NCBI GenBank assembly: GCA_963711085.1
Contig: CAVQCT010000002.1
Location: 1,227,678 to 1,291,677 of the forward strand
From: an uncultured candidate division Zixibacteria bacterium
GTDB taxonomy: Bacteria > Zixibacteria > MSB-5A5 > GN15 > FEB-12
Reading direction: 5' to 3'
Length of the DNA stretch: 64,000 bases
In this document: piece after piece, positions 1 through 64,000 of the stretch
Numbering within the stretch: the stretch's first letter is position 1
How the letters are laid out: every line of letters starts with the position of its first letter
Notes under the pieces: model-generated
Seen by the model: only the letters and a program-made list of their open reading frames with translations
Database searches by the model: none
What the model was told of the DNA's origin: nothing
Made by a program: the position numbers and the translations under genes

Positions 1-96
1 CGCCCCGCAAAACCGGCACGTGCGGCCGCTTGACCGATCGGTCGACAGGAGAGGACCGCTGCCACCGGTCCGACCGATGGCAGCGATTCGGTATTA

Positions 97-1764
97 CTAC
101 TTCTTATAATTCAATGAAACGTCGCGACGTGGCCCGGCCTTGACAATTTCGGGCGGACAGTTGTCGCGGAATTTCTTGAAGTTTTCGATAAATAGCGAGG
201 CTAGCTGGAGGTACTTGTCCTCGTAAGCTGCCTTGTCCCCCCAGGTGTCGGCCGGGTTCAGGACCTTGTCCGGAACACCTTCGCACTTCTTGGGGACCTG
301 GAAGCCGAAGACCGGATCGGTGTAATACTCGACATCGAGCAGCTTACCGTCGAGGGCCGAATTCAGCAGGGTGCGCGTGTGATGAATCGACATACGCTTA
401 CCGATGCCGTACTGGCCGCCGGTCCAACCCGTGTTCACCAGCCAGCAGTTGACGCCGTGCTTCATGATCTTGTTCTTGAGCATCTCGGCGTAATGGTACG
501 GATGATGCACCATGAACGGGGCCCCGAAACAGGCGGAGAAGGTGATCTCCGGTTCTTTGCCCAGATCGACTTCGGTACCGCTTACTTTCGACGTATATCC
601 GGAAATGAAGTGGTACATCGCCTGATCCGGCGTCAGCTTTGCGATCGGAGGCATCACCCCGGACGCATCGCAGGTCAGCATGATGATGTTGTTCGGGTGA
701 CCGGCCATCTTTGTCGGCACGGCGTTGTCGATAAATTCCAGCGGGTATGCCGCGCGTGTATTTTCGGTCAAATGCTCATCGTCGAGATCAAGCAGCCGCG
801 AGACCGGGTCGTACACGACATTTTCGAGAATCGTTCCGAACTTGCGCGTACACGCATAAATCTCCGGCTCGGCCGTGGGGGAGAGCGCGATCACTTTGGC
901 ATAGCAACCGCCTTCGATGTTGAACACTCCTTCGTCGCTCCAACCGTGCTCATCGTCTCCGACAAGGTATCGATTCGGATCGGCCGAAAGCGTGGTCTTG
1001 CCGGTTCCCGATAAGCCGAAAAAGATGGCGACATCGCCGGACTTCCCGACGTTGGCGGAGCAGTGCATACTCAGGACACCGTCGAGCGGGAGCAGATAGT
1101 TCAGTACGGTAAAGACCGACTTCTTTATTTCTCCGCCGTAGCCGGAATTTCCTATGAGGCAGACCTTTTGGTCGAAATTGAGCAGGATGAATGTCTCAGA
1201 CAGGGTGCCATCGATCTCGGGAAGTCCCTGGAACGAGGGAATAGAGATGATGGTGAACTCCGGTACGAATCGGCGCATCTCATCGTGGCTCTCCGGCTGA
1301 ATGAACATGTTGCGAACGAACTGGCTGTGCCAGGCGTATTCGGTGATGATCCGAACGGGCAGGCGGTAATTCGGATCGGCGCCGGCATAGCAATCCTGAA
1401 CGAACAGGTCACGTCCCTGGAGGAATCCCTGGAGACGCTGGAAGACGAGATTGAACTTATCGATTCCGAAGGGACGATTGTATTCACCCCACCAGATGTT
1501 CTTTTCGCTGTCAACTTCGCGCACGACGAACTTATCATTAGCCGATCGAGCGGTATGCTTGCCGGTGTTCACCACCAGCGGACCGTGATAAGTAATCTGC
1601 CCTTCGGAGCGGAAGATCGCTTCTTCGTAAAGCGCTTCGGTCGGGAGATTCCAGTAGACGTTATGCAGGTTTCTGAACCCGTGGTTCTTGAGACCGTACT
1701 CGGATTTGACCGCTTTGGCGATCGACAGGGCGGGGGTTTTGAGTTCCAATATGTAGTGACTCAT
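97..1764 (-). CDS. pckA: Phosphoenolpyruvate carboxykinase (ATP)
   Basis: 555-aa ORF. It has the kinase-1a P-loop GLSGTGKTTLS plus DDEHGW and NIEGGCYAKV motifs typical of ATP-dependent PEPCK. Confidence 0.9.
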   Translation of the reverse strand: MSHYILELKTPALSIAKAVKSEYGLKNHGFRNLHNVYWNLPTEALYEEAIFRSEGQITYHGPLVVNTGKHTARSANDKFVVREVDSEKNIWWGEYNRPFGIDKFNLVFQRLQGFLQGRDLFVQDCYAGADPNYRLPVRIITEYAWHSQFVRNMFIQPESHDEMRRFVPEFTIISIPSFQGLPEIDGTLSETFILLNFDQKVCLIGNSGYGGEIKKSVFTVLNYLLPLDGVLSMHCSANVGKSGDVAIFFGLSGTGKTTLSADPNRYLVGDDEHGWSDEGVFNIEGGCYAKVIALSPTAEPEIYACTRKFGTILENVVYDPVSRLLDLDDEHLTENTRAAYPLEFIDNAVPTKMAGHPNNIIMLTCDASGVMPPIAKLTPDQAMYHFISGYTSKVSGTEVDLGKEPEITFSACFGAPFMVHHPYHYAEMLKNKIMKHGVNCWLVNTGWTGGQYGIGKRMSIHHTRTLLNSALDGKLLDVEYYTDPVFGFQVPKKCEGVPDKVLNPADTWGDKAAYEDKYLQLASLFIENFKKFRDNCPPEIVKAGPRRDVSLNYKK

Positions 1765-2978
1765 TTCCAGTCCCTCCTCATCTTGCGGTCGCCGATGTAG
1801 ATTTCATTGGGTGATTCAGGATCGAGCGCCCACTTGATGCGGGCGATACCTTCGGTGATTTCCTTGACCGTCCCGCAGTAGCTGAGGCGGAGATGTCCTT
1901 CCATGCCGAACTCCACGCCGGGTACGGTGACGACCAGCGCCTTTTCCAGCAGGAATTTGGACAAATCGCTTGAGCTCATGCGATAGGCACCGAAATCAGG
2001 CAGGCAGTAGAAAGTTCCCTGCGGCTGAATCAGTTTCACGCCCGTGAACGACTTGAGTTCTTTCACCATGACGTTGCGGCTGTTTTCCAGGGTAAGGCGA
2101 AGGCTCTCCACTGAGCTTTGCACGCCGTTGAGCGCACCCGCGGCGGCCGCCTGCAGGATGACGGAAGGACAGGAAGTGTTCTGCGCCGAGACATTGATCA
2201 TCGCTGCCGTGATCTTCTTGTTGGCGATCGTCCAGCCGATCCGGAAGCCGGTCATGGCGTACATTTTCGAGACACCGTTGACCACGATCAGCTTGGACGA
2301 TTCAGACTCGTCCTTCGCGTACTTGTAACAGGATACGGCGGTGGTATCATCGAACACCAACTTGTGATAGATGTCATCCATCACCAGGTAGATCCCCTTC
2401 TTTTCGCAGAATTCGACGATTTCCTGAATGAAATCGGCGGAGTAGACCGCGCCAGAAGGGTTGTTCGGTGAGTTGATGACGATGGCCTTGGTGTAAGAGC
2501 TGACCGCCTGGGTAATGTCCTTCATCCGCGGATGGAATCGGCCGTCTTCCGGTTTCACGATCACCGGGACGCCGTAGACCATCTTCACGATCTCCGGATA
2601 GCTCACCCAGTAGGGAGCCGGGATGATGACTTCGTCCTGCGGATTGATGATCGTCATCATCAAGTTGTAGAAGGCCTGTTTGGCTCCGGACGAGACGAGA
2701 ACATTCTCCGGGCCGACTACTTTGTCGTAATTCTCTTCAGTGTACCGAACGATCGCCTGAATCAGCGCCGGAATCCCTTCGGTCGGCGTATAACGGATGT
2801 CCGCCGTGCGAAGTTTGGCCGCGCAACTCAGGATGGCGTCTAAGGGGACCTTGCTTTTCGGTTCCCCTGAGCCGAGGTGGATCACCGGTTCCCCCCGCTC
2901 TTTGAGCAGCCGAGCCTGTTCGTTCAGGCGCAGTGTCGGCGACTCTTTGATTTCACGTGCCAGTTGGCTTACACTCAT
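1761..2978 (-). CDS. Class I/II PLP-dependent aminotransferase (aspartate aminotransferase-like)
   Basis: 405-aa ORF with NSPNNPSG and SKMYAMTGFRIGW (Schiff-base Lys context). Its stop overlaps the pckA start by 4 nt. Confidence 0.85.
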   Translation of the reverse strand: MSVSQLAREIKESPTLRLNEQARLLKERGEPVIHLGSGEPKSKVPLDAILSCAAKLRTADIRYTPTEGIPALIQAIVRYTEENYDKVVGPENVLVSSGAKQAFYNLMMTIINPQDEVIIPAPYWVSYPEIVKMVYGVPVIVKPEDGRFHPRMKDITQAVSSYTKAIVINSPNNPSGAVYSADFIQEIVEFCEKKGIYLVMDDIYHKLVFDDTTAVSCYKYAKDESESSKLIVVNGVSKMYAMTGFRIGWTIANKKITAAMINVSAQNTSCPSVILQAAAAGALNGVQSSVESLRLTLENSRNVMVKELKSFTGVKLIQPQGTFYCLPDFGAYRMSSSDLSKFLLEKALVVTVPGVEFGMEGHLRLSYCGTVKEITEGIARIKWALDPESPNEIYIGDRKMRRDWK

Positions 2979-2980
2979 AC

Positions 2981-3973
2981 CTACCCTTTCATAAGCACCG
3001 CAATCGCGGTCACATCAACGATATCGTCAGCGGAGCACCCCCGCGACAGGTCGTTCGCCGGAAGCGCCAGTCCCTGTATGATAGGTCCGGTCGCAATGGC
3101 GTTGGCCAGCCGCTGGGTCAGTTTATAGCCTATATTACCTGCATCGAGATCTGGGAATATCAAAACGTTAGCGTTGCCTCCGATCGGAGAATCGGGGCAT
3201 TTCTTTTTGGCAACTTCCGGCACGATCGCAGCATCGAGCTGCAACTCGCCGTCGACCTTCAATTCGGGATAATCCCGTTTCAATATCTTCATCGCCTCGA
3301 GAACCTTGTCGACATCGGGATGGGTTGCCGAGCCTTTGGTCGAAAACGACAGCATCGCCACTCTCGGGTCCATACCCAACAGGTTAACCATGGTCTGGGA
3401 GGTAGAGACGGCGATTGACGCCAGCTGTTCGGCCGTGGGATTTGGAACGACAGCAGCGTCGGCGTACATCAAAATCTTGTTCGTTTCATCTCGATACTTT
3501 GGCACCGTCATCATGAAGCAGCTTGATACGGTGGTAATCCCGGGTTTAAGTCCGATCACCTGGATGGCCGCGCGAAGAACGTCACCGGTCGTGCTTAAGG
3601 AGCCGGCCACGGAGGCATCAGCCTTACCGTGTCGGACCAGCATCGCACCATAGAACAGCGGTTTCTTCATTGTTTCTTTCGCTTCGGTCTCGGTGATCCC
3701 TTTCTTTTTGCGAAGCTCCATGAAATCGGCCACGAACTTATCATGGTCCGGACCATGGGCAGGGTCGATAACCTCGACTTTTGAAAGATCGAGCCCAGCA
3801 TCTTTGGCCAGCTTCTCGATTTGCTTCATCTCGCCAAGAATCGTAACTCCGGCCAGCTTTTCGGCAAGAAGCTTCTTGGCCGCTTCGAATACTCTCGGAT
3901 CGGTTCCTTCGGGAAGGACGACCCGACGGTGCTTCTGTCTCGCTTTATCTTTAATTACTGATAACGCATCCAT
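2981..3973 (-). CDS. pta: Phosphate acetyltransferase (short Pta type)
   Basis: 330-aa ORF. N-terminus RRVVLPEGTDPRV, then SVAGSLSTTGDVLRAA and ANDLSRGCSADDIV, typical of phosphotransacetylases. Confidence 0.85.
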   Translation of the reverse strand: MDALSVIKDKARQKHRRVVLPEGTDPRVFEAAKKLLAEKLAGVTILGEMKQIEKLAKDAGLDLSKVEVIDPAHGPDHDKFVADFMELRKKKGITETEAKETMKKPLFYGAMLVRHGKADASVAGSLSTTGDVLRAAIQVIGLKPGITTVSSCFMMTVPKYRDETNKILMYADAAVVPNPTAEQLASIAVSTSQTMVNLLGMDPRVAMLSFSTKGSATHPDVDKVLEAMKILKRDYPELKVDGELQLDAAIVPEVAKKKCPDSPIGGNANVLIFPDLDAGNIGYKLTQRLANAIATGPIIQGLALPANDLSRGCSADDIVDVTAIAVLMKG

Positions 3974-4014
3974 GATTCACTCCAATCACGTTGAACTTGA
4001 TCAAACAACATAAA

Positions 4015-5134
4015 CTAGGTCGAAACTTGAGCCTCTTTGAAGTTCGGATCGCTCAGGTATGCCTGAATGAACTGATCGATATCCCCATCCATGACCGCCT
4101 GGACATTCGAGGTCTCAGCGCCGGTTCGGTGATCCTTCACCATGTTGTAAGGATGGAAGACGTAGGAGCGGATCTGCGATCCCCATTCGATCTTCTTCTT
4201 GGACTGTTCGAACTTCTGCATTTTGGCGGCTTCTTCTTCTTTCTTCAGTTGATAGAGCCGCGCTTTGAGGACGCTGAACGCAGAATCCTTGTTCTTGTGC
4301 TGGCTGCGTTCAGTCTGACAGGTGACCACGATTCCGGACGGGATGTGAGTGATCCTGATCGCCGAAGAGGTCTTGTTAATATGCTGACCGCCGGCGCCGG
4401 AAGCGCGAAATGTATCTACCCGGACATCTTCTTCTTTGATTTCGATTTCGATATTGTCTTCGACAACGGGGAAGACGTGCACCGACACGAACGAGGTGTG
4501 CCGTCTTGAGTTGGCATCGAAGGGAGAAATGCGTACCAACCGATGTACCCCCGACTCCGCTTTGAGGAATCCGTAGGCGAAATCCCCTTTGATCTTCAGC
4601 GTGGCCGACTTGAGACCGGCTTCGTCCCCCGGCTGAAGATCCATCAATTCGACCGTGAAAGACTTACGCTCCGCCCACCGGTTGTACATCCGGAACAGCA
4701 TGTCGGCCCAGTCCTGGGATTCGGTGCCGCCGGCGCCGGGGTGGATGGTAAGAATGGCGTCGCGATAGTCATCGGGACCGGAAAGGAGGGAGGTGAACTC
4801 AAAGTCGCTGACTTCCTTGACGACCTGCTCGTACGTTTGCTTTAGTTCGTCGGCATCCTCGGATTCCTCATCGCTCACCATTTCAAGCAATTCGCTGACC
4901 GTCTGCAAATCGGACTTCAGTTTGCCGTACGATGCGACCCATTTGCGATGGACGGAGACCTCTTTGAGGATAGCCTGGGCGGCCTGATTATCATCCCAGA
5001 AGGCAGGTGCGGAGGTAAGCTTCTCGAGTTCGGCTATGCGGACTTGACGACCTTCAATGTCAAAGATACCTCGCTAGTTTGTCGAGTTTCTCTTTGTAGT
5101 CAGGAAGTTGGTACTTTATATCCGCCAGCAACAT
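4015..5134 (-). CDS. prfB: Peptide chain release factor 2, requires programmed +1 frameshift
   Basis: The track ORF 4015..4908 contains the GGQ motif (SGAGGQHINK) and the RF2 SPF motif (RISPFD). ATG at 5134 with a GGAGAGG SD is followed by 24 codons and an in-frame TGA at 5062..5060. The +1 frame from 5061 joins the track ORF, giving ~372 aa. Confidence 0.9.
5059..5075 (-). promoter_or_regulatory. prfB autoregulatory +1 frameshift site (GCG AGG TAT CTT TGA C)
   Basis: The minus strand reads AGG TAT CTT TGA C, the same slippery CUU-UGA-C core with upstream SD-like AGG as the E. coli prfB site. Confidence 0.85.
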
Positions 5135-5335
5135 TGTCGTATTTTCCTCTCCGTTAAATTAAGCGTAAATATATACATTCTATCCGGTAAGGTCAAATGT
5201 AAACAGCAAGGTTATGTGACTTTTTTCACATATACAAGGGTAAAATTCAGCTATGTCCAAAAAAAATTTACTACTCCGGCTTCCTCCAAAATCCAATATC
5301 ACTGTGCCCGCACGGCTCAAGAATTCAGAATAGAG

Positions 5336-5363
5336 TTGACAAGACTGGTCCATGACTTATTTT
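5336..5363 (+). promoter_or_regulatory. Putative sigma70-type promoter of the MBL hydrolase gene
   Basis: TTGACA (5336..5341), 16-nt spacer, TATTTT (5358..5363). The homology-supported ATG at 5373 lies ~10 nt after the -10 element. Confidence 0.4.
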
Positions 5364-5372
5364 GACCCCCAT

Positions 5373-6014
5373 ATGAAAGTCGAAACGATTGTGGTTGGGG
5401 CACTTGAAGTCAACTGTTATATCTGTTACCGGAAGGACTCGGGTAACGGTGTGATAATTGACCCGGGAGGGGATGATGCCAGAATCCAGGCGGTCGTGTC
5501 TGATTTGAAAATAACGCCCCGGGCAATACTGCTGACCCACGGCCATGCTGACCATATTGGCGCGGTCGGTCCCATCAGAGAACAGTATGGGATTCCAGTG
5601 ATGGCGGGTGACGGAGAGCAGAAACTTCTGGCCAACCCGAATGCGAATATGTCGACCTTTTTCGACTCCCCGATCACGGTGGACGAACCAGTCAGATGGT
5701 TGAATGATGAAGAGCTGCTGGTGATAGATGATCTTGCCTTCAAAGTTCTGGCCACTCCTGGGCACAGCCCGGGGGGAATCTGTCTACTCGACGAGTCGGG
5801 GGGCCAGGCGTTTGTCGGGGATACACTCTTTTACGGGTCAATCGGCCGTACCGACTTTCCCGGTTGCTCGTTTGAGGAGTTGATCGCCTCGATCAATGAA
5901 AAACTTCTGAAACTACCGGACAACATTGTCTGTTATCCGGGACATGGGCCGCGTACCACTATCGGAGCTGAGCGCGTGAATAATCCGTTTCTGAAAGGAA
6001 ATTACTTTGTCTGA
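5373..6014 (+). CDS. MBL-fold metallo-hydrolase (glyoxalase II-like)
   Basis: THGHADH metal motif. The N-terminus MKVETIVVGALEVNCY is typical of the family. The track ORF starts 7 codons earlier at 5352, and neither start has an SD. Confidence 0.8.
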   Translation: MKVETIVVGALEVNCYICYRKDSGNGVIIDPGGDDARIQAVVSDLKITPRAILLTHGHADHIGAVGPIREQYGIPVMAGDGEQKLLANPNANMSTFFDSPITVDEPVRWLNDEELLVIDDLAFKVLATPGHSPGGICLLDESGGQAFVGDTLFYGSIGRTDFPGCSFEELIASINEKLLKLPDNIVCYPGHGPRTTIGAERVNNPFLKGNYFV

Positions 6015-6861
6015 AAATATCAAAATTGAGCCGCTTCATCTGGAAGGCGTAACGGACTACCACTGTCATTGCGATTATTCGCCCGATGCCGAAGGAAGTA
6101 TCGAGCAGTATTGCGAGGCGGCACTGGATCGTAATCTGGCCGAGATCTGTTTCACCACGCACTACGACGCCAATCCGAAGCTTGAAGGTACGAAGACCGG
6201 CATCCGGATTAACGGTGAGATCAAGTCGGTTACGCCGGATAATCTGGCTGCGTATGTCGAAGACGTGGCGCGGGCAGGTCAGAAGTTTTATCCGCTCGGG
6301 CTTTCGGTCAAGTGCGGAGTTGAGTTCGGCTGGTTTGAAGGATGCGAAGACCAGGCGCTCAAATTGCGCGAGCGATTCGGCTTCAGCTATATGCTGTGCG
6401 GCATCCACGAGATCGACAACATGTGCATCGTTTGCCACTCCACTTACGAGAAGGCATTCGCCGGGTACTCGGCCGAACAGCTTGTCGAGAAGTACTTCGC
6501 CCAGGCGGTCAAGGCTGCGCGCACCGGTATATTCGACAATATTGCGCACCTCGACTACTACGTGAAATACGGAAAGCGATATTACGGAGAGCCGATCGAC
6601 AACGCCCACGAACCGTATATCAACGAATTATTCAAAGCCCTCGTCGAAAGTCGGAGGACCGGTATCGAAGTGAACACAGCGGGGATGCGTCACGGCCGCG
6701 GAATGTACTACCCAAGCATGGAAATCATCAATCTCGCCAAGAAGGCGGGAGTGTCCGTCCAGGTGCTGGGGTCAGACGCGCACAAGCCGGAACAGGTGGG
6801 ATACGATTTCGAAATGGCAACTTCGCTGATTCCCGACACCGTACAAGGATGCCTCGACTGA
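6007..6861 (+). CDS. PHP-domain phosphoesterase (HisJ-type histidinol phosphatase family)
   Basis: 284-aa ORF with the DYHCHCDYSPDA N-terminal PHP motif and later GSDAH. TTG start preceded by AAAGGAA. Confidence 0.7.
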   Translation: MSENIKIEPLHLEGVTDYHCHCDYSPDAEGSIEQYCEAALDRNLAEICFTTHYDANPKLEGTKTGIRINGEIKSVTPDNLAAYVEDVARAGQKFYPLGLSVKCGVEFGWFEGCEDQALKLRERFGFSYMLCGIHEIDNMCIVCHSTYEKAFAGYSAEQLVEKYFAQAVKAARTGIFDNIAHLDYYVKYGKRYYGEPIDNAHEPYINELFKALVESRRTGIEVNTAGMRHGRGMYYPSMEIINLAKKAGVSVQVLGSDAHKPEQVGYDFEMATSLIPDTVQGCLD

Positions 6862-7472
6862 TAACGCCGGGCAATCAGGTGCACTCGACAATCAGAACAC
6901 ATAAGAAACTGAGACGGTCTTTCTACGATCGGCCGACTCTTGAAGTCGCTCGGGAGATCATCGGGAAACACCTGGTGTACCATGCTCCGGAAGGAACGAT
7001 GTCGGCGCGGATAGTTGAGACCGAAGCATATATCGGGCAGGATGATGCCGCCTGCCATGCGGCAAGAGGAAAGACGGAGCGAAATGAGGTGATGTTCGGG
7101 CAACCGGGTTTCACCTATATCTATTTCATCTACGGCATGTACTACTGCCTGAATGTCGTGACGGAGTCGATCGGCCAGCCGGCGGCGGTACTGATACGAG
7201 CAGCCGAACCGGTAGTGGGGACGGACCTGATGTTGCTACACTCGGCGGGAAAGAAACCGCTCGACCTTCTTTCGGGACCGGGAAAGTTCTGCCGCTCTTT
7301 CGGGCTGACCCGGGAGCAGAATGGGCTCGATTTGACCGGTGATGTTATTTATCTCGAAGAGCACTCGAGTCGACCAGTCAGCATCAAGACATCGCCGCGC
7401 ATCGGCATTAACCAGGCCACGGAACATCCGTGGCGTTTTGTTGACGCTGATACAAAAGTGAAATTGAAATAA
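6849..7472 (+). CDS. DNA-3-methyladenine glycosylase (Mpg/AAG family)
   Basis: C-terminal 207 aa of track ORF 6342..7472. FYDRPTLEVAREIIGK, ARIVETEAYIGQDDAACHA and GFTYIYFIYGMYYCLNVV match the Mpg family. ATG at 6849 overlaps the end of the PHP gene. Confidence 0.8.
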   Translation: MPRLITPGNQVHSTIRTHKKLRRSFYDRPTLEVAREIIGKHLVYHAPEGTMSARIVETEAYIGQDDAACHAARGKTERNEVMFGQPGFTYIYFIYGMYYCLNVVTESIGQPAAVLIRAAEPVVGTDLMLLHSAGKKPLDLLSGPGKFCRSFGLTREQNGLDLTGDVIYLEEHSSRPVSIKTSPRIGINQATEHPWRFVDADTKVKLK

Positions 7473-7507
7473 CAACGAAATGAATCCATAAAGCCAAACA
7501 AGGATGG

Positions 7508-8848
7508 ATGACCATGCCACAAAAAGTCGGTGCTAAATCGACACGCACTAACAACAAACGACAAGAACACTCCAAGTCGGTGGTATCTCGAAAGAACATC
7601 ACCATACCGATTTCGGTATTCGGCAACGTGATGAAGCAGGTCGATGCCGCTGCGGCGAGGCTGAATATCGACAAGTCGCTGCTCGACTTCATCAAGATGC
7701 CGAGAAGATCCACGATCGTCAATCTACCTGTCCGTATGGACGACGGTACGTTCAAGATGTACGCCGCATACCGGGTGCAGCATTCGATTGCCCGCGGCCC
7801 GGCCAAAGGGGGAATCCGCTTCCATCCGAATGTCACCCTGGACGAAGTCCAGGCGCTGGCGGCCTGGATGACCTGGAAGTGCGCTGTCGTGAACATCCCC
7901 TTCGGCGGTGGCAAGGGTGGGGTCGTGTGCGATCCCTTCAAGATGTCGACGGGGGAGCTCGAGCGATTGACCCGCCGCTATGTTGCCGATATGATCGATC
8001 TGTTCGGCCCGGATGACGATGTGCCGGCTCCCGATGTCGGTACCGGCCCGACAGTCATGGCCTGGTTCATGGATACATATTCGATGCGTGAAAACCACTC
8101 CGTCCCCGGTGTCGTAACCGGCAAGCCGATCAATATGGGCGGATCGCTCGGACGTACCGAAGCGACCGGCCGCGGTGTCATGATCGCCGTGAGAGAAGCG
8201 GCCAAGCACCTCAAGCTGGATTTATCCAGAGCCACTGCTTCGGTTCAGGGCTTCGGCAACGTGGGATCGATATCGGCAAAGCTTCTGCACGAACTGGGCG
8301 TCAGGTTCACTTATGTCGCCGATGTCAACGGCGCCATCCACGCCCCGAACGGCATAGACATCAATAAGCTCATCGCTCATGTCGAAAAGACGAAGTCGAT
8401 TCTCGGTTTCCCCGGGGTCAAGGAAGTGAAGCCTGAAGACGTTCTTTACGCCAAGGTCGACATAGTAATTCCCGCGGCCCTGGAGAATCAGATTACCGAA
8501 AAGAACGCCGGAAAGCTGAAATGCAAGATCGTGGCCGAAGGTGCGAATGGTCCGACCACTCCGGAAGCGGACAAGATTCTTGAGAAAAACGGGATACTCG
8601 TGATTCCGGACATTCTCTGCAACGCCGGCGGCGTCACTGTATCTTACTTTGAGTGGGTACAAAACCGCATTGGTTACTTCTGGTCCGAAGAAGAAGTGAA
8701 CGTGCGGCTCGAAGAGAAGATGGTCTCGGCGTTCAGCGATGTGCTCAAAATGGCGCTCAAGAGCAAGACCAGCCTGAGAATCGCAGCGTTTATGGTGGCG
8801 ATCACGCGAGTGGTCGATGTCGTCCAGTTGCGAGGCATCTATTCCTGA
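7508..8848 (+). CDS. gdhA: Glutamate dehydrogenase (Glu/Leu/Phe/Val dehydrogenase family)
   Basis: 446-aa ORF with KGGIRFHP and PFGGGKGG catalytic-region motifs and a GFGNVG Rossmann motif. AAGGA SD lies upstream of the ATG. Confidence 0.9.
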   Translation: MTMPQKVGAKSTRTNNKRQEHSKSVVSRKNITIPISVFGNVMKQVDAAAARLNIDKSLLDFIKMPRRSTIVNLPVRMDDGTFKMYAAYRVQHSIARGPAKGGIRFHPNVTLDEVQALAAWMTWKCAVVNIPFGGGKGGVVCDPFKMSTGELERLTRRYVADMIDLFGPDDDVPAPDVGTGPTVMAWFMDTYSMRENHSVPGVVTGKPINMGGSLGRTEATGRGVMIAVREAAKHLKLDLSRATASVQGFGNVGSISAKLLHELGVRFTYVADVNGAIHAPNGIDINKLIAHVEKTKSILGFPGVKEVKPEDVLYAKVDIVIPAALENQITEKNAGKLKCKIVAEGANGPTTPEADKILEKNGILVIPDILCNAGGVTVSYFEWVQNRIGYFWSEEEVNVRLEEKMVSAFSDVLKMALKSKTSLRIAAFMVAITRVVDVVQLRGIYS

Positions 8849-8884
8849 TTCACGCTGGAAGCGCACAATTATTGAAATGAACTC

Positions 8885-8918
8885 GGGCGGTGCCGATCTG
8901 TCGGAACCGCCCTTTGTT
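8885..8918 (+). terminator. Rho-independent terminator after gdh
   Basis: GGGCGGT (8885..8891) pairs with ACCGCCC (8906..8912) and is followed by TTTGTT. Confidence 0.6.
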
Positions 8919-8988
8919 ATCGTTTGTGCTTGTATTTCGACGACTGATTGCAGTATGATTGTATAACCGACCGAGGAGTGATTTATAG

Positions 8989-9618
8989 ATGTTTGGTCCC
9001 GACTTCTGGCAAAAAGCAATAATCGCCGCCCCCGCGATACTCTTCTCGCTGACTGTGCATGAGTATTTCCACGCCTGGACGGCCCTGAGATTCGGGGACA
9101 CCACTGCCCGTGATCTGGGACGGCTGACGCTCAATCCGCTGGCTCATCTTGATGTCCTGGGGACGATCATGATGTTCCTCTCCGGGTTCAGGTTCGGCTG
9201 GGCCAAACCGGTGCCGGTTAATCCGTTCAGGACGAAGAATCCTCGCGTAGCGGACTTCTGGATCTCCGCGGCCGGGCCCATTTCCAACTTTGGCCTCGCC
9301 TTCATCGCCAGCATGATCTTTCGGGCAATCGTGACGACAAATGCACCGATGCCCGAGGCAGTGCACCTGTTCCTGTTCTTCATGATCATGATCAATGTCT
9401 CGCTGGCCTTTTTCAATCTTATCCCGTTGTTCCCGCTCGATGGCTCCCACATTCTGAGGAGTATATTGCCACCCCGGTATGAAGCGTCGCTGAATCAATT
9501 CGACCGCTTTTCACCGTTCATCCTGCTCGGTCTGATCATGATCGGCGGGTTCTGGTTTATCCTCGGTCCATTCATTTCCGCCGTTGTCTACATTTTTTCC
9601 GGAATCCGGATAGGTTAA
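8989..9618 (+). CDS. Site-2 protease family zinc metalloprotease (peptidase M50)
   Basis: 209-aa polytopic ORF with HEYFHAW (HExxH) and NLIPLFPLDG motifs. GAGGAG SD. Confidence 0.8.
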   Translation: MFGPDFWQKAIIAAPAILFSLTVHEYFHAWTALRFGDTTARDLGRLTLNPLAHLDVLGTIMMFLSGFRFGWAKPVPVNPFRTKNPRVADFWISAAGPISNFGLAFIASMIFRAIVTTNAPMPEAVHLFLFFMIMINVSLAFFNLIPLFPLDGSHILRSILPPRYEASLNQFDRFSPFILLGLIMIGGFWFILGPFISAVVYIFSGIRIG

Positions 9619-9619
9619 G

Positions 9620-10299
9620 ATGCTTCGAATAGTTCGAGTCATGGCATTTCTGCCGATCGCACTGATACTTGCATCGTGTGGTGGCGGCAAGATGGTACGG
9701 GTTGAGGGCGAACAAGCAGCGTGTGCCTGAATTCGACGTTCAAGTGGAGGCGTATCTGTTCGACGCGGTGGTACTTCGCGGGCAGAAACGTAATACCTTC
9801 CGTCTCGATGTTTATCAAACCGACTCGATTATGGCGCTCACCGGCCGGGGGTATTTGGGGAAAGGAGCGCTCAAGGGATGGATGACGCGAGACAGCATAA
9901 AAGTGTTATTCCCAGCGACTAATGAATACCTATACGAAACGATTCCGGCCCTTATCGGATCGATTGCATGCCTCGGTGATACGGCCGAGATAAATATGTT
10001 TGCGCTGTTCAGCGCGCTGCCCGACAGCATCGCACAGGACCGCCAGACGAGAGATTGAATCAGATTACTCCGATGCCGCGCAGCCGCAATTCAAGGTCTC
10101 ATATGCCGGTTGCCCCTGGGCTCTCAGCGCGACCTACGATCGACAGGATGCCGGATGGCGCGTCAAGGAGTTCCAATTCGACGATGGTCACGGCAACCAG
10201 CTCTCCGGAAAGCGAAGGATCTACAAGGGTCACGCCACCGTCCCGTCGGGCCGCTTTCAAATCATCGTCCCCGCTTCGTATGCTCGCATAATCCCCTGA
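9620..10299 (+). pseudogene. Lipoprotein (DUF4292/LolB-like) split over three reading frames
   Basis: ATG 9620 encodes a signal peptide plus lipobox (MAFLPIALILASC) and then hits TGA at 9728..9730. The body continues in track ORF 9669..10058 and the tail in track ORF 10000..10299. The 680-nt total equals 3n+2, meaning two +1 shifts. Confidence 0.55.
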
Positions 10300-10378
10300 T
10301 TGTCACGCGGTTATACCCGTTGACTTGCCACCCTGAATTATCGATATTACTTTCTTGTATTTAATTAGGAGTATCTGA

Positions 10379-12278
10379 GTGAACCTGTACAAGAGATCGT
10401 TTTCGGTCCTCTGGCCATATTGGAAGCAACTGACCACAGCTTCGGTGTCGGCGGCCCTCAACGCCATTTTTTCCGGGCTGATGGTCTGGATGTTCGGGCC
10501 GTTGTTGATGACTCTCTTTCAGGTGAACAACCTTCCGATCGTCGGCTCTGCCGCCTCGCCGTCAGACTCAAATAGTTATCCCGGCCGATACCAGCTTGGT
10601 GAATCAGACCGGTTTCATGGCTGCTCTTACCCGGACAGCAGCGGAGATACGCGAGACAATGAAGGGCTGGGTTGACGCTATCGTCTCGGGTGCGGACAGG
10701 AAGCAGACGCTTATCCGTTTCTGTTGGGCGATTCTGCTCGTCGTCATAGCAAAGAATCTTTTCCTGTACTTGCAGGGGTTCTTCATGGCATTTGTCCAAC
10801 AGTCGGTCGTGCGACATTTTCGTGACCGATTGTTCGAAAAGTATCAGCGATTGTCGCTCGATTACTTCCATTCGCGAAGAACCGGACAGATAATCTCGCG
10901 GGTGACCAACGATGTCATGGTACTCAACGAATCGATCGACCTTGGCTTCAACCGACTGGTAACCGACTCCATTACCGTGCTCGTGTTTTTCTTTTTCCTG
11001 ATCGTGCTGAGCTGGAAGCTTACCCTGCTGGCCATGATCATCCTGCCGGTGATTTTTGGATTCATCTGGTACATAGGGAAGAAGCTCCGCAAGTATTCCG
11101 AGCGATCCCAGGAGCGGATGTCCGATGTGAATTCAGTCCTTGAGGAATCGGTCAGCAATATCCGGATTGTCAAAGCGTTCTCGATGGAGAATTTCGAAAT
11201 CAAGAAATTCTTTGCCGCGACTTACAACTATTTTCGCGCGCTGCTTCGCATGACGCGAATTCGCCATCTGGCCTCGCCGATAAACGACACGCTCGCCACG
11301 ATCGCAGGAGTCATCATCCTGCTCTATGCCGGCAGCAAGATAGTGGCCGGGACGGGGGAGTTCGACGCCGGTGATTTTATGACGTATCTGCTGGCGATGT
11401 TCTCGATGATCAAGCCGGTCAAATCGCTTAGCCAGATTCATATCAAACTTCAGGAAGGTATGGCAGCCTCTGTGCGTATCTTTGAAGTACTCGATGCGGA
11501 CGAGAAAATTGGGAATGCGATCGATGCCCGGACGCTGACTTCATTCGAGAAGTCAATAGAATATCGCGGCGTGACTTTCAGCTACAATGGCTCCGATACG
11601 ATCCTCAAAGATGTATCTTTCACGGTCGAGCGCGGACAGGTGATTGCATTTGTCGGACCCTCGGGAGGAGGGAAGTCGACATTGCTCGACCTGCTGCCGA
11701 GATTCTATGATCCGCAGCAGGGGAGTATCGTCATTGACGGATATGATATCCGGAACGTCACCCTTGAATCACTTCGTTCGCTTATGGGGATCGTGACACA
11801 GGAGACCTACCTGTTTAACGATACGGTTTTCAATAACATCGCCTATGGCCTTGCCGATGTGGACAAGCAGAAGGTGATCGAAACGGCGAAGATGGCCAAC
11901 GCCCATGACTTTATTCAGGAGCTTGAGAACGGGTATGACACTCAGGTCGGCAATCGGGGAGTCAAGCTGTCCGGCGGACAACGCCAGCGCCTGGCAATTG
12001 CGCGAGCGTTGCTTAAAGATCCCCAGATTCTCATATTCGATGAAGCTACATCGGCGCTTGATACCGAGTCCGAGGTTCTGGTACAGGAGGCAATCGACCG
12101 CCTGATGAGGAACCGTACCTCGCTGGTCATCGCACACCGCCTTTCAACGATTAAGAACGCTGACCGGATTATTGTGATCGACCGGGGCCGAATGGTCGAG
12201 TGCGGAACGCACGAAGCTTTACTGGAAACGAACGGCCTGTACGCCCGGCTGTATTCCATGCAATTCAGGGATATTTGA
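10379..12278 (+). pseudogene. msbA: MsbA-like lipid A/ABC exporter (fused TMD-NBD), frame-disrupted between TM1 and TM2
   Basis: ORF 10379..10675 encodes a typical exporter N-terminus and TM1 (LWPYWKQL...). ORF 10596..12278 encodes TM2-6 plus the NBD (Walker A GPSGGGKST, LSGGQRQR, Walker B ILIFDEATSALD). The frames overlap in 10527..10675. This could be an assembly indel rather than a true pseudogene. Confidence 0.75.
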
Positions 12279-13397
12279 TGAATATCGCATTCCTTGACTC
12301 AATCGAGACGACTACCTACGGTGGAATGGAAGAATGGATCCGGTTGGTGGCCGAAGGTCTGAAGGCGCGAGGGCACGCGATAACCGTGATTGGCCGATCC
12401 GGTTCGAAGTTCCTTGAACGGGTTATGGCCGCGAAGTCTGGAATTGCCGTGGAGGCAATCCGAATCGCCGGCGATTTCGACCCGGTTACCATCTCCAAAC
12501 TTAAGCGGATACTCTCCGAAAAGAAAATCGACCTGTTGTCGGTGAACTTCAACAAGGATGTCCGACTCGGCGGCCTGGCTGCCCTGTTCAATGGAAATAC
12601 CCGGGTTATCTGGTCGCTCGGCATGAATATTACCGAGTGATAAGGCTGTTCATCGATGGCTTACCCCGAAGCTGGTCAGCGGGGTGATCGTGCCATCACA
12701 GGCACTTAAGAATGAAATTGTAGCTTCGGGATATATCGAGCCGGACTCGGTGGAAGTAATTCCGATCGGCATTCCGGACGCTGCCGATTTATCCGACCAT
12801 AAGATTGCCCGAGAGCATTTGTTATCTGAATTTGGATTACCTTCAGACAGTATTATCGCTGTGACGGTTGGCAGATATGTCGAGCACAAGGGTCATCGCT
12901 ATCTGATTGCGGCTGCGAAGGAGATCGTCCGCAAGCTGCCGGCAATCCGATTTCTCTTTCTCGGTGATGGTCCGTTGGAATCCGATCTCAAAAGACAAAT
13001 TGAGAGCGCAGGACTGGAAAACTATTTCCTGTTGGCTGGAATGCGCTCCGATGTCGCTGAGCTGCTCCCCGGAGTCGATCTGATGATACATCCGTCGATT
13101 CAGGAGCCGTTCGGCATCGCCGTTCTCGAAGGGATGCGGGCGGGACTGCCGGTGGTGGCCAGCCGGATCGGCGGGATTCCGGAAGTAGTGGCTGAAGGTG
13201 TGACGGCAATTTTGTGCGAGGCCGCTGACCCGTTCCGGTTGGCGAGTGCAGTGCTTGAAGCGGGTATGAATCGTTCCCAGATGTCGTCAATGGGGAAGGC
13301 TGGAAGACAACGATGGAGCGAATCGTTCAGGTATGAACATATGATCGAGCGGGTGGAAGAAAGCTTCAGAAGGCAGGTGCGAATACATGAAGTTTGA
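12278..13397 (+). pseudogene. GT4 family glycosyltransferase, frame-disrupted between N- and C-terminal Rossmann domains
   Basis: The N-domain ORF (true ATG 12278, overlapping the msbA stop) ends at TGA 12638..12640. The C-domain (EPFGIAVLEGMRAGLPVV, an E-x7-E-like GT4 motif) continues in the +1 frame, which is open only from 12627. Confidence 0.75.
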
Positions 13398-14508
13398 TCG
13401 CCTCAAACCGCTCGAACACAAATTCAAGGCGTTTTTCTTCCAGGTGTGCCGCTCGTTCCTGAAGAAAGGACAGAAGGACTTCGTCCCGCTCGATGGGAAC
13501 AAAATTAAAAAAGTGCTCTTCCTCCGTCCTGAAAAGATCGGTGATATGGTCATTTCGTTTCCGGTGTTCGATGGTCTCCGTGCCCGCTTTCCGCATATCA
13601 AAATCGCCATTCTCGGGTCGCCTACTAATTTCCAGATCATCAGGAATGACCCCCGCTTCGACAAAGTCTATATCTATCGCAAGAGCCCGTTACATGACAT
13701 TAAAGAGCTCATGGCGATGCGTCGGGAGAAGTACGACTGCGTGGTCGATATGATCGGGAACGACTCGGTCACTGCCCTGTTTATGTCTCAACTTTGCGCC
13801 CCAGGCAAACCGCGGATCGGCGTCGGCAAGGTCAAGTATCGCGAGTACTACGATTTCAACTACGACCATCGCATGGGAAACACGGGACATATCATAGAAA
13901 ATACCTTACGACTGCTGGACGCCTTCGCGATCGACAGCACCAGGGTCTCCGGCTATGCCACGCCGTATCTTGAAAGGCAAGAGATCGATCAGGCGCAGCG
14001 GTTCATTTCAAGTCTGGACGGCTCAGGACAACAGACGTTCAAAGTAGGATTCAACATGTCGGCCGGATCGCCAACCCGAATGTGGGCTGAGGAGAAGGCC
14101 ATCGAGTTGCTCAAACGAATAGTGCAGCATTATGACAACTGCCGCATTATCCTGTTCACCATTCCACCGGAAAGAAAACGGGCAGAGAAACTTCGGCAGC
14201 TACTTAACGGTGATGTCGAGCTGGTGCCTGACGGTCTGTCATTGGCCGGCGCGGCGGCCATCATCAAGCATCTCGATATCCTCATTTCCCCTGATACCTC
14301 GCTGGTTCATATTGCCCGGTCATTCAGAGTACCGGTCGTTGGACTGTACAGCCGGTATATGAAGAATTTTCTCTTGTGGCGCCCGTACGATCAAGCGACC
14401 GGTGCGGTGGTTTCCGGCAACGACGACAACATCTTTGATATCACGGTGGACCAGGTGTTCGACACGTTCAGTACGGTACTGAAACAAGAACTGGAGGCGA
14501 AGCATTGA
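13387..14508 (+). CDS. GT9 family glycosyltransferase (LPS heptosyltransferase-like)
   Basis: 373-aa ORF. N-terminal KVLFLRPEKIGDMV and C-terminal SPDTSLVHIA motifs are typical of RfaC/RfaF-type GT9. Confidence 0.8.
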   Translation: MKFDRLKPLEHKFKAFFFQVCRSFLKKGQKDFVPLDGNKIKKVLFLRPEKIGDMVISFPVFDGLRARFPHIKIAILGSPTNFQIIRNDPRFDKVYIYRKSPLHDIKELMAMRREKYDCVVDMIGNDSVTALFMSQLCAPGKPRIGVGKVKYREYYDFNYDHRMGNTGHIIENTLRLLDAFAIDSTRVSGYATPYLERQEIDQAQRFISSLDGSGQQTFKVGFNMSAGSPTRMWAEEKAIELLKRIVQHYDNCRIILFTIPPERKRAEKLRQLLNGDVELVPDGLSLAGAAAIIKHLDILISPDTSLVHIARSFRVPVVGLYSRYMKNFLLWRPYDQATGAVVSGNDDNIFDITVDQVFDTFSTVLKQELEAKH

Positions 14509-15272
14509 GGCCGCTTTCGGTAGTCATCATCACCAGGGACGAAGAACGCAATATCGGCAGGTGTCTGGAGTCTGTTTCCTGGGCCGATGATATCGTGCTG
14601 ATAGACAGCCAGTCGACCGATCGCACCCTGGAGATCGCTCAGAAACATGGCGCCAGAATTTTCTCCCCGGTCTGGAAAGGGTACGGGGTGGCGAAGCAGG
14701 AAGGAGTGGCCCAGGCGAGGTCTGACTGGATACTCTCGTTGGATGCCGATGAGGCAGTAACGCCGGAACTTGCCGAAGAGATCAAGTCGGTCCTGTCGGA
14801 CCCGAACCCCGCTTCGGGATACTTCCTGCCGCGACGTACGCAGTTTTTGGGACGATGGATCAAGCACTGCGGCTGGTATCCCGATCACATTCTCCGGCTG
14901 TTCGACCGGACGAAAGGTGGATTCACCGAGTCGGTCGTGCATGAGAAAGTGCTGGTGGACGGATCGACCGGATATTTGAAACACGATCTGCTTCACTTCA
15001 GCTATCCGTCGCTGGAAGATTATTTTCGCAAGTATAACAACTACACGACGCTGGGAGCTGAGGAAGCGTTCCGAAAGGGAGTGCGGGCCGGTTGGTTTGA
15101 CATCGTAATAAAACCTTACGTTGCTTTTCTAAAGCATTATATTGTCCGGCAAGGCTTTCGCGATGGCCTGGAAGGATTCCTGGTCTCTATTTTGTCCAGC
15201 TCGGCGGTAATGGTAAAATATGCCAAGCTTCGCGAAATCCAGCGAATGAAACGCAAAACAGGAACTGATTGA
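14505..15272 (+). CDS. GT2 family glycosyltransferase
   Basis: 255-aa ORF with SVVIITRDEERNI, a DxD-like LDADE motif and the GT-A fold pattern. It overlaps both neighbours by 4 nt. Confidence 0.8.
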   Translation: MRPLSVVIITRDEERNIGRCLESVSWADDIVLIDSQSTDRTLEIAQKHGARIFSPVWKGYGVAKQEGVAQARSDWILSLDADEAVTPELAEEIKSVLSDPNPASGYFLPRRTQFLGRWIKHCGWYPDHILRLFDRTKGGFTESVVHEKVLVDGSTGYLKHDLLHFSYPSLEDYFRKYNNYTTLGAEEAFRKGVRAGWFDIVIKPYVAFLKHYIVRQGFRDGLEGFLVSILSSSAVMVKYAKLREIQRMKRKTGTD

Positions 15273-16324
15273 ATATGCCACGTGTGATAGATTTGGAGCC
15301 GGGAGATCGGATCCTCATCAGTCGTACTGATCGGCTGGGAGACCTGGTTCTCGCCCTCCCTTTCGTTGAGACGATCAAAGCTCGCTACCCCGAGTGCCGG
15401 GTCGACGTGATCGCATCGCTCTATGCCTCGCCGATTCTCGAAAACAACGAGAGTGTCGGAAAGATTCTCCGCGTTCAGAACGATCAGCTGCTGGCCAATA
15501 AGCTGTACAAAAAGGATCTCCTCCAGAAAATCAAGAAGGAGAAGTACAAACTGGTGGTCGTGCTCTACCCGGAGCGGCAGATCTCAAGGCTGTTCTATGA
15601 CGCCGGCATTCCCACTCGGATTGGAACGGCCGGACGATTCCACTCGATCTTCTTCAACACTCATTTGATTCACAGTCGTAAGAAGAATCTGAAACACGAA
15701 TTCGAATATAATCTCGACTTTTTGAAGTTCTTCCATAAAGGCCCGAAGATAACTTTTTCCAAAGTGCACCTTCGCGATAAAGAACTCAACAACGCTCGCA
15801 GAATTCTTACTAACGCCGGAGTTGATGATCGCTTCATTGTCCTGCACCCGGGATCGGGTGGCTCAGCGGAATGCTGGCCGATGGAAAATTTCATCAGGCT
15901 GTACGAACTGCTCGACGAAAAAGGGGCCAATCCGGTCATTTCCGGGTCTGATCCGGAAGGAGCTATGATTACAGACGTTGCCCGGAAGCTGGGCGTGCCG
16001 ATCCGCAAAATTACCGGCGATACCGATCTGAGAACTCTTGCAGCCGTACTGTCGCTGGCCGAAGTAGTCGTGGCAAATTCCACCGGGCCATTACATTTGG
16101 CCGCTGCGGTCGATACCAAAGTGGTCGGGCTGTATCCGAGTCGCAAAGCGATGTCCCCGGTTCGCTGGGGTCCGATCGGTCGCAAAGGCCGGGTCATACA
16201 ACCGGAAGGGGTCGAGTGCCAGTGTCCGCACAAACAGTGCACGTGCATGTCGCTGATCACGCCGGGACAGGTGGCCGATGAAGTGCTGGCCATGTTCAAA
16301 AAGAAATACCGCAGCGAAGCATGA
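15269..16324 (+). CDS. GT9 family glycosyltransferase (LPS heptosyltransferase-like)
   Basis: 351-aa ORF with ILISRTDRLGDLVL and NSTGPLHLAAA motifs. Confidence 0.8.
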   Translation: MNMPRVIDLEPGDRILISRTDRLGDLVLALPFVETIKARYPECRVDVIASLYASPILENNESVGKILRVQNDQLLANKLYKKDLLQKIKKEKYKLVVVLYPERQISRLFYDAGIPTRIGTAGRFHSIFFNTHLIHSRKKNLKHEFEYNLDFLKFFHKGPKITFSKVHLRDKELNNARRILTNAGVDDRFIVLHPGSGGSAECWPMENFIRLYELLDEKGANPVISGSDPEGAMITDVARKLGVPIRKITGDTDLRTLAAVLSLAEVVVANSTGPLHLAAAVDTKVVGLYPSRKAMSPVRWGPIGRKGRVIQPEGVECQCPHKQCTCMSLITPGQVADEVLAMFKKKYRSEA

Positions 16325-18462
16325 ACCTTGCCGAATTTATCATACGAATCGAGGCCTTCAACGCGAATGTCAACATTCCGTTGATTCGCAAGGCGTACGA
16401 GTTCTCCGACATGGCTCACCGCGGACAGAAGCGGATGTCCGGCGAGCCGTTCGTGGAGCATTGCCTTGAAGTTGCCTTCATACTGGCCGAACAGCACATG
16501 GATTCGACAACCATCGCAGCCGGCCTGGTGCACGACGTAGTCGAAGATACCGACATCCCGCTGGAACGGCTCCGGGCGGAATTCGGCGATGAGATCGCCG
16601 ATCTGGTCGACGGTGTGACGAAACTCGGCGCGGTGCACTATGCCTCGCGGGAAGAACAACAGGTCGAGTATTTCCGCAAGATGCTGCTGTCGATGGCCAA
16701 GGACATCAGGGTCATCCTGATCAAACTGGCCGACCGGCTGCACAACATGCGCACGCTCGAACACATGCCTCCCGAGAAACAAAAGATCATCGCAGAAGAA
16801 ACCCGAGACATCTACTGCCCGCTCGCTCACCGCTTCGGTATCAACAAAGTGAAAATTGAGCTTGAAGATCTGTCGCTAAAATATCTCAGGCCGGAAATCT
16901 ATTTCGACCTTGCCCAGAAGATCAAAGAGAGAAAGGAAGAGCGGGAGGGGTATATCGAAAAAGTGGTGGCGCCGATCAAGGCCGCGATGGTCAAGGACAG
17001 TATCAAGGCGGATGTCTACGGTCGGGCGAAACACCTGGACTCGGTGTTTCGCAAAATTCAGGTTCGCAAGGTGCCGTTTGAGGAAATTTTCGATCTGTTC
17101 GCCATTCGTATAATCGTGAACACCGAACGGGATTGCTATCACGCGCTCGGCATCATCCACTCGATGTGGAAACCGGTATCGAACCGGTTTCACGATTATA
17201 TCGCCAATCCAAAACCGAACGGATATCGCTCGCTGCATACGACCGTGTTCGGACCCGAGAACAAGATGGTCGAGATACAGATCCGAACTCATCAGATGCA
17301 CCATGTCGCCGAGAACGGAATCGCCGCCCACTGGCTGTACAAAGAAGGGAAACAGCAGATGAGCAAGTCGGACCGGCAGATGGTCTGGCTTCGCGATGTG
17401 CTCGAGTGGCAGAAGGATATGACCAATCCGGCCGATTTTATGGAGTACCTCAAAATCGACCTGTATTCCGAAGACATCTTCGTCTTTACCCCCAATCAAA
17501 AGCTGATTCATCTGCCCAAGGGGGCGACACCGCTTGATTTCGCCTTCCAGATCCACTCCGAAGTCGGTATTCACTGTGCGGGTGCAAAGATCAATGGCCG
17601 TCTCCAGCCGCTCTCGACTGAATTGAATTCCGGTGATGTTGTCGAGATCATCACCAACCCCAACCGGGTCCCATCGCACGACTGGCTCAAACTGGTAAAG
17701 ACGTCCTCCGCCCGTGCGCGGATTCGCCGATGGCTTAAGCAGGCCGGGTTCGAACAGTCGGTTGTGCTTGGCAAGCAGATTGTCGAGCGGAAGCTCAAAG
17801 AGTTGCGGGTCAAATTGCCCGGAGACGATATCCTGCAGGGATATGCGGAGCAGCTGGACAAGAAGACGGTCGATGATCTGTTTGCGGCGATCGGGAACGG
17901 GTCGATGACTTCACGGGCGCTGATCGAGCTGATTGCCCCCGAAGAAGACGAGAAGCCGGCCGGATTCATAAACCGGGTGGTCGACCGAATCCGCGGATCG
18001 AAGGGGATTAAAGTCCATGACATGGACAACATGATGTTCCGGTTTGCCGGATGTTGTCAGCCGGTACCGGGCGAAGACATTATCGGGTTCATCACGCGGG
18101 GGAGAGGCGTCACGATTCACCGGACCGATTGCCCGGCGGCGACCCAGTTGCTCAGTGATTTCCCGGAACGCAAGATCGACGTAAGCTGGGATACGGCAAA
18201 AGGGCAATCGTTCATCGTCCAACTCAAGGTGACGGTCGAGGACCGCAAGAATATGTTGAGGGACCTCTCGCAGGCGATCGCCGATGCGGATACCAACGTC
18301 CGGGGGGCCGAGATGTATGCCCAGGACTCGACGGCCATCGGAAAATTCGTGGTCGAAGTTTCAAGCCTTTCGCATCTTAACCGGGTTCTGGACAAGGTCC
18401 GCAAGGTCAAGGGAGTTCTCTCAATCGTGAGAGAAAAAGGTGCCGATACTTCCACCGAATAG
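16321..18462 (+). CDS. rel: Bifunctional (p)ppGpp synthetase/hydrolase (RelA/SpoT homologue)
   Basis: 713-aa ORF. HD hydrolase motifs (HDVVEDT), synthetase motifs (YRSLHTTV, EIQIRT), then TGS and C-terminal ACT-like regions. Confidence 0.9.
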   Translation: MNLAEFIIRIEAFNANVNIPLIRKAYEFSDMAHRGQKRMSGEPFVEHCLEVAFILAEQHMDSTTIAAGLVHDVVEDTDIPLERLRAEFGDEIADLVDGVTKLGAVHYASREEQQVEYFRKMLLSMAKDIRVILIKLADRLHNMRTLEHMPPEKQKIIAEETRDIYCPLAHRFGINKVKIELEDLSLKYLRPEIYFDLAQKIKERKEEREGYIEKVVAPIKAAMVKDSIKADVYGRAKHLDSVFRKIQVRKVPFEEIFDLFAIRIIVNTERDCYHALGIIHSMWKPVSNRFHDYIANPKPNGYRSLHTTVFGPENKMVEIQIRTHQMHHVAENGIAAHWLYKEGKQQMSKSDRQMVWLRDVLEWQKDMTNPADFMEYLKIDLYSEDIFVFTPNQKLIHLPKGATPLDFAFQIHSEVGIHCAGAKINGRLQPLSTELNSGDVVEIITNPNRVPSHDWLKLVKTSSARARIRRWLKQAGFEQSVVLGKQIVERKLKELRVKLPGDDILQGYAEQLDKKTVDDLFAAIGNGSMTSRALIELIAPEEDEKPAGFINRVVDRIRGSKGIKVHDMDNMMFRFAGCCQPVPGEDIIGFITRGRGVTIHRTDCPAATQLLSDFPERKIDVSWDTAKGQSFIVQLKVTVEDRKNMLRDLSQAIADADTNVRGAEMYAQDSTAIGKFVVEVSSLSHLNRVLDKVRKVKGVLSIVREKGADTSTE

Positions 18463-18483
18463 ACTACTCTTTCGACTCCAAGT

Positions 18484-20196
18484 CTAAAACTGAACGGGAA
18501 GCGTAACTGTTTGCTCGCCTCGTTCCACCACTACTTGAACACTGTCTCCCTTTTTGAATTTCGAGAGTGCGTTCATGTAGTCTGAAATATCTCCGATATC
18601 ATAATTTCCCATCTTTACGATGACATCCCCCTTTTGAATTCCGGCTCTTTCACCCGGACGGTCAGGCATGACACCGGCGATTCTCAGCCCTTTGGTCTCC
18701 GCGACATAGTCGGGCATTACACCGAGGGTGACGGAGAATTGCGGACGTCGGTGACCCTCGGTACCACCTTTGGTTTTCGCGAATACGAGCGGTCCGCTGT
18801 ACTGATCGAAGTGGGTGATGATTCCGCCGACAATGTCGGCAACCTGGACTATCCCGTGGCTGTCAATTTTGTCGATATCATCGGTCGGCTTGTGGTAGTC
18901 GGCGTGCGGGCCGGTGAAGAAGTAGAGCACCGGGATGTTTTTATTGTAGAAGGCAGTGTGATCCGAGGGTCCAATGCCGGATTCCTTGAAGGTCATCTTA
19001 ACACCGTCTGACTTGAGCGAATCGAAATAATTCTTGAACTGTTCGCATGTGCCGGTGCCAAGAATGGCCAGGCCGTTCTCCTGGTCTTTGAGCCGTCCGA
19101 TCATATCCATATTGATCATCATCCGGACTTTGGTAGAATCGATTGTCATGTGATCGGCGAAATGGGTCGAGCCGAGCAGCCCCGCTTCTTCGCCGCTGAA
19201 CGAAATGAACAGCAACGAATACTTGAGTTGATCTCGCGCACCCTCGAAATATCGCGCCAGTTCGAGAAGGGCGGCGACCCCCGAAGCGTTGTCGTCGGCA
19301 CCGTTGTGAATCTCCGGAACCGGGCCATGGTACATTGACGCCGGCCCGCCCCTGCCGAGGTGGTCGTAGTGGGCGCCAATAATCACGGTGGTGTCGGTCC
19401 TTGCCGGAATGTATGCGATTACGTTGTAGCCTGTGTCGCGTACTTTGTAGAGCTGCGTCTCACCTTTTATGGACGAAATCATCGGTTCATCGAGCCCTAC
19501 TTTCAGCCGTTCCAGACCTTTTCGTTTGAGTAATACGATTGGGACATCCTTGAAATTGATATACGCAGGGATGACCGGTGCCAGGGTGTCGTCTTTGTTC
19601 GACGGGGTGTAAAGGAAGATTCCAGCTGCTTTGTGGTCGATGGCCATATTAATCTTGTCGGGGATGGTGCTGTACCGGTCAAAATCGACGTGCGGGTACT
19701 TTTCCTGCTCGGGGGTATTGCGCGCGATAAGTACCGCCTGCCCCGCAACATCCTTTCCGGCGTAGTCATCGTATTGGCCGTCCGATGTATCCACGGTGAT
19801 ACCATAACCGACATCGACCACATTGTTGAACGAGAACTGTCGCGATGCCGACTGTTTCAAAGGTTCGTACTCGTCACCTAATTTCAATTCGATGCCGTTG
19901 ACAATCAGTTTATTGTCAGGACCAAGTTCGATCTTTTTGAGGAAATTGAAACTTTGGAGGTAACCATCAGTTCCCTTAGGCTCGAGGCCGGCCGATTTGA
20001 AGACGCTCTCAATATACATGGCCGACTTCCACTCACCCGGTTCGCCGATTTCGCGCCCTTCCATCGAGTCATCGGCCAGCACCGCGACATGACGGAATAC
20101 TGAATCGGCAGTAATGGTATATGTGGAAGTAAGGCTATATGCGCTGGAGGCAAGAGCAAGCGCTAAAAGCAGAACGATCAACGCTGTTTTCTTCAT
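18484..20196 (-). CDS. Secreted M28 family aminopeptidase with C-terminal PDZ domain
   Basis: The internal ATG at 20196 gives the signal peptide MKKTALIVLLLALALASSAYS. M28 metal ligands are present (HYDHLG, GADDNASG, FSGEEAGLLGS), and the PDZ-like tail includes GIQKGDVIVKMG. Confidence 0.8.
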   Translation of the reverse strand: MKKTALIVLLLALALASSAYSLTSTYTITADSVFRHVAVLADDSMEGREIGEPGEWKSAMYIESVFKSAGLEPKGTDGYLQSFNFLKKIELGPDNKLIVNGIELKLGDEYEPLKQSASRQFSFNNVVDVGYGITVDTSDGQYDDYAGKDVAGQAVLIARNTPEQEKYPHVDFDRYSTIPDKINMAIDHKAAGIFLYTPSNKDDTLAPVIPAYINFKDVPIVLLKRKGLERLKVGLDEPMISSIKGETQLYKVRDTGYNVIAYIPARTDTTVIIGAHYDHLGRGGPASMYHGPVPEIHNGADDNASGVAALLELARYFEGARDQLKYSLLFISFSGEEAGLLGSTHFADHMTIDSTKVRMMINMDMIGRLKDQENGLAILGTGTCEQFKNYFDSLKSDGVKMTFKESGIGPSDHTAFYNKNIPVLYFFTGPHADYHKPTDDIDKIDSHGIVQVADIVGGIITHFDQYSGPLVFAKTKGGTEGHRRPQFSVTLGVMPDYVAETKGLRIAGVMPDRPGERAGIQKGDVIVKMGNYDIGDISDYMNALSKFKKGDSVQVVVERGEQTVTLPVQF

Positions 20197-20352
20197 ACGA
20201 TTCCCTTCTTTGTAGGTAGAATCAAACGGCACAATATACCAGGGGCGGGGCAGCTTGTCAGCAATTTTTGAATTGTCGGACAGGTCGCAAACCGCTACAT
20301 TGGAAGCTGAATAGATACACATAGTCTTGAATTGGAGAATGGAGTACAGCAT

Positions 20353-21024
20353 ATGCCTCAAAACTTTTGCGCAGCGTGCGGCCAGAAGGTAAGCGAGACG
20401 GCCAGGTTCTGCCCTCAGTGCGGCGCCAGGCTCGGCTCAGCCTCGGAAGCGAAAGGGAAAGCCTCGAAACGGGGCCTTCGAGACACTGCTATCATTGCCG
20501 GCGCGATCATATTGATTGCGGTCGGCTATTTCATTTTCATGAGTCCGGAGACGCCTCCTCAGCCGCCCCAAACTCAGATGAACAGCGCGAGTAGTATGCC
20601 TCCGGGACATCCTGACGTCAACGGGATGGATTCGACTGCGATGCGGGTGCTCAACAGCCTTCCGCAGGATTACAACTCGCTGGTTGAGGCCGGTCACAAT
20701 AATATGGATGCCGGCAATTACCCGGTGGCCGCCGAGTGCTACCGTCGGGCTCTGGCAATCGATGGATCCTCGCTGGATCTACGCACCGACTACGGGGCGT
20801 GCCTTCATTTCATGGGCCTGACCGACCGGGCGATGGAGCAGTTCAGAAAAGTGCTGTCGCAGAACCCGAACCACGGGATCGCCAATTTCAATATGGGAAT
20901 CGTCTTTTACAGCCTGAATCAGAATGATTCCGCTCGATACTACTGGAACAAGTACCTTAAGCTCGATCCGAAAGGTACTGCGGCCGACAAAGCGCACGAA
21001 CTTCTGAAAGAGATTGGTGGCTGA
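20353..21024 (+). CDS. Zinc-ribbon / TM / TPR-repeat protein
   Basis: CAACG..CPQCG zinc ribbon, one TM segment and C-terminal TPR-like repeats. GGAG lies 8 nt upstream of the ATG at 20353. Confidence 0.6.
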   Translation: MPQNFCAACGQKVSETARFCPQCGARLGSASEAKGKASKRGLRDTAIIAGAIILIAVGYFIFMSPETPPQPPQTQMNSASSMPPGHPDVNGMDSTAMRVLNSLPQDYNSLVEAGHNNMDAGNYPVAAECYRRALAIDGSSLDLRTDYGACLHFMGLTDRAMEQFRKVLSQNPNHGIANFNMGIVFYSLNQNDSARYYWNKYLKLDPKGTAADKAHELLKEIGG

Positions 21025-22084
21025 CATAGCTGCATTTTTGACACATTTGGCCGGGTCGGTGTGGACGATGCTCCTCGACTCGGCCGTTTATTTGTGTTCA
21101 GGTCTACTTCTCGCCGGTGTGATCCACCTTTTTCTCAATCGGGAGAAGATTGATAAGCTGCTGGTAAACGGAGGGAAAAGCGCTGTGCTCAAAGCTGCCC
21201 TTATCGGAATTCCCCTTCCGCTTTGTTCCTGCTCCGTTCTTCCGGTGGCCGACCAACTCCGAAAATCGGGTGTGGGACCGGGAGCGACGGCCGCATTCCT
21301 GATCGCCACTCCCGAGACCGGCGTGGATTCGATCCTCCTGACTTATTCGATGATGGATCCGATGATGACGGTGGCACGCCCGATTGCTGCTTTCGTCACC
21401 GCCCTTACGGCCGGGATGTTGATACCCGACAGCCGGTCGCTTGCCGCGACACCGGTCCCCGTTCAGGGGTGTGGATGTGACTCTTGCGGCTGTTCCGCTC
21501 CGGTGGCCAAGTCGGGAAGTAACTTGAAAGGGAAGCTGATATCGCTGGTTAAGTATTCGGTAAGTGATCTATTGGCCGACCTGGCTCCATATCTGCTTCT
21601 CGGGTATGTGCTGGCCGGTGCTGTCGCGGCACTTCTAGGAGGAAATGTCGGGGCAGTCCCGGAGATGCTTCGGTCCGGATGGCCCGCCTATTTCGGTGCG
21701 CTGTTGATCGGGCTCCCGCTTTATGTCTGCGCGACTTCTTCGACTCCACTGGCAGCCGTTCTGTGGGCGGCCGGATTCTCACCCGGAGCTCTGCTGGTGT
21801 TTCTCATGGTCGGTCCGGCCACGAATATAGCTTCGCTCACGGTGGTGACCAAGATCCTGAAGAAGGGCGCTTTGGCGACCTATTTGCTCACGATCGTAAC
21901 AGTATCGATTCTCTGCGGTGTAGCGCTGGATGCTCTCTACCGCCTGCTTCATATCTCGATTCACTTTAGTCCGGTCTCGGCCGGTGAATCAAGTTCGGCG
22001 TTGTCGATCATTGCGGCAATAGTCCTCTCGTTCGGAATCATCTACTACTCCCTGAAGAAGGCGTTTGCGCGCTTCCGGCGCTGA
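21014..22084 (+). CDS. Permease, DUF318/ArsP_1-like family
   Basis: 356-aa polytopic ORF with the hallmark PLCSCSVLP motif and a Cys-rich central loop (GCGCDSCGC). The start codon is uncertain. Confidence 0.7.
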   Translation: MVADIAAFLTHLAGSVWTMLLDSAVYLCSGLLLAGVIHLFLNREKIDKLLVNGGKSAVLKAALIGIPLPLCSCSVLPVADQLRKSGVGPGATAAFLIATPETGVDSILLTYSMMDPMMTVARPIAAFVTALTAGMLIPDSRSLAATPVPVQGCGCDSCGCSAPVAKSGSNLKGKLISLVKYSVSDLLADLAPYLLLGYVLAGAVAALLGGNVGAVPEMLRSGWPAYFGALLIGLPLYVCATSSTPLAAVLWAAGFSPGALLVFLMVGPATNIASLTVVTKILKKGALATYLLTIVTVSILCGVALDALYRLLHISIHFSPVSAGESSSALSIIAAIVLSFGIIYYSLKKAFARFRR

Positions 22085-22139
22085 ATTTTTCGGCCACAAA
22101 TTGACTTGCCTTTCTCTTCATTCTCAGTATCATATAAAC

Positions 22140-22850
22140 GTGGGCTGGCATGTCCTTGAAAATGAATGGGTGCGCGGATTTCTTGACCTGATGTTTCCGC
22201 CGTTGTGTCTCGGGTGTGGGGAGTATACCGAGGACGCCGACTTCGTATGTGAGATTTGCCGACAGAAAATCGAAGACTACGATCTGCCGTTCTGTCTCAA
22301 TTGCTCACGGCAGATACCGGAAGGAGTCCGGTGTGCCTTCTGCGGCGATGACACGCTCGCGTTGTTCGCGTACGGCAATTATACGCCGCCGCTCAAGGAC
22401 ATCATCATCCATTTCAAATTCAAGGGGATTACCGGTCCGGCCGCTATGATGGCCGGCCTGTTGGCTGGACGGTTCGAAGAAAAGATTCGTAAACTGGACT
22501 GCGAGCTGCTCATCCCGATTCCCTTATATCCGACCCGCGAGAATGTCCGCGGATACAATCAGGCAGAACTGTTCGCCAACGGCCTTGCAGAACGGCTAGG
22601 TCTTGAAGTTGCAACCGATGTCATTTCTAGAGTGAGGCGTCGGAAAGAACAGGCGAGACTCGATTTCAAGCATCGCAGCAGGAACATTCGAGGGGTATTT
22701 GAGCTCGATAAGCCAGGCGATGGAACTCAGTCGGTGATTCTGGTCGACGATGTCGTAACCAGCGGGCTGACGGTTATGGAAGCGAAACGGGTGCTGGAAA
22801 GAGGGGGGTATAAAGTAGTGGCTGTTTTGTCCATCGCGCATCATATTTAA
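22140..22850 (+). CDS. comF: ComF family protein (phosphoribosyltransferase domain)
   Basis: N-terminal Cys clusters (PPLCLGCG, CEICRQK, CLNC, CAFCG) and a C-terminal PRTase motif VILVDDVVTSGLT. GTG 22140 is chosen inside track ORF 22065..22850, so the start is uncertain. Confidence 0.7.
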   Translation: MGWHVLENEWVRGFLDLMFPPLCLGCGEYTEDADFVCEICRQKIEDYDLPFCLNCSRQIPEGVRCAFCGDDTLALFAYGNYTPPLKDIIIHFKFKGITGPAAMMAGLLAGRFEEKIRKLDCELLIPIPLYPTRENVRGYNQAELFANGLAERLGLEVATDVISRVRRRKEQARLDFKHRSRNIRGVFELDKPGDGTQSVILVDDVVTSGLTVMEAKRVLERGGYKVVAVLSIAHHI

Positions 22851-22852
22851 GC

Positions 22853-23770
22853 ATGAATCTTTCAGAACAGCTCCTCGCCGACTATCTGCAGCATCTCAAG
22901 CTGGAACAGGGATTGTCGCAGAATTCGATCTCGTCTTATGAACGAGATATAAAGGCGTTCCTTACGGCGGTCGGTAAGGTCAGTCCTACCAACATCACCC
23001 AGGCAGCCGTGACAGCCTATGTCGGGTCGCTTGCCAAAGCCGGTCGCAAGCCGTCGACGATCACCCGGAAGATTTCGTCCCTAAAGCAGTTCTTTAAGTA
23101 TCTCCTGGAAAATGGTGCAATTAAGGAAAGTCCGACGGCTTCATTTTCGGCTCCGCGGATTGTTCGCTACCATCCACATTATCTGAGTGTCAACGAGATC
23201 GAGCGGATTATCGGCGGAATTGAGACCGAATCGATGGCCGGTAAGCGGGACCGGGCGATCATAGAATTGCTCTATGGCTCGGGACTTCGAATCTCCGAGC
23301 TGATCGATCTGAAGATCTCGGATATCGAGATGGAGGCAGGCTTTATCAGGGTCACCGGCAAAGGGAGTAAGCAGCGGCTGGTCCCTCTTGGCGAGTACGC
23401 TCGTAAGGCGGTTGATGATTACTGGCTTGCGCGGGAGCAACAGAAACCGCCGGTGGTTTCTAATTCTGTCGTGATCAATAAGATAGGCAAGAAATTCTCG
23501 CGGGTTGGGCTGTGGAAGATTGTCCGGAAGATCGTCGCCAAGGCCGGTATTACCAAGAAGGTGACGCCGCACACTTTTCGCCATTCCTTCGCCACGCATA
23601 TGCTTGAGGGAGGGGCGGATCTTAGAATCGTGCAAGAAATGCTCGGACATGCCGATATATCTACAACACAGATATATACGACGATTGACCAGGATTACAT
23701 AGTTGCCGAGCACAAGAAGTACCATCCTCGAGAACTGGCCGGGTCCAAAAGACATCGAACTTCCTCGTAA
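22853..23770 (+). CDS. Tyrosine site-specific recombinase, XerC/XerD family
   Basis: 305-aa ORF with GLRISEL, GKGSKQRLVPLG, HTFRHSFATHML and LGHADISTTQIYT (the R-H-R-Y catalytic set). Confidence 0.85.
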   Translation: MNLSEQLLADYLQHLKLEQGLSQNSISSYERDIKAFLTAVGKVSPTNITQAAVTAYVGSLAKAGRKPSTITRKISSLKQFFKYLLENGAIKESPTASFSAPRIVRYHPHYLSVNEIERIIGGIETESMAGKRDRAIIELLYGSGLRISELIDLKISDIEMEAGFIRVTGKGSKQRLVPLGEYARKAVDDYWLAREQQKPPVVSNSVVINKIGKKFSRVGLWKIVRKIVAKAGITKKVTPHTFRHSFATHMLEGGADLRIVQEMLGHADISTTQIYTTIDQDYIVAEHKKYHPRELAGSKRHRTSS

Positions 23771-23774
23771 GCCG

Positions 23775-24701
23775 GTGTACCACTTTGCTATCAAGCAAAG
23801 TGGGTTGAACCTGGATTTCCACGTTTCACAATTCTTCAAGTCTACTGCTATCTCCGTCCACCTGTTCGATACCTTTGAGCAGCTGATTACCACCTGCCAG
23901 CGGTTCCCGGTCGACGTTATCATGATCGCCGGAAAAGGGAGTTTCATCAAAGAAGTTGAATTGGTCAGATCGATCAAAGAGAACGTTTTCATGTCGATCA
24001 TCCCGATCATTTTGTTCCACGCCGAGCCGGACGAAAACGTGGTGATTGCGGCCTATCAGAAAGGGGCTGAGGATTTCATCTATGGTGATTGGAGGGAGAA
24101 GCTGGTCGAAGTACGAATCCGGCGTGTAATCGAGCGGAGCCGCCGTGACCTGTCAATCAATCCCTCAACGCATCTCCCCGGACCGAACATCATTGAGAGT
24201 GAAATCATGCGACAGATCGATATGGGCTCGCAGATCGCCGTGTGCTATGCCGATCTCGACAATTTCAAAGCATTCAACGATTACTACGGCTATTACTACG
24301 GCGACAAGATCATTCGTCTGACCTCCCGTGTGATCAAGGATGTCGTCTTTGACCTCTGTCGCGAAGGATTCGTCGGGCATATCGCCGGTGACGATTTCAT
24401 CTATATCATTCCGCCCGACGATGTCGACCGGATCTGCGGCAAGGTGCTGGAGACTTTCGATCGGCTGATTCCCTATCAATATATGGAAGAGGACCGGGAG
24501 CGCGGATTCATCCAGACCGTAAATCGTCGAGGAGTTCAGGAGAAGTTTCCTCTGCTCACGATGTCGATCGCCGTTATCATCAACGATAACGGCAAGTTCA
24601 GTCATATCGGGGAGATGTCGAAAATGCTGGCCGACCTCAAGAAAGCGGTCAAGGCCAAGGACGGTTCCAACTACCTGGTGGAGCGTCGCCGCAAATACTA
24701 A
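23775..24701 (+). CDS. Pseudo-receiver domain fused to a GGDEF-like domain with degenerate AGDDF signature
   Basis: REC-like N-half in which the acceptor position reads VDVIMIAG (Ala instead of Asp). The C-half has DLDNFKAFNDYYGYYYGD and GHIAGDDFIYI in place of RxGGDEF. GTG 23775 lies just after the Xer stop; the track ORF begins at 23703 inside the Xer gene. Confidence 0.65.
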   Translation: MYHFAIKQSGLNLDFHVSQFFKSTAISVHLFDTFEQLITTCQRFPVDVIMIAGKGSFIKEVELVRSIKENVFMSIIPIILFHAEPDENVVIAAYQKGAEDFIYGDWREKLVEVRIRRVIERSRRDLSINPSTHLPGPNIIESEIMRQIDMGSQIAVCYADLDNFKAFNDYYGYYYGDKIIRLTSRVIKDVVFDLCREGFVGHIAGDDFIYIIPPDDVDRICGKVLETFDRLIPYQYMEEDRERGFIQTVNRRGVQEKFPLLTMSIAVIINDNGKFSHIGEMSKMLADLKKAVKAKDGSNYLVERRRKY

Positions 24702-26860
24702 TCTTTCTTCTCGGCGAGCAGCTTCTTCATATCGATCGCCGGCTGATAAGTCGGATCCCCCTTCAGACAGATATCCAGATACTTGTTCAGCGAATCTTTC
24801 GGGTAGCCATTCATGTAGTAGCCCAGGGCCAGGCCGTAATAAGCCTGTGACAATGTTTCGTCGCGCTTGGTGGCGCGGAACATCATCATGATCATCGCGT
24901 CATAATTCTTCCGCTTGAAGTAGGTCAACCCCCAGTTGAAATAGTCGGTACCGTCGAGATCATGGAGATGACGCGCCCGTGCGAAGAGTGAATCGGCCAG
25001 CGGGAAGTTCTCCTGCTTGATGTAAAAATTGGCGCCGGACACGATCGCATCGAAATTCTGCGGCCCCGTCGCGAACGCCTCGTTATACTCGGCGACCGCC
25101 GAGTCCGGTATCCCCTTCTTGTCGAATGCGTCGGCCAGATTCGCATGTATCTGTGACAGTTCGTTCGGCCGGGCAGCATCTTCTTTGTATGCCGAAATTG
25201 CGCGTCTGAACAAACTGATAGCCGAATCGGGTGCGTTCTTTTTCAGCATAAGCAGGCCGAGATTGTTATACGGCGCGGAGTAACCAGGTTTCAGCGCAAT
25301 TGCTCTCAGGTAGTTGTCGGCCGCCAGCTCGTACTTTCCGTTCCGGAACTGGGTGTACCCCAGATTATTGAGCAAGGTCGGCGATGAGGGAAATATATCG
25401 TCGGCCAGCTGGTATTCCTGTTCGGCCCGGACCAGGTCGCCGAGTTGTTCGTATTTGATTCCATTGTTGAAGTGCACCTGAAAACCGCTCGACTCTCCTT
25501 CGTCGTAATAAGTCATATTCAGGAACACCAACGGGATGGCAAAGAGGAGAGTCGCCATGGCAACCGATTTCGTTCTGACCGATCCGCTGAAAAGTTTCAC
25601 CACTCCAGCCGCCGAAAGCATGATCATGAATGGGACCAGCGGGAGTCGGTGTCGAGCGGTGACGAGGAACAGGACGATCGACGGTATGTACGCGACAAGG
25701 TAGATGTAGATCGGGAGAATTGATTTGAAGCGCTCACGAGTCAGATAGATTCCTGCAATCGTCAGCGGCAGGAGAAGACCGTAGGGGAAGTAGATCAACT
25801 TGTGCCAGACCAGCACGGAGAAGAGTGAAGATCGGTTGCGCTGATAATAGATATCGGCGTTGTCGCTGTTTTCGAAGCCATCCAACAGATAGACGGTCTT
25901 GCGCCAAATGAGATCGAGGAACTTGCCGGGATTGTGCACAATGAACTTCACCGCTTTGGTTGACCAGAACGAAGACTCCTGGGCATCCGACAGCGGGTGC
26001 ATCGCCTCGCGCTCGGCCGCCGCCCGGGTAACTTCGCCGAACTGGTCCCAGCTCACCGCTTCGTTAAGCTGCACCTCCGGCATGAGCATGGTCAAACCAT
26101 CGGCATCCGGATTGTTCCCCAGGTAGAGGTTGATCCCCCCCTGCGAGGAGATCAGGATGTAATCCCCGGTGACGATCTTATTGCGTATAGTGACCGGCAG
26201 TACGGTCAGCACAACTCCCAGAAGCAAAATCAGCGGCCTCCGGCTGCGTGAGAGTAATCCTGTGGTTAAATTCGACGAGAAGTACATCCAGAGCATGAGG
26301 AATGGAACGGTAAGAAGAATATTCGGCCGAGCCAGAGCGGCCAATCCCAGAACGATACCGGTGATCAAAGGGACATACCACTCCTGACGGTCTTGGTGCA
26401 CCAGCAACCGATAGATCCCCCAGACAACGAGGAAGAGGAATATCGCCGGAATCAGGAACATCGCCTCGTAAAACACCAGCGTTCCATAGAAGGCGTAAAT
26501 GAACCCGGCGACAATTGCTGTCTTCCGGTTAAACAGATGCTCCGAAAGCCGGTACAGGAAGACCGCCGTGCCTCCGCACAGGAGTACCTGAAGGATCTTG
26601 CTCCACAGGATCGAGCTATTAGTGATGAGGGCGAGGGCGGCGAGGAAATACGGGTAAAGCGGAGCCCGAAAATATGACCCCTCCCCCCAGAACGACTTGT
26701 GCAGAATATCCTGGGCCCAGAGCCAGTGCCATTTTTCGTCGACCATCGGGACCTGGAAGCCGGGATCACGACTGATCTGCCAGAGGTAGATGACCCGAAC
26801 GGCAATCGCCACGACCGCCACAACCAGGGGCCAACGGTATTTTTTGAGAAACTCTGTCAT
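24698..26860 (-). CDS. GT-C (GT39/ArnT/PMT_2-like) glycosyltransferase fused to C-terminal TPR repeats
   Basis: 720-aa ORF with ~11 TM segments. The first-loop MVDEKWH (DE) motif is typical of GT39/ArnT-like enzymes, and the C-terminal ~250 aa are TPR-like. Confidence 0.75.
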   Translation of the reverse strand: MTEFLKKYRWPLVVAVVAIAVRVIYLWQISRDPGFQVPMVDEKWHWLWAQDILHKSFWGEGSYFRAPLYPYFLAALALITNSSILWSKILQVLLCGGTAVFLYRLSEHLFNRKTAIVAGFIYAFYGTLVFYEAMFLIPAIFLFLVVWGIYRLLVHQDRQEWYVPLITGIVLGLAALARPNILLTVPFLMLWMYFSSNLTTGLLSRSRRPLILLLGVVLTVLPVTIRNKIVTGDYILISSQGGINLYLGNNPDADGLTMLMPEVQLNEAVSWDQFGEVTRAAAEREAMHPLSDAQESSFWSTKAVKFIVHNPGKFLDLIWRKTVYLLDGFENSDNADIYYQRNRSSLFSVLVWHKLIYFPYGLLLPLTIAGIYLTRERFKSILPIYIYLVAYIPSIVLFLVTARHRLPLVPFMIMLSAAGVVKLFSGSVRTKSVAMATLLFAIPLVFLNMTYYDEGESSGFQVHFNNGIKYEQLGDLVRAEQEYQLADDIFPSSPTLLNNLGYTQFRNGKYELAADNYLRAIALKPGYSAPYNNLGLLMLKKNAPDSAISLFRRAISAYKEDAARPNELSQIHANLADAFDKKGIPDSAVAEYNEAFATGPQNFDAIVSGANFYIKQENFPLADSLFARARHLHDLDGTDYFNWGLTYFKRKNYDAMIMMMFRATKRDETLSQAYYGLALGYYMNGYPKDSLNKYLDICLKGDPTYQPAIDMKKLLAEKKD

Positions 26861-26976
26861 GTACGGATATTAGCTTTTCTGTTATACACGGGTAGCCTGA
26901 AAGTAGACAAGATGGAGAGGTGGGGCAAGAAATAAATCGGCTGGGGAGGGGTGGTCAACCCCTCCTCCGTTGAAAT

Positions 26977-28617
26977 TTAGTCGATCAGTCGCGTCTCCGG
27001 AACTTCGTTGACTTTCGTCTTGACCTTGAATTGAGAGGGACGCGATTGGAGAACCTCGCGCAGCCAGCTTTCCGGATAGCCGACCTCCTGCGGACGGCCC
27101 AGGGAGTCCTGCACGTAGCCGTCGTTATACTTGGTGAACAGATACTCGGCAAGGTCCTTCCAACGCGAAGCTACCATGTCTCCTTTGGAGACCGAGTAGT
27201 CAGTCAGGAATTGGGTCATCATCGATGGATCAGACTTGGCAAGCTGCAGGGCCGTCTTCTCGATCTGCGGCTGCATCGCCAGGAACTGGCCTTCAAGCTC
27301 CTGCTGGACGTTGACGATTTCCGGAACCATGTATGAGTACTTCAGCTCTGCATAGTTGGCCACGATGTTGAATACCCACCAGGCGGACTCCCAGGAGAAT
27401 TTGTTGAGGCTGCCGACCGTGTACGGTTGGGGGATGCTGTCGATGCCGCAGTAAAGCGGGAAATAGCAGCTCGTGTACGTATTGTCTTCGCCCCACCAGA
27501 GGACTCCTCCGATCGGATCGGGCAGCCAGCTCCGCGATTGAGACACGAACGAAAAGGCGGTCTGCTGCGTGGAGATCGGACGCTCCCACATGTAGTCGAC
27601 CGAATCGACTGTCCAGTTCATCGGCCGCCAGCGCTCGGGTGAACCGAACGGACCGGCATCGACTCCCTTGGTCATGTCAAACGGCGTCCCTTCGTAATGA
27701 TCCCGCATGAGCGAAAAGACGTCTTTCACCGAGATTTTTTTGTCCGGTTTGATCCAGAGCGGATAGGGTTGGGCACCGTCCTCGGCCCGGGTATAGTCGG
27801 GGGAGAGGTTCATCGAGGGAGCGGCGCGGCGGAACAGGCTCCAGACGCGGCTGTCGGCGTACCGCTGGTTGCGGGGAGTAGCCGGACAGTAAGCATCACA
27901 AAACCGAAACGGCTGTCCGGACTCAGGATCGTAATACCCTTGCTCGACCGCGAACGAGACGACGTTTTTGGAATAGATGCAATTGTCTGGGTCGTTGAGG
28001 GGGAACTCCCCGATTCGCGCCTTATTGGCGTGAGCCGAAATGTAGCCATCGGGAACTCTGACGGCTACCCACTCGGCGCCATGACCGTCCGGTCCCGGGC
28101 CGATGATTTCAAGGATCCAGGCCTCGTTCGGATCGGCGATCGAAATCGATTCACCGGTCGAGCGATAGCCGTACTGGTCAACGAGGGTTGTCATCACCTT
28201 GATAGCTTCTCTGGCCGTGGCCGCTCGCTGAAGCGCAAGGCGCATCAGATCAAAATAGTGGAATAATCCCGATGGATTCCGAAGCTCTATGCGGCCATCG
28301 AAAGTCGTCTCACTTATCGCCAGTTGCTTTTCGTTGATGTAATCGACAACGGCGTAAGTGTGCGGAACCTGGGGAATCGTGCCGCGGACTTTGCCACTCC
28401 AGTCGGTGATCTGAAGCGAGTCTCCCGGCATATAGTCGGCAGCCGGCAAACGCTCCATGTGGGGATGAAACTCCCCGTCGCAGGTGTAGGTGATCATCAC
28501 CGAGCCATCGGCCGATGCACCCTTGGTCACGAGAAGATTGGTGCAGGCAAAAGACAGTCCGACACTTATAATAACTGCCAGTGATGCCATGCTTATCGAT
28601 TTCACGAAATTGTACAT
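26977..28617 (-). CDS. C69 family dipeptidase (secreted)
   Basis: 546-aa ORF. The signal peptide ends in ...SFAC-TNLLVTKGASADGSV, the N-terminal nucleophile Cys context of peptidase C69. Confidence 0.8.
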   Translation of the reverse strand: MYNFVKSISMASLAVIISVGLSFACTNLLVTKGASADGSVMITYTCDGEFHPHMERLPAADYMPGDSLQITDWSGKVRGTIPQVPHTYAVVDYINEKQLAISETTFDGRIELRNPSGLFHYFDLMRLALQRAATAREAIKVMTTLVDQYGYRSTGESISIADPNEAWILEIIGPGPDGHGAEWVAVRVPDGYISAHANKARIGEFPLNDPDNCIYSKNVVSFAVEQGYYDPESGQPFRFCDAYCPATPRNQRYADSRVWSLFRRAAPSMNLSPDYTRAEDGAQPYPLWIKPDKKISVKDVFSLMRDHYEGTPFDMTKGVDAGPFGSPERWRPMNWTVDSVDYMWERPISTQQTAFSFVSQSRSWLPDPIGGVLWWGEDNTYTSCYFPLYCGIDSIPQPYTVGSLNKFSWESAWWVFNIVANYAELKYSYMVPEIVNVQQELEGQFLAMQPQIEKTALQLAKSDPSMMTQFLTDYSVSKGDMVASRWKDLAEYLFTKYNDGYVQDSLGRPQEVGYPESWLREVLQSRPSQFKVKTKVNEVPETRLID

Positions 28618-28819
28618 TGTAATACCCTCACGTTACGTTCAGGTACAATTAAATGGCTGGATTTTCGAGTGACAACGAAAAAACGGACTTTCGGTCGCGT
28701 CCGGTGTATTAATCTGACCGAATGGCTAAACTGTCTTATTGGGAATATCGTTACTAATTAGAACCTCCCGAATTCCACCGCATGGAGGTTCATAAGATCG
28801 ATAACAAGGAGGAACCGTT

Positions 28820-29728
28820 TTGAAGCCTCGGATTCTATTCGGAAGTCTGACGATTTTTGCAATCGCCCTGGCGGTGTCGCCTCGCCCTGCAATTGCCGGT
28901 TCGCCGGAAATATCCCCTCATTGGACCGACAAGCCTATCTATATCGATGGGAATATCGATGATTGGAGCGGTCTTCCGACCACCTTCCTCGAAGATCAGG
29001 GGGCGGTTATCGGTTTGGCCAACGATAGTGAGAACCTGTATGTTCAGGTCCGTTTTCGCGACGCGATCTGGGCCCGCGCGATTCATCGCAGCGGGTTGAC
29101 CCTGTATCTGGACGCCGATGGCGGCAAGAACAAAAATATCGGGCTAAAATTCGTCGGCGGCCCGACTTTCGCTGAGATCAGAGAAGCTTCGCCCGGTCGG
29201 GATTCATCGGATGGGCAGAGATGGCAGGGTGAGGGACGCTCTCCGCGCGAAGGGATGAACCAGGACAGAATGCGCGGACGCGATGACACCCTGTTCTCCT
29301 ATTTCGATAAAAAGGGACTGATCGACGCCACCATCAATATCGACGGAGCAAATGGCCCAAAAGTTGCTTGGGGGATCGATCATGGTTTTTATGTCTATGA
29401 GTTCAGTATTCCTCTGGCCCAGAGCAAAGTCCGAGACTACGGCCTCGGTCTGGAGCCGGGCAAGAAAATCGGTTTCGGCGCCGAATGGGGCGGACGACCC
29501 GAAGGGATGGGCGGACCCGATGGAGGTGGACCGCGTCTCAGCGGCGGCTTCCCCGGAGGTGGCGGCGGCATGATGGGTGGGGGAGACGGTGACAATGACG
29601 GAGGGATGGAACGCGGTGGCGGCATGCGCGGCGAACGCCCCGGCGGCGAACAGATGCGCAAAGCGATGACAAAGCAGGAATTCTGGACGAAAACTAAACT
29701 CGCCGTCATGAACAAAGAAATGAAATAA
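28820..29728 (+). CDS. Secreted protein: CBM9/DOMON-like N-domain plus Gly/Met/Arg-rich C-terminal tail
   Basis: TTG start after AAGGAGG, then a signal peptide. HWTDKPIYIDGNIDDWSG...NLYVQVRF resembles CBM9/DOMON-type domains. The tail reads GGFPGGGGGMMGGGDGDNDGGMERGGGMRGERPGG. Confidence 0.5.
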   Translation: MKPRILFGSLTIFAIALAVSPRPAIAGSPEISPHWTDKPIYIDGNIDDWSGLPTTFLEDQGAVIGLANDSENLYVQVRFRDAIWARAIHRSGLTLYLDADGGKNKNIGLKFVGGPTFAEIREASPGRDSSDGQRWQGEGRSPREGMNQDRMRGRDDTLFSYFDKKGLIDATINIDGANGPKVAWGIDHGFYVYEFSIPLAQSKVRDYGLGLEPGKKIGFGAEWGGRPEGMGGPDGGGPRLSGGFPGGGGGMMGGGDGDNDGGMERGGGMRGERPGGEQMRKAMTKQEFWTKTKLAVMNKEMK

Positions 29729-29741
29729 TCACGGAAATGAA

Positions 29742-29778
29742 AGAGCCGGACGACTTCCTGTTCGCCCGGCTCTTTTGT
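29742..29778. terminator. Hairpin terminator between convergent genes
   Basis: AGAGCCGG (29742..29749) pairs with CCGGCTCT (29766..29773). An upstream A-tract and downstream TTTTG suggest it may act bidirectionally. Confidence 0.5.
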
Positions 29779-29801
29779 TCAGATTCGAATTCTCGTTCTG
29801 A

Positions 29802-30599
29802 CTACATCGAACCGTTCACCAGACTTTTCAGTTTATCGACAATGTCCGAAGGCTCAGCCCGGGCTCTATAGTCGGCGCTGAGAAAAGCATACTTCACTGT
29901 TCCAGTTGTGTCGACTATATAGCTGACCGCCAGCGGAAGCTGGGTGGAATCTGAGCCGTTATAGCTGGCCAGATCGAGGTGACCGCGGAACTGGTCAAGG
30001 ACTTCTGAGGGAAGAGTATAGACAATGCGATATTCCGAAGCTGCCTTGTTTCCCACATCGCTGAGGACAGAAAAATTCAACGTGTCTTTCATGACGGTGG
30101 CAATCGAACTGTCGGGAAGCTGCGGACTGATCGCAACGAGAGTCGCCCCGAGCCGCTTGATCTCCGGGGCTACCTTGGTCATCGCCCGTAACTGAAGATT
30201 GCAGTATGGACACCAGCCTCCCCGGTACCAGATGATGACGACCGGGCCTGATTTGAGAAGATCGGACAATTGGACGGTGTCTCCGTGGATATCGGGCAAC
30301 CTGAAATCGGGGGCCTTTTCTCCTTCGTGAATTGCCCGTTCAAGAATTCCCGACTCCTTGAGTTCCTGAACACCTTTTTCGAAGGCATCAACCTGTGACT
30401 GCGGTGCCCGCTTAAGCCAGGCCTCTTTCTTGCTGTCGAGCTGAGCGCTGAGCGTGGGAGCTTCGCTTTCCATCATTTCCTTCTGCGCCGCCTGGTCAGA
30501 GTCCTTCTTCTTGGAGCACCCGGCAAGAAGCAGAAGACTAATCGCGAGAGCAGAAGACGCGGCCGTCAACGCGAATCGCATTCGGAATCTTTTTCGCAT
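29802..30599 (-). CDS. Peroxiredoxin-like (AhpC/TSA, PRX-like2) thioredoxin-fold lipoprotein
   Basis: Lipobox LLLLAGCSKK and the redox motif WYRGGWCPYC. Confidence 0.75.
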   Translation of the reverse strand: MRKRFRMRFALTAASSALAISLLLLAGCSKKKDSDQAAQKEMMESEAPTLSAQLDSKKEAWLKRAPQSQVDAFEKGVQELKESGILERAIHEGEKAPDFRLPDIHGDTVQLSDLLKSGPVVIIWYRGGWCPYCNLQLRAMTKVAPEIKRLGATLVAISPQLPDSSIATVMKDTLNFSVLSDVGNKAASEYRIVYTLPSEVLDQFRGHLDLASYNGSDSTQLPLAVSYIVDTTGTVKYAFLSADYRARAEPSDIVDKLKSLVNGSM

Positions 30600-30746
30600 A
30601 CCCTATTTCCCTTCGTAAGTCTGTTCCAGTCTATAGCTTTGTTCTCAAAACAGCCCGGCCGGACCAGAGTTCCTGGCCCGCGCTCAAAATGAAAGACCGG
30701 CTCGGTAAGAGCCGGTCAATTATTTCAATGAGATTGGAATGCGAAA

Positions 30747-32723
30747 CTACTTCGAATTCTTTTCGAAACCGCGATAGGCCAGCCATCCCATAACGATCGC
30801 CAGGCCGAAAAACATGATAAGAGACAGCCAGGGGCCGAACCATCCGGTCAGCGTCGCCATCATCCCGTCATGATCGTCATAGAAATGCTCGTACGACGTC
30901 CATGTCCCGATGAAGAAGGCTACCAGCACTCCAATCAGGGCGTCACCCGCCACGAGTCCCGATGCGAACAGGATGCCGTGTTCATTTCTCGATTTGAAAG
31001 TGGTCTCGTTAGAAACCTTATTGATAATCCATGCGATCAGGCCGCCGGTCATGATTGGAGTGGAGAGCGAAAGGGGGAGATATAATCCGATGGCAAAGGG
31101 CAGCGATGACACCCCGAGCAGTTCGACCGCTAGGGCGATCATCCCGCCTACGATGATCGGCAGCCAGGGGAGATTCGCGTTCATTACCCCCATCACAACC
31201 GTAGCCATCACATTGGCTTGCGGAGCGAGGAGCGGCGCGCGTTCGGTCGCTCCCGGCACGAAGCCGAATGCCTGATTCAGGAAGAAGACGGTGAACCCCA
31301 TCGCGATTGCCGGGAAAAGCAGCCCTATGAACTCGGTAACCTGTTGTTTCCAGGGGGTGGCGCCGAGCAGGTAGCCGGTCTTGAGATCCTGAGCAATGTC
31401 CCCGGAGAGACACACGGCGATACAGACGATTGTGCCAACGGTCATCACGGTGATCATTCCGGTGACTCCAGAAACTCCAAAGTAGAGGAGGATCAAAGAG
31501 GTCACCAACAGGGTCGCGATAGTCATTCCCGAGACGGGTGAAGACGACGACCCGACAATACCGACAATTCTAGCGGCGACGACTACAAAGAAGAATCCGA
31601 ACAACACCGCCATGACCACGCCGAGGAAGTGAAGGTCGGTGTTCGGAAGCGCCCAGATGATGATTACACAGGCGAGGATGCCGAGCAACACCCACTTCAT
31701 GGGGATGTCCCTGTCAGTGCGAGCGATATTCGCGGCTTCGTGCTTGGAGCCGATCAATTCGCCGAATCCTTTGCCGAACGATGATATGATCGTCGGGAAG
31801 GATTTGATGAGAGAAATGAATCCGCCCAATGCGACAGCACCGACACCCAGATATTTGATATAGAAATCACGAAGTTGATCCGGGCTCATATCGGACAGGG
31901 GAATGGTGCCGGGAGTGATGATTGTGCCGGGGATCTGATGGCCGATAAAGGCAAGCAACGGACCAATTCCGAGGTAGCCAAGAACGGCGCCGGCGAGCAT
32001 AAGCGCCGATATTTGCGGGCCGATGATGTAGCCGACTCCAAGCAGGGCCGGAGTGGCATCGACACCGATCGTTCCGCCTTTGAGAATCCCTTTGAAGTCA
32101 TAATTGACCGACTCCGACCATGCTTTGAGCATGTTCATGAGGACCTTGTACAGGGCGCCCAGACCGATACCGGTGAAGACCATTTTGGCTTTGCCGCCCC
32201 CTGCGTCGCCGGCGATGATAATCTCGGCGCACGCCGTTCCTTCGGGAAACGCCAGCTTGCCGTGTTCGCGCTCGACCAGGTACTTGCGGAGGGGAATCAT
32301 CATAAGGATGCCCAGGGCACCACCCAGCATGGACAGCCAGAATATCTGCATTTTGGTCACTTCGTGATGGTACCCGGCCGCGACGAGCGACTGGTTGGCG
32401 CTCCAGATGAAGAAAGCCGGGATCGTGAATATGATACCGGCAGCGAGCGACTCTCCCGCTGAGCCGATCGTTTGAACAATGTTGTTCTCGAGTACCGTGA
32501 CCTTCTTGAAGAACAGCCTCAGCACCGCCATTGAGATAACGGCCGCCGGAATCGAGGCGGACACGGTCATGCCGAATTTCAATCCCAGATAGGCGTTTGC
32601 CACGCCAAATACGACCGAAATAATTGAGCCAAGAATAATCGTCTTCCAGGTCACTTCAGCCATGCTCTGGCCGGCCGGGACGAATGGTTGGAACGCCTGT
32701 TGGTCCTGTTGCTTTTGTGCCAC
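30747..32723 (-). CDS. OPT family oligopeptide transporter
   Basis: Polytopic ORF with the OPT N-terminal signature FQPFVPAGQSMAEVTWKTIILG...ANAYLGLKFGMTVSASIPAAV. GTG 32723 is preceded by GGAGG. The track ORF extends to 32882. Confidence 0.85.
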   Translation of the reverse strand: MAQKQQDQQAFQPFVPAGQSMAEVTWKTIILGSIISVVFGVANAYLGLKFGMTVSASIPAAVISMAVLRLFFKKVTVLENNIVQTIGSAGESLAAGIIFTIPAFFIWSANQSLVAAGYHHEVTKMQIFWLSMLGGALGILMMIPLRKYLVEREHGKLAFPEGTACAEIIIAGDAGGGKAKMVFTGIGLGALYKVLMNMLKAWSESVNYDFKGILKGGTIGVDATPALLGVGYIIGPQISALMLAGAVLGYLGIGPLLAFIGHQIPGTIITPGTIPLSDMSPDQLRDFYIKYLGVGAVALGGFISLIKSFPTIISSFGKGFGELIGSKHEAANIARTDRDIPMKWVLLGILACVIIIWALPNTDLHFLGVVMAVLFGFFFVVVAARIVGIVGSSSSPVSGMTIATLLVTSLILLYFGVSGVTGMITVMTVGTIVCIAVCLSGDIAQDLKTGYLLGATPWKQQVTEFIGLLFPAIAMGFTVFFLNQAFGFVPGATERAPLLAPQANVMATVVMGVMNANLPWLPIIVGGMIALAVELLGVSSLPFAIGLYLPLSLSTPIMTGGLIAWIINKVSNETTFKSRNEHGILFASGLVAGDALIGVLVAFFIGTWTSYEHFYDDHDGMMATLTGWFGPWLSLIMFFGLAIVMGWLAYRGFEKNSK

Positions 32724-33105
32724 TCTACCTCCAGCTTGGATATGAAATTTCGTGATAAGTGGTTCTAAGAATAAGGGTGAGTCGTTTGATGTCAAGCATT
32801 TAGTTCCGGTCAGGGGGACGAACAACCTTGTCCAACCGTCCGCCGCGCCCTCAGTCGTCATCGCATGTGAAAGTCTTCGCATGCCGTCGGATTCGGTACC
32901 ACATTTCGCGCAGTTTGTGCGTCAATTAAGGGACCGGAATATACTTTTAATCTTCTGTTAAAATAGTGTAAAACGGGAACGAACCGAGTATCGTTATTGT
33001 AGAAGATTGGAAGCCGGACATGCTCCGGTCACGTTTGTGGGAACGAATCATGTCAGGGCATCGCATCGTACGCTTTCGCAATATCTGTAGGATTGACAAT
33101 AAAAC

Positions 33106-33134
33106 TTGACAATGTTTAACGTGGTTTCTATTTT
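33106..33134 (+). promoter_or_regulatory. Putative sigma70-type promoter upstream of the T9SS cargo gene
   Basis: TTGACA (33106..33111), 17-nt spacer, TATTTT (33129..33134). This implies a ~170-nt 5' UTR. Confidence 0.45.
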
Positions 33135-33309
33135 ATTATCGAGGAAATAGGTAATCTTTCGACACGCGATATTAATTCACAGAGTAACTTAAGAACTGAG
33201 TACGTAAATTTCGTATTACGGATGGAATAGCTGTCATGTTCGCGCAGTCAATGGAGTGAATCTACGTGACAGCAGTTAAAGCAACACAAACCCGTTGAGG
33301 AGGTGAACC

Positions 33310-34134
33310 TTGACAAAACGTCTTTACCTGATTCTCGTCGTCGCTGTCGCGCTTTTGGTGCCTTCGATGATTCTTGCCGGCACCAATGCGTTTAGCGTTG
33401 GCCAAGCTGTCGCTAAACAGGCCGACAACGTTGCCGATAACGTTGTGGTTGTACCTCTGGTAATCAGCAATGACGTCCCGCTTGCCGGTATCGATATTCC
33501 GCTTTCGTTCTCTGAGGGAGTCACTCTGAAGCAGGTCGATTTTACCGACACCCGTGTGTCCTATTTCGACTTCAAAGTAGCCAACATCAATAACGACAAA
33601 CATACCGTCGTTATCGGGCTGCTGCCTCAGTTCTCTCCGGTGAAAAAGCCGGAACTTGCCGTCGGTAGCGGTGTCGTTGCCAATCTGGTGTTTGAGGTGA
33701 CCGATCCGACCGTGAAGGATGTCAACATCCAGACGGTAGTTTTGAAGGACCCGAATCACCAGCTGATGTTTGTCTCTCATAACCCGAAAGACAACAGCCT
33801 GGTAACAACCAAACCGGAGTTTGCCGGTGTCAACGTGGCCCTGTCCAGTGTGGCGGGTAACGGTCTCCCGGACAAGTTCGCCCTTTCGCAGAACTATCCG
33901 AACCCGTTCAACCCAACGACCCAGATCTCTTTCGACCTGCCGGTAGCCGCCAAGGTGACGCTTGACGTCTTCAATGTGCTGGGACAGAAAGTCTCAACTC
34001 TGGTCGATGAAAATATGGATGCCGGCTCTCATGTTGTCGAATTCGACGGCGCGAGCTACGCCAGCGGTGTCTATTTCTACCACATTTCGGCGGGCAACTT
34101 CTCGCAGACCAAAAAAATGGTCATGCTGAAGTAG
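33310..34134 (+). CDS. Secreted cohesin-like domain protein with T9SS type-A C-terminal sorting domain
   Basis: TTG start after GGAGGTG, then a signal peptide. The cohesin-like segment includes VVVPLVISNDVPLAGIDIPLSF. The C-terminal FALSQNYPNPFNPTTQISFDLP...GVYFYHI...KMVMLK matches the por_Secre_tail pattern. Confidence 0.75.
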   Translation: MTKRLYLILVVAVALLVPSMILAGTNAFSVGQAVAKQADNVADNVVVVPLVISNDVPLAGIDIPLSFSEGVTLKQVDFTDTRVSYFDFKVANINNDKHTVVIGLLPQFSPVKKPELAVGSGVVANLVFEVTDPTVKDVNIQTVVLKDPNHQLMFVSHNPKDNSLVTTKPEFAGVNVALSSVAGNGLPDKFALSQNYPNPFNPTTQISFDLPVAAKVTLDVFNVLGQKVSTLVDENMDAGSHVVEFDGASYASGVYFYHISAGNFSQTKKMVMLK

Positions 34135-34202
34135 TCTTGAGTAACGAAAGTGACGATTAGTAAAGCGATGTAAGTCGTAGATAAAGTTCAATAAAGTATT
34201 CG

Positions 34203-34240
34203 GAGCCCTTTCCTTTGAAGCGGGAAAGGGCTCATTTTTT
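34203..34240 (+). terminator. Rho-independent terminator after the T9SS cargo gene
   Basis: GAGCCCTTTCC (34203..34213) pairs with GGAAAGGGCTC (34223..34233), followed by T6. Confidence 0.7.
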
Positions 34241-34496
34241 GCCCCGAATTATATCCTGCGCCATAATCTCAACAATTCCTGCGAATTAGCCGACTTCGGC
34301 CCTGTCTTGTATTTCGATGTCGCATTGTAAGCTGATGTAAAATAATGTGTTATGCGATGGCGCCCGGCCCGGCATGCTATTTGATTGTATTAAAAGTATT
34401 CCGGGACGCGAAGGCGGTCCGCAACCTGCCCGAAAAGACTGGATGGCTTTATTGGCGGTTGAGCTATCAAGTTTGTCCTGGATGGTGAGGAGAGAG

Positions 34497-34530
34497 AAGG
34501 TCTCAACATCTGTTGAGACCTTTTGTTTTG
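34497..34530 (+). terminator. Second, orphan plus-strand intrinsic terminator
   Basis: AAGGTCTCAACA pairs with TGTTGAGACCTT and is followed by TTGTTTTG. No annotated plus-strand gene lies between it and the previous terminator. Confidence 0.45.
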
Positions 34531-34561
34531 CATCAGATTCTAAACTGAATTTCTGGGGCGA

Positions 34562-35638
34562 CTATTTGATTACCACAAGCTGGAGATCCTCGTCTCGTGC
34601 CGGGGGGACAGTGACCGTCAACTCGGAACCGTCCATCAGGGTCACCGCAACCTCGGGCAGATGTTTGGCCGACGTATATCGTGCCGTAATCATCGCCGCC
34701 TTTTGAAGATTCCCTTCGCTCGTATTCCCAATCACCAGAGTAACCGGAGATCCAACTCCGAGCGCCTCAAGGTGAACATGCTCCGGTTTGCGAAGCGCGA
34801 GTAATTGCTTGTTCTCAGTTTCGTCCCGTCCGACGATCACTTTCGTCTGACTGTCGATTCTGAAATGTCGCCCGACCCGCAGAAGGTTCAGGTCTTCGAA
34901 ACTGAGCCTGCCCGAATGGGCCAGAAGGTCCCTAAGGCGGTTTGAATAGCCGGCATCGGTCAGCAGACAACCGGAAGCAGGGGAGGGATAATCATCAAGA
35001 CCGAACTCTGCGGCCAGCTCGAGTTGCCGTTTGCGGCTCCGTCCCTGGATTCCTTCGAGTTTCTCGCGGTCTAGCATGCCGTTGAGCTCAGGTTCGGTCG
35101 GCGGAAGCAGTTTTGCCGACATCGGCCTGACCAGCTTCCCTTTGAGGCCGGTCTCCTTCTCGATCAGGTTCATCTTGTTTCTCACCTGCGACATCGGCCG
35201 CTGCCCCATAACTTCGCCGGTAATGATGAAGTCGGCGTTGATCATATCCATGAATTCTTTAGCCTCGTTGAGCATGAGAATGCGGCAGTCGGTGCAGACA
35301 TTCATGTTTTTGCCGCGGCCGAATTTCGGGTTTTCCACGATATCAACGAACTTCTGGCCGAGGTGCATCAGCTTGACATTGAATCCGAACTTCTCAGCCG
35401 CTGGATAGGGATTCGAGCCACAGGATGAGCGATCGCCAAGATCACACCCGAAGTGGGTCATGAAGGTAAGGGCGGTGACCTCGATATTCTGCCGGAGCAT
35501 CAGGAGGATGGCGAGGGCGGAATCGAGCCCGCCTGAGAAGAGGGCGACGGCATGGCCGCGTTTTTCGTGAGCATTGTTATACATAGGTTGTTTGCCGGCG
35601 TTGTTCTTACCGTCAGGCTGTAGTATAACGAATGACAA
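34562..35638 (-). CDS. PP-loop ATP pyrophosphatase, ThiI/MnmA-like (probable tRNA thiolation enzyme)
   Basis: SGGLDS PP-loop, CTDCRILM and ITGEVMGQRPMSQ resemble the ThiI C-terminal / tRNA sulfurtransferase family. The start is ambiguous (TTG 35638 or ATG 35584). Confidence 0.6.
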   Translation of the reverse strand: MSFVILQPDGKNNAGKQPMYNNAHEKRGHAVALFSGGLDSALAILLMLRQNIEVTALTFMTHFGCDLGDRSSCGSNPYPAAEKFGFNVKLMHLGQKFVDIVENPKFGRGKNMNVCTDCRILMLNEAKEFMDMINADFIITGEVMGQRPMSQVRNKMNLIEKETGLKGKLVRPMSAKLLPPTEPELNGMLDREKLEGIQGRSRKRQLELAAEFGLDDYPSPASGCLLTDAGYSNRLRDLLAHSGRLSFEDLNLLRVGRHFRIDSQTKVIVGRDETENKQLLALRKPEHVHLEALGVGSPVTLVIGNTSEGNLQKAAMITARYTSAKHLPEVAVTLMDGSELTVTVPPARDEDLQLVVIK

Positions 35639-35822
35639 AGGGCTTGTCTTTGAATTTTTTTCAGCTTATTATTTCATTCCTGACAAACTTCATGTGAAGT
35701 AAGACGTTATAGCGCTCAAACGCCCCGTAGCCTGAAAGGACCAGCCCATTCTCGCCTGGCTTAATAGAGGCCTTAAGCACTTTGCGTACGTTACGCAGAG
35801 CCTTTTTCTGTTCTCGCTCCGC

Positions 35823-36533
35823 ATGGTTGGAGGACTGTTCAGCGGTCCCTTTTATCTGATGGAGACGCGTGAGCAGATGTATATCATTGGCATCGGTTCG
35901 CTCTATCTTGTCGCTCTCACTGGAATCTTTGCCGGGCAGGGGTTCGCGCTGGCTTTTTCAGTAGAACTGGCCGACTTCGGCGCCAAAGACTATCTCGGCC
36001 GAATCCTCTCAATCGCGATCCTCAGGGAGCTTGGGCCGGTGCTCACGGCACTCATGATCGCCGCGCGCGTGGCTGCCGGCATCACGGCAGAACTGGGCGC
36101 CATGAAGGCCTCAAACCAGCTCGATGCCATGGTGGCTTTCGGCATCGATCCAATCAAGAAGCTGGCGGTACCGCGGCTTATCTCGCTGATAATTATGGTG
36201 CCGGCTCTGACCGTGGCGTGCGATGCGATCGCACTTATTGGCGGGTATATCGTCGCCCTTCTCATCGCCCACGTGACCTCCACCATGTACTGGACGGCAG
36301 TAAGGGATAGATTGACCTTCGGAAACATGTTTGTCGGCTTGCTTAAGCCGTTTGTCTTCTCGTTCGTAATCGCATTCGTGTCTTGCTACAAAGGATTCTC
36401 CGCCGAAGGTGGCACCAAAGGTGTCGGACGGGCTACCACTGAGTCGGTCGTACTTTCTTCAATTTCGATCCTGGTCGTCAACTTCCTGATCACCAAGCTC
36501 GTCTTTTCGCTCATTAAGGGATGGCTGTTATGA
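35823..36533 (+). CDS. mlaE: MlaE-type ABC transporter permease
   Basis: Polytopic ORF with ILRELGPVLTALMIAARVAAGITAELGAMK, typical of MlaE. Homologous N-terminal sequence continues upstream of the ATG to 35736 with no ATG/GTG/TTG (see findings). Confidence 0.8.
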   Translation: MVGGLFSGPFYLMETREQMYIIGIGSLYLVALTGIFAGQGFALAFSVELADFGAKDYLGRILSIAILRELGPVLTALMIAARVAAGITAELGAMKASNQLDAMVAFGIDPIKKLAVPRLISLIIMVPALTVACDAIALIGGYIVALLIAHVTSTMYWTAVRDRLTFGNMFVGLLKPFVFSFVIAFVSCYKGFSAEGGTKGVGRATTESVVLSSISILVVNFLITKLVFSLIKGWLL

Positions 36534-37303
36534 TCGAGCTGAGAAATGTAACCTTTTCCTATGGCGAGAAACCGGTCCTTCAGGATGTCTCTTTTGTCGT
36601 CCAGACCGGCGAGTCGTGTATCATCATGGGACCTTCGGGTTCAGGAAAATCGACCATCCTTCGCCTCATCCTCGGGCTCAATTGTCCGCAGTCCGGGGCA
36701 ATATTGATCGACGGCCAGAATATCTGTACCATGAAGGAAAAGGACAAGCGGGAGATCCGCAAAGAGATCGGGATGGTATTTCAGGACGGCGCTCTGTTCG
36801 ACTCGCTGTCGGTCTGGGAGAACGTGGGATATTACCTTCTGGAGCACACTGATATGCCTGTCGAAGAGATCGGACAGAAAGCCGTAGAGATGCTGGGATT
36901 CGTCGGGCTCGACGCCGAGGAGATCCAGGATAAACTTCCGGAGCAGCTCTCCGGTGGAATGCAGCGGAGAGTGGCGATAGGAAGAGCGTTGCTGTCAACC
37001 GACCCGAAGATTATGCTCTACGATGAGCCGACAACCGGGCTTGACCCGCAGTCGACCGACAACGTACTGCACCTGATAACCAAGCTAAAGAACGAACGAC
37101 AGATTTCCACTATTGTCGTGACACACCAGATCGCCGATGCCATTTCGATCGCCGACCGTTTCGTGGTGATTCTCGATGGACGGGTGGCTTTCGACGGTAG
37201 TCTGATTGAATTGCGCGACTCGACTCACCCGGGGGTACGGGAGTTTCTTGGCCCGTTCATTGAGTCGTTTGGGCGAGTCGCCGATCGAAAATTCATAAGG
37301 TAG
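36521..37303 (+). CDS. mlaF: MlaF-type ABC transporter ATP-binding protein
   Basis: Walker A GPSGSGKST, signature LSGGMQRR, Walker B IMLYDEPTTGLD. It overlaps mlaE. Confidence 0.85.
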   Translation: MAVMIELRNVTFSYGEKPVLQDVSFVVQTGESCIIMGPSGSGKSTILRLILGLNCPQSGAILIDGQNICTMKEKDKREIRKEIGMVFQDGALFDSLSVWENVGYYLLEHTDMPVEEIGQKAVEMLGFVGLDAEEIQDKLPEQLSGGMQRRVAIGRALLSTDPKIMLYDEPTTGLDPQSTDNVLHLITKLKNERQISTIVVTHQIADAISIADRFVVILDGRVAFDGSLIELRDSTHPGVREFLGPFIESFGRVADRKFIR

Positions 37304-37375
37304 TAGCCAACGAAAAGATAATTGATGTAATGAATCGAATATTGCCCGTATGAATCGAACATAGAGGCTTGTAAT

Positions 37376-38311
37376 ATGAAACGAACGACAGTTATCAAAT
37401 GGGGTTCTCTCAAGATCGGGCTATTGCTCACCCTGGTCATTGCTGCCCTCTTGTGGGCATCGCTCAGCGGCGGCGGCACTTCGATCTTCGAATCCAAAGG
37501 GAAGTTTGTCTGCTACTTCCATAATGTGGAGGGGCTTGTTCCCGGTTCGCCGATCTGGATGTCCGGTGTCGAGGTAGGTAACGTCAGATCCGTTACTTTT
37601 GTCAACCTCGATTCATTGAGGCAGGTTGAGGTTGTCTGTCGGGTAAAGAAGGAAGTCTGGAATCGACTGACTTCGGATGCCCGGGTACAACTGGGTACGA
37701 TAGGTTTTCTCGGCGACAAGTATATCGAAATCATTCCGGGATTAGAGCCGGGCCCACCTATCCAGCAGATGGCTGTGATCAAGACCCGCGATGCGGGCAG
37801 TGCGACGAGGGTATTCAAGGCTGGTGAGATGGCCATTAATGACGCCAAAGGATCTGTGATGCGTTTGGATACGCTGCTTGCCGGGATGAACGCAGGTAAA
37901 GGAACTCTGGGGAAGATGGTGACTGATGACCGGATGTACAACGAAATCGTCGCTCTGCTCGCCAAATTGACCGTGCTGACGACCGAGCTTCAGAAGAACC
38001 AGGCCTCAATCACCAGCTCGATCGAGAAAACTTCTAATTCCCTCGAGAGCCTGAGCAGGAAGGTCGACGAAAACACCGGGACGGTCGGCCGACTGGTCAA
38101 CGATCCTCAACTCTACGACAACCTCGTCCTGTCGACTGCGAAACTTGATACCATTCTTCAGAAGATGAATCAGGCCCAGGGAAGTCTCGGCCTTTTGGTG
38201 AACGATACCGGCTTGTATGTGGAAATGACCAATCTGATGGCGCGCATGAATACGCTGGTGACGGACATTCAGGACAACCCGAGGAAGTACTTCAAGTTCA
38301 GCGTATTCTAG
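37376..38311 (+). CDS. mlaD: MlaD-type MCE-domain substrate-binding protein
   Basis: N-terminal TM anchor, MCE domain (GLVPGSPIWMSGVEVGNV), and a coiled C-terminal extension. Confidence 0.75.
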   Translation: MKRTTVIKWGSLKIGLLLTLVIAALLWASLSGGGTSIFESKGKFVCYFHNVEGLVPGSPIWMSGVEVGNVRSVTFVNLDSLRQVEVVCRVKKEVWNRLTSDARVQLGTIGFLGDKYIEIIPGLEPGPPIQQMAVIKTRDAGSATRVFKAGEMAINDAKGSVMRLDTLLAGMNAGKGTLGKMVTDDRMYNEIVALLAKLTVLTTELQKNQASITSSIEKTSNSLESLSRKVDENTGTVGRLVNDPQLYDNLVLSTAKLDTILQKMNQAQGSLGLLVNDTGLYVEMTNLMARMNTLVTDIQDNPRKYFKFSVF

Positions 38312-38322
38312 ATTGAAACGGC

Positions 38323-39309
38323 TTATCTGGTGCGGGCCGATGCGCGGATACCATCGAGAAGGAGTCGATACGGCGACTTCTCGGAATTGGCGCGAATCGC
38401 AGTGTAACACTGGTCGCAGAGATTGGTCGTGCTGAACTCGCGTCGAAGCTGTTCGCGCGAATCGTACCCTTGGCGATTCATTCCGCACGGGCTGACCTTT
38501 CCCCACGGTGTCACAATCAGGAAGCGATTGCCTGCCCGACAATCCTCTCTTCTTCCGGTCGCAAAGAATTTTACCATCTGTCTGAGCGTCCAGGCCGATG
38601 ACATGATCGGGTAGCCAGACTCTTGCATTGCGATCAGTTTCTCGACAACTTCCTTCAATTCCGCAAGGTCGTCCGGTTTGTTGATCAGATAGTGCTCTTT
38701 TCCGGTGCGAAGAGAATTGTAAGTGCTGAAGTTGATTGCGACCCCCCATTCACGGGCAAGGGCCGCCATGCGGGGAAGATCCCTGAAATTGTCGCTCTGG
38801 ACAACGCAGGCAAGGACGACGTCATCGTTTCCGTGAGCAACGATGATCTGGATTATCTCCGCGATATGCTGGAAGTTGTTCTTGAGGTTTCTGAAGATAT
38901 TGTGACGGCCATCCGGATAATCCAACGAAAATGAAAACTGGTCGATACCGGCATCGCGAAGTTCCAGGTAACGACCTTCATTGAGGTTCTGGACATTGGT
39001 GGTAATCACGAAGACGGCTACCGGGTCTCGGTCACGCATCGCACGGACGATTTGCACCAGGTCTTTGCGCAGCGTCGGCTCGCCGCCTGAAATCTGTGCA
39101 ACTGCCGGTCTCAACTCCTGAAGCCAATCGGCGAAGACCTCCCCCGACATCCGAGGTTCTTCGACATACTCCCCAAGATCGCAATGAGAGCATCGCGCGT
39201 TGCAGTTGTATGTAATCTCGAATGAGACGGTAATAGGCCGACCGATCATGATATTGAGGCCGGTGCGAGCGGCGATGCGAATCTTGCGGGCGGTTGACAG
39301 ACTATTCAT
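38323..39309 (-). CDS. Radical SAM protein with C-terminal Cys-rich (SPASM/twitch-like) region
   Basis: CNARCSHC (CxxxCxxC), an SGGEPTL glycine-rich SAM motif, and C-terminal C..C...CDQC cysteines. The internal ATG 39309 is preferred over track start 39354. Confidence 0.75.
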   Translation of the reverse strand: MNSLSTARKIRIAARTGLNIMIGRPITVSFEITYNCNARCSHCDLGEYVEEPRMSGEVFADWLQELRPAVAQISGGEPTLRKDLVQIVRAMRDRDPVAVFVITTNVQNLNEGRYLELRDAGIDQFSFSLDYPDGRHNIFRNLKNNFQHIAEIIQIIVAHGNDDVVLACVVQSDNFRDLPRMAALAREWGVAINFSTYNSLRTGKEHYLINKPDDLAELKEVVEKLIAMQESGYPIMSSAWTLRQMVKFFATGRREDCRAGNRFLIVTPWGKVSPCGMNRQGYDSREQLRREFSTTNLCDQCYTAIRANSEKSPYRLLLDGIRASARTR

Positions 39310-39500
39310 CGTCGAAAATCCCTTATTATCTTCGGTAACTACAAAACCTAGCACACGCCAACATTCAGGTCAACCAAAAACTGACCGTCCTGTCGGCGTT
39401 TGACGATCGGCTAATCGCATTCTTGTTGCCGTGGATTGTGACCGTCCGTATTTTGTCGCAAAGACCGGGTTGATGATTTATTAAGACAGGAGGTCACGGG

Positions 39501-40532
39501 ATGAAAATTCGTTTGCTTGGTACGAGCAGAACCTTGGCGGCTGGGATGTTGCTCACGGTTTTCAGTTACGCATTCACCGCATCATCGGCACGTTCAACTT
39601 CCCGGATACCGGATCATCCGGAGACTGTTGCCACTTTCTCGATCGTGGCGTGTGATACGATCAGGGGAGAACTGGGAGTTGCGGTAGCTTCACGATTTTT
39701 TGCCGTCGGCAGTGTTGTGCCCTGGGCCAGGGCTGATATTGGTGCGGTTGCTACCCAGGCGTACGCCAACACGACATTCGGACCGGAGGGGCTTAAGTTG
39801 ATGGCCGTCGGGCTCTCTCCAAAAGCCGCCCTTGACAGCATGCTCAAAACGGACAAGGACCCATCGCGGCGCCAGGTAGGGATGGTCGCCGCGGATGGAA
39901 GTTCATTCACATACACCGGTGACAGTTGTTCGTTTTGGGCTGGAGGAAGGTCCGGGCCGGGATATGCCATACAGGGAAATATCCTTACCGGTGATTCTGT
40001 CGTGGCCCGGATGGAAACAACGTTCTTGAACACAGATGGTACCCTGGCCGACCGAATGTATGCCGCGTTGCTGGCTGGGGATTCAGCCGGGGGAGATTCC
40101 CGGGGAAAGCAGTCGGCGGCATTGATAGTCGTGAGGAAAGGCGCCGGATATGGCGGTTACAATGATCGCGCGATTGATATTCGCGTGGACGACAATCCCG
40201 ACCCGTTCACCGAGCTGGGGCGACTGCTCAAGATCGGCGAGATGAATTATTCGTGGAATGAAGCCTGGACAGCGTTCACCCAGAAGAGATTTGCGGATGC
40301 GCTCCCGCTGATGGAGAGTACGGCGCAGATGGCGCCTGACAATGCCGAAGTACTCTATGACCTGTGCGTGATTCGGTTGGCGGCGGGAGAGAAGGGGGCC
40401 GCCCTCGATGCGCTACGGGACGCCATCGCGATCAATCCAAAGCTGTCCCGGCAGGCGGAAGGAGACGCCGACCTGTCGTCGCTTCGCTCCGACCCGGAAT
40501 TCAAGCGTCTGACGGCACCGGAGCCGAAATAG
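39501..40532 (+). CDS. DUF1028 (Ntn-hydrolase-like) protein with C-terminal TPR-like region, secreted
   Basis: A signal peptide is followed by TFSIVACD, the DUF1028 N-terminal nucleophile context, and AIQGNIL. The C-terminal ~100 aa are TPR-like. Confidence 0.7.
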   Translation: MKIRLLGTSRTLAAGMLLTVFSYAFTASSARSTSRIPDHPETVATFSIVACDTIRGELGVAVASRFFAVGSVVPWARADIGAVATQAYANTTFGPEGLKLMAVGLSPKAALDSMLKTDKDPSRRQVGMVAADGSSFTYTGDSCSFWAGGRSGPGYAIQGNILTGDSVVARMETTFLNTDGTLADRMYAALLAGDSAGGDSRGKQSAALIVVRKGAGYGGYNDRAIDIRVDDNPDPFTELGRLLKIGEMNYSWNEAWTAFTQKRFADALPLMESTAQMAPDNAEVLYDLCVIRLAAGEKGAALDALRDAIAINPKLSRQAEGDADLSSLRSDPEFKRLTAPEPK

Positions 40533-40549
40533 TCGCAACCTCAGCCGGA

Positions 40550-40987
40550 CTACTGGAGGCGCTCGACCCGCTGTTTGAGCGCCTCGTTCATTTTGTGAAA
40601 GCCTGATTCAGTATCCTGGCCCATCATCCCCCAGAGAATCGGCACCAACAGACCGTTGAACCTCTCGCAGTGGACAAATCTGGTTCGGCCGGGAGAGATT
40701 GCTTCAAGCACAAACTGGTGCTCACCATCGAACAGGCCGGGAACAATGAGTCGCCCGATCCACCGGAGCTCCCGGTTAGCTGTGAATCGAAAGATCTTCG
40801 GTCGGAATGTCATCATTCGCTTTTCTGACAGCCGGACCCGGATCCTGATGGTTGAGCGAACGCTTCCCTCTCCGGTTATCTCGGTGATGAACGGATTCCA
40901 CTGCGGATACGTTTTGAAATCGGTAACAACTCGCCAGATCTGTTCTGGCGATGCCTCAATGACGATCTCTGTGCGGATCTCTTTCAT
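40550..40987 (-). CDS. SRPBCC superfamily protein (polyketide cyclase/dehydrase-like)
   Basis: 145-aa ORF. IEASPEQIWRVVTDFKTYPQWNPF is the typical SRPBCC N-terminal pattern. Confidence 0.7.
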   Translation of the reverse strand: MKEIRTEIVIEASPEQIWRVVTDFKTYPQWNPFITEITGEGSVRSTIRIRVRLSEKRMMTFRPKIFRFTANRELRWIGRLIVPGLFDGEHQFVLEAISPGRTRFVHCERFNGLLVPILWGMMGQDTESGFHKMNEALKQRVERLQ

Positions 40988-41135
40988 ATATACCGGCCTC
41001 TGTTCATCGTGAGGAACTTAGCATCAATCAATTCGGTTATAGAATCAAATAAAGGTGACGGATCCGTGGAGATTCTCATTCAGATTGATTCTGCAACCCG
41101 CTGATCCGTTCCGAACCAATAAAGCCGGAGGAATC

Positions 41136-41330
41136 ATGAAAAGCAATACACTTATGTATGTCGCGGGGGCAATGGTCGGTTGTCTTGCGTTTGGGTATTT
41201 TCTGGGAAGAGAACATGAAGCGTACACGATAAAAAAGGCGATCCAGAAGAGCAAACTGAACCTGCGCGAGAGGGCGAGCGACGCGATTGACTCGATTGTC
41301 GACGGAGTGCGCGACAAAGTGCACATGTAA
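41136..41330 (+). CDS. Small single-TM protein (64 aa), function unknown
   Basis: ATG 41136 lies 5 nt after GGAGG. One TM segment (LMYVAGAMVGCLAFGYFLG) is followed by a charged helical tail. Confidence 0.4.
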   Translation: MKSNTLMYVAGAMVGCLAFGYFLGREHEAYTIKKAIQKSKLNLRERASDAIDSIVDGVRDKVHM

Positions 41331-41397
41331 GATGCGGTTTTCAACCAGTGGTAACCGGTTGATGGCGCTGCGATAACGGGACCGATGCAAATATTGC

Positions 41398-41426
41398 TTG
41401 ACAATATCGCCTGCGCAGTCTATATT
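41398..41426 (+). promoter_or_regulatory. Near-consensus sigma70-type promoter with no adjacent CDS
   Basis: TTGACA (41398..41403), exactly 17 nt, TATATT (41421..41426). Confidence 0.55.
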
Positions 41427-41432
41427 AGGTTC

Positions 41433-41565
41433 GTAAGGTCCGCCGATTGAGGACGTAGTGAGACGTTCTCGCCACGTAAAGTGACAGACCACGCGGACAG
41501 CTTACGGAAAACATATCAAAGGTTTATGTAACCCCCCTGACTTCGTTCAGGGGGGAATCTTTTTT
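41433..41565 (+). ncRNA. Candidate structured small RNA or cis-leader (unclassified)
   Basis: It is bounded by the promoter above and the terminator below. Hand-found pairings are GUAAGGUCCGC/GCGGACAGCUUAC (closing stem), the GAGGACGU-AGUGAG-ACGUUCUC hairpin and the CCAC-GUAAA-GUG hairpin. There is no plausible ORF. Confidence 0.35.
41532..41565 (+). terminator. Rho-independent terminator
   Basis: CCCCCCTGA (41532..41540) pairs with TCAGGGGGG (41547..41555), followed by AATCTTTTTT. Confidence 0.7.
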
Positions 41566-41677
41566 GCCCAAATCGCGCCTTATCTCTTGAATTCATCCTG
41601 CTCGTGTGCCACTTTTGTCCTGTTCGGCTGTTTAGCCTTTTGATACAGGTAACGTCGATAAGCTCGGGAGTCAGAAA

Positions 41678-42226
41678 TTGCTTAAGTGGATCATTATCGC
41701 TGCTTGCGTGCTGGTCATTTTTGTCGTGCGGATTGTTATGGGCCTGCTCAAGAACGTTCCGCAGATCTCGACGGCACTTTTCTATTCCTGTATTGTGCTG
41801 ACCGTGTTGGGTCTCTTCCTGGTCGGTTACAATGCCGACCGGCTCACCCGACTCAGTGCCCGAAAATCATGGCCGACCGCTCCGGGACGCGTGATCGAAT
41901 CGGAGGTTCACGGCACCGAGGCCATTCGTCCTCTGGTTGTGTACTCGTACGATGTCGGCGGGGTGTCGTACACCGACAGCAGCACACTGGAGGCTCCGAC
42001 CTTCGGCAACGGACGCAAGGAGTACGAAGTTGCCAGGGATCTGTCGCAGGAGCATCCGGAGGGGAGCTATGTCAGGGTCTATTATGATCCGTCAAATCCG
42101 GCTGAGTCGGTTTTGATGCCGGAAGCGCCGTGGGATATTTACGGCAAGATCGGACTCGGCGGCACGCTGCTTATGCTCGGTCTATTCGGAGTCCTGCTGC
42201 CGCGGAGGAAGATCTCCGCATCCTGA
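41678..42226 (+). CDS. DUF3592 domain membrane protein
   Basis: TTG start after GGGAG, two N-terminal TMs, the pattern WPTAPGRV...PLVVYSYDVGGVSY...YVRVYYDPSNPAESVL, and a C-terminal TM. Confidence 0.6.
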   Translation: MLKWIIIAACVLVIFVVRIVMGLLKNVPQISTALFYSCIVLTVLGLFLVGYNADRLTRLSARKSWPTAPGRVIESEVHGTEAIRPLVVYSYDVGGVSYTDSSTLEAPTFGNGRKEYEVARDLSQEHPEGSYVRVYYDPSNPAESVLMPEAPWDIYGKIGLGGTLLMLGLFGVLLPRRKISAS

Positions 42227-42236
42227 GGCTCCGAAA

Positions 42237-44093
42237 TCAGCCGCCCGCTTCGTTTTTCAATATCTGCTGATAGAGGCGGAGTGCGTCGCCGTTTTGGGGG
42301 TTGAGTCTGAGACACTCCTGAACGGCCTTCTTGGCATCCTCCTGCCTTCCCGATCGTGCATATGCATACGCAAGCCTCAGCATGACATTGTCGTTGAGCG
42401 GGAAGCGCTGTCGAGCCTGTTCCAATATTTTGATGGCGGAGGCGGGGTCGTTTCGGTCCATCAGGATGCCGGAGTAATTGATGTAAGTTTCAACTACATT
42501 GGGATCAACCGTAATAGCCTTGTAGAAGTAGTTGGCCGCCCCGGTAAGATCCCCGCGTCGCGCACTGATCAGGCCGAGGTTGTTGTAGGCATTGCCGTAG
42601 GTCGAATCCGCCAGCACCGCCTTCTTGAATTCGGTTGTCGCGGCGGCAAGGTTTCCGTCTTCAAGATACGCATTGCCGAACATCTGATAATCCTCAGCTT
42701 TCGTCCGATGCGGATCCAGCTTCAGCATGTCGTGATTACTCCCGAGCAACAAGAGCACGAACGTAAAACCCCAGAGGGCTGCATTTCCACTCTTATGATT
42801 ACGGATGAATCCAACCAGCCTTTCAATTGCGAATACCGCGAACAATAAGAGGAAGGGTATCATCGGTTGACGATAGCGGGCACAGACAAAGAAAGTCAGC
42901 AACGAAATCGTGTACGCTGTGAGGAACAGGTAAACGAGCAGGTATTTCCGCCACTCCCGGAGAGAGAGCACGATACCGATCAGGGCGAGCGGCGCCAGAA
43001 TGCCGAAAGGGAAATAGATCAGCTTCTTGAACAACAGCGGTTCGAGAATAGTCGCGTACTCACCGGCAATATAGATATCCTGGTTGTTCGGAATCTCATA
43101 GCCGTTGAACAGGAGACCGAGCTTGCGGACGGTGAGCGCGATGAAGCTGCGTGGTGAAGCTTTGATTTCGTTCCAGGCCTGCTGATACCAAAAGTCGGAA
43201 ACTTCGGATTTGGTCAGCTTCCTTCCCGTCGCCTTCTCTGCGAACGAGACTGCTTCACGATAGCCACCTTCCCAGCTGAAGTCGATACCAGGCACGGTTG
43301 CCGACCAACCTGAAGCCCGGCGATTGTTTCCAATGAAGAAATTGAAGCCGCCCTGCCAGGCGATAAACACTGGATCGCCTGAGACTTCGTAATTGCGTAT
43401 CGTCACCGGGAGGATGACTATAACTGAAGCAAGTCCAATAAGCGCATACCCGATTAGGGCGCGCTTCAGTCCGACTTTGGGTCTCACTTCAAGCCATGCC
43501 CAGATCGCGAGCGCCGGTCCGAACAAGAGAATGTTAGGCCGGGCCAGTCCCGCTGTGCCAAGAAGGAGTCCTGCGATTACCAGGTGATACCACTTACGGG
43601 CATCCAGGCGGTACAGCCACATCACCGTCAAAATGGAAAGCAGGACGATCAGAAAGGTGATGAGCAGGGTACTGTCGAAATAAAGCAAAGTCGGATAGAA
43701 GACCGCAAGCGCGGAAGCCCAGAAGGCAGTCTTTCGCCTGAATAGCCTGATCCCTAACAGATAGATCAGGACGGGCAGAAACGAGCTGAGTACGATCTGG
43801 ATCAGGCGCGATCCGTAGAGCGAACCGCCGGTTACCCGGAATACGGCGGCCAGAAAGTATGGATACAGCGGGGCGCGATAAAACGGCTCGGCGGGAAGAT
43901 TCTCGGCGGAGTTGATCTGTTTGGCCAGCTCGACATGATACTTCTCGTCCATGACGGGATGCGAAAAAGTGGGCATGGCCTGGATCTGGCTGAGGTAGAC
44001 CAGCCTTACTGAGAAGGCCGCGATATATATGAGCAAGGGGACCAGCCAGTTGGCCCGACGGGCCAATGGTTGGACGATTCGTTTCAAAGACAT
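42237..44093 (-). CDS. GT-C (GT39/ArnT/PMT_2-like) glycosyltransferase fused to C-terminal TPR repeats (paralogue of 24698..26860)
   Basis: 618-aa ORF with a first-loop VMDEKYH motif, many TM segments and C-terminal TPR repeats (AYNNLGLI..., RLAYAYARSGR...). Confidence 0.75.
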   Translation of the reverse strand: MSLKRIVQPLARRANWLVPLLIYIAAFSVRLVYLSQIQAMPTFSHPVMDEKYHVELAKQINSAENLPAEPFYRAPLYPYFLAAVFRVTGGSLYGSRLIQIVLSSFLPVLIYLLGIRLFRRKTAFWASALAVFYPTLLYFDSTLLITFLIVLLSILTVMWLYRLDARKWYHLVIAGLLLGTAGLARPNILLFGPALAIWAWLEVRPKVGLKRALIGYALIGLASVIVILPVTIRNYEVSGDPVFIAWQGGFNFFIGNNRRASGWSATVPGIDFSWEGGYREAVSFAEKATGRKLTKSEVSDFWYQQAWNEIKASPRSFIALTVRKLGLLFNGYEIPNNQDIYIAGEYATILEPLLFKKLIYFPFGILAPLALIGIVLSLREWRKYLLVYLFLTAYTISLLTFFVCARYRQPMIPFLLLFAVFAIERLVGFIRNHKSGNAALWGFTFVLLLLGSNHDMLKLDPHRTKAEDYQMFGNAYLEDGNLAAATTEFKKAVLADSTYGNAYNNLGLISARRGDLTGAANYFYKAITVDPNVVETYINYSGILMDRNDPASAIKILEQARQRFPLNDNVMLRLAYAYARSGRQEDAKKAVQECLRLNPQNGDALRLYQQILKNEAGG

Positions 44094-44228
44094 GAATCAA
44101 TTATAAGTCGCTTTAACGGTTATGAAAAGGGTGAAATCGGGCGGGGGGCGCCACACTGGCTCAGTTGGTTCAAATTGATGTGATGGAGGGACCGTTCCCG
44201 GGAGGTTGTTGTTTCCGGTTTTAGCCAC

Positions 44229-44257
44229 TTGACAACCCAAAACTCACGTATTATTAT
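44229..44257 (+). promoter_or_regulatory. Putative rrn promoter P1
   Basis: TTGACA (44229..44234), 17 nt, TATTAT (44252..44257). Confidence 0.5.
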
Positions 44258-44355
44258 TACCTGCCGAATATGTGACAGCAGCGTGAGTGCTCAGGCCTTA
44301 CGGCGGCACAGCGTCCGGCCGGAAAGGCGAAACGAAAAAAAGTTAAAAAAAGCAC

Positions 44356-44384
44356 TTGACTCTACAACGCCGGCTGTATATACT
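44356..44384 (+). promoter_or_regulatory. Putative rrn promoter P2 with upstream A-tract (UP-like)
   Basis: TTGACT (44356..44361), 17 nt, TATACT (44379..44384). It is preceded by CGAAAAAAAGTTAAAAAAAGCA. Confidence 0.6.
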
Positions 44385-44602
44385 CGGTGTCTGCCACAGA
44401 AATGGCAGTATTTTTTTCGACTGAATTGAAGTTCTTTGACAACTAAATAGCCATACGAAATCAAGAGTCGTAAAGACTCGACGATGTCGCGGGTCCAAGA
44501 TTTACCCAAATCTTGATGACATAACTTTTACAGTAAATTCTGAATCGCGCGTTCTAAATGTGCTGATTCGGGAGCTCAAACGGTAAATACATATTATTGA
44601 TA

Positions 44603-46157
<1,555 letters not shown>

Positions 46158-46307
46158 TAAGGAGTAGGTGTGCTTGGATTCATACTGTGAATCCAACATT
46201 ACTTAGTCAACCGACATCGAAACAGTCTCCGACTCTTGATTTCTGTGGCTATTTATATAAATTTGTTCGCGTTTTATTTTCGGCGCGTGGGCAGAAAGTG
46301 TTTGATC

Positions 46308-46381
46308 GGGCCTATAGCTCAGTTGGTTAGAGCGCGCGCCTGATAAGCGCGAGGTCAGTGGTTCAACTCCACTTAGGCCCA
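46308..46381 (+). tRNA. tRNA-Ile (anticodon GAU)
   Basis: Cloverleaf by hand: acceptor GGGCCTA/TAGGCCC, anticodon loop CTGATAA, T-arm AGTGG-TTCAACT-CCACT. No encoded CCA. Confidence 0.95.
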
Positions 46382-46401
46382 TTGAAAAAGACAAGTTTAT
46401 C

Positions 46402-46474
46402 GGGGATGTAGCTCAGTTGGGAGAGCGGTGGCTTTGCAAGCCACAGGTCACCGGTTCGATCCCGGTCATCTCCA
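46402..46474 (+). tRNA. tRNA-Ala (anticodon UGC)
   Basis: Acceptor GGGGATG/CATCTCC (including the G3:U70 Ala identity pair), anticodon loop TTTGCAA, T-arm ACCGG-TTCGATC-CCGGT. Confidence 0.95.
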
Positions 46475-46654
46475 GTAAAGCAAATAAGAAGTGTATTGAC
46501 TTAAATACATAGACGCCACGCCCGGCGTGGGTCGACTGCTCTTTGACAACTTCATAGTGTTTTTTTCTGATACGTCAGAAGTATCTTCCAATAGGCTGTA
46601 TCGTTGCAATAATACAGTATTAAAGATGCTCTTATGTTAACCAAATTAAAATTC

Positions 46655-49660
<3,006 letters not shown>

Positions 49661-49751
49661 ATAAATTTCTACAGAGAGAATCGGAAATACTATGCAGCGT
49701 GCAGCCTGTTGGGCGATGCTGAGTCATATCAGAAAACGCTATGAAAATATT

Positions 49752-49868
49752 CTCGGTGGCGATAGCGACGGGGTCACACCTGTTCCCATTCCGAACACAG
49801 CAGTTAAGCCCGTCTACGTCGATGGTACTACTCGGGAGACCGTGTGGGAGAGTAGAAAGCTGCCGGGT
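49752..49868 (+). rRNA. rrf: 5S ribosomal RNA
   Basis: CCTGTTCCCATTCCGAACACAG and GGTACTACTCGGGAGACCGTGTGGGAGAGTAG motifs. The terminal helix CTCGGTGGC/GCTGCCGGG pairs, including G-U wobbles. Confidence 0.9.
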
Positions 49869-49877
49869 TAAAATGAA

Positions 49878-49908
49878 CCCCTCTTGTGAAAACAAGAGGG
49901 GTTTTTTT
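49878..49908 (+). terminator. rrn operon Rho-independent terminator
   Basis: CCCCTCTTGT-GAAA-ACAAGAGGGG followed by T7. Confidence 0.8.
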
Positions 49909-49947
49909 GTGATTGCGAAAGGCGAGGCGAAATCCTATGATGAGTTT

Positions 49948-50753
49948 ATGAAAGGGTACAAGTTTCGAAATTGGGGCGAATGTTGCCACCGAAGGTTGCT
50001 GACTCACCGGGAAATATACTTCGCGTCGCCGAAGGAATTTAATGATCCTTTTGATTGTAGAATACCTCCGAGATATGACTTAGAGGACATTGACACTCTT
50101 CGGAATGTACTTACTTCAATGCGAGTCACCGGCCTGACCGGCTGGAATCATGCTCAAATTGACGCCGAAGTTCAAGAGAAAATCGATCTGATCAAAAATC
50201 CCGGTAGATACGAAGAGTGGGTGACAGAATCCTGCAAGATTTCGTAGGCGATGTAAGGGTGCTGTGTCTGGCTGGTAATTTGCGAAATGATCTCATGTGG
50301 CTAAATTACGCACAGTCGCATCAAGGATTCTGCGTTGAAATCGACATGGACATACTCAGGAATCATCTAAGGAACAAGTTTGAACCGTATCTAAATGGTG
50401 CGGATATCGTAGATTTCTCGGTAATCTATAGGGAAAACATGCCCATAATTCGGCCGGCGATTCTTGAGTCAGATGGCCAGCTGTTTGCGCCGATACAGTA
50501 TAAGTCGCTTGAATGGAGTTACGAAGAAGAATGGCGATTTGTGGTTTACGGAAAGATCGACTTCGATCCGAACCCTATCCCCGTGGATGCGATCACAAGG
50601 GTCCTCCTTGGATGTCAAATCAGCGAAGCACACCGGGATGAGATTATGAGTGTCGTAAGAAGAGAATTTCCTCATACATCAATTTTGCAGGCACGACGAA
50701 CACCGTACGATTTTGGATTGGCCTTTGACGATGTTACCGATGTGCGCTCATAG
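49948..50753 (+). pseudogene. DUF2971 family protein, frame-disrupted
   Basis: The N-part (MKGYKFRNW...EIYFASPKEFNDPFDCRIPP) and C-part (VRVLCLAGNLRNDLMWLNYAQSHQGFCVEI...KSLEWSYEEEWRF) carry DUF2971 hallmarks but lie in different frames. The switch window is 50208..50247. The track ORF's first ~70 codons overlap the 5S gene and terminator and are spurious. Confidence 0.6.
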
Positions 50754-50816
50754 ATCGATCTACGGCCTAGCTCCCCGTCCGCGCTGCAGATGTCTTGTTC
50801 AACAGTGCCCTCCGCT

Positions 50817-51501
50817 GTAGGGCGGCCTCGTCTTCGAGCCCGCCATTCATCTTGTTTCGCCGATCCCGCAATCCCATCGGCTCACTCACCAAAATCCCCA
50901 ACGTACGATTGTGCCTCAACTCCCCAATTAGGTTGATATATCCCCCGCTTGAGATACAGATGAAACGAAGATAGCGTCCAATCGCCCGGCCCTCTCGTGT
51001 ATCCGTGCTTTACCGGATTGTAATGGACATAATCGAAATGCCTCTTGAAGTCTATTTCATCCCGGACAATGTGATCCCAATACCGTCCCTGCCAGATCGG
51101 TCCGGTTTGATGCGTCAGACTTCGCCATTTCATCCCGAATGAGTGTTTGATCGTACGAACGATTCGATTGGTGTCGCCGTCCGGGCAATTCATTGGCAAA
51201 TGGAAGTGGTCGGGGAGCACCGCCCAGGCAATCGGGTCAAAGGAAAACCGGCCCCGGGCGTGCCGGATCGATTTGTAAAGCAAGTCGCAGTGTTCGGTGA
51301 GCAACGGCCGGCGATCGGCCGTAACGCTTGTGACAAAACAGCACTGATTCGGAGCAAAATAGCGCAGGAGCTTCGACATGGGCGGATGATATGAATAGTC
51401 ACTGACAGGGGATGTCAGTGAAAATCAGGTTTCTCGGATTATTCCGGATATTCCTCTGGCACTTCCGTGAAACGGCGGGCTCGAAGACGAGGCCGCCCTA
51501 C
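50817..51501 (-). mobile_element. RAYT unit: Y1 (HUH) transposase gene bracketed by perfect 28-bp inverted REP copies
   Basis: GTAGGGCGGCCTCGTCTTCGAGCCCGCC at 50817..50844 is the exact reverse complement of 51474..51501. Confidence 0.75.
50882..51379 (-). CDS. REP-associated tyrosine transposase (RAYT; IS200/IS605 Y1 transposase-like)
   Basis: 165-aa ORF with the HUH motif (VLPDHFHLPM) and the catalytic Tyr region DYVHYNPVKHGY. Confidence 0.8.
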   Translation of the reverse strand: MSKLLRYFAPNQCCFVTSVTADRRPLLTEHCDLLYKSIRHARGRFSFDPIAWAVLPDHFHLPMNCPDGDTNRIVRTIKHSFGMKWRSLTHQTGPIWQGRYWDHIVRDEIDFKRHFDYVHYNPVKHGYTRGPGDWTLSSFHLYLKRGIYQPNWGVEAQSYVGDFGE

Positions 51502-51532
51502 CGGACGAATACCGGGTTTCTCCATCGCACCC
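51474..51532 (+). repeat. REP module A (hairpin GGCGGGCTCG-AAGA-CGAGGCCGCC) plus truncated module B
   Basis: Imperfect 10-bp palindrome followed by CGGACGAATACCGGGTTTCTCCATCGCAC, which resembles 51631..51659. Confidence 0.75.
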
Positions 51533-51609
51533 TCCTCCAGCCAGGCCGAAATAATGGACTGTAACCCATGTCCTGACACAAGGTGTAACCTATCTCTTGA
51601 CACCATACA

Positions 51610-51700
51610 TCGAAGACGAGGCTGCCCTACCGGACGAATGTCGGGTTTCTCCGTCGCACGTGTCTGACGACACGCGCTCCGTCGGAACACCGACCTACGT
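51610..51700 (+). repeat. Composite REP unit A+B
   Basis: TCGAAGACGAGGCTGCCCTAC, then a 63-nt module B (51638..51700) with internal hairpins CGTGTC-TGAC-GACACG and GTCGG-AACA-CCGAC. Confidence 0.75.
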
Positions 51701-51792
51701 TATGGTGCCATGCCTTTCGGCATGCCTGCGTACGTCCGGCCATAAGATTGTGCGGACCTACGGAAGAAGGGGTTTTATGAATCGATTGTCTT

Positions 51793-51828
51793 ACGTAGGG
51801 CGGTCCGGTCTTCCGGCTCGGCGGACGT
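51793..51828 (-). repeat. Degenerate module-A-like REP copy
   Basis: ACGTAGGGCGGTCCGGTCTTCCGGCTCGGCGGACGT resembles the inverted form of module A but has many substitutions. Confidence 0.4.
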
Positions 51829-51927
51829 ATTTGGCGGTTGTACAGCCGAGATTTCCAGACATTTCCATCTGAAAGGTGGGCTCCTCCGCGGTAAGGATGA
51901 CCCGTTCCCAGGCCGAGAACATCTTGC

Positions 51928-52659
51928 ATGCGCTCCTTCTACCTGGCAAACCAGAAGAAAATCCTGTTTGTACTGTTCTCGATTTTCTTCTATTTCATTG
52001 TCGATTTGACGGCCGGCACTTTGGGTGGGCATTCACCGGCAAGCTCTGTAATTCTGTCTTTTCTCTCATACCTATTAATGTTCATTTCCTTTGTGCTACT
52101 TTGCCGAATGACAAAACTCAGGAGGCCGGTTGTCCTGTACGGAATCCTCTTGTATATCGGGCTCAGCACGATATACGGAACCTTTTCCGACCAGGCGAAA
52201 GCATCGATTTATTTACACACAAATCAAGCTGACATTGACTCGCTGACAAGATACGTATCTGAAGTGAAAAGAGAGGACGAATTCTTACGAGATCAATCGA
52301 CCGAGCCGTTCTACACGATCTACTATTGGGACGTCTTTTTCTCGAAACAGAAAAGGTCATTGGAAAGTGCGATGGACAGGCTGGGTATCTACATGATCAA
52401 GAAATACCCCGATCATGTCGAGTATGAGATCTCGGGGTATTCAAACAGGCAGCGATCTCTCTCCTTGGTTCAATTTGGTGCCGCACAGGACCACCTGATC
52501 CCTGAGAATGCGTATGCGAAAACTAAGTACTACGACTTGAACGGGTCCTGGGGATGCCAGAGTTGTACTTATAAAGTTCTGGATAGCTCCTATCTCTATT
52601 GGTGGGGGAACGTAAAGGACCGCAAGAAAGACGAACTTGCAGCCACTAAAGCTCCGTAG
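51928..52659 (+). CDS. Hypothetical membrane protein (3 N-terminal TM + soluble domain), AT-richer than surroundings
   Basis: 243-aa ORF with no motif I recognise. It is visibly lower in GC and bracketed by REP clusters. Confidence 0.45.
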   Translation: MRSFYLANQKKILFVLFSIFFYFIVDLTAGTLGGHSPASSVILSFLSYLLMFISFVLLCRMTKLRRPVVLYGILLYIGLSTIYGTFSDQAKASIYLHTNQADIDSLTRYVSEVKREDEFLRDQSTEPFYTIYYWDVFFSKQKRSLESAMDRLGIYMIKKYPDHVEYEISGYSNRQRSLSLVQFGAAQDHLIPENAYAKTKYYDLNGSWGCQSCTYKVLDSSYLYWWGNVKDRKKDELAATKAP

Positions 52660-52714
52660 GCAAGTCTCGGCCCGCTGGCCCATCCGAATGCGGTTGGTTT
52701 CTTCTTCAATCCCA

Positions 52715-52777
52715 ATGTCGGGTTTCTCCGTCGCACGCGTCTGACGACACGCGCTCTGTCGGAACGCCGACCTACGT
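52715..52777 (+). repeat. REP module B, second full copy
   Basis: 60 of 63 nt are identical to 51638..51700. Confidence 0.8.
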
Positions 52778-52813
52778 CAAGACAACATGCCCTCTGGCAT
52801 CGCTGGGATGGCC

Positions 52814-52835
52814 GGCTCGAAGACGAGGCCGCCCT
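52814..52835 (+). repeat. REP module A copy
   Basis: GGCTCGAAGACGAGGCCGCCCT. Confidence 0.75.
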
Positions 52836-52922
52836 GCCAAAGAACCGATCCATATCTCAAATCAAACCTCAGTTTCAAACGTAATAAGTAAAATCAAATC
52901 CCCCAGCCATAAGGAACACAGC

Positions 52923-53372
52923 ATGCCCGGAAAAGTCGAATTCCATCGCGTCCTCACCGCCCCGCCCGAAAGAGTCTACCGCGCTTTTGTCGATCCCGAT
53001 GCCATGGTGAAATGGCTCCCGCCCCACGGCTTCACAGCCAAAATGCTCGAAATGAACGCCAAAGTCGGCGGCCGGTACAGAATGTCGTTCACCAATTTTA
53101 CGACCGGCACAAGCAATTCTTTCGGCGGCACTTTCGTCGAGCTTGTGCCCAATGAAAAGATAGCCTACACCGACAAGTTCGATGACCCTAATTTGCCGGG
53201 CGAAATGCTCACGACCATCACGTTCAAGAAGGTCAGTTGTGGAACGGAGATTCGGATCGTTCAGCAAGGAATACCGGACGTCATCCCGGTGGAGATGTGT
53301 TACCTGGGCTGGCAGCAATCGCTGACCCTGCTGACGTTGTTGGTCGAGCCCGAGATCCCGGATCAGGGATAG
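52923..53372 (+). CDS. SRPBCC superfamily protein, AHSA1 (Aha1 C-terminal)-like
   Basis: 149-aa ORF. RVLTAPPERVYRAFVDPDAMVKWLPP...GGRYRMSF...GTFVELVPNEKIAYT is the typical AHSA1 pattern. Confidence 0.75.
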   Translation: MPGKVEFHRVLTAPPERVYRAFVDPDAMVKWLPPHGFTAKMLEMNAKVGGRYRMSFTNFTTGTSNSFGGTFVELVPNEKIAYTDKFDDPNLPGEMLTTITFKKVSCGTEIRIVQQGIPDVIPVEMCYLGWQQSLTLLTLLVEPEIPDQG

Positions 53373-53424
53373 AGTATGGCCATTCATGTCCGGGCAGAGG
53401 GTCCGCACACCGCGTGATGAGGAT

Positions 53425-53452
53425 GGCGGGCTCGAAGACGAAGCCGCCCTAC
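53425..53452 (+). repeat. REP module A copy
   Basis: GGCGGGCTCGAAGACGAAGCCGCCCTAC, with 1 mismatch to 51474..51501. Confidence 0.75.
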
Positions 53453-53458
53453 ATTGGA

Positions 53459-54409
53459 CTACTTCGTATCCACCTCTTTGAGAAACTTCCCAACGGCGTC
53501 AACATAATATGTGGAGTCATCATCCATCGCCAGATGTCCGGCGTTAGGAACGACAACAAGTTGCGAATTCGGTACGAGGTTCTGGTAATACTGGGTCGTT
53601 GCCGGAACCGCTTCGTCGTATTCCCCGCAAATGAAAAGCGTAGGAATCTTGATCTCAGGCAGATAGGCGGTACAATCATAATCCTTCAATGTCCCAGTCA
53701 GGGCGAATTCACTCGGCCCGTTCATGTAACCGTAAAGGGCCGGATTCATCTGCATGAAAGCACTGTCGATATCCGACGACCAGGGTTGTTTTCTCGCCAG
53801 ATACATAGAGTAAAACAGGCCCACCGCGTTCTGATAGTCCTGCGAATCAGTAGTGCCCGCGGCTTCGTTGTTGGCGATGACGGCCTGAACAGAATCGGGG
53901 AGAGTCATCTTGAGACTGTCTGCATCGTGGGACCAGCGAGGAATGCTGAGGGCCGGACCGGCCAGAATCACACTCTTTACGCCCCTGGGATTGGTCTTGA
54001 GATATTCCACCGCGAGAATAGAACCCCATGAGTGGCCGTAGATATCCACTTGCTTCAGGTCAAGATCCTGTCTGACCTGGGCCAGCTCATCGACAAACTG
54101 TGGAATCGTCCACTGGGTCGAGTCGGTGTTTCCTTCCGATTTACCGCAGCCGAGCTGATCATAGAAAATCACCGGACGATCCGCGCCGAGCCCGGCCAGC
54201 GGCTTAAGGTAGTAGCTGGGGACACCCGGACCACCATGGAGAACCAGCAGGGGAGTCCCGCTCCCGGTTCCGACAATGCGATACCAGACCTTGCCGCCAT
54301 GAATATTGAGAAAACCTTCGGTCGGTTTAAGCTGCTGTTTGGTGGAACATCCCAGGGAGAGAAGTAGAATCAGAGCGATTATCAAGAGGGCGGTCCATGC
54401 CTGCTTCAT
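53459..54409 (-). CDS. Alpha/beta hydrolase lipoprotein, proline iminopeptidase family
   Basis: The internal ATG 54409 follows AAGGAG. Lipobox LLSLGCS, oxyanion HGGPG and nucleophile elbow GHSWG. Confidence 0.8.
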   Translation of the reverse strand: MKQAWTALLIIALILLLSLGCSTKQQLKPTEGFLNIHGGKVWYRIVGTGSGTPLLVLHGGPGVPSYYLKPLAGLGADRPVIFYDQLGCGKSEGNTDSTQWTIPQFVDELAQVRQDLDLKQVDIYGHSWGSILAVEYLKTNPRGVKSVILAGPALSIPRWSHDADSLKMTLPDSVQAVIANNEAAGTTDSQDYQNAVGLFYSMYLARKQPWSSDIDSAFMQMNPALYGYMNGPSEFALTGTLKDYDCTAYLPEIKIPTLFICGEYDEAVPATTQYYQNLVPNSQLVVVPNAGHLAMDDDSTYYVDAVGKFLKEVDTK

Positions 54410-54560
54410 AGGGTCTCCTTTTTGACTCTTAGAGTAATTTATCGCATTGCCCAGCAATTGTGCCGGCAGACTTGCTCACGGAATTATACGGAGTAGCGGA
54501 GACGTATATTGGAGTCTTTGAGACCATTTACAGGAAGTGCGGAGGAGGCCGACGACTCGA

Positions 54561-56330
54561 TTAAATACCGATATCGATCTTGTCCCAGGAGAAGAGGATT
54601 TCGCCGTTCTCGCCTGTCGCGATCAACCGGGTCCCATCGGTATACAGATCGTACAGATAATTGTCACCGGAATATCTGAGCACCCAGCCCTGACCGGCGT
54701 CGTAAGTATACACTTCCTTGTTGTCCGTTATCGCTACATAGGCAAATCCGGTATTGACCAGTTTGAGAATATTCGCTGAAAGCCCCGGCGCGATCAGCTG
54801 CCAGGTGGAGCCGTCGGGCGAAGCCGCCACACCGCCGCCCAGGCCGGCAGCGACAAACTGATGACCGTCAAAGGTGATTGAATTTACGAAGAAGCTCAGT
54901 GTGGTATCGGTTGCCCAGGGATGGCCGGGGCGGGATACATAGATATCGGATCGGCTGTCGGATGCTACAATTGCCTGGTTGCCATAGGCGATTTGCGTAA
55001 ATGGACGGCCTGAATACGGAAAGGCCTTGAACCAGGCAGTACCGTTGGTCGACCAATAGACGCCGTTCTTCGGGAGATCTGTCGATGCCACCGTCGCATA
55101 CAATGTGTCGTGCACCGTCGTCATTTCGTATATGTCAGAAATGTTGGTGACCTCGTTGGTGAACGAAACGCCGTCGGTGGATACGTCGACCGTGTTGTTC
55201 CGGTAGAAGAGAAGTTGACTGGATGTACTGTAGCCGAAAGTGTACCCGTCGGTCGCGGCATCGCTGACGTATTTGAATCTCCAGTTACGGCCTGTCTGCG
55301 ACATTCCCCAGACAGACTGGCCCAGCGTGTAGTAGTTGTCTTTCCATTTGAACAGGTGATTCAGCGGGTAAATCATCGTGCCTGTTGAACAGGTATCCCA
55401 GTCACCCGAGGTATTGGTAAATACATCGCCGTTCAGCCACACGGTTACCGCCGTACTGCCCAACCCTGCCGCGCTGAAAGGGGGCCAGAATCTTCCGAAA
55501 TTCACCACACTCCAGGTATAGCCGTCATGGGAAGCGCAAATGTTCGGGCCTTCAAAGGAATAGAACTGACCGCCCGCAAATTGCGGGTCCTGAGCGGTCA
55601 ATCCAGGATGGTCGACTTCGGCCGACCTCACCCAGTGCACGCCGTCGTATGATCGATAGATGAGGTTTGCCCTACCGAATACGATGAAAATCGAATCGGA
55701 TGATTCGATATATGTCAGCCCGCTTGTGGTATCGACCCGGTTCCATCCGCTACCGTAGATGGAGCGATAGATCCCCGTGCTCAAGACGGCCACCCAGATA
55801 CTGTCTTTGACCGCGAGGTCAGAGATGGTACCGTCGAGATCGACTGTCTCAGGCTGAAATGTAAAACTGTCTCGTGATCGGAGAAAAAACGGCTGTCCGG
55901 GTAAAACGATGACCGGATCGGGAGTCCGCTTCACGAATCGGGCGTCAGGGTAGGCCGTGTTGCCGATCTGCATAAATCCGATCTGGAGCCCGCTGCGATA
56001 GATATTGCCGTTGTCAGCCAACACGTAGAAGTAATTGTTGCAGTACGATACCGAAGTGAAGTTGGGGAAACCTTTCTGGTTCCCACCGCTCCATTGAATG
56101 CCATCGTTTGAGCCTACCGCATAGCCGCTGTCACCGACCGCCAAATAGAAGGTCGGACCGCGAACGACGTCGTGCAGACGATACGAGGCCGCGCGGTCCC
56201 AGACCGCGCCAAGGAGGAATTGACCGGTGTCGCCACCCCGGCCGGTCGGATTGGAGTCACCGCAGCCGGCCATGACCAGGGCGATAGCCAGAGCGAGGAG
56301 GCCGAGTTCCAATCGGTATGTATTCTTCAT
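54561..56330 (-). CDS. BNR/Asp-box repeat beta-propeller lipoprotein
   Basis: ATG 56330 and lipobox LVMAGCG. Multiple S-x-D-G-x-x-W repeats are present (SNDGIQW, SYDGVHW, SHDGYTW, STDGVSF, STNGTAW, SPDGSTW). Confidence 0.6.
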   Translation of the reverse strand: MKNTYRLELGLLALAIALVMAGCGDSNPTGRGGDTGQFLLGAVWDRAASYRLHDVVRGPTFYLAVGDSGYAVGSNDGIQWSGGNQKGFPNFTSVSYCNNYFYVLADNGNIYRSGLQIGFMQIGNTAYPDARFVKRTPDPVIVLPGQPFFLRSRDSFTFQPETVDLDGTISDLAVKDSIWVAVLSTGIYRSIYGSGWNRVDTTSGLTYIESSDSIFIVFGRANLIYRSYDGVHWVRSAEVDHPGLTAQDPQFAGGQFYSFEGPNICASHDGYTWSVVNFGRFWPPFSAAGLGSTAVTVWLNGDVFTNTSGDWDTCSTGTMIYPLNHLFKWKDNYYTLGQSVWGMSQTGRNWRFKYVSDAATDGYTFGYSTSSQLLFYRNNTVDVSTDGVSFTNEVTNISDIYEMTTVHDTLYATVASTDLPKNGVYWSTNGTAWFKAFPYSGRPFTQIAYGNQAIVASDSRSDIYVSRPGHPWATDTTLSFFVNSITFDGHQFVAAGLGGGVAASPDGSTWQLIAPGLSANILKLVNTGFAYVAITDNKEVYTYDAGQGWVLRYSGDNYLYDLYTDGTRLIATGENGEILFSWDKIDIGI

Positions 56331-56455
56331 GAGACAGCCCTTATGCATTTGCGTTTCCCTTGTATCCAAAATACCATCTCCACGCAGTCATGTCAAGGTG
56401 GACGCTGCATACCATGTACCGTCGAGAAGAATGTGGCCTATCAGTCGCGAACAGG

Positions 56456-57013
56456 TTATTGAACCGCTTCCTCGCAATAATACCAGTCCCGGACGAGATG
56501 CCGGGGCTCGACGTGGATCCAGTGAAGACCAAGATTATAGAGTATTTGATGCGAAGGAGCTGAATCCGGTGAATAGATTAGACATCCCTGGGAGTTGAAG
56601 TCGTCATTCGCTATCATTAGAGCCAGCGCATTGTTGTTCGTACAGGAGGCATGCACCCCGACCGCCTGCAAAACAGAGTCAGGCGAGGTCGCGTTAGGCG
56701 ATGGCTTAATTACAGATTCCAACGTTTCGCCGTGTCGCGCCAGGTAGAGCCGATAGCCAAGCCATTCGCTTTCCGATTCAAGGTTTATCCAGGCAACGGT
56801 GAGAAGCAGTAACAGGACGAGGCCTGCCAGCTTGTGATGTTTCTGTCGCAGTGAAATCGCTGAAAACATGCCGAACGTTACAAATCCAAAAAAACCAAGA
56901 AAATCAGTAATGAACCCTAGGCCGGTTCCAAGCAGAAACCAGTCGGCAGTGAGCATGGCAAGAAATGAAAATACGAAAAGCACGCGCACGGAGATAGAAG
57001 TAATCCGGGTCAT
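56456..57013 (-). CDS. Hypothetical membrane protein
   Basis: 185-aa ORF with three predicted N-terminal TM segments and no recognisable motif. Confidence 0.4.
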   Translation of the reverse strand: MTRITSISVRVLFVFSFLAMLTADWFLLGTGLGFITDFLGFFGFVTFGMFSAISLRQKHHKLAGLVLLLLLTVAWINLESESEWLGYRLYLARHGETLESVIKPSPNATSPDSVLQAVGVHASCTNNNALALMIANDDFNSQGCLIYSPDSAPSHQILYNLGLHWIHVEPRHLVRDWYYCEEAVQ

Positions 57014-57241
57014 AAGATCCCCACTTTCTGTGATCGCAGAAAAGGCTCTGCAACCGGCGGCTATGAAATCCGCTCAGCCCTTTACTACCAGTTTACGATA
57101 CGTTCATGCACGGGCAGCCTGTCCCGATGAGATGAATATAAGGAAATGGAGTGTGGAGTCAATGATAAATGGTAAAATTGCGATGATGAACCAACAAGGA
57201 ATTGTCAAATCAAGGGGGATGTGGGCAATTGAGTAAAGGAC

Positions 57242-57736
57242 TTACCCCTTAACTTCCCCTCTTAACCCAAACGCCTTTCCGTCAACCGCCCGCTGGGTGG
57301 CGAGGATACCGTCGAGATGGTCGTACTCGTGCTGAATTAGTTCAGACATATCATCGGCAAGCTCCCAGCGAACTTCTTTCCAATCGAGATTCCGATATGT
57401 CAGGGTGCACTTTTTGTGTCGCTTCACCCGGACCATCAGGTCAGGAAACGACATGCAGTCGTCCCAGAGTTCGATCATTTCTTCGCTGAGATTTTCCAGC
57501 ACCGGATTGATGATGACCACCGGTTCATCGATACGCATATAGATCAACCGTTTCATAACGCCAATTTGCGGCGCAGCAATCGCTCGGCCATAGCCGAAAG
57601 CCCGCTGGAAATGCGTGATCGTGTCATCGAGATCGGTTACGGCCCGTCTGATCGACCCCAATTCATCGTGCGAGACCGGGGAAGAGAGTTCATACAGCTT
57701 TGGATTGCCTAAGAGAAGGATTGATTTGACGGACAT
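57242..57736 (-). CDS. def: Peptide deformylase
   Basis: Three PDF motifs: GRAIAAPQIG, CMSFPD (the EGCLS equivalent) and HEYDHLDG. Confidence 0.9.
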   Translation of the reverse strand: MSVKSILLLGNPKLYELSSPVSHDELGSIRRAVTDLDDTITHFQRAFGYGRAIAAPQIGVMKRLIYMRIDEPVVIINPVLENLSEEMIELWDDCMSFPDLMVRVKRHKKCTLTYRNLDWKEVRWELADDMSELIQHEYDHLDGILATQRAVDGKAFGLRGEVKG

Positions 57737-57892
57737 GATATACCCAACAAGAAATGTTCCCTGTCTCCTTCATCCCCGACTGCGGCAAAACCACTACGGT
57801 TTTGGCATCATATTCTCAAAGATTGCCACTACTGCGCGTCAAGGGCCAGTTCTAAGAACGATTTGCCCTGCACTTACATAGATAATCAGAAT

Positions 57893-58321
57893 CTACATCA
57901 CGCCGGGGATGGTCTTTCGGATGAACCGCTTTCTTACTTTCGCCGCAATCTGGTTGGAGGTCATCTTGTCGGCCGGTTCGACCGCGACAATTTTGCCGGC
58001 GATTCCGTTCGTCTTCTGCATTTCCTTCACCAGTTCGTTCTTGGCCTCTCCGGGGCCAAAAATGTAAATGCGGCTGGCGCTCTTGAGTTCGGTCATAATG
58101 CGGTGATAATAGTTGCGAAGCTCCGCCTGGCGGCGATGCTGGATGGTCTTTTCCTGTGAAAATTCCTGAAGGCCGTATCCCGTCGGTGATTTGGTTTTCC
58201 CCTGCTGGACCTCTATATCCTCGTGAGTAGCGAGAATCTCCTTGGCGCTTTCTTCCGAGTCGACTATTTGGACCAGATATGCCCTCTTGTGATCGACCCA
58301 CATCCCCACGGATTTATCCAT
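57893..58321 (-). CDS. Hypothetical protein, possibly host-attachment-protein / eRF1-domain-like
   Basis: 142-aa ORF. The MWVDHKRAYLVQI ... RIYIFGPGEAKNELVKEM ... ADKMTSNQIAAKV layout resembles the host attachment protein (baeRF-like) family. This is a weak by-eye call. Confidence 0.35.
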   Translation of the reverse strand: MDKSVGMWVDHKRAYLVQIVDSEESAKEILATHEDIEVQQGKTKSPTGYGLQEFSQEKTIQHRRQAELRNYYHRIMTELKSASRIYIFGPGEAKNELVKEMQKTNGIAGKIVAVEPADKMTSNQIAAKVRKRFIRKTIPGVM

Positions 58322-58443
58322 ACTTCCTCCTTCATGCGAACTCGTTCATTAAGTTGCTGATTGCGGGAATCAGACTGTATCCGATACCTATCTAACAAAC
58401 GAACGAGGCGGACAGTTGCAACAATCGAATCGGTGCGCCAAAT

Positions 58444-59199
58444 ATGCTTGAGGAAATGGTCGTCCCCGCATATTTTCACTGTTCGGATGCGTTCGGGCAA
58501 CGTATATTTCCGGCCATGGCTTCACAATCAGGCAAAACCGATCTGTTGGTACTGGGGACGCTCCATCTGGACGAGCGCAAAGCGCCGTTTTATATTCGTC
58601 GTCTGAAAGAGGTAATCGAACTGCTGGCGCCCGCCGTCATCTGCTCTGAACTTAGCCCGGAACAATTGGCCGGAGAAATGGCCACCGGATCGAAACCGGA
58701 GTACGAGGCAGCAATCCTTCCGACCGCCAGGAGGCTGGATATCCCGGTGGTTCCCATGCCTCCGAAACTTGAAGACGGGCGAGAGCTGGAGGACCGGCTT
58801 CAAGAAATAGAGCACAAGATTGCCGATGACGTCCTTCTCAAGACCCGTATGGACATGATCGAGCTGCTTGTGGCGAAAAGCTACAGCCGATTGTACGAGC
58901 TGGTCCGTCAACCGGACGCGCTCGATCTGGTGCAGGCCGAAGCCTATCATCTGCTGTCGGTGGCGCCCAGACACGATGTGCTCGAGTCGTTCTTTCCCGA
59001 CTTCCACCATATCTGGACCGAGTGGAACGAGCGGTATTTCAAAAGGATAATCGAAACGGTCGGTCAGTATCCCGGGAAGCTGGTGCTGGTGACAATAGGG
59101 CTGGATCACAAGTACTGGCTTGACAGGAAACTCAGCGAGATCAGCTACATTCATTTGCGACGGTTGAGTGATTTTTCCCAAAATCCGGAGAAGGCCTGA
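58444..59199 (+). CDS. Hypothetical protein, Tiki/TraB/ChaN-superfamily-like (DUF5694-like)
   Basis: [12 protein letters not shown] and the later acidic/His residues resemble erythromycin-esterase/Tiki-type folds. The start is uncertain, and the stop overlaps the next ATG (TGATG). Confidence 0.4.
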
Positions 59200-59903
59200 T
59201 GCGGTCGAATCGAGGCAAGGAAAGCGGGGGCCGACGGACGAATTCCCGGCCGGGACCAAAGGCTAAGCCAGGACCGAGACCAAAGCCCGTACAAAAGCCC
59301 GCGTCAGGGTCAAGGCCAAAGCCCGTGCCGCGGCCGGGACCGGGGGAGAGACGCGAACGGACCTTCCATGTTAGAGATGTCGAGCGGGTGAAGCCCCGCT
59401 CCGAAGATGATCTCTATCGCCTGATAGCAGATTCACCCACTCCCGGTCTGCTTCTGATTCTCGACAATGTACAGGATCCGCATAATCTGGGGGCCTGCCT
59501 GCGCTCGGCCGATGCCGCCGGTGTCCTTGCCGTGGTTGCTCCCAAAGATCGCTCAGCGGCCATTACAGACGCTGTCAGAAGGATTTCTACGGGCGGTGCA
59601 GACAATGTACCGTTCGTACAGGTGACCAATCTGGCACGAACGATGGCTCAATTGAAAGAAGCCGGTTACTGGCTGGTCGGTACGGCAGATCAGGCAACGC
59701 AGTCTATCTACGATCTCGACCTTAGCGGTCCTATCGCGATCGTAATGGGCAACGAAGGAGAGGGCCTCAGGCGACTCACGATGGAATCATGCGATCACCT
59801 GGTAAAAATCCCGATGCATGGCCGCGTCGAATGCCTGAATGTTTCGGTGGCCACCGGTGTCTGTTTGTTCGAAGCGGTCAGGCAGCGGAGTCATCGCAAA
59901 TAG
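59199..59903 (+). CDS. SpoU/TrmH-family RNA 2'-O-methyltransferase with Pro/Lys/Arg-rich N-terminal extension
   Basis: The SPOUT core has [27 protein letters not shown] and [18 protein letters not shown]. The first ~55 aa are low-complexity ([32 protein letters not shown]). Confidence 0.75.
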
Positions 59904-59966
59904 GATCAGGACTCGACCGAAACTCGAGTCGTTTCATCGTATCGGAATCAGGAATAATTAGCAACC

Positions 59967-60677
59967 ATGCTCGCAGGACATTTCGGAGCAGCCCTCGCTT
60001 TGAGCGGAGCAGAGAGGCGAGTAAACCTGGGCTATATGACGCTCGCGGCGCTATGGCTCGATATTGTTCTCTGGGCTTTGGTCTTATTGGGAGCCGAGAG
60101 GGTAGTAATACCGAGTGATTACAGTCATCTCCATTATCTGACATTTATCTTTCCGTACTCACACGGGCTGGCATCCGCGCTTGCCTGGGCTCTACTTGGA
60201 TCGGGGATTGCCTGGATCCTGGCTCGACGTTCGTCGCGACGCAATCGCATTGTTCTGGCAATAGGTCTGGCCGTTTTCTCTCATTGGCTGCTCGATCTGC
60301 TCGTGCACATCCCGGAACTCCCGCTTTTTGGCGCTAAATCTACTCATCTAGGACTTTCTCTCTGGAACAGCTTGCCTGTGGCGATGGTCACTGAGGGAAT
60401 CATTGTCATTGGAGGACTGGTCTGCTATCAGCTGAGAATGAAGCCCGGATCTCTCCGATCGACCTTGATAATTTCTTTTGCACTGATGCTGACGGCCGGA
60501 ACCGTGGCGGGGCAGCTGTTTGCACCACCGCCTCCGTCAACCGGCCAGTTGGCCCTGATGTCTCTGATTACCAATCTCATAATTGTTGCTGTTGCGTTTG
60601 TGCTGGGTGAGAAGCCACGCAGTGACGGGTCAGTAAAAAAAGCCCTGCCTGAGGGAGGAATGGCAGGGCCAACGTGA
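59967..60677 (+). CDS. Integral membrane protein, YdjM/DUF457-like (putative membrane-bound metal-dependent hydrolase)
   Basis: 236-aa polytopic ORF with an SHWLLDLLVH motif reminiscent of DUF457. Weak call. Confidence 0.4.
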   Translation: MLAGHFGAALALSGAERRVNLGYMTLAALWLDIVLWALVLLGAERVVIPSDYSHLHYLTFIFPYSHGLASALAWALLGSGIAWILARRSSRRNRIVLAIGLAVFSHWLLDLLVHIPELPLFGAKSTHLGLSLWNSLPVAMVTEGIIVIGGLVCYQLRMKPGSLRSTLIISFALMLTAGTVAGQLFAPPPPSTGQLALMSLITNLIIVAVAFVLGEKPRSDGSVKKALPEGGMAGPT

Positions 60678-60862
60678 AAATACTCATCTGTTACCAGATG
60701 AAATCTGACTCGGCTTGACTGGTAGTCATCGAAAATGTAACACGATGTTGAAAATTTGTCAACCCTCCGAAGCCGCCTCGTCAGCGGATTATCGTTTGTG
60801 TCATCGACCCTCATATAGTATCTACACCCGGAGCGACAGGCAACCAAACTGAGAGGGTATCC

Positions 60863-61258
60863 GTGAAACCGATTCTTCTGGCCGGAACGATAATCGTCAC
60901 CGCCGCTTTGATAAGCTACTCGATTGCGATCATCACCGAACAACGACGACACTTCATTTCAAATCGGGTGCTCACGTTTCTCACGATCGGCGTGATTTGC
61001 GATATCACGGCCACGACTTGTATGATAATCGGATCTGAAAACTCTCCGTTCACTTTGCACGGAATACTCGGGTATTCGTCGCTCGCGGCGATGATCGTTG
61101 ACACTCTGTTGATCTGGCGATTCCGTCTGAGCCGTGGGGCAGAAGAACGAGTTTCAAAAGCGCTGCATACCTACTCCCGAATCGCCTACCTCTGGTGGAT
61201 CGTTGCTTACCTCACCGGCGGAATGATCGTGGCCCTGAACCATGCCGGGGCCTCCTGA
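60863..61258 (+). CDS. Small 4-TM membrane protein (HsmA/TIGR03987-like)
   Basis: 131-aa ORF. ALISYSIAIITEQRR...FLTIGVICDITATTCMI resembles that family. GTG start. Confidence 0.45.
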   Translation: MKPILLAGTIIVTAALISYSIAIITEQRRHFISNRVLTFLTIGVICDITATTCMIIGSENSPFTLHGILGYSSLAAMIVDTLLIWRFRLSRGAEERVSKALHTYSRIAYLWWIVAYLTGGMIVALNHAGAS

Positions 61259-61374
61259 CTTAGTCGATGCTTTACACCCAGTTTCAGGAACTAGCATGTT
61301 TCTGTGCTGTTATATCTCCGAGAGAGAAAATCCACGTTAGCAAAACAGTCAAAAACAGTCAAAAGGAGAGCCGC

Positions 61375-61971
61375 ATGTTCAATCGAGTCGCTCAGGCATT
61401 GTTACTCACCGCGTTATTGGCAAGCGGGACAATGGCCGGGACCTGGAAAGCTGACCCGAATCACTCATCGGTCGGATTCAGCGTCCGACACATGGTCATT
61501 TCAAACGTCAAAGGGGAATTTAAGACATTTCAGGGGGAAGCTGAGTTCGATCCGACTGATCTGTCCAAAGGATCGGCGAAATTCACCATCGATGTTCCCT
61601 CGATCAGTACCGACAACGACCGCCGCGACAGCCACCTGAAGAGTCCGGATTTTTTCGACGCCGAGAAGTTTCCGCAGATCACATTTGTCTCGACTGGAGT
61701 CTCCGACATTCAGGGGGAGAGCTTCAAGCTCAGCGGCAATCTGACCATCAAGGATGTCACCAAACCGGTGACCTTTGACTGCGTGTACAACGGTTCCATC
61801 AAGGACAGTCAGGGAAATATGCACGCCGGTTTTTCGGCCACGACCAAGCTGAATCGGATGGATTACAATATCATGTGGGATAAGACGCTCGACACCGGTG
61901 GCCTGGTGGCGGGCAACGAAGTCGCGATTGACCTTGAGCTTGAAATGATTCAGTCGGCCGAAAGCAAATAG
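61375..61971 (+). CDS. yceI: YceI family periplasmic protein
   Basis: ATG 61375 follows AAGGAG. After the signal peptide come WKADPNHSSVGFSVRHMVISNVKGEF and RDSHLKSPDFFD, the YceI hallmarks. Confidence 0.85.
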   Translation: MFNRVAQALLLTALLASGTMAGTWKADPNHSSVGFSVRHMVISNVKGEFKTFQGEAEFDPTDLSKGSAKFTIDVPSISTDNDRRDSHLKSPDFFDAEKFPQITFVSTGVSDIQGESFKLSGNLTIKDVTKPVTFDCVYNGSIKDSQGNMHAGFSATTKLNRMDYNIMWDKTLDTGGLVAGNEVAIDLELEMIQSAESK

Positions 61972-62007
61972 CTCCTTCGTCCCGAATCTTAAATTGAACG
62001 CACTAGA

Positions 62008-62035
62008 CCGACGGCCCCCGTCGGGCTTTTCGTTT
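62008..62035 (+). terminator. Hairpin terminator after yceI
   Basis: CCGACGG-CCC-CCGTCGG followed by GCTTTTCGTTT. Confidence 0.5.
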
Positions 62036-62045
62036 GCGACTCCGC

Positions 62046-62660
62046 TTAGAATCGTCTCAGGAGGCCGACTACTTTTCCGGCGATTCGAAATTCTTTCGAG
62101 CCTTTGTTCACCAGGATCGGCTTGAATTGATCATTCTCCGGCTGGAGGCGGATCTGCTGTCCCTCCGGGAAGTACCGCTTGACCGTGGCTTCTTCGCCGA
62201 TGATGGCAACCACGATCTCGCCGCTTCGGGCCACCTGCTGCTTCTGAACGATTACGATATCGCCGTCGAGAATGCCGGCATCTCTCATCGAATCGCCAAC
62301 AACCTTCAATGTAAAGGCGTCTTCCTTCGGCAGGAAAGAAGCATCAACTACAATCTCGCCTTCAAGATTCTCGATAGCATCAATCGGCACACCGGCCGGG
62401 ACCGATCCAACCAGCGGCAGGCGCTTGATATCGCCGGCCAGGGAAGAGGTTAACTCAAGGCCGCGCGCCACAAACTCCTGCTTTTTGAGGTAGCCCTTCT
62501 TGATGAGGGCCCTGATATGCTGGCGCACGCCGTTGGTCGAACTTATCGCCATCCGGGCACCGATCTCTCTGATAGTCGGCGGTGATCCATGCGCCGTGAC
62601 ATGCTCGCGGATAAACTCCAGAACTTCCCGCTGCCGGTCAGTCAAACTGATCTTGACCAT
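62046..62660 (-). CDS. lexA: LexA repressor
   Basis: ATG 62660 follows AAGGAG. N-terminal wHTH LTDRQREVLEFI...PTIREIG, cleavage-site and S24 peptidase motifs (GDSMRDAGI, the Ser nucleophile, and GKVVGLLRRF with Lys). Confidence 0.9.
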   Translation of the reverse strand: MVKISLTDRQREVLEFIREHVTAHGSPPTIREIGARMAISSTNGVRQHIRALIKKGYLKKQEFVARGLELTSSLAGDIKRLPLVGSVPAGVPIDAIENLEGEIVVDASFLPKEDAFTLKVVGDSMRDAGILDGDIVIVQKQQVARSGEIVVAIIGEEATVKRYFPEGQQIRLQPENDQFKPILVNKGSKEFRIAGKVVGLLRRF

Positions 62661-62693
62661 CGGTAACTCCTTTTCCTTACATTGCGCGATCTT

Positions 62694-62722
62694 AGTATAC
62701 TGCTCATTTGTGTATATGTCAA
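62694..62722 (-). promoter_or_regulatory. Consensus-like sigma70 promoter of lexA
   Basis: The minus strand reads TTGACA (62722..62717), 17 nt, TATACT (62699..62694), leaving a ~27-nt leader to the ATG. Confidence 0.55.
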
Positions 62723-62990
62723 TATAGAATCGGTAGTTTGGCCTCAGGATGTGATCTTGCGCGAATCCGCTGGGTTTCAGTGCCATATGAATAATATGTC
62801 AAGTGTCACGCTAAATAATAGAGGGCGAAAAGCGACCCCGGCTCAGAAAAACTGTTTGAAAGTAGTGTAATGAGGCTATATTAGTAATGTTCAGGTCAGG
62901 TTGCGGATATTCACGTTTCTGCACTTCCCACGGCGCGATTATCGTCTGACAAAGGACAAGTACCGAGTTCGCAAATAGAACGGAGGTCTT

Positions 62991-63344
62991 ATGAAAACCT
63001 TTGTAATGATGACCAAGATTGCACCGCATGACGCCGACATCATCGACATCACCAACAAAATGAAGCGCCATACGAGAAACAGTCCTGCGCGGATCGACGA
63101 GATCCAGAAAAAGTGCCCGGATGTAAAATTTCTGGCGCATTATGCTCTGCTCGGTCCGTACGATTTCATGGACGTCTACGAGGCTCCCGATGAAAGGACC
63201 GCCGCCGTCGTCTCATTGTTGAGCCGTGCGTACGGCGCCTTCCAGATCGAAAGCTGGACCGCGATACCGTGCAAGGATATCGAGGAGATAGTCCCCGGAT
63301 TCTGTCCCGAGGAGACCGAACCGGCGACCCGGGTGGCCGACTGA
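62991..63344 (+). CDS. GYD domain protein
   Basis: 117-aa ORF. The MKTFVMMTKI...HYALLGPYDFMDVYEAPDERTAAVVSL pattern is that of the GYD family. GGAGG SD. Confidence 0.7.
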   Translation: MKTFVMMTKIAPHDADIIDITNKMKRHTRNSPARIDEIQKKCPDVKFLAHYALLGPYDFMDVYEAPDERTAAVVSLLSRAYGAFQIESWTAIPCKDIEEIVPGFCPEETEPATRVAD

Positions 63345-63484
63345 CTCCAGCCTGCTTTCGGTCACATTGAATTGGTATATGAGCCGCTCTCCAATCCTGG
63401 ATGCGGTATGGGAATGGGTCTGTCCGCAAGGGGCAGCCTGTCCAATTAATTCAGCTTAAGTAGTTTGAAAGGAGGCCATGTCTT

Positions 63485-63955
63485 ATGTCTGTTTTCCGAA
63501 TAGCCGTCCTTATGGTCGTGCTGGTTGCCGGAGTGACTTATGCCCAAGACTCGACTATGTCCGGCCCGTTTACGTCAATCGAAACCGCCGTCTGTAGCGG
63601 GATCTCCGATCGAATGCCTGTGGGAGAAGATTCGGTGTTCAGCGCCGATGTAGATACTGTCTTTCTCTGGACCAAACTCACCGGTGCCACCGATACCACT
63701 GAGATCACTGACGTCTGGATGCGGGACGGCGAAGAAATCGCCGTGGTTTCGCTGCCGGTCCGAAGTTCCAACTGGCGTACGTGGAGCTACAAAAGCCGGA
63801 TCCCGAAATGGTCCGGGAATTGGGAAGTGAAGATCGAAGATGCCCAGGGGAATATCCTGAAGTCGGTCAGTTTCCGAATTGGAGAACCGGCGATGAAGAT
63901 GTCACCTCCCCCCGCTTCAGACAGTACGATGAACAGCGCTGACAGCTCGAAATAG
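63485..63955 (+). CDS. Secreted DUF2914-like protein
   Basis: Signal peptide. VFLWTKLTG...ITDVWMRDGEEIAVVSLPVRSSNWRTWSYK...GNWEVKIEDAQGNIL resembles DUF2914. Confidence 0.5.
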   Translation: MSVFRIAVLMVVLVAGVTYAQDSTMSGPFTSIETAVCSGISDRMPVGEDSVFSADVDTVFLWTKLTGATDTTEITDVWMRDGEEIAVVSLPVRSSNWRTWSYKSRIPKWSGNWEVKIEDAQGNILKSVSFRIGEPAMKMSPPPASDSTMNSADSSK

Positions 63956-64000
63956 TCCAGCGCCTTGCATTTCTCTTGAAAACGACAGCGGGCCGCCTTC

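Follow-up and report, generated by a model that had tools for sequence, protein, structure and literature searches.

The window analysed here, 64,000 nucleotides in total, lies within a single metagenomic contig of 2,258,738 bp from an uncultured Zixibacteria bacterium, represented by one NCBI/ENA record only, and includes a complete 16S-23S-5S operon. On its forward strand three adjacent envelope genes follow one another: a lipobox lipoprotein gene with a predicted LolA/LolB-type fold (9620..10299), an msbA-like gene for an ABC exporter (10379..12278), and a gene for a GT4 glycosyltransferase (12278..13397). The first is broken twice and the other two once each, and public gene calls for all three are truncated fragments. 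An initial annotation of the window had described these breaks by frame, stop codon and length remainder, all of which were recovered in our ORF and frame check. For comparison we used two reference loci from related Zixibacteria, L001 and L002, which carry intact one-ORF orthologues.

The lipoprotein gene spans 680 nt, leaving a remainder of 2 (mod 3), and encodes a protein of about 225 residues once two bases are removed. Its signal peptide and lipobox (LASC, with the cysteine at C20) are found in an ORF at 9620..9730 that ends in TGA 9728-9730; a second frame is open over 9666..10058, ending in TGA 10056-10058, and a third over 9994..10299. The open frames set hard bounds of 9669-9730 for the first extra base. 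Single-base deletions that best restore the orthologue alignment narrow this to 9714..9728 (site 1), in the variable linker after the lipobox, and MAFFT places the one-nucleotide insertion at about 9720. By the same approach of best-restoring deletions and MAFFT, the second extra base falls at 10041..10051 (site 2; hard bounds 9994-10058), where a loop that is variable but constant in length joins the conserved motifs LPDS and SDYSD. The 63 homologues are about 200-255 residues long, the sole exception being the window's own fragment of 126 residues.

What might this protein do? The label 'DUF4292-like' given to it initially finds no support in the sequence: no Pfam or NCBIfam domain matches the lipoprotein or its 63 homologues, the repaired protein and the L001 orthologue being likewise free of Pfam matches, and the fold resembles LolA/LolB instead. 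While a PDB search with the sequence gave no match, an AF2 model of the orthologue P0122 (pLDDT 88) matches LolA and LolB structures in Foldseek with E ~4e-7 and TM 0.5-0.68, among them Porphyromonas gingivalis LolB (9tpm). The lipobox cysteine together with the modelled unclosed β-barrel of the LolA/LolB type is what is expected of a LolB-like outer-membrane lipoprotein receptor, a predicted function that comes with no sequence-level family membership. In the related Zixibacteria loci examined, msbA is directly preceded by a gene for a LolA/LolB-type lipoprotein. This conserved arrangement is perhaps the more durable by-product of the analysis, and it would take LolB-like proteins, whose wide spread was recognised only recently, beyond Proteobacteria and Bacteroidota.

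The msbA-like gene starts with GTG, spans 1900 nt (remainder 1), and yields a protein of 632 residues after removal of one base. Its N-terminal ORF (10379..10675) stops at TGA 10673-10675, and the +1 frame is open over 10527..12278, so the hard bounds are 10527-10675. Best-restoring deletions and MAFFT place the extra base at 10537..10572 (site 3), between TM1 and TM2, in a loop whose sequence and length differ from one Zixibacteria genome to another. Pfam ABC_membrane (23-271/274) and ABC_tran are both matched in the second fragment only, and the public gene call P0004 (539 aa) represents a truncated form. The repaired protein matches TIGR02203 MsbA_lipidA over positions 2-572/572 with 558.9 bits, below the cut-off of 602 bits; from this family match and the surrounding LPS genes we infer that it probably functions as MsbA. 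The gene reads in one frame in 37 of the 39 Zixibacteria loci in which it is not cut by a contig end. Within the 64 kb there is no msbA paralogue, the only other match being MlaF at 38% identity.

The GT4 gene, whose ATG at 12278 overlaps the msbA stop, measures 1120 nt (remainder 1) and encodes 372 residues after removal of one base. Its first ORF runs to TGA 12638-12640, directly followed by TAA, while the +1 frame is open from 12627, and the two frames overlap only in ATATTACCGAGTGA. Best-restoring deletions and MAFFT point to one extra base within ACCGAG at 12633..12635 (site 4), and dropping a C or the G restores NITSDK. The corresponding stretch reads ATTA-CGAGCGAT in L001 and ATAA-CCAGCGAT in L002. 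The break lies inside the N-terminal domain, so that Pfam Glyco_transf_4 is split into 1-102/170 on the first fragment and 127-167/170 on the second, which also carries Glycos_transf_1; this pair of N- and C-terminal domains across the two fragments marks the product as a GT4 glycosyltransferase. All full-length JGI matches have the gene in one frame. Downstream, also on the forward strand and continuing this gene string, genes of the LPS-core type for a GT9 heptosyltransferase, a GT2 and a further GT9 (13387..16324) have full-length Pfam/NCBIfam coverage and show no frame split relative to relatives.

Orthologue alignments indicate that the fragments belong together. The L001 and L002 proteins (~225, 632 and 373 aa, each one ORF) match the window in three, two and two successive frames with contiguous query coverage. 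As the initial annotation held, we are dealing with three single genes that are each interrupted: in L001, L002 and almost every one of 44 Zixibacteria loci each reads as one ORF, and across Zixibacteria their order is conserved and the genes are intact. The breaks themselves are absent from related genomes. A MAFFT alignment of window positions 9560-13420 with both reference loci (3.86 kb, three genomes) contains only four internal indels, each a one-nucleotide insertion in the window, in agreement with the earlier statement that one base has to be skipped at every break. Over these 3.86 kb there are no deletions, in-frame indels or nonsense substitutions relative to L001 and L002. Three of the four sites fall in the most variable protein segments, and the longest base run in any of the site ranges is 2-3.

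The breaks are clustered more than expected by chance. With uniform placement of four breaks along ~52 kb of coding sequence, all would fall within 2.9 kb with a probability of 7e-4; the value for four out of five breaks is 3e-3. The fifth is in the DUF2971 gene (49741..50753, forward strand), which is split at ~50208-50247 into ORFs 49741..50247 and 50217..50753 in different frames, with the complete DUF2971 Pfam domain (1-89/89) in the second piece. This break is in the -1 direction, opposite to that of the four envelope-gene breaks. The remaining predicted coding sequence, ~45 kb, revealed no further frame break: positions 1-22 kb show no further split relative to six relatives, and among ORFs of 20-64 kb with a domain match no Pfam domain is split and coverage is mostly complete, several ORFs in that part having no match. 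This agrees with the initial observation that essentially every other housekeeping gene reads through, the exceptions being prfB and the DUF2971 gene. The frame is also kept at each of the 115 homopolymers of 5-7 bases in coding sequence of the rest of the window.

Do the interrupted genes look like genes that have lost their function? Disruption relative to intact orthologues, as in a pseudogene, is evident. On the comparisons made here, there appears to be no sign of decay or relaxed constraint. The fraction of the dN branch that falls to the window is 0.26-0.29 for the interrupted genes and 0.19-0.36 for ten intact flanking genes. Unique amino-acid changes are distributed between window, L001 and L002 as 74:54:141 in the three genes and 212:180:434 in 14 flanking genes, which gives window shares of 0.275 vs 0.257 (Fisher p 0.48-0.58, with 0.58 for this pair). 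Of 407 columns that do not vary among 11 relatives, 2 are changed in the window, compared with 12 of 1480 in the flanks. One narrow subset test was positive: window-specific replacements affect 23 of 1225 positions invariant in four relatives vs 25 of 3509 in the flanks (Fisher p=0.0015). This excess avoids strictly invariant sites and was not reproduced with 11 relatives or in the full relative-rate count. From the unique-change counts, and with a synonymous divergence above 1, we estimate that any inactivation would be confined to roughly the last 2% of the terminal branch or less.

Several readings of the four breaks can be weighed against these data. That the fragments are independent small genes, a condition under which the initial annotation would have given up its view, is suggested by each fragment being an ORF, some with possible start codons; this reading is refuted by the contiguous alignment of orthologue proteins across the fragments, the division of Pfam domains between them and homologues that are all full length, and we give it practically no weight. 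Recoding, be it programmed +1 frameshifting, quadruplet decoding or transcript slippage, would restore the frame in the living cell and could draw on the uniform +1 shift that would mend each of the four breaks. Yet the four permitted ranges share no in-frame quadruplet or codon, a homopolymer or repeat that could support slippage is absent, the relatives' orthologues are plain single ORFs so that the break is not conserved, and apart from ordinary Ile and Ala tRNAs the window encodes none. The window offers an internal contrast in prfB (4015..5134, reverse strand), where the canonical programmed site CTT TGA C at 5065-5059, with GCGAGG upstream, is followed by an in-frame orthologue alignment; none of the four sites has such a slippery or stop-adjacent site, and in msbA over 100 nt separate the junction from the stop downstream. 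A by-eye, post hoc motif search around the sites (CGAG, CCG) yielded nothing beyond what multiple testing would produce. Programmed slippage had already been disfavoured initially because the P-site codons before the stops cannot re-pair; the conclusion stands, while the argument was applied at the stop codons and the real junctions, now placed by orthologues, do not coincide with them. Phase variation finds neither a homopolymer nor a short tandem repeat at any of the four sites. Since slippery sites, repeat tracts and any codon or quadruplet common to the sites are lacking, and the relatives are unbroken, both phase variation and recoding are rejected, the latter being very improbable in our estimate.

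This leaves the two alternatives between which the initial annotation had rightly seen the choice without making it, namely recent pseudogenisation and consensus insertion errors. Are the insertions real, very recent frameshifts that inactivate the LolB-like lipoprotein, msbA and GT4 genes in the population or its dominant strain? The breaks are present in the deposited record, cluster significantly in adjacent and functionally related genes, and stand in a window that is otherwise clean even at homopolymers; the one subset test with a local excess of window-specific replacements would fit as well. Flavobacterium johnsoniae stays viable lacking all LolA and LolB (PMC11885536). Against this reading, relaxed constraint is undetectable, and four independent indels with no other lesion would have had to arise within a very short time. 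It would also require compensation by a paralogue or an altered envelope, and the neighbouring LPS-core and Mla genes are intact. MsbA is normally essential in LPS-producing diderms, and the 64 kb hold no paralogue. Indel mutations in bacteria tend to be deletions and to occur in homopolymers, so that an all-insertion set of four outside homopolymers would be unusual for mutation. Overall we place real frameshifts second, as an unlikely candidate. Somewhat less likely still is what would follow from them: a natural population in which a LolB-like lipoprotein, a core GT4 and the one msbA in the vicinity have just been lost together, and hence a viable diderm that dispenses with or reroutes lipid A export and lipoprotein insertion. 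If the insertions are true, they offer a rare snapshot of the simultaneous and very recent inactivation of envelope-biogenesis genes.

Since the three genes otherwise look functional, the breaks are probably insertions introduced locally by error in the consensus or assembly behind the deposited sequence, and not biology. The absence of decay and the insertion-only spectrum make us lean towards error over recent pseudogenisation, and the breaks are indeed single-base, assembly-specific indels in otherwise conserved genes. Four single-base insertion errors would then be confined to a patch of ~3 kb in an otherwise accurate long metagenomic contig, and the organism itself would most likely possess the genes for the LolB-like lipoprotein, for MsbA and for the GT4 transferase as intact single genes. 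The cause may be locally poor consensus calling, brought about by low effective coverage or by the co-assembly of strain variants at a variable envelope locus, where residual non-homopolymer indels would outlast polishing. The position of three of the four sites in the most variable protein segments fits a consensus mis-called where strains differ. Points against an error remain in view. The sites lie outside homopolymers and the 115 homopolymers of the window are correct, which speaks against the classical long-read homopolymer error and for a contig without such faults elsewhere; the clustering would call for some further local cause; and the narrow test, in contrast to the broader one, showed its excess of replacements. 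The intact allele has also not been sighted directly, as the collections searched hold no second assembly of the species: GTDB representative genomes reach at best 89% amino-acid identity, a search of 5.8 billion proteins returned only the source itself above 88%, and in JGI metagenomes the best GT4 match is at 68%. Comparable events do occur elsewhere. Other MAGs show sporadic assembly-specific frame splits, about 7 in ~690 kb, two of them on one contig of 5x coverage. Also among them is the MFD MAG L029, presumably a long-read assembly to judge from its 'contig_' naming, in which neighbouring housekeeping genes carry two +1 splits at a distance of 500 nt.

The main value of the finding is therefore one of caution. 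Taken at face value, the breaks would suggest the loss of an essential lipid A flippase, and they would bias gene counts, estimates of completeness and the reconstruction of metabolism for this Zixibacteria genome. All three genes are best repaired or flagged by annotators.

How do the breaks compare with known systems? With the programmed frameshift of prfB (RF2) they share the +1 direction, but they lack both a CUU UGA-type slippery/stop site and an upstream Shine-Dalgarno stimulator, and their junctions are neither at the stop codons nor conserved in orthologues. Phase-variable contingency genes for LPS and glycosyltransferases are likewise envelope genes turned off by one-nucleotide frame changes; they slip at simple-sequence repeats, unlike the sites in the window. 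Young bacterial pseudogenes resemble our genes in being frameshifted relative to intact orthologues and carrying premature stops, whereas the relaxed selection, deletions, further lesions and decay of pathway neighbours that mark them are missing here. A fourth likeness is to the residual consensus indels of long-read or low-coverage assemblies, the targets of IDEEL-type tests and of proovframe, whose fragmentation of gene calls is well documented (PMC9262707; bioRxiv 10.1101/2021.08.23.457338). While the window differs from these in its non-homopolymer sites and their confinement to ~3 kb, it shares with them single-base indels that break conserved genes, occur in one assembly but in none of the orthologues, and reside on a megabase-scale metagenomic contig, with the paired +1 splits of L029 as a further parallel.

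Read and translated in three frames, the window between 9400 and 13200 holds three neighboring plus-strand genes that are each spread over more than one frame. The lipoprotein gene starts with a lipobox signal peptide ORF (9620..9730, beginning MLRIVRVMAFLPIALILASC, stop TGA 9728-9730), continues with its body in the next frame (open 9666..10058, stop TGA 10056-10058) and ends with a tail in the third frame (to 10299). In msbA, the N-terminus with TM1 (10379..10675) stops at TGA 10673-10675 and the remainder is found in the +1 frame, open 10527..12278. GT4 begins at an ATG at 12278, which overlaps the msbA stop; its first piece ends at TGA 12638-12640, directly followed by TAA, and the continuation is in the +1 frame, open only from 12627. 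The segment lengths leave remainders of 2 (lipoprotein, 680 nt), 1 (msbA, 1900 nt) and 1 (GT4, 1120 nt) on division by 3. The initial annotation had described the same frames, stops and remainders, and its view that each set of pieces is one interrupted gene is borne out by contiguous tblastn coverage, divided Pfam domains and single-ORF orthologues.

Two related Zixibacteria MAG loci, L001 and L002, share with the window the gene order GDH, M50-like protein, lipoprotein, msbA, GT4, GT9, GT2, and encode the three proteins as single ORFs of ~225, 632 and 373 aa, respectively (lipoprotein orthologue in L001 at 9025-9702, alignment A1). When these orthologues were searched against the window with tblastn, query coverage was contiguous over three (lipoprotein), two (msbA) and two (GT4) successive frames. 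The Pfam domain Glyco_transf_4 is divided between the GT4 pieces (positions 1-102 and 127-167), and the ABC_membrane match of the second msbA piece starts at model position 23. A 3.86-kb DNA alignment of window 9560-13420 with L001 and L002 contains only four internal indels, each a 1-nt insertion in the window, and L001 and L002 have zero indels between them. When single bases were removed in turn and each result was scored against the orthologues, the plus-strand insertions mapped to 9714-9728 and 10041-10051 (lipoprotein), 10537-10572 (msbA) and 12633-12635 (GT4). The last reads ATT ACC G AGT GAT, which minus one base gives NITSDK, matching L002. Of the msbA genes in 44 Zixibacteria loci, 37 are read in a single frame, five are truncated at a contig end and two are split; GT4 and the lipoprotein, too, are each encoded as one gene.

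Among GTDB species representatives, the msbA fragment retrieved Zixibacteria MAGs, the closest being L001 (89% amino-acid identity) and L002 (86%). A search of 5.8 billion proteins returned one 100% match, the public gene call P0004 (539 aa), a cluster of one on a single 2,258,738-bp NCBI/ENA contig; the next-best msbA was 87–88% identical. P0004 and the lipoprotein call P0125 (126 aa) are precisely the truncated fragments of the window, so the public entry itself carries the breaks. The 5.8-billion-protein search, exact look-ups of neighboring genes and the JGI metagenomes, where the best GT4 match was 68%, yielded no second assembly of this species.

The three broken genes are not decaying. 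The 3.86-kb alignment contains no nonsense substitutions or further indels, the window, L001 and L002 are all equally far from the outgroup L003, and three-taxon branch estimates assign the window lineage 26–29% of dN in the three genes versus 19–36% in ten intact neighbors. Lineage-unique amino-acid changes (window:L001:L002) amount to 74:54:141 in the three genes and 212:180:434 in 14 flanking genes (Fisher p 0.48–0.58). Where 11 relatives all share one residue, the window has a different one at 2/407 columns, compared with 12/1480 in the flanking genes; these two changes are H28N in msbA TM1 (window 10460) and P315A in GT4 (window 13221). A narrower test on positions invariant in four relatives did give an excess (23/1225 versus 25/3509 in the flanks, p = 0.0015), to which we attach little weight, since the changes behind it stay clear of the strictly invariant sites and the excess does not recur in the broader tests. 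Synonymous divergence between the window and its relatives is saturated (dS above 1).

Elsewhere the frames are largely sound. Comparison with ORFs from six relatives revealed no other frame splits in real genes at 1-22 kb, and from 20 to 64 kb no ORF showed a split Pfam domain, with mostly complete coverage, as judged where a domain was found, several ORFs having no match. The sole exception is a DUF2971 gene (49741-50753) just after the 5S rRNA, where a -1-direction split at ~50208-50247 runs counter to the four breaks. The minus-strand ORF adjoining it (50882-51379) appears by eye to be Y1/REP-associated transposase-like (HFHLPMN, YVHYNP) and has no Pfam match at 1e-4. The rRNA operon is complete (16S, tRNA-Ile GAT, tRNA-Ala TGC, 23S, 5S; 44603-49868), and GC skew around it is strongly positive over 44-50 kb. 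Simulated placement on ~52 kb of coding sequence put four of four breaks inside a 2.9-kb stretch with p = 7e-4, and four of five with p = 3e-3; the clustering is thus real.

Two of the products deserve a closer description. The repaired msbA protein spans the full TIGR02203 model but at 558.9 bits falls below the 602-bit equivalog cut-off. Zixibacteria MsbA-like proteins have ~632 aa compared to 572 model positions, with an extra ~50-aa loop between TM1 and TM2 (window 10520-10700, residues ~45-105), whose first half is variable and which includes a conserved MKGWVD motif; the msbA insertion falls inside this loop. The lipoprotein is a member of an unannotated family, ~225-aa ‘hypothetical’ lipoproteins that match nothing in Pfam or NCBIfam, and the label ‘DUF4292-like’ proposed initially was not confirmed by sequence. 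A confident AlphaFold prediction for the L001 orthologue (pLDDT 88) matches LolA and LolB structures in Foldseek, including Porphyromonas gingivalis LolB 9tpm (E ~4e-7, TM 0.5–0.68), and the gene is immediately followed by msbA in those related Zixibacteria loci that were examined. Fold, lipobox and fixed place suggest that it is best described as LolB-like, a candidate receptor of this type in a further FCB-group phylum. LolB homologues outside Proteobacteria were recognized only recently (PMC11885536, PMC13103446).

How, then, did the breaks arise? The initial reading was cautious, and this caution holds: they are probably a local assembly or consensus artefact and not biology. All lesions are single-base insertions in otherwise pristine, conserved and normally important genes, and the adjacent LPS-core genes (GT9, GT2, GT9) and Mla genes are intact. 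The window derives from a metagenomic contig of megabase size that runs through an rRNA operon, a type of assembly in which gene calls become broken up by leftover indels (PMC9262707; bioRxiv 10.1101/2021.08.23.457338). At three of the four sites the protein segment affected is among the most variable, a pattern that consensus mis-calling across strain variants assembled together would produce; the proposed local cause is low effective coverage or heterogeneity among strains. Sporadic, assembly-specific splits in other Zixibacteria MAGs (~7 in ~690 kb, ~1 per 100 kb, 44 loci) point the same way. Most are isolated (L035 ~2600 and ~5900, L040 ~4300, L013 ~20900, L018 ~5700); msbA itself is split in L035, a 5.4x-coverage contig with two splits, and in L040. 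Same-direction clustering has a counterpart in L029 (CAVTJJ010000006.1, MFD05942.bin.1.404 contig_671), where two +1-direction splits lie 500 nt apart (~6537-6575 and ~7068-7076) and interrupt neighboring housekeeping genes for an MBL-fold hydrolase and a PHP phosphoesterase; relatives have both genes intact. Judging by its MFD isolate name and the ‘contig_’ naming of its contig, this may be a long-read assembly. Against an error count that the insertion sites are not homopolymers and that, away from them, the window's 115 coding homopolymers of 5–7 bases all keep the reading frame; by and large the contig is accurate, and these breaks did not arise through the classical error mode of long reads.

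Four genuine, very recent frameshifts appear unlikely by comparison. In bacteria, spontaneous indels tend to be deletions and to fall in homopolymers; four insertions outside homopolymers, with no deletion, make an odd mutational spectrum, which favors error. Given saturated dS and undetectable decay, we estimate that neutral evolution could have occupied at most ~2% of the terminal branch, a further point against real mutation. Repeat-mediated phase variation was rejected, as none of the four sites has a repeat or a homopolymer of more than three bases. Expression via recoding or transcript slippage is highly improbable and was likewise rejected: the four insertion ranges have no in-frame codon or quadruplet in common, the frame change in msbA precedes the fragment's stop by more than 100 nt, and the breaks are absent from every relative examined. 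Programmed slippage had been disfavored from the outset, in agreement with these results. The window does contain a canonical programmed +1 site in its own prfB (minus strand, 5059-5134), where a 25-codon ORF0 ends in TAT CTT TGA C with GCGAGG upstream (GCGAGG TAT CTT TGA C, 5065-5059); none of the four breaks has a slippery site of this kind.

Follow-up and report, generated by a model that had tools for sequence, protein, structure and literature searches.

A conserved candidate small RNA gene with a three-way-junction fold in Zixibacteria-like bacteria

Results

The transcription unit and its surroundings

The window, that is, the whole 64,000-nucleotide stretch of DNA that was analysed, contains on its plus strand a predicted RNA of ~133 nt (41433..41565), preceded by its own promoter and closed by an intrinsic terminator. 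The −35 hexamer, TTGACA (41398..41403), is followed after 17 nt by the −10 hexamer, TATATT (41421..41426); this promoter, which the original prediction had placed at 41398..41426, was found there by consensus scan and matches 11 of the 12 consensus positions. Within the 10 kb examined (36000..46000), 11 of 12 is reached at just one further site, the rrn promoter at 44229, and the likeness to that promoter drawn earlier is a fair one. The 5′ end of the RNA was placed by promoter geometry, and the covariance model described below matches over its full length with 135.5 bits. The terminator (41532..41565), also recovered by consensus scan where a 9-bp G/C-rich hairpin with a U-tract had been reported, is composed of a 9-bp stem (41532-41555) and AAUCUUUUUU; the hairpin, CCCCCCTGA-CTTCGT-TCAGGGGGG (41532..41555), has nine pairs, seven of them GC, and is followed by AATCTTTTTT.

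No credible plus-strand ORF lies between promoter and terminator, and ORF inspection thus bore out what had been said of this interval. Nor is any ORF conserved among the 15 distinct members of the family, in which frame, start, length and peptide sequence all differ, so that no conserved leader peptide is encoded. The next gene, at 41678..42226, begins 112 nt downstream of the T-tract, close to the ~110 nt first estimated, and its product is a DUF3592 protein (Pfam E = 6e-13). The frequency of the signals themselves carries no weight, since consensus-type promoters and terminators are not above shuffled sequence in the 10-kb stretch (7 vs 6.7 and 10 vs 9.4 matches, respectively); function is therefore argued from the comparison with relatives.

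Several other elements were observed in the neighbourhood. Just upstream of the RNA, a 64-aa ORF (41136-41330, plus strand) has a hydrophobic N-terminal segment and no Pfam hit; it is 56–63% identical at the same position in loci L002 and L003, and is probably a real gene for a small membrane protein. An 11-bp GC-rich hairpin with T-rich flanks (40556-40585), in and just after the 3′ end of an SRPBCC gene (40550-40987, minus strand) and ~24 nt past the stop of a convergent DUF1028/TPR gene (ending at 40532), is probably a bidirectional terminator. On the other side, a full rrn operon (16S, two tRNAs, 23S and 5S) occupies 44603-49868, and two tandem consensus-like promoters precede its 16S gene (44603) on the plus strand, TTGACA-17-TATTAT at 44229-44257 and TTGACT-17-TATACT at 44356-44384, an arrangement that resembles an rrn P1/P2 pair.

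Homologues of the RNA

Loci for comparison were collected using as bait the 618-aa PMT_2/TPR glycosyltransferase encoded at 42237..44093 on the minus strand, which yielded 27 loci from species-representative genomes. The close ones come from metagenome-assembled genomes (MAGs) labelled Candidatus Zixiibacteriota or “uncultured Ignavibacteriales”, both of the FCB group. Searching related genomes with the RNA by nhmmer and blastn, as the original prediction had proposed, revealed conserved copies in L002, L003, L004, L013 and L015. In the first alignment of these homologues the −35 hexamer was invariant, the −10 hexamer was conserved, and the hairpin P2 (see below) changed in sequence yet stayed paired. 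A covariance model (R1) added L018 and two copies in L020, and a pattern built from the invariant positions, scanned over metagenome contigs, gave 31 loci, nine of them true members; the other 22 matches are attributed to chance, their number being about that expected from the information content of the pattern. Applying an improved model (R2) to the other 42 loci did not enlarge the family. Altogether the family comprises 18 copies with 15 distinct sequences, scoring 47–135 bits, all from MAGs and metagenomes of one lineage that carry the labels Zixibacteria or Ignavibacteriales (FCB group). The neighbouring PMT_2 protein is 50–76% identical across the lineages that keep the RNA unit. A phage origin was considered and rejected, the family pattern having no match (0) in viral_contigs.

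The promoter is retained throughout: none of the 15 distinct homologues departs from TTGACA, which mostly reads (C/G)TTGACA(A), often has A/T-rich sequence upstream and is followed, at a maintained spacing of 17 nt, by (T/G)ATA(T/C)T-like −10 hexamers. In every one of the 15 members the G that opens helix P1 sits 28–30 nt after the −35 element, where the start site is expected, and the 5′ end of the RNA is therefore predicted to be base-paired. Promoter, RNA and terminator are thus conserved together in 15 distinct relatives and, as shown in the next section, the helices covary, which agrees with the proposal of an orphan unit making a structured RNA of ~130 nt. The flagged stretch is almost certainly a real, conserved and independently terminated RNA gene, and the sequence predicts that this gene, with a consensus promoter of its own, yields a non-coding RNA of ~133 nt that folds into a three-way junction and ends in a terminator.

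L020 carries two divergent paralogues about 3 kb apart, at 2063-2199(−) and 5230-5368(−) (also L058 and L059). Copy a (81 bits) is followed by the gene for a TMEM260-like glycosyltransferase, copy b (47 bits) by a DUF3592 gene. The latter copy is syntenic with the RNA of the window, yet it is the most divergent in sequence, and its minimum free energy (MFE) fold is without the three-way junction. Two further kinds of weak match were inspected. In the window, matches to the RNA models at 49821-49966 on both strands, just after the 5S rRNA (E 0.02–0.05), reflect a terminator-like hairpin only and are not a second copy of the RNA. At L009:5862-5941(+), in another Zixibacteria MAG and ~60 nt upstream of PMT_2, an A/U-rich linker joins a short hairpin to a terminator; the element scores 24 bits, has no three-way junction and is probably the terminator of the upstream gene.

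Secondary structure and covariation

The MFE fold of 41433..41565 (−47.8 kcal/mol, z = −4.0) is not equalled by any of 200 dinucleotide shuffles. It reproduces the arrangement that had been folded by eye, a closing stem around two hairpins in the manner of a three-way junction, with the ACAUA/UAUGU hairpin and then the terminator following. The junction comprises nucleotides 1–73 of the RNA; its hairpins P2 and P3 abut each other, and a strand of ~7 nt leads back to P1.

The closing stem P1 is built of a 5′ strand at 41433..41443 (P1a, GUAAG, 41433-41437; P1b, GUCCGC, 41438-41443) that pairs with 41493-41498 and 41501-41505. Its 3′ strand, GCGGAC-AG-CUUAC (41493..41505), which is supported by both the MFE fold and covariation, contains an A-rich bulge of 2–3 nt. 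P1a has the form G-N-A-A-G / C-U-U-N-C, with four invariant pairs and one that covaries freely (GC in 6 members, UA in 5 and AU in 4). P1b, of 5–6 bp, shows compensatory changes in all seven of its pairs in the model-fitted alignment and in four of five in the MAFFT alignment. The strand that follows, J1/2, is variable and measures 3–5 nt.

P2 (41449..41470) appears in the MFE fold as GAGGACGU-AGUGAG-ACGUUCUC. Its GGG/CCC base is conserved, while the distal stem and loop differ completely in length and sequence between members, the shortest stem having 8 bp and others being longer and interrupted, up to more than 14 bp; despite this divergence, the region still forms a hairpin in nearly all members. 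P3, GCCAC-GUAAA-GUGAC (41471..41485), is supported by covariation and follows P2 with no junction nucleotide between them. The small hairpin originally drawn here, CCAC-GUAAA-GUG, does exist, but it is better read as a 5-bp stem that includes a C.A pair, being in the window G-C / C.A / C-G / A-U / C-G. The second pair (41472 and 41484 in the window) is a C.A mismatch in nine of the 15 members, C-G in four and U-A in two, the middle pair covaries (GC 10, AU 5), and the loop always has five nucleotides of variable sequence. One possibility for the C.A is a protonated C.A+ wobble, another that it serves recognition. The junction is completed by J3/1, AGACCAC (~7 nt, 41486..41492), identified by column conservation, the first A of which is found in 14 of 15 members.

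The helices adjoining the junction are conserved as GNAAG/CUUNC, GGG/CCC and GCCRC/GYGRC, and their pairs hardly ever flip orientation. The information content is 1.69 bits per column in P1a, 1.55 in P3 and 1.25 in the base of P2, vs 0.69 in the linker and 0.36 in J1/2.

Covariation, another check put forward with the original prediction, was counted on two alignments of the 15 distinct sequences. In the model-fitted alignment, 91.5% of cells are paired and 18 of 29 pairs show compensatory change, values that none of 500 shuffles reached; when the partners were slid by 1–3 columns, only 42–55% of cells remained paired. Because fitting to a model biases an alignment in favour of the modelled structure, an independent alignment, obtained with MAFFT and RNAalifold, was counted as well; P1, the base of P2, P3 and the terminator all reappear in it. 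Here, 92.5% of cells are paired (39–53% when slid by 1–3 columns) and compensatory change is found in 14 of 25 pairs, again with 0 of 500 shuffles reaching the observed values. The proposed helices thus covary beyond both the shuffles and the slid controls, and the recovery of the same helices, with covariation, from an independent alignment indicates that the structure is real and under selection.

Between the junction and the terminator lies an A/U-rich linker (41506..41531), 16–29 nt long across members and predicted to be unpaired in most. A few nucleotides before the terminator it carries an AAGUUU-like motif (AAGGUUU at 41519-41525 in the window), which is present in 13 of 15 members and absent in L015. 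The additional ACAUA...UAUGU hairpin expected here (41511-41515 with 41525-41529) is part of the MFE fold of the window but fails as a conserved element, being predicted in the window and L003 and not in the other 13 members; it was rejected as a feature of the family consensus. The terminator is retained in all 15 members, its 5′ arm always a C-run (C-run/G-run), its stem 100% paired and, in the model-fitted alignment, five of its eight pairs with compensatory changes. A pseudoknot between the P3 loop and a linker UUU(A/N), an idea that arose by eye from apparent G-C to C-G swaps, was rejected as unsupported (mean contiguous run of 4.07 for cognate vs 3.89 for non-cognate combinations).

Genomic context

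The RNA is found in several arrangements. In L018, L055 and copy a of L020, it precedes a TMEM260-like glycosyltransferase gene and then a ComB-like phosphatase gene, with DUF3592 further on; in L013 and L044, it precedes the ComB-like gene, facing the convergent PMT_2 gene; and in the window, L002, L003 and copy b of L020/L058, it precedes DUF3592, again facing convergent PMT_2. In L004 and L015 it directly faces the 3′ end of PMT_2, the stop codon of which lies 82 and 23 nt, respectively, past the end of the RNA. In the PMT_2 neighbourhood, the gene content between RNA and PMT_2 therefore shrinks stepwise while the RNA unit is retained, and in L004 and L015 promoter, RNA and terminator persist without a co-directional gene downstream. 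Three contexts are unrelated to this neighbourhood: L047, where a GDSL lipase gene follows; L051, where an FKBP gene lies upstream and no co-directional ORF of at least 110 aa downstream; and L052, where a convergent DUF1731 epimerase gene ends 15 nt from the RNA. In L004, L015 and L052, a convergent gene thus ends 15–82 nt past the terminator of an intact element.

In ten of the 13 contexts the terminator is followed after 60–180 nt by a co-directional gene, and the interval lacks a strong sigma-70-like promoter, a missing 9-of-12 match within ~100 nt being weak evidence. Some read-through into the downstream co-directional gene is possible. The DUF3592 genes of L014 and L017 have no RNA upstream, and in both a TTGACA hexamer precedes the gene. 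At L014:8400-8470(−), TTGACA is accompanied 18 nt downstream by CATATT, from which a short 5′ UTR would follow; at L017:8430-8630(−), no −10 hexamer was identified and ~200 nt separate TTGACA from the start codon.

An antiterminator was sought by folding the nascent transcripts up to the terminator loop. In these thermodynamic predictions the C-run is unpaired or paired only locally in 11 of 15 members, the junction staying intact and the 5′ arm of the terminator having no alternative partner. The downstream genes do not form, across contexts, the coherent class in a 5′ UTR arrangement that marks a riboswitch or attenuator, whereas the sequence does display the marks of a stand-alone small RNA: its own promoter and terminator, conserved with the RNA, and retention independent of the neighbours. 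Given the varied downstream genes, the convergent contexts and the lack of a conserved antiterminator, a stand-alone small RNA is favoured over a leader. The original prediction had left the choice between a stand-alone sRNA and a riboswitch or attenuator leader open; the evidence favours the former, and the latter loses ground on these same three counts. The RNA probably acts in trans rather than as a leader.

Membrane glycosyltransferases of the GT-C type (PMT_2/TPR and TMEM260-like), a ComB-like 2-phosphosulfolactate phosphatase and DUF3592 recur together near the RNA across the lineage, in L018, L055, L020, L013 and L044, and may represent a functional set for envelope glycosylation.

Comparison with known RNAs

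At gathering thresholds, Rfam 15 recognizes in the whole window only the rRNAs of the rrn operon and two tRNAs. When 41330..41700 was scanned permissively (E ≤ 10), the only match was GA-cis, on the opposite strand and with 15.6 bits vs a threshold of 34.7, a sub-threshold match that corresponds to the terminator hairpin, and a scan of five divergent member loci (E ≤ 5) returned nothing on the RNA. The impression that the element matches neither SRP RNA, 6S, RNase P, tmRNA nor the common riboswitches is thereby upheld with covariance models, and the same holds for Y RNA/YrlA, every riboswitch class in Rfam and the motifs known from the FCB group. SRP domain IV, 6S and hammerhead were also rejected by eye, the junction strands being 4–5/0/7 and not 7/4/1, as was a K-turn in P1, there being no tandem G.A pairs. 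GGUCCG and GUAGUGAG, which the window presumably has in common with human Y1, are not conserved in the homologues, and a Y RNA was rejected.

The purine aptamer (RF00167) is similar in size and layout, being likewise a three-way junction of ~70 nt with P1, P2 and P3, followed by a terminator; in the window alone, the P3 loop CGUAAAG also resembles purine L3. The Zixibacteria RNA differs, however, in the zero length of J2/3, in loops that are not conserved and in not lying consistently in a 5′ UTR. The variation of P2 from 8 to more than 14 bp makes a fixed loop-loop contact impossible. This candidate was rejected, with no covariance model match at E ≤ 10.

6S RNA and CsrB/RsmZ are abundant RNAs that bind proteins; 6S RNA is a long helix with a central bubble, and CsrB exposes repeated GGA loops. 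The Zixibacteria RNA shares with 6S and CsrB/RsmZ a stand-alone gene, a strong promoter and a function that would depend on structure, but it has neither a bubbled long helix nor repeated GGA loops, and no Rfam match. The chaperone-dependent sRNAs of Proteobacteria have their own promoter, a length of ~100–150 nt, an A/U-rich single strand before a U-tailed terminator and paralogous copies. Promoter, size, A/U-rich stretch before the U-tailed terminator and paralogues are all shared by the Zixibacteria RNA; unlike them, it is most conserved in its junction helices and not in a single-stranded seed, and its 5′ end is paired.

In kind, the closest relatives are lineage-specific orphan RNA motifs such as Chlorobi-1, Acido-1 and Cyano-1, and the Zixibacteria RNA is a member of none of them. 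Chlorobi-1 (RF01696), Acido-1 (RF01686) and Cyano-1 (RF01701), non-coding motifs that came from comparative genomics, are presented by Weinberg et al. 2010 (PMC2864571, Table 1) as confined to a single phylum-level lineage, supported by covariation, judged not to be cis-regulatory and of no known function, points on which the present family resembles them; Chlorobi-1 also belongs to the FCB group. The Zixibacteria RNA differs from these three in giving no match to their Rfam models and in its own fold of three-way junction, linker and terminator. A search of the literature on Zixibacteria and RNA found no described non-coding RNA.

Discussion

Conservation in this family peaks in the helices that touch the junction, and their pairs hardly flip, as would be expected of a surface that a partner reads sequence-specifically. 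The pattern fits an abundant RNA recognized by its three-dimensional core, protein-binding or possibly an aptamer, and fits a condition-specific, seed-pairing regulator less well. Our main reading is that the RNA acts in trans and works by junction recognition, through the binding of a protein, and we would give it a probability of roughly 45%. The promoter, equal in quality to the rrn promoter of the window, suggests that the RNA would be made constitutively and abundantly, and its transcript would end at the intrinsic terminator. Function would then depend on the conserved core, formed by GNAAG/CUUNC, GGG/CCC and GCCRC/GYGRC with its recurrent C.A. A protein would be the most likely partner, whether the RNA forms a ribonucleoprotein with it or titrates it, and the linker with the AAGUUU motif, together with the terminator and U-tail, may form a 3′ module for stability or chaperone binding and possibly a secondary pairing site.

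The main alternative, which we hold tentatively, is that the RNA is a base-pairing regulator assisted by Hfq, ProQ or another chaperone, in which case the junction would be a stabilizing 5′ domain, the (UAUC)AAGUUU linker the seed, and the terminator with its U-tail the chaperone site. The autonomous promoter and the U-tailed intrinsic terminator would suit such a regulator, as would a linker for which most members show no predicted pairing, an AAGUUU-like motif that 13 of 15 retain despite a completely changed distal P2, and the two divergent paralogues of L020, which recall many sRNA families. The linker is, however, less conserved than the junction helices (0.69 vs 1.5–1.7 bits per column), its motif measures only ~6 nt and is lost in L015, and an invariant consensus promoter would be unusual for a condition-specific regulator. 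Targets do not emerge either: the reverse complement of the motif occurs three times in the window vs 0.94 expected, one of these being the RNA's own locus and the other two not linked to a gene start, and RNAduplex pairing with the translation-initiation regions of PMT_2 in eight genomes is equal to that of shuffles (z ~0). A tblastn search with E. coli Hfq and CsrA gave no hit in 519 kb of locus sequence, which is uninformative, as these are not complete genomes.

It appears unlikely that the RNA is a leader acting in cis, whether as terminator-type riboswitch or as attenuator, and governs read-through into a membrane or glycosylation set of TMEM260-like, ComB-like or DUF3592 genes. An aptamer-sized three-way junction with a conserved core, followed by a terminator, is what such a leader would look like, and the downstream genes do recur in one neighbourhood (TMEM260-like/ComB in L018, L055 and L020a; ComB in L013 and L044; DUF3592 in the window, L002, L003 and L020b), the next co-directional gene mostly lying within 60–180 nt and with no strong sigma-70-like promoter of its own in between. 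Yet 10 co-directional neighbours in 13 are within the chance expectation for bacterial gene order, and the element is kept intact facing convergent gene ends (L004, L015 and L052, at 15–82 nt) and in the unrelated contexts of L047 (GDSL lipase) and L051 (no co-directional ORF of at least 110 aa). Conversely, the DUF3592 genes of L014 and L017 do without it, with TTGACA upstream, and in 11 of 15 members the predicted nascent transcript keeps the junction and offers the 5′ arm of the terminator no alternative partner.

Riboswitch-containing sRNAs are exemplified by EutX/Rli55 and SreA. That the present RNA is an orphan aptamer acting in trans, its junction binding a small molecule so that it serves as a ligand-dependent sRNA or sponge, is improbable: the combination of a conserved junction core and loops that vary at the periphery is aptamer-like and the genomic position is that of a stand-alone gene, but there is no similarity to any Rfam riboswitch model, the nascent-transcript folds contain no alternative structure, and no gene association hints at a ligand. 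Finally, a non-functional chance pairing of promoter and terminator, or a terminator serving convergent neighbours, for which one could cite promoter and terminator matches not enriched over shuffles in the region and a hairpin that might at the same time terminate the convergent gene in L004, L015 and L052, is effectively refuted by the compensatory changes in all helices and by conservation of the whole unit across lineages in which PMT_2 is only 50–76% identical.

Returning to junction recognition, a bolder form of this reading, which we regard as speculative, is that the junction core is the binding site of a dedicated protein or small molecule and that the RNA is the defining part of a ribonucleoprotein not known before, or else an aptamer RNA that acts in trans, confined to Zixibacteria-like bacteria and expressed at housekeeping level from an rrn-grade promoter. 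If it is true that the core binds a protein or ligand, the family would represent a functional class of RNA not defined before; were it an ordinary regulatory sRNA, it would be a useful but unsurprising addition.

We know of no cultured representative of the Zixibacteria. On the comparative evidence from 15 distinct sequences, the RNA described here constitutes a new lineage-specific family of a known kind, predicted from sequence. The family is suited for inclusion in Rfam, where it would improve the annotation of Zixibacteria-like MAGs, and its consensus promoter provides a clean example of sigma-70-type promoter usage in the phylum.
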